Shown here in pieces: positions 1 to 8,644 of a stretch of DNA of 8,644 nucleotides. This DNA is from a virus. Lineage: Duplodnaviria > Heunggongvirae > Uroviricota > Caudoviricetes. The DNA lies in IMG/VR virus record IMGVR_UViG_2740892233_000014. The stretch is one strand, 5' to 3'. Under the pieces are notes generated by a model. That model was given only the letters and a program-made list of their open reading frames with translations, was not told where the DNA came from and made no database searches. The first letter of the stretch is position 1. Every line of letters begins with the position of its first letter. Position numbers and translations under genes: made by a program.

Positions 1-56
1 GCCAGTTACGACAACGTGGACTACAGCCAGATCCCGGCAGGATTCAGGGGGTGATC

Positions 57-545
57 ATGAGTCTTTTGAATGAAGTTCAGAAATTCATTGAAGCCCATCC
101 GGGGTGTACTTCCGGAGACATTGCGGATGCTTTTGCAGGTTACTCACGGCAGCGCGTTCTGCAGTATGCAAGCAAGTTACGTCAGAGTGGGCGTGTGGCT
201 CACCGTTGTGAAGGAGATACACGCAGACATTTCCCGCGCCTGACTGAGAGAGCGAAGGAGCCGGAACCACAACCAGTTCGTGAAACCAGACCTGTGCGCA
301 ATTTCTATGTCGGCACTAACGATCCCCGGGTAATTTTGTGCCTGACCCGCCAGGCGGAAGAACTGGAGTCCAGGGGCTTATACCGTCGTGCTGCAACGGT
401 GTGGATGGCGGCATTCCGTGAAAGCCACTCCCAGTCAGAACGAAACAATTTTCTGGCGCGCCGTGAGCGGTGCTTACGGAAAAGCAGCAAGCGCGCTGTA
501 TCGGGTGATGAGTGGTATCTGTCAGGGAATTACGTGGGGGCTTAA
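57..545 (+). CDS. PerC-like transcriptional regulator family protein (N-terminal helix-turn-helix-like region plus PerC-like C-terminal motif)
   Basis: ORF 51..545; likely start is ATG 57 with GGGGG Shine-Dalgarno at 46-50. C-terminal segment EELESRGLYRRAATVWMAAF resembles the PerC-family motif recalled from memory. Stop TAA overlaps the next start (TAATG at 543-547). Confidence 0.4.
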   Translation: MSLLNEVQKFIEAHPGCTSGDIADAFAGYSRQRVLQYASKLRQSGRVAHRCEGDTRRHFPRLTERAKEPEPQPVRETRPVRNFYVGTNDPRVILCLTRQAEELESRGLYRRAATVWMAAFRESHSQSERNNFLARRERCLRKSSKRAVSGDEWYLSGNYVGA

Positions 546-1198
546 TGAGTAATAAATATTGCCAGGCGTTGGTGGAACTGCGGAACAAACCAGCCCATGA
601 ACTGAAGGAAGTGGGCGATCAGTGGCGCACGCCGGACAACATTTTCTGGGGAATTAACACCTTGTTTGGTCCGTTTGTTCTGGATCTGTTCACTGACGGT
701 GATAACGCCAAATGTGCTGCGTATTACACGGCGGAAGACAACGCGCTGGCGCATGACTGGTCAGAACGTCTTGCGGAGCTTAAAGGGGCTGCCTTTGGTA
801 ATCCCCCATACAGCCGCGCCAGTCAGCATGAGGGGCAATACATCACCGGCATGCGTTACATCATGAAACATGCCAGTGCCATGCGTGATAAGGGGGGGCG
901 CTATGTTTTCCTGATCAAAGCTGCCACCAGCGAAGTGTGGTGGCCGGAAGATGCGGACCATATTGCTTTTATTCGCGGGCGTATTGGTTTTGAACTGCCT
1001 GCCTGGTTTATCCCGAAGGACGAGAAGCAGGTGCCGACAGGAGCTTTTTTCGCTGGTGCTATTGCTGTTTTTGACAAGACCTGGAAGGGACCGGCAATCA
1101 GCTACATCGGGCGCGATGAACTTGAGGCATGTGGTGAGGCCTTTCTGGCGCAGGTTCGCCAGCAGGCAGAAAAACTGGTCAGGGAGATGGCGGCATGA
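545..1198 (+). CDS. phage-type DNA N6-adenine methyltransferase (Dam-like)
   Basis: ORF frame 512..1198 with ATG 545 preceded by GGGGG. Contains the NPPY catalytic motif (GNPPYSRA) typical of N6-adenine methyltransferases; length and position in a nin-like region fit phage Dam. Confidence 0.75.
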   Translation: MSNKYCQALVELRNKPAHELKEVGDQWRTPDNIFWGINTLFGPFVLDLFTDGDNAKCAAYYTAEDNALAHDWSERLAELKGAAFGNPPYSRASQHEGQYITGMRYIMKHASAMRDKGGRYVFLIKAATSEVWWPEDADHIAFIRGRIGFELPAWFIPKDEKQVPTGAFFAGAIAVFDKTWKGPAISYIGRDELEACGEAFLAQVRQQAEKLVREMAA

Positions 1199-1521
1199 CG
1201 ACGTTAACTCAATGCCAGCAGCAGGTGCTGGATATGCTGATTTCTTATCAGAAAGAACGTGGCTTCCCGCCAACCAATCAGGAGGTGGCAACCATGCTGG
1301 GATACCGTTCGGTGAATGCAGCGGTGGAGCATCTTCGCGCACTGGAGAAAAAAGGCGTCATCACGATAAAGCGTGGTGTGGCCCGGGGGATCACGCTTCA
1401 TACCGCGGTGAAGGACGACGACAGCGAGGCGGTCGGGATTATCCGCTCACTGCTTGCCGGTGAGGAAAACGCAAGGCTGCGTGCAACTCACTGGTTACAT
1501 GAGAGAGGCCTGAAAGTATGA
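1195..1521 (+). CDS. LexA N-terminal DNA-binding-domain paralog lacking the autoprotease domain
   Basis: 108 aa. N-terminal 70 residues align closely with E. coli LexA residues 1-70 (LTxxQQxV...G.PPT..E.A..LG.RS.NAA.EHL.AL..KGVI.I....ARGI.L). No Ala-Gly cleavage site or Ser/Lys S24 peptidase domain. ATGA overlap with the Dam stop (1195-1198) and with the rusA start (1518-1521). Confidence 0.65.
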   Translation: MTTLTQCQQQVLDMLISYQKERGFPPTNQEVATMLGYRSVNAAVEHLRALEKKGVITIKRGVARGITLHTAVKDDDSEAVGIIRSLLAGEENARLRATHWLHERGLKV

Positions 1522-1907
1522 AGCTGATCCTGCCTTTCCCGCCCAGCGTGAACACGTACTGGCGACACCCCAACAAAGGGGCATTTGCTGGTAAGAGCCT
1601 GATAAGCGAGGCGGGGCGAAAATTTCAGAGCGCGGCGTGCGCAGCAATAGTTGAGCAGTTACGTCGTCTGCCGAAACCAACGTCGGCACCTGCTTCAGTG
1701 GAGATCGTGTTGTTTCCTCCGGATAACCGGATCCGCGATCTGGACAACTATAACAAGGCGCTGTTTGACGCCCTGACCCACGCGGGTGTGTGGGAAGACG
1801 ACAGCCAGGTGAAAAGAATGCTGGTGGAGTGGGGACCGGTTATCCCGAAAGGGAAGGTCGAGATCACTATCAGTAAGTATGAGAAACCGGCGGGTGCAGC
1901 CGCCTGA
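1518..1907 (+). CDS. rusA: RusA-family Holliday junction resolvase
   Basis: 129 aa. Motif RIRDLDNYNKALFDALTHAGVWEDDSQV matches the RusA catalytic-Asp region (RRDLDN..KA.FDALT). ATGA overlap with the upstream gene. Confidence 0.8.
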   Translation: MKLILPFPPSVNTYWRHPNKGAFAGKSLISEAGRKFQSAACAAIVEQLRRLPKPTSAPASVEIVLFPPDNRIRDLDNYNKALFDALTHAGVWEDDSQVKRMLVEWGPVIPKGKVEITISKYEKPAGAAA

Positions 1908-1926
1908 TTAAGAGGAGAAACGAAGT

Positions 1927-1951
1927 ATGAATAATCTGATGGTCATTGATG
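1927..1951 (+). CDS. 5' fragment of KilA-N gene (first copy, cut by contig end at gap)
   Basis: ATG 1927 preceded by AAGAGGAG; identical to the start of the 2041 gene; terminated by the N10 gap at 1952-1961. Confidence 0.5.
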
Positions 1952-1961
1952 NNNNNNNNNN
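1952..1961. other. assembly gap (N10) with about 100-bp duplicated flanks
   Basis: Run of 10 N; 1845-1951 is repeated at 1962-2066 with substitutions. Confidence 0.9.
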
Positions 1962-2021
1962 GAAGGGAAGGTCGAGATCACTATCAGTAAGTACGAGAAA
2001 ACGGCGGGTGCAGCCGCCTGA
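1962..2021 (+). other. duplicated variant of rusA 3' end (contig-overlap artefact)
   Basis: Repeats 1845-1907 with two substitutions (tatgagaaaccgg vs tacgagaaaacgg) immediately after an N10 gap. Confidence 0.6.
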
Positions 2022-2040
2022 TTAAGAGGAGAAACGAAGT

Positions 2041-2794
2041 ATGAATAATCTGATGGTCATTGATGGTATTGAAGTTCGTCGTGATGCTTATGGGCGTTAC
2101 AGCCTGAACGATCTGCACAGGGCAGCCGGGGGAGAACAAAAAAAACGCCCGAAATACTGGCTCTCCAATAAGCAAACCTGTGAATTGATTGAACAACTTT
2201 TCACCGAGGGTGGAATTCCGCCTCTGGAAAAGAATCAACCAGTTAGCGTTATTAATGGCGGAAATAACCAGGGGACGTATGTCTGCAAAGAACTGGTGTA
2301 TGCCTATGCAATGTGGATCAGCCCGTCATTCCATCTGAAGGTGATCCGTACTTTCGATATGGTAACCAGCGCACCGGAAAAATTATCCGGGCAGGCTGCT
2401 GACAAGATGCAGGCTGGTGTGATTCTGCTGGACTTTATGCGTCGGGAGTTAAACCTGTCTAACTCATCTGTGCTTGGTGCCTGTCAGAAACTCCAGGAGG
2501 CTGTTGGCTTACCGAATCTGGCACCGCGCTATGCCATTGATGCTCCTGCTGACGCGCCTGATGGCTCAAGCCGTCCCACGCTGTCACTGAGTGCACTGCT
2601 GAAGCAGTATGGTATCCGCCTGACAGCTAATCAGGCATATCACCAGATGGTGAAGCTGGGGATCGTCGAGCAGCGCGAACGATACAGCCGTACCGCGATT
2701 AACAACATCAAAAAATTCTGGTCGCTGACAGCGAAAGGCTGCATGTTCGGCAAGAACATCACCAGTCCCGCAAATCCGCGCGAGACGCAGCCGC
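2041..2794 (+). CDS. KilA-N domain / antirepressor C-terminal (ANT-C-like) protein, Roi-like; 3' end interrupted by gap
   Basis: ATG 2041 with AAGAGGAG Shine-Dalgarno. N-terminus MNNLMVIDGIEVRRDAYGRYSLNDLHRAAGG...KRPKYWL is KilA-N-like; C-terminal part (LSLSALLKQYGIRLTANQAYHQMVKLGIVEQRE...AKGCMFGKNI) resembles the phage antirepressor KilAC/ANT C-terminal domain. Reading frame runs into the N10 gap at 2795-2804, so the true 3' end is unknown. Confidence 0.6.
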
Positions 2795-2804
2795 NNNNNN
2801 NNNN
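2795..2804. other. assembly gap (N10)
   Basis: Run of 10 N inside the KilA-N reading frame; flanks duplicated. Confidence 0.9.
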
Positions 2805-2948
2805 CGAAGCTGGGGATCGTTGAACAACGTGAACGATACAGCCGCACTGCGATTAACAACATCAAAAAATTCTGGTCGCTGACGGCGAAAGGCTGCATGT
2901 TCGGCAAGAACATCACCAGTCCCGCAAATCCGCGCGAGACGCAGCCGC
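2805..2948 (+). other. divergent duplicate of KilA-N gene 3' region (short contig between gaps)
   Basis: About 144 bp, near-identical to 2651-2794 with several substitutions; bounded by N10 gaps on both sides. Confidence 0.6.
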
Positions 2949-2958
2949 NNNNNNNNNN
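2949..2958. other. assembly gap (N10)
   Basis: Run of 10 N; joins unrelated gene fragments that share only agacgcagccg. Confidence 0.9.
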
Positions 2959-3128
2959 ATGGGTTAAGACGCAGCCGTGCGCATGTTGTGGAAAACCTGC
3001 TGATGATCCCCACCACCTGATAGGTCACGGTCAGGGTGGAATGGCTACAAAAGCGCATGACCTCTTTGTGTTGCCTTTGTGCAGAAAGCATCACGACGAG
3101 CTGCATGCGGATACCGTGGCATTTGAAG
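2959..3128 (+). other. divergent duplicate of DUF968 Cys/His-motif region (short contig between gaps)
   Basis: Encodes WVKTQPCACCGKPADDPHHLIGHGQGGMATKAHDLFVLPLCRKHHDELHADTVAFE, a variant of 4227-4395 (GQCGMGTK in the main copy). Confidence 0.6.
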
Positions 3129-3138
3129 NNNNNNNNNN
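3129..3138. other. assembly gap (N10)
   Basis: Run of 10 N. Confidence 0.9.
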
Positions 3139-3309
3139 GTTCCCTGAGCTGTTAAAGCTGCTCGATACCGTTCATTGAGGTGACCGTGAGAGCGCTACTG
3201 ACCCCTGAAATTGCCCCGCGTATGGGGATCGTATTGTTCAGGCCCGGTTCAGAGCTGATGCCCCTGTTTATGCAGGGGCGTGTCCTGCTGGAGCCTGAGC
3301 CGGAACGTT

Positions 3310-3319
3310 NNNNNNNNNN
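3310..3319. other. assembly gap (N10)
   Basis: Run of 10 N; 3139-3309 is repeated at 3320-3489 with substitutions. Confidence 0.9.
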
Positions 3320-3360
3320 ATTCCCTGAGCTGTTAAAGCTGCTCGATACCGTTCATTGAG

Positions 3361-4469
3361 GTGACCGTGAGAGCACTACTGACCCCTGAAATTGCCCCGC
3401 GTATGGGGATCGTATTGTTCAGGCCAGGTTCAGAGCTGATGCCCCTGTTTATGCAGGGGCGTGTCCTGCTGGAGCCTGAGCCGGAACGTTATTCATCTTT
3501 CGCCAGTGGTGCCGTTCCGGCGGCATCACAACCGCTGGCGGATGATCCTGCCGTTCGGGCCGTGTTCCGCAATGAGGCAGTGATTCGTCGTGCTGGTGGA
3601 GTGGAATGTCTTGAACGCTGGTTACTTCGTGAAAAAGGTTGCCAGTGGCCTCATTCCGACTGGCACAGCGAGAACATGACCACAATGCGACACACGCCGG
3701 GCGCAATCCGTCTGTGCTGGCACTGCGATAACCAGCTGCGCGATCAGTTCACGGAACGGCTGGAATCAATGGCAACGGATAACTGTGCCCGCTGGGTGTT
3801 GTCTGTCGTGCGTCGGGATCTCGGTTTTGATGACAGTCACGTTGTGACAATGCCGGAACTGTGCTGGTGGCTGATTCGTAATGATCTGGCGGATGCCTTA
3901 CCGGAAAGTGCAGCCCGTAAGGTACTGAGATTACCGAAGCCTGTTGTGCCGTCTGTCACCCGGGAAAGTGACCTTGTGCCTTCGGTTNNNNNNNNNNCCT
4001 GGCGGATGCCTTACCGGAAAGTGCAGCCCGTAAGGCACTGAGATTACCGAAGCCTGTTGTGCCGTCTGTCACCCGGGAAAGTGACCTTGTGCCTTCGGTT
4101 CCTGCCACCAGCATCATCCAGGATAAAGCGAAAAAGGTGCTGGCGCTGAAAGTGGATCCGGAGTCGCCGGAGTCTTTTATGTTACGCCCAAAACGTCGCC
4201 GCTGGGTTAATGAAAAGTACACGCGCTGGGTTAAGACACAGCCGTGTGCATGTTGTGGAAAGCCCGCTGATGATCCCCACCACCTGATAGGCCACGGTCA
4301 GTGTGGAATGGGTACAAAAGCGCATGACCTTTTTGTGTTGCCTTTGTGCAGAAAGCATCACGACGAGCTGCATGCGGATACCGTGGCATTTGAAGAGAAG
4401 TATGGCTCTCAGCTGGAGCTGATATTTCGTTTTATCGATCGTGCGCTGGCAATTGGCGTACTGGCGTAA
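3361..4469 (+). CDS. DUF968-family protein (YdfU-like) with C-terminal HNH-like Cys/His motif; contains an assembly gap and duplicated flank
   Basis: ORFs 3361..4041 and 4059..4469 join in frame if the N10 gap (3988-3997) and the duplicated 103 bp (3998-4100) are collapsed, giving about 331 aa. GTG start at 3361 or 3367, with GAGG at 3358-3361. C-terminus has CxxC...HH...C-x2-HH-x3-H. Family name recalled from E. coli prophage annotation. Confidence 0.6.
3988..3997. other. assembly gap (N10) inside DUF968 gene
   Basis: Run of 10 N; about 97 bp before the gap is repeated in 3998-4100 with one substitution (gtactgag vs gcactgag). Confidence 0.9.
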
Positions 4470-4482
4470 GTGGAGAACGAGC

Positions 4483-5235
4483 ATGAACCTTGAAGCCTTA
4501 CCGAAATATTACTCCCCGAAATCTCCAAAACTGAGCGATGACGCACCGGCGACAGGCTCTGGTGGTTTAACAATTACGGATGTGATGGCTGCGCAGGGGA
4601 TGGTGCAGTCAAAAGCAACGCTTGGGTTTGCTTTATTCCTGGCAAAAGTTGGTGTTCAGGATCCTCAGTTTGCGATTGAAGGTCTGCTCAATTACGCGAT
4701 GGCACTGGATAACCCGACATTGAATAAATTGAGTGAAGAAACCCGGCTACAGATCATTCCTTACCTTGTGAATTTTGCCTTTGCTGATTATTCCAGGTCT
4801 GCGGCAAGTAAGGCTCGCTGTGAGCATTGTGCTGGTACTGGATTTCATAATGTATTGCGCGAGGTGGTGAAACACTCCAGAAGCGGGGAATCTGTTATTA
4901 AGGAAGAGTGGGTGAAGGAACTATGTCAGCATTGTCATGGTAAGGGAGAAGTCAGCACAGCATGCAGAGGGTGCAAGGGTAAAGGTATTGTCCTGGATGA
5001 AAAAAGAACCCGGCTTCATGGCACGCCTGTTTATAAGGTTTGTGGGCGTTGCAATGGAAACCGGTTTAGCCGTTTACCAACCACACTGGCGCGGCTTCAT
5101 GTCCAGAAGCTGGTACCAGACCTGACGGATTATCAGTGGTACAAAGGATATGCAGATGTCATTGATAAACTGGTTACAAAGTGCTGGCAGGAAGAAGCAT
5201 ATGCAGAGATACAATTGAGAAAGGTGACAAGATAA
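4483..5235 (+). CDS. Q: lambda-type antitermination protein Q (copy 1)
   Basis: 250 aa; ATG 4483 with GGAG at 4472-4475. N-terminal SPKSPKLSDDAPATGSGGLTITDVMAAQGM and C-terminal ...QLRKVTR parallel lambda Q (SPKSP...TDVMAA...AVTR, from memory). Cys-rich zinc-binding region present. Followed by a pR'-like promoter. Confidence 0.8.
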   Translation: MNLEALPKYYSPKSPKLSDDAPATGSGGLTITDVMAAQGMVQSKATLGFALFLAKVGVQDPQFAIEGLLNYAMALDNPTLNKLSEETRLQIIPYLVNFAFADYSRSAASKARCEHCAGTGFHNVLREVVKHSRSGESVIKEEWVKELCQHCHGKGEVSTACRGCKGKGIVLDEKRTRLHGTPVYKVCGRCNGNRFSRLPTTLARLHVQKLVPDLTDYQWYKGYADVIDKLVTKCWQEEAYAEIQLRKVTR

Positions 5236-5266
5236 ATGGTTTTCGCCGAAGATGACGACATGATGC

Positions 5267-5310
5267 TTGCATTTTTCAAAAAATATGGATAAGATTTTCC
5301 CAACGATGGG
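5267..5310 (+). promoter_or_regulatory. pR'-like late promoter with promoter-proximal pause / Q-utilisation element
   Basis: TTGCAT (5267-5272), 17-bp spacer, TAAGAT (5290-5295), 6 nt, then AACGATGGG (5302-5310). This reproduces the lambda pR' arrangement TAAATT-N6-AACGATGGG, where AACGAT is the pause-inducing -10-like element. Confidence 0.65.
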
Positions 5311-5343
5311 CTTTGTATGTCTACCGTTGATAAGATTTAAGAA

Positions 5344-5366
5344 CCCGCCGATGCGCGGGTTTTTTT
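5344..5366 (+). terminator. intrinsic terminator (tR'-like)
   Basis: CCCGC / GCGGG stem with 6-nt loop, followed by a 7-T run; about 40-60 nt downstream of the inferred start site. Confidence 0.6.
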
Positions 5367-5405
5367 GTACCCAGAATCCTGTGAGCTATACGGAAAGTAC
5401 ACAGA

Positions 5406-5415
5406 NNNNNNNNNN
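5406..5415. other. assembly gap (N10)
   Basis: Run of 10 N; downstream sequence is a variant of the DUF968 3' end. Confidence 0.9.
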
Positions 5416-5476
5416 CCAGCTGGAGCTGATATTTCGTTTTATCGATCGTGCACTGGCAATTGGCGTGCTGGCCTGA
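5416..5476 (+). other. 3' end of a second DUF968 gene copy (variant), truncated by gap
   Basis: Encodes ...QLELIFRFIDRALAIGVLA then TGA at 5474-5476; same peptide as 4412-4469 with substitutions. Confidence 0.6.
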
Positions 5477-5493
5477 TTTTGTGGAGAAAGTTG

Positions 5494-5835
5494 ATGCGTG
5501 ATATGTATGAAGTATTGGACCGCTGGGGTGCATGGGCTGCAGCAGATAACAGTGGTGTGGACTGGCAGCCTGTTGCTGCAGGGTTTAAAGGTTTACTACC
5601 TCATGGAAAGAAAACACGCCAACAATGCGATGATGATGAAGGAATCATGATTGACAGCTGTGTTGCGCGATTGCGGAAATATAAGCCCGAAGAGTATGAG
5701 TTGGTTATTGCTCATTTTGTTATCGGCATCTCACTAAGAACTATTGCAAAGAAGCAGAAGTGTTCTGATGGGACAATAAGAAAAGAGTTGCAAACAGCTC
5801 TTGGTTTTCTGGATGGTGTGCTTTCAATGTTGTAA
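5494..5835 (+). CDS. phage-82/QuuD-type antitermination protein Q
   Basis: 114 aa; ATG 5494 with GGAG at 5483-5486. MRDMYEVLDRWGAWAA...AAGFKGLLP...CDDD...CSDG resembles E. coli DLP12 QuuD / phage 82 Q as recalled from memory. Stop TAA at 5833-5835. Confidence 0.65.
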   Translation: MRDMYEVLDRWGAWAAADNSGVDWQPVAAGFKGLLPHGKKTRQQCDDDEGIMIDSCVARLRKYKPEEYELVIAHFVIGISLRTIAKKQKCSDGTIRKELQTALGFLDGVLSML

Positions 5836-5840
5836 TATTA

Positions 5841-5863
5841 GGGGGAATTACCCCCCTTTTTTT
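5841..5863. terminator. GC hairpin plus T7 tract at Q / AT-island junction (possible bidirectional terminator)
   Basis: GGGGG-AATTA-CCCCCC followed by TTTTTTT on the + strand. The stop codon and last codons (KKGG) of the minus-strand membrane gene lie inside this hairpin. Confidence 0.5.
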
Positions 5864-6396
5864 CTCTGTTGCTTTAATAAAATTTTAATATTTTGTCTGA
5901 TTATGATGAGGCAATGTAATAAAAGAAATACCGTTAGTATTGCAAGCCATACGCAAAATAAGCATGCATATAAATTAGTTGAAAGTCCAATAGTGAATTG
6001 TGCAATTGCTGTTGTGATAGAACATAATATTGATGTATTAATAAATGAGGATAAATTGTCTAAAGGTTTATAAAGTACACTATCATTGATTTTGTCAATA
6101 GGTATACCAGTGGCAATGCTATAAATTTCCTTATATTCCTGAGTTGCAAAAACCTTATCGCGTAAATTTATTATGACAAAGGTATGCAGGCTCAATAAAA
6201 ATGAGCCCACGGAAATAAAACCGGAGAAGAGATAGCCTCGTAAGTTTTTATGATAAAACTCAAAAAAGTTAACACTTACTTTAGGTGTGTTTCTGTACAA
6301 TAGGTAAAGTGCAAGCAATGCCAGGATCGAGAATGCAAGCAGTGTAAGGTACTGATACCTCAATCTTTTATTTATTAGCCATTCATATAAAGGCAT
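5848..6396 (-). CDS. hypothetical small integral membrane protein (about 4 predicted transmembrane helices, basic C-terminal tail)
   Basis: 182-aa ORF in DNA of roughly 25-30% GC, where stop codons are frequent and a long ORF is unlikely by chance. Hydrophobic stretches at about residues 16-34, 55-77 and 123-166 (two helices); C-terminus RQNIKILLKQQRKKGG. Start overlaps the upstream gene by 14 nt. Confidence 0.7.
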   Translation of the reverse strand: MPLYEWLINKRLRYQYLTLLAFSILALLALYLLYRNTPKVSVNFFEFYHKNLRGYLFSGFISVGSFLLSLHTFVIINLRDKVFATQEYKEIYSIATGIPIDKINDSVLYKPLDNLSSFINTSILCSITTAIAQFTIGLSTNLYACLFCVWLAILTVFLLLHCLIIIRQNIKILLKQQRKKGG

Positions 6397-7309
6397 TTTT
6401 ATTCGTCCCGTTCAGCATTTCTTCTTTTATCATATCAAAAACAGGGTTTGTTGTATAATTATCGTTTGTCAATCCATTGACTTTATCGGCAATTATATCG
6501 AAATCGTATGTTTCAAAAAAAACAGGGCAGTTCATAAAATCAATGGTTTTTTCTATTCCTGCATGGTTTACTGCAATAACCTGTGCTTTAGCAACTCCAC
6601 TCATAGAATTATAAATATTTGAAAGATTCTGAGATAGTTGTTGCACTTTTGTTCTGTCGCTAGAATTAAAATTCATATCTATTGTGGTGGTGTTAACAAA
6701 TTGTTCAAGCGCAGTCATTGGTCCACCTTTAAAATCTATATAATTAAATTTAAAGCTTGTGCTTTTAATCTCTTTGAATTGACATAAAACACTCTGAATG
6801 TTGTTTTTATTTGTCATAAGGCTGAAAGTCAGTCTTTCTTTGTATTTTTTATTTATTGCAGTTACTTCTTTTTGTTTTGGTTTATCACCAAGTTTTTTTA
6901 TTTCTTCTTTATTTTGATTTCTGATAAATTCATTACTTATTGTTTCTAAATGAGAAAAGAGAGTGTTCAGACTGCATGAACCGTGGTGATACATATAGAG
7001 ACCAGAAAGATTAGATTTTTTAATTAAGAAAAAGTTGAAATTAGCAAGTTTGTCACTTCCTTGAAGATCTTCAATTTTAAGCTGGAATTTACCATCAACA
7101 AATTGCGACTTACAGTTCTTTTTTTGGTTTCTGAATGTGACAACTAATCCATAATAGAAATCATTCACATCCGAAATGAGAATTTTACGAGTATAGTCTG
7201 TGCGACTGTGTTCTCTGTTTGATGCGTTGATAAAAGCATTCATTACGTCAACGGTATTAATATTTTTGTTATTGTTATTTATTGTAAATCCTATGCTTCT
7301 AACTTTCAT
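6383..7309 (-). CDS. hypothetical protein, no recognisable family (Asn/Lys-rich, soluble)
   Basis: 308-aa uninterrupted ORF in strongly AT-rich DNA; ATG at 7309 (complement). No transmembrane segment and no motif I can assign (no obvious nucleotidyltransferase, P-loop or HNH signature). Confidence 0.7.
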   Translation of the reverse strand: MKVRSIGFTINNNNKNINTVDVMNAFINASNREHSRTDYTRKILISDVNDFYYGLVVTFRNQKKNCKSQFVDGKFQLKIEDLQGSDKLANFNFFLIKKSNLSGLYMYHHGSCSLNTLFSHLETISNEFIRNQNKEEIKKLGDKPKQKEVTAINKKYKERLTFSLMTNKNNIQSVLCQFKEIKSTSFKFNYIDFKGGPMTALEQFVNTTTIDMNFNSSDRTKVQQLSQNLSNIYNSMSGVAKAQVIAVNHAGIEKTIDFMNCPVFFETYDFDIIADKVNGLTNDNYTTNPVFDMIKEEMLNGTNKNAFI

Positions 7310-7427
7310 GTGTATTCCAGGACCGACTAAAGATAGCGAGAATGGGGACGCATAGTTTATAAAAATCCTAACGCGTACGCAAAAAGTATTATATCGTGTT
7401 AAGAGTGGTTACTTCGCCACACAACTT

Positions 7428-7452
7428 AAACCCGCCGCTGAGCGGTTTTTTT
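7428..7452 (+). terminator. tR'-like intrinsic terminator (weaker stem)
   Basis: AAACCCGCCGCTGAGCGG followed by a 7-T run; homologous in position and sequence to the hairpins at 5344-5366 and 8384-8406. Confidence 0.45.
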
Positions 7453-7616
7453 GTACCTGTAAACCTTGTGCAGTACAGTAAACACGCTGGTGGTCGTGAA
7501 TACTGGCTTTTTATCTTGCTGGCTTTTTAGACAAGAGTTATTGGTATGTCATGTTAACCGGAAAAAGGAAAGTTTGAGAAACGCGATCTGGCACAGGCGG
7601 TTATTAATGCTGCCTA

Positions 7617-7626
7617 NNNNNNNNNN
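7617..7626. other. assembly gap (N10)
   Basis: Run of 10 N; the preceding 60 bp is identical to 8509-8568. Confidence 0.9.
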
Positions 7627-7645
7627 TTCTGCGTTCCTTGGGAAA

Positions 7646-8302
7646 ATGGGCATTAGTATGAATGACAGAGAGCGGGCAACAGAATTGCTGACAGAATATG
7701 CACTCAGTCGGTGTGATCGCGTGGCGGCGTTAAGAAAACTCCCGGCAGAAATAAAACCGGCAGTGATGCGTATTATGGCTTCGTATGCGTTTGAAGATTA
7801 TGCCCGTAGCGCGGCGAGCAAAAAACAGTGCCCCTGTTGTCACGGAAAAAAATTTATTGAAAGCGAGGTTTTTACAAACAAGATCCAGTATCCGGATGGT
7901 AAGCCGCCAGTGTGGGCAAAGTGCACAAAAGGCGTGTATCCGTCTTACTGGGAGGAATGGAAAAAAGTCAGGGAGGTGGTAAAAGTTGCCTGTCCGGAGT
8001 GTGGAGGGAAGGGGGAGGTTTCCACCGCCTGTAAAGATTGTCGTGGGCGCGGTGTTGCCATTCATCGTGAAGAGTCGGTAAAACGTGGTATGCCTGTTAT
8101 CAGAGACTGCCAGCGTTGTGGTGGTCGTGGCTATGAAAGATTACCTTCAACGGAGGCATTTAATGCCATATGTAATGTAACCGATGCCATATCTCTTGAT
8201 ACATGGAAAAAAACAGTTAAACGTTTTTACGATACGCTGGTGGTGCAGTTTGATATTGAAGAAGCATGGGCAGAACAACAACTGAAAAAGGTGACCAGAT
8301 AG
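7646..8302 (+). CDS. Q: lambda-type antitermination protein Q (copy 2, divergent paralog)
   Basis: In-frame ATG at 7646 (alternative 7658). C-terminus TVKRFYDTLVVQFDIEEAWAEQQLKKVTR parallels lambda Q (TVKPLYDALVVQ...AVTR, from memory); Cys-rich zinc-binding region shares GKGEVSTAC with copy 1. The ORF-track extension back to 7466 crosses an N10 gap and is not credible. Confidence 0.75.
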   Translation: MGISMNDRERATELLTEYALSRCDRVAALRKLPAEIKPAVMRIMASYAFEDYARSAASKKQCPCCHGKKFIESEVFTNKIQYPDGKPPVWAKCTKGVYPSYWEEWKKVREVVKVACPECGGKGEVSTACKDCRGRGVAIHREESVKRGMPVIRDCQRCGGRGYERLPSTEAFNAICNVTDAISLDTWKKTVKRFYDTLVVQFDIEEAWAEQQLKKVTR

Positions 8303-8307
8303 CTTTG

Positions 8308-8350
8308 TTGATTTTTCCCGAATCTGTGGTAAATTTGCCCTAACGATGGG
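8308..8350 (+). promoter_or_regulatory. pR'-like late promoter with pause / Q-utilisation element
   Basis: TTGATT (8308-8313), 16-bp spacer, TAAATT (8330-8335), 6 nt, AACGATGGG (8342-8350); near-identical layout to lambda pR'. Confidence 0.65.
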
Positions 8351-8383
8351 CGTTTTATGCCTGACGTTAGAAGATTTTTTACA

Positions 8384-8406
8384 CCCGTCGCCAGGCGGGT
8401 TTTTTT
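8384..8406 (+). terminator. intrinsic terminator (tR'-like)
   Basis: CCCG...CGGG GC-rich stem followed by a 7-T run, about 40-60 nt after the inferred start site. Confidence 0.55.
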
Positions 8407-8644
8407 ATGACTGAAATCACGCCAGTACAGTAAACGCGCTGGTGGTTGTGAATACCGGTCTTTCAGCTTGCTGGCTTTTTCGACAAGAGTTATTGGTGTG
8501 TCACGTTAACCGGAAAAAGGAAAGTTTGAGAAACGCGATCTGGCACAGGCGGTTATTAATGCTGCCTACCTGGTGGCCTGTGCAGATGGTGAATGTGAGG
8601 CTTCCTAGAAAGCGAAGATCGAACAGGTACTGCGTAATCAGCCT

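Follow-up and report, generated by a model that had tools for sequence, protein, structure and literature searches.

A viral draft record reads as linearised assembly-graph branches of at least three related lambdoid prophages

The window, by which we mean the whole 8,644-nt stretch of IMG/VR record IMGVR_UViG_2740892233_000014, is almost certainly a short-read de Bruijn scaffold, built by a Velvet-like assembler at k=65, from a Shiga-toxin-type Escherichia coli lineage with several near-identical lambdoid prophages. It strings together segments of at least three related prophages with runs of ten Ns (N10) between them, and both the apparent fusion gene and the set of three neighbouring Q genes are therefore artefacts. 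A sequence-only reading of the window had proposed that two or more related prophages are interleaved here; the proposal stands, with the number raised to at least three, and the blocks match prophages that lie megabases apart.

Results

There are eight exact 10-N runs in the window, as had been claimed, and we located all of them by coordinate; they divide it into nine blocks (B1-B9; Table 1). Six of the eight fall inside 2041-5476, the range that the sequence-only reading addressed. None corresponds to a real gap of about 10 bp between its flanks, the implied distances ranging from -997 to +809 bp.

Table 1. Blocks, N10 runs, genes and other features of the window
Feature	Position	Strand	Block	Details
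Block B1	1..1951	+	B1	Pfam matches, RefSeq names
PerC/YfdN	51-545		B1	
Dam methylase	545-1198		B1	
LexA-family	1195-1521		B1	
RusA	1518-1907		B1	
KilA-N start	from 1927		B1	
N10 run 1	1952-1961			Flanks are alternative arms; implied distance -104 bp
Block B2	1962..2794	+	B2	Head is the other RusA-end bubble arm, then KilA-N
KilA-N, first 754 nt of 810-bp gene	2041-2794		B2	PF04383
N10 run 2	2795-2804			B3 is the alternative arm of the final 144 nt of B2; implied distance -144 bp
Block B3	2805..2948	+	B3	144-nt bubble arm; other allele of KilA-N 3' region
N10 run 3	2949-2958			KilA-N fragment joined to DUF968 fragment; 809 bp apart in RM8385
Block B4	2959..3128	+	B4	170-nt bubble arm, out of order; small-Q-prophage DUF968 allele
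DUF968 Cys/His (HNH-like) region	2959-3128		B4	Small-Q-prophage allele; paralogue at 4226-4395
N10 run 4	3129-3138			Order reversed: next block lies 963 bp upstream of the end of B4 in closed genomes
Block B5	3139..3309	+	B5	171-nt bubble arm; 01_3327 large-Q-prophage allele
Last 40 nt of KilA-N and DUF968 start	3139-3309		B5	
N10 run 5	3310-3319			B5 and B6 head are alternative arms; implied distance -171 bp
Block B6	3320..3987	+	B6	KilA-N end and DUF968 5' part; arms 3320-3490 and 3885-3987
KilA-N end	3320-3359		B6	
DUF968 5' part	3367-3987		B6	
N10 run 6	3988-3997			Flanks are alternative arms; implied distance -103 bp
Block B7	3998..5405	+	B7	DUF968 3' part, large Q, hairpin and T run
DUF968 3' part	to 4469		B7	
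Large Q	4483-5235		B7	PF03589, 176.8 bits (above gathering score)
GC-rich hairpin then T run, terminator-like	near 5342-5371		B7	Read from the sequence; resembles 7434-7446
N10 run 7	5406-5415			Fork; from position 4409 in B7 the path can also continue into B8; implied distance -997 bp
Block B8	5416..7616	+	B8	Small Q, minus-strand cassette, terminator-like site, TerB pseudogene start
Small-Q-prophage DUF968, last 61 nt			B8	At head of block
Small Q	5494-5835		B8	PF06530, 153.9 bits (above gathering score)
182-aa multi-pass membrane protein	5848..6396	-	B8	Candidate RexB-like partner
308-aa protein	6383..7309	-	B8	RexA/RdgC-like predicted fold
Terminator-like site	7434-7446		B8	Terminator scan
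TerB pseudogene start	from 7588		B8	
N10 run 8	7617-7626			Two alternative paths, B8 and B9, lead into one TerB repeat; implied distance -942 bp
Block B9	7627..8644	+	B9	Third prophage; 5'-clipped Q, terminator-like site, TerB pseudogene start
Third Q	about 7627-8302		B9	PF03589, 136.5 bits (above gathering score)
Terminator-like site	8383-8400		B9	
TerB pseudogene start	from 8540		B9	

Repeats across the gaps

Segments on the two sides of a run repeat each other at 1848-1951 and 1962-2065 (3 differences), 2651-2794 and 2805-2948 (8 differences), 3139-3309 and 3320-3490 (3 differences), and 3885-3987 and 3998-4100 (2 differences). The BLAST E-values of these four cross-gap repeats range from 1e-47 to 1e-84, and they are therefore not due to chance. 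The sequence-only reading had placed every run between blocks that repeat their neighbour, which holds at 1952, 2795, 3310 and 3988 and fails at 2949, 3129, 5406 and 7617, where the repeats are internal or involve a block further away. At 5406 the head of B8 repeats 4409-4477, inside B7, and not the end of B7; at 7617 the tail of B8 repeats 8379-8568, inside B9, at 87% with 3 indels; and B4, which lies between the runs at 2949 and 3129, repeats 4226-4395 of the non-neighbouring B7 with 9 differences.

B4 has nothing in common with B3 or B5 except an 11-mer, AGACGCAGCCG, present at 2783, 2937 and 2967 and, with one mismatch, at 4234. The description of the 2949-2958 junction as an abutment of the KilA-N 3' region and a DUF968 fragment that share only this motif was accurate. 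We considered the 11-mer as the origin of the B3-B4 junction and ruled it out: an 11-nt match cannot link nodes at k=65, and KilA-N and DUF968 share the motif by coincidence, in natural loci as well.

Block boundaries at k=65

All seven testable block starts lie on a variant (first private) base, and all six testable ends lie exactly 64 nt past the last variant. The lengths of B3, B4 and B5 equal the variant span plus 64 nt (the span in B3 is 80), and B1, whose tail at 1848-1951 is one arm of a bubble, ends 64 nt past its last variant at 1887. We then compared in silico, at k=65, the k-mers of two prophages of the closed genome E. coli 01_3327. The runs of private k-mers coincided to the base with B3 (7276-7419), B5 (7436-7606) and the head of B7 (8001-8103), and likewise with B4 (6490-6659) and the start of B8 (6673); the arms inside B1, B2 and B6 were also recovered. 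At k=63 and k=67 the boundaries were off by 2. Addition of the third prophage to the k=65 simulation placed the end of B8 exactly at 8873, and both ends of that block were then recovered.

The boundaries follow the pattern expected when a de Bruijn graph at k=65 is written out node by node, in the style of Velvet and with the k-1 prefix omitted, and the N10 runs separate alternative arms of bubbles or forks at this k, not overlapping contig ends in the usual sense. We infer the name of the assembler (Velvet-like) from the node convention of Velvet and its minimum gap of 10 Ns; a literature search on the 10-N convention found no documentation.

Sources of the blocks in closed genomes

In 01_3327 (NZ_CP074961.1), the large-Q prophage at 5.36 Mb matches B3, B5 and B7 with 100% identity, and the small-Q prophage at 1.23 Mb does so for B4 and B8. 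By locus, B3 matches exactly at L002 7276-7419 (the 01_3327 large-Q prophage) and L006 4525-4668 (the small-Q prophage of RM8385), B5 at L002 7436-7606, and B7 at L002 8001-9408; B7 is also found at 100% in many O26/O145 closed genomes and with 2 mismatches in the Stx1a prophage of RM8385. Exact copies of B4 lie in the small-Q prophage loci L001 (9490-9659), L003 (6490-6659) and L006 (5478-5647), and the 2,201 nt of B8 match at 100% in the same three loci. B9 is 100% identical to L004 7001-8018, a third prophage, as in RM8385. The three Q genes of O103 strain RM8385 (NZ_CP028112.1) are located at 1.98, 3.50 and 5.14 Mb, in three separate prophages, and the warning against reading the three Q genes as one locus was justified. 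In the small-Q prophage of RM8385, B3 and B4 are 809 bp apart, and B4 is downstream of B5, not upstream.

No exact match was found among the closed genomes for B1, B2 or B6. B1, with a best closed-genome match of only 98.8%, is an allele patchwork of both 01_3327 prophages over 59 distinguishing sites, with one private SNP at 356. The head of B2 (1962-2065) equals L002 6599-6702 at 100% and the remainder equals L001, which leaves 1962, 1994 and 2001 as the sole differences between B2 and L001. B6 (best closed-genome match 99.3%) includes, between its two arms, a collapsed stretch common to both copies; at the five positions where it departs from the small-Q prophage (3585-3694) it carries precisely the 01_3327 large-Q-prophage alleles. 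A scan of genome contigs recovered neither the B1-N10-B2 junction nor a 191-nt mosaic stretch of B6. That B6 stretch is present in two N-free IMG/VR contigs, but the other blocks differ there, so that neither contig is the source. B1, B2 and B6 could be chimeras created during assembly, or genuine recombinants that exist in the source strain. A fixed phasing of the blocks into two haplotypes is only partly possible, because B3 is on the small-Q prophage in RM8385 and on the large-Q prophage in 01_3327.

A closed assembly that reproduces the order of the window had been named as the finding that would tell against interleaving. We looked for one among 5,426 complete E. coli genomes; the order occurs in none, and nowhere does one place reach 80% coverage of the window. 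Coverage peaks at 79%, within 5,949 bp, as a single prophage yields after duplicate removal. Among E. coli genomes with any match, the median number of matching places is 2, rising to as many as 12 in some.

Consequences for the gene calls

A 93-codon ORF at 2897-3178 is present in the raw sequence and spans two N10 runs. Within this KilA-N/DUF968 "fusion", B3 and B5 are identical to the 01_3327 large-Q prophage and B4 to small-Q prophages; the fragments come from different prophages, as the caution attached to this ORF had anticipated. With the duplicate arms removed and 16 bp (ATTTCTTCGAATCCCG) restored, KilA-N measures 810 bp and DUF968 990 bp, which are the RefSeq gene lengths. The third Q lacks the 146 nt of its 5' end, cut off at the gap (the Q gene is annotated at 6855-7676 in L004), and the large Q lies upstream of stxA1a in RM8385. 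The hairpin near 5342-5371 was not reported by the terminator scan.

Discussion

We propose that the assembler collapsed the prophage copies into one node wherever they are identical for at least 65 nt and, where they differ, retained both versions, as arms of a bubble or branches of a fork. Mutually alternative arms were then written consecutively by the scaffolder, with its minimal 10-N spacer between them. In closed genomes the true small-Q prophage reads PerC-Dam-LexA-RusA-KilA-N-DUF968-Q(PF06530), followed by a two-gene reverse cassette and TerB; the large-Q prophage has the same module, ending in a Q(PF03589) that lies upstream of stx1 in some strains; and the third reads DUF968-RusA-Q(PF03589)-TerB. 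The homologous prophage content of STEC genomes is not resolvable by short reads (PMC10925052).

Because lambdoid prophages recombine readily and N-free contigs contain local allele mosaics (e.g. 3420-3610), one could suppose that the short tandem duplications and the three Q genes within 4 kb are genuine and that each N10 is a small unsequenced gap. We consider this close to refuted, with a negligible chance of being correct: the order is absent from all of the closed genomes searched, the boundaries fit the k=65 node rule to the base, B4 is placed upstream of B5 and B6 when it belongs downstream, and the duplications would truncate KilA-N and DUF968 and strip 146 nt from the third Q. The same graph artefact could also have arisen from two or more co-sequenced strains, or from a metagenome, with one prophage in each, and the bubbles of such a mixture are indistinguishable from those of paralogues. 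We regard this as unlikely, given that single closed chromosomes hold both or all three prophage types with 100% block matches and that matching genomes typically have more than one matching place; the copies appear to sit in one genome, not in mixed strains.

Fixed short N spacers are used by several contig-ordering tools and submission pipelines, and separate contigs could have been placed in order along a reference prophage once assembled, and joined with N10 between them. Contig FASTA files from k-mer assemblers, however, carry the k-1 overlap at both ends, whereas the blocks here have only the 64-nt suffix and begin at a variant base. Ordering by reference start would give B4 after B7 and B6 before B5, neither of which is observed. 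On the block order and the missing k-1 prefixes we rejected this account, which is very improbable.

The structure of the scaffold is in itself nothing novel and is not a real feature; the sole importance of the result is as a caution to users of the record. Annotation of this sequence would yield a spurious KilA-N/DUF968 fusion, shortened versions of both genes, and three Q antiterminators wrongly grouped as a cluster. Q type and its linkage to downstream genes serve reasoning on Shiga-toxin phage regulation, and because the large Q lies upstream of stx1a in RM8385, a false adjacency could mislead. The k-1 boundary rule provides a simple, read-free test for linearised bubbles in other draft records.

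A two-gene cassette in B8

Block B8 also holds an unannotated, AT-rich cassette of two minus-strand genes at 5848-7309, with no match in PADLOC, Pfam or NCBIfam. Conserved copies of the pair are found in prophages of Escherichia, Yersinia and Klebsiella. The 182-aa protein has three to four hydrophobic spans by hydropathy and no match in Pfam, PADLOC or PHROG; over its N-terminal 87 aa BLASTP aligns it weakly but collinearly with lambda RexB (E = 0.026). RexB has four TM helices. The predicted fold of the 308-aa protein is like that of RexA, which combines a split globular domain with a dimerisation domain and is RdgC-related; no sequence-level link to RexA was detected (hhalign probability 0.3%). 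We suggest that the pair may be an undescribed, sequence-divergent RexAB-like putative phage-exclusion cassette, in a moron slot between a PF06530-type Q and the terminator-like site/late region.

Comparison with known systems

Unlike rexA and rexB of the lambda exclusion system, which lie beside cI in the immunity region, this cassette is downstream of Q and convergent with it. As a scaffold, the window resembles the Velvet-style de Bruijn type in its fixed 10-N spacers, its private-base starts, its ends at k-1 (64) and the lengths of its bubble arms; it differs in that B4 is, in addition, out of order, more than simple linearisation of bubbles would produce. In content, it resembles the lambdoid prophages of EHEC/STEC O26, O103, O111 and O145 (01_3327, RM8385), with which it shares the PerC-Dam-LexA-RusA-KilA-N-DUF968-Q module and 100% identity over B3-B5 and B7-B9. 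It departs from them in B1, B2 and B6, which lack an exact match there, and in the placement of its Q genes, each of which has its own prophage in those genomes and which in RM8385 are more than 1.5 Mb apart.

Block boundaries and the assembly graph

Eight runs of exactly ten Ns divide the window into nine blocks, B1 to B9 (table). All-against-all BLAST of the blocks and base-by-base comparison showed that the tail of B1 recurs at the head of B2 (104 nt, 3 differences), the tail of B2 as the whole of B3 (144 nt, 8 differences), B5 at the head of B6 (171 nt, 3 differences), and the tail of B6 at the head of B7 (103 nt, 2 differences). A sequence-only reading had placed such repeats at every gap, which holds for these four junctions but is not universal: B4 copies the interior of B7 (4226-4395, 9 differences) and neither of its own neighbours, the head of B8 copies B7 from 4409 onward and not its end, and the tail of B8 copies the interior of B9 (8379-8568; 87%).

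Compared base by base, the first base of every block after a gap differs from its paralogue, and all six testable block ends (1951, 2794/2948, 3128, 3309, 3987 and 7616) lie exactly 64 nt past the last difference; the lengths of B3, B4 and B5 equal the span of their variants plus 64. De Bruijn graph nodes at k=65 have this form when each is written without its k-1 prefix. As an independent test, we took the 65-mers private to one of two prophage loci of E. coli 01_3327 (NZ_CP074961.1), large-Q (L002) and small-Q (L003), and indexed their runs by last base. These runs coincide with blocks or block edges (table), and the arms inside B1, B2 and B6 also fall exactly on them. Setting k to 63 or 67 put the ends off by two, and inclusion of a third prophage (L004) in the k=65 comparison placed the end of B8 exactly at L003 8873. 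Short shared nodes between bubbles, the 16-nt ATTTCTTCGAATCCCG and the 13-nt AGAAGTATGGCTC, are absent from the scaffold. Velvet writes nodes without the k-1 prefix, requires an odd k, and pads gaps shorter than ten to ten Ns; a search for literature support for these conventions found none.

Table. Blocks and genes of the window, with private 65-mer runs and the distance across the N run after each block in closed-genome coordinates
Feature	Window position	Strand	Private 65-mer run	Distance to next block (bp)
B1	1-1951			-104
B2	1962-2794			-144
B3	2805-2948		L002 7276-7419	+809
B4	2959-3128		L003 6490-6659	-963
B5	3139-3309		L002 7436-7606	-171
B6	3320-3987			-103
B7	3998-5405		L002 8001-8103 (head)	-997
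B8	5416-7616		L003 6673 (start)	-942
B9	7627-8644			
Large Q (B7)	4483-5235			
182-aa putative membrane-partner gene (B8)	5848-6396	-		
308-aa protein gene (B8, overlaps 182-aa gene)	6383-7309	-		

Home loci in closed genomes

In a megablast search of 5,426 complete E. coli genomes, no place reached 80% coverage of the window; at best, 79% of it lay within 5,949 bp, the content of a single prophage once duplicates are taken out. Strain 01_3327 carries two prophages sharing a PerC-Dam-LexA-RusA-KilA-N-DUF968-Q module. At 5.36 Mb it closes with a 753-bp Q, beyond which lie tRNA genes; at 1.23 Mb the closing Q is 342 bp long and precedes two reverse-strand hypothetical genes and a TerB pseudogene. 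Blocks B3, B5 and B7 match the former prophage at 100% identity, as B4 and B8 match the latter and B9 a third kind (DUF968-RusA-Q-TerB) in O103 RM8385 (NZ_CP028112.1), where the matching Q gene begins 146 nt before the B9 start. All three Q types occur in RM8385, at 1.98, 3.50 and 5.14 Mb. None of the eight N runs represents a true short gap between the two flanks beside it. When the duplicated arms are taken out and the 16-nt node is put back, KilA-N and DUF968 regain their RefSeq lengths (810 and 990 bp).

The k=65 boundaries, the separate closed-genome loci and the absence of the window's order from the 5,426 genomes support the earlier interpretation of a scaffold drawn from several prophages. 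The 11-mer AGACGCAGCCG, the ORF at 2897-3178 (open across two N runs) and the trio of Q genes are present as that interpretation described, and its caution against reading the fusion ORF and Q cluster as a natural locus was well placed, neither being biological. The finding is an ordinary one: the window belongs to a class of artefact known from draft assemblies of prophage-rich STEC genomes, and short reads are limited on homologous prophages (PMC10925052).

Origin of the variant copies and mosaic blocks

A mixed-strain sample would yield the same graph, yet we consider it a less likely origin of the variant copies because all versions already occur within single chromosomes. No exact match to B1, B2 or B6 exists in the 5,426 closed genomes (best identities 98.8%, 99.8% and 99.3%, respectively). 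Where these blocks differ from one 01_3327 prophage they carry the alleles of the other, arranged in runs, the single exception being a private SNP at position 356 of B1. The switch points in B6 and the B2 head, and likewise the main switches in B1, lie within identical stretches of at least 65 nt; the isolated B1 sites 262 and 398 are exceptions and resemble real strain differences.

The patchwork of the three blocks fits either path-switching or bubble-merging by the assembler or true recombination in the source strain; in B1 and B6 it may reflect assembler chimeras or real gene conversion between prophages sharing a host. The B6 mosaic at 3420-3610 is also found in two IMG/VR contigs free of Ns. 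Arm-to-prophage assignment varies by strain (RM8385 has B3 on the small-Q prophage), and, given this and the mosaics, phasing of the source therefore calls for the reads.

Context of the large Q

The large Q of B7 encodes RefSeq protein WP_001047129.1, as does the Q of the RM8385 Stx1a prophage (L005), where stxA1a/stxB1a follow about 570 bp downstream of Q (region L005 9280-11826). In 01_3327, the same Q precedes a DNA methylase fragment and tRNA Ile-Arg-Arg, and the 8 kb examined downstream contain no stx. B7 stops 170 nt past the large Q stop codon, and the window is therefore uninformative as to which context, stx or tRNA, the source strain had. Between KilA-N and DUF968, the Stx1a prophage also carries an additional hypothetical gene of 516 bp (L005 7752-8267) that none of the other prophages examined has, a further example of module shuffling in this region.

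A reverse cassette in B8

A GC-rich hairpin and then a T run lie downstream of each Q, near 5342-5371, 7429-7457 and 8383-8400. The terminator scan reported 7434-7446, within the second site, and 8383-8400; the first site comes from reading the sequence and from its likeness to 7429-7457. Between the small Q and the terminator-like site at 7434-7446 sit the two overlapping minus-strand genes of B8, which are AT-rich (27-35% GC). Because this 1.5-kb reverse cassette parts the B8 hairpin from Q, the arrangement suggests that the cassette was inserted after Q, ahead of where the late operon starts.

Neither cassette gene had a match in Pfam or PADLOC, or a significant one in NCBIfam; in PHROGs the 182-aa protein had no match and the 308-aa protein matched only families without an assigned function (phrog_2802). 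The 308-aa family is confined to Enterobacterales, and prophages of Yersinia ruckeri and Klebsiella aerogenes keep the pair, placed convergently with a PF06530 Q. No sequence-level link of the 308-aa protein to RexA was found; its 182-aa partner contains 3-4 hydrophobic spans and aligns weakly but collinearly with RexB (E = 0.026). We therefore consider the pair a candidate RexAB-like exclusion cassette, of predicted function and in an unusual position.
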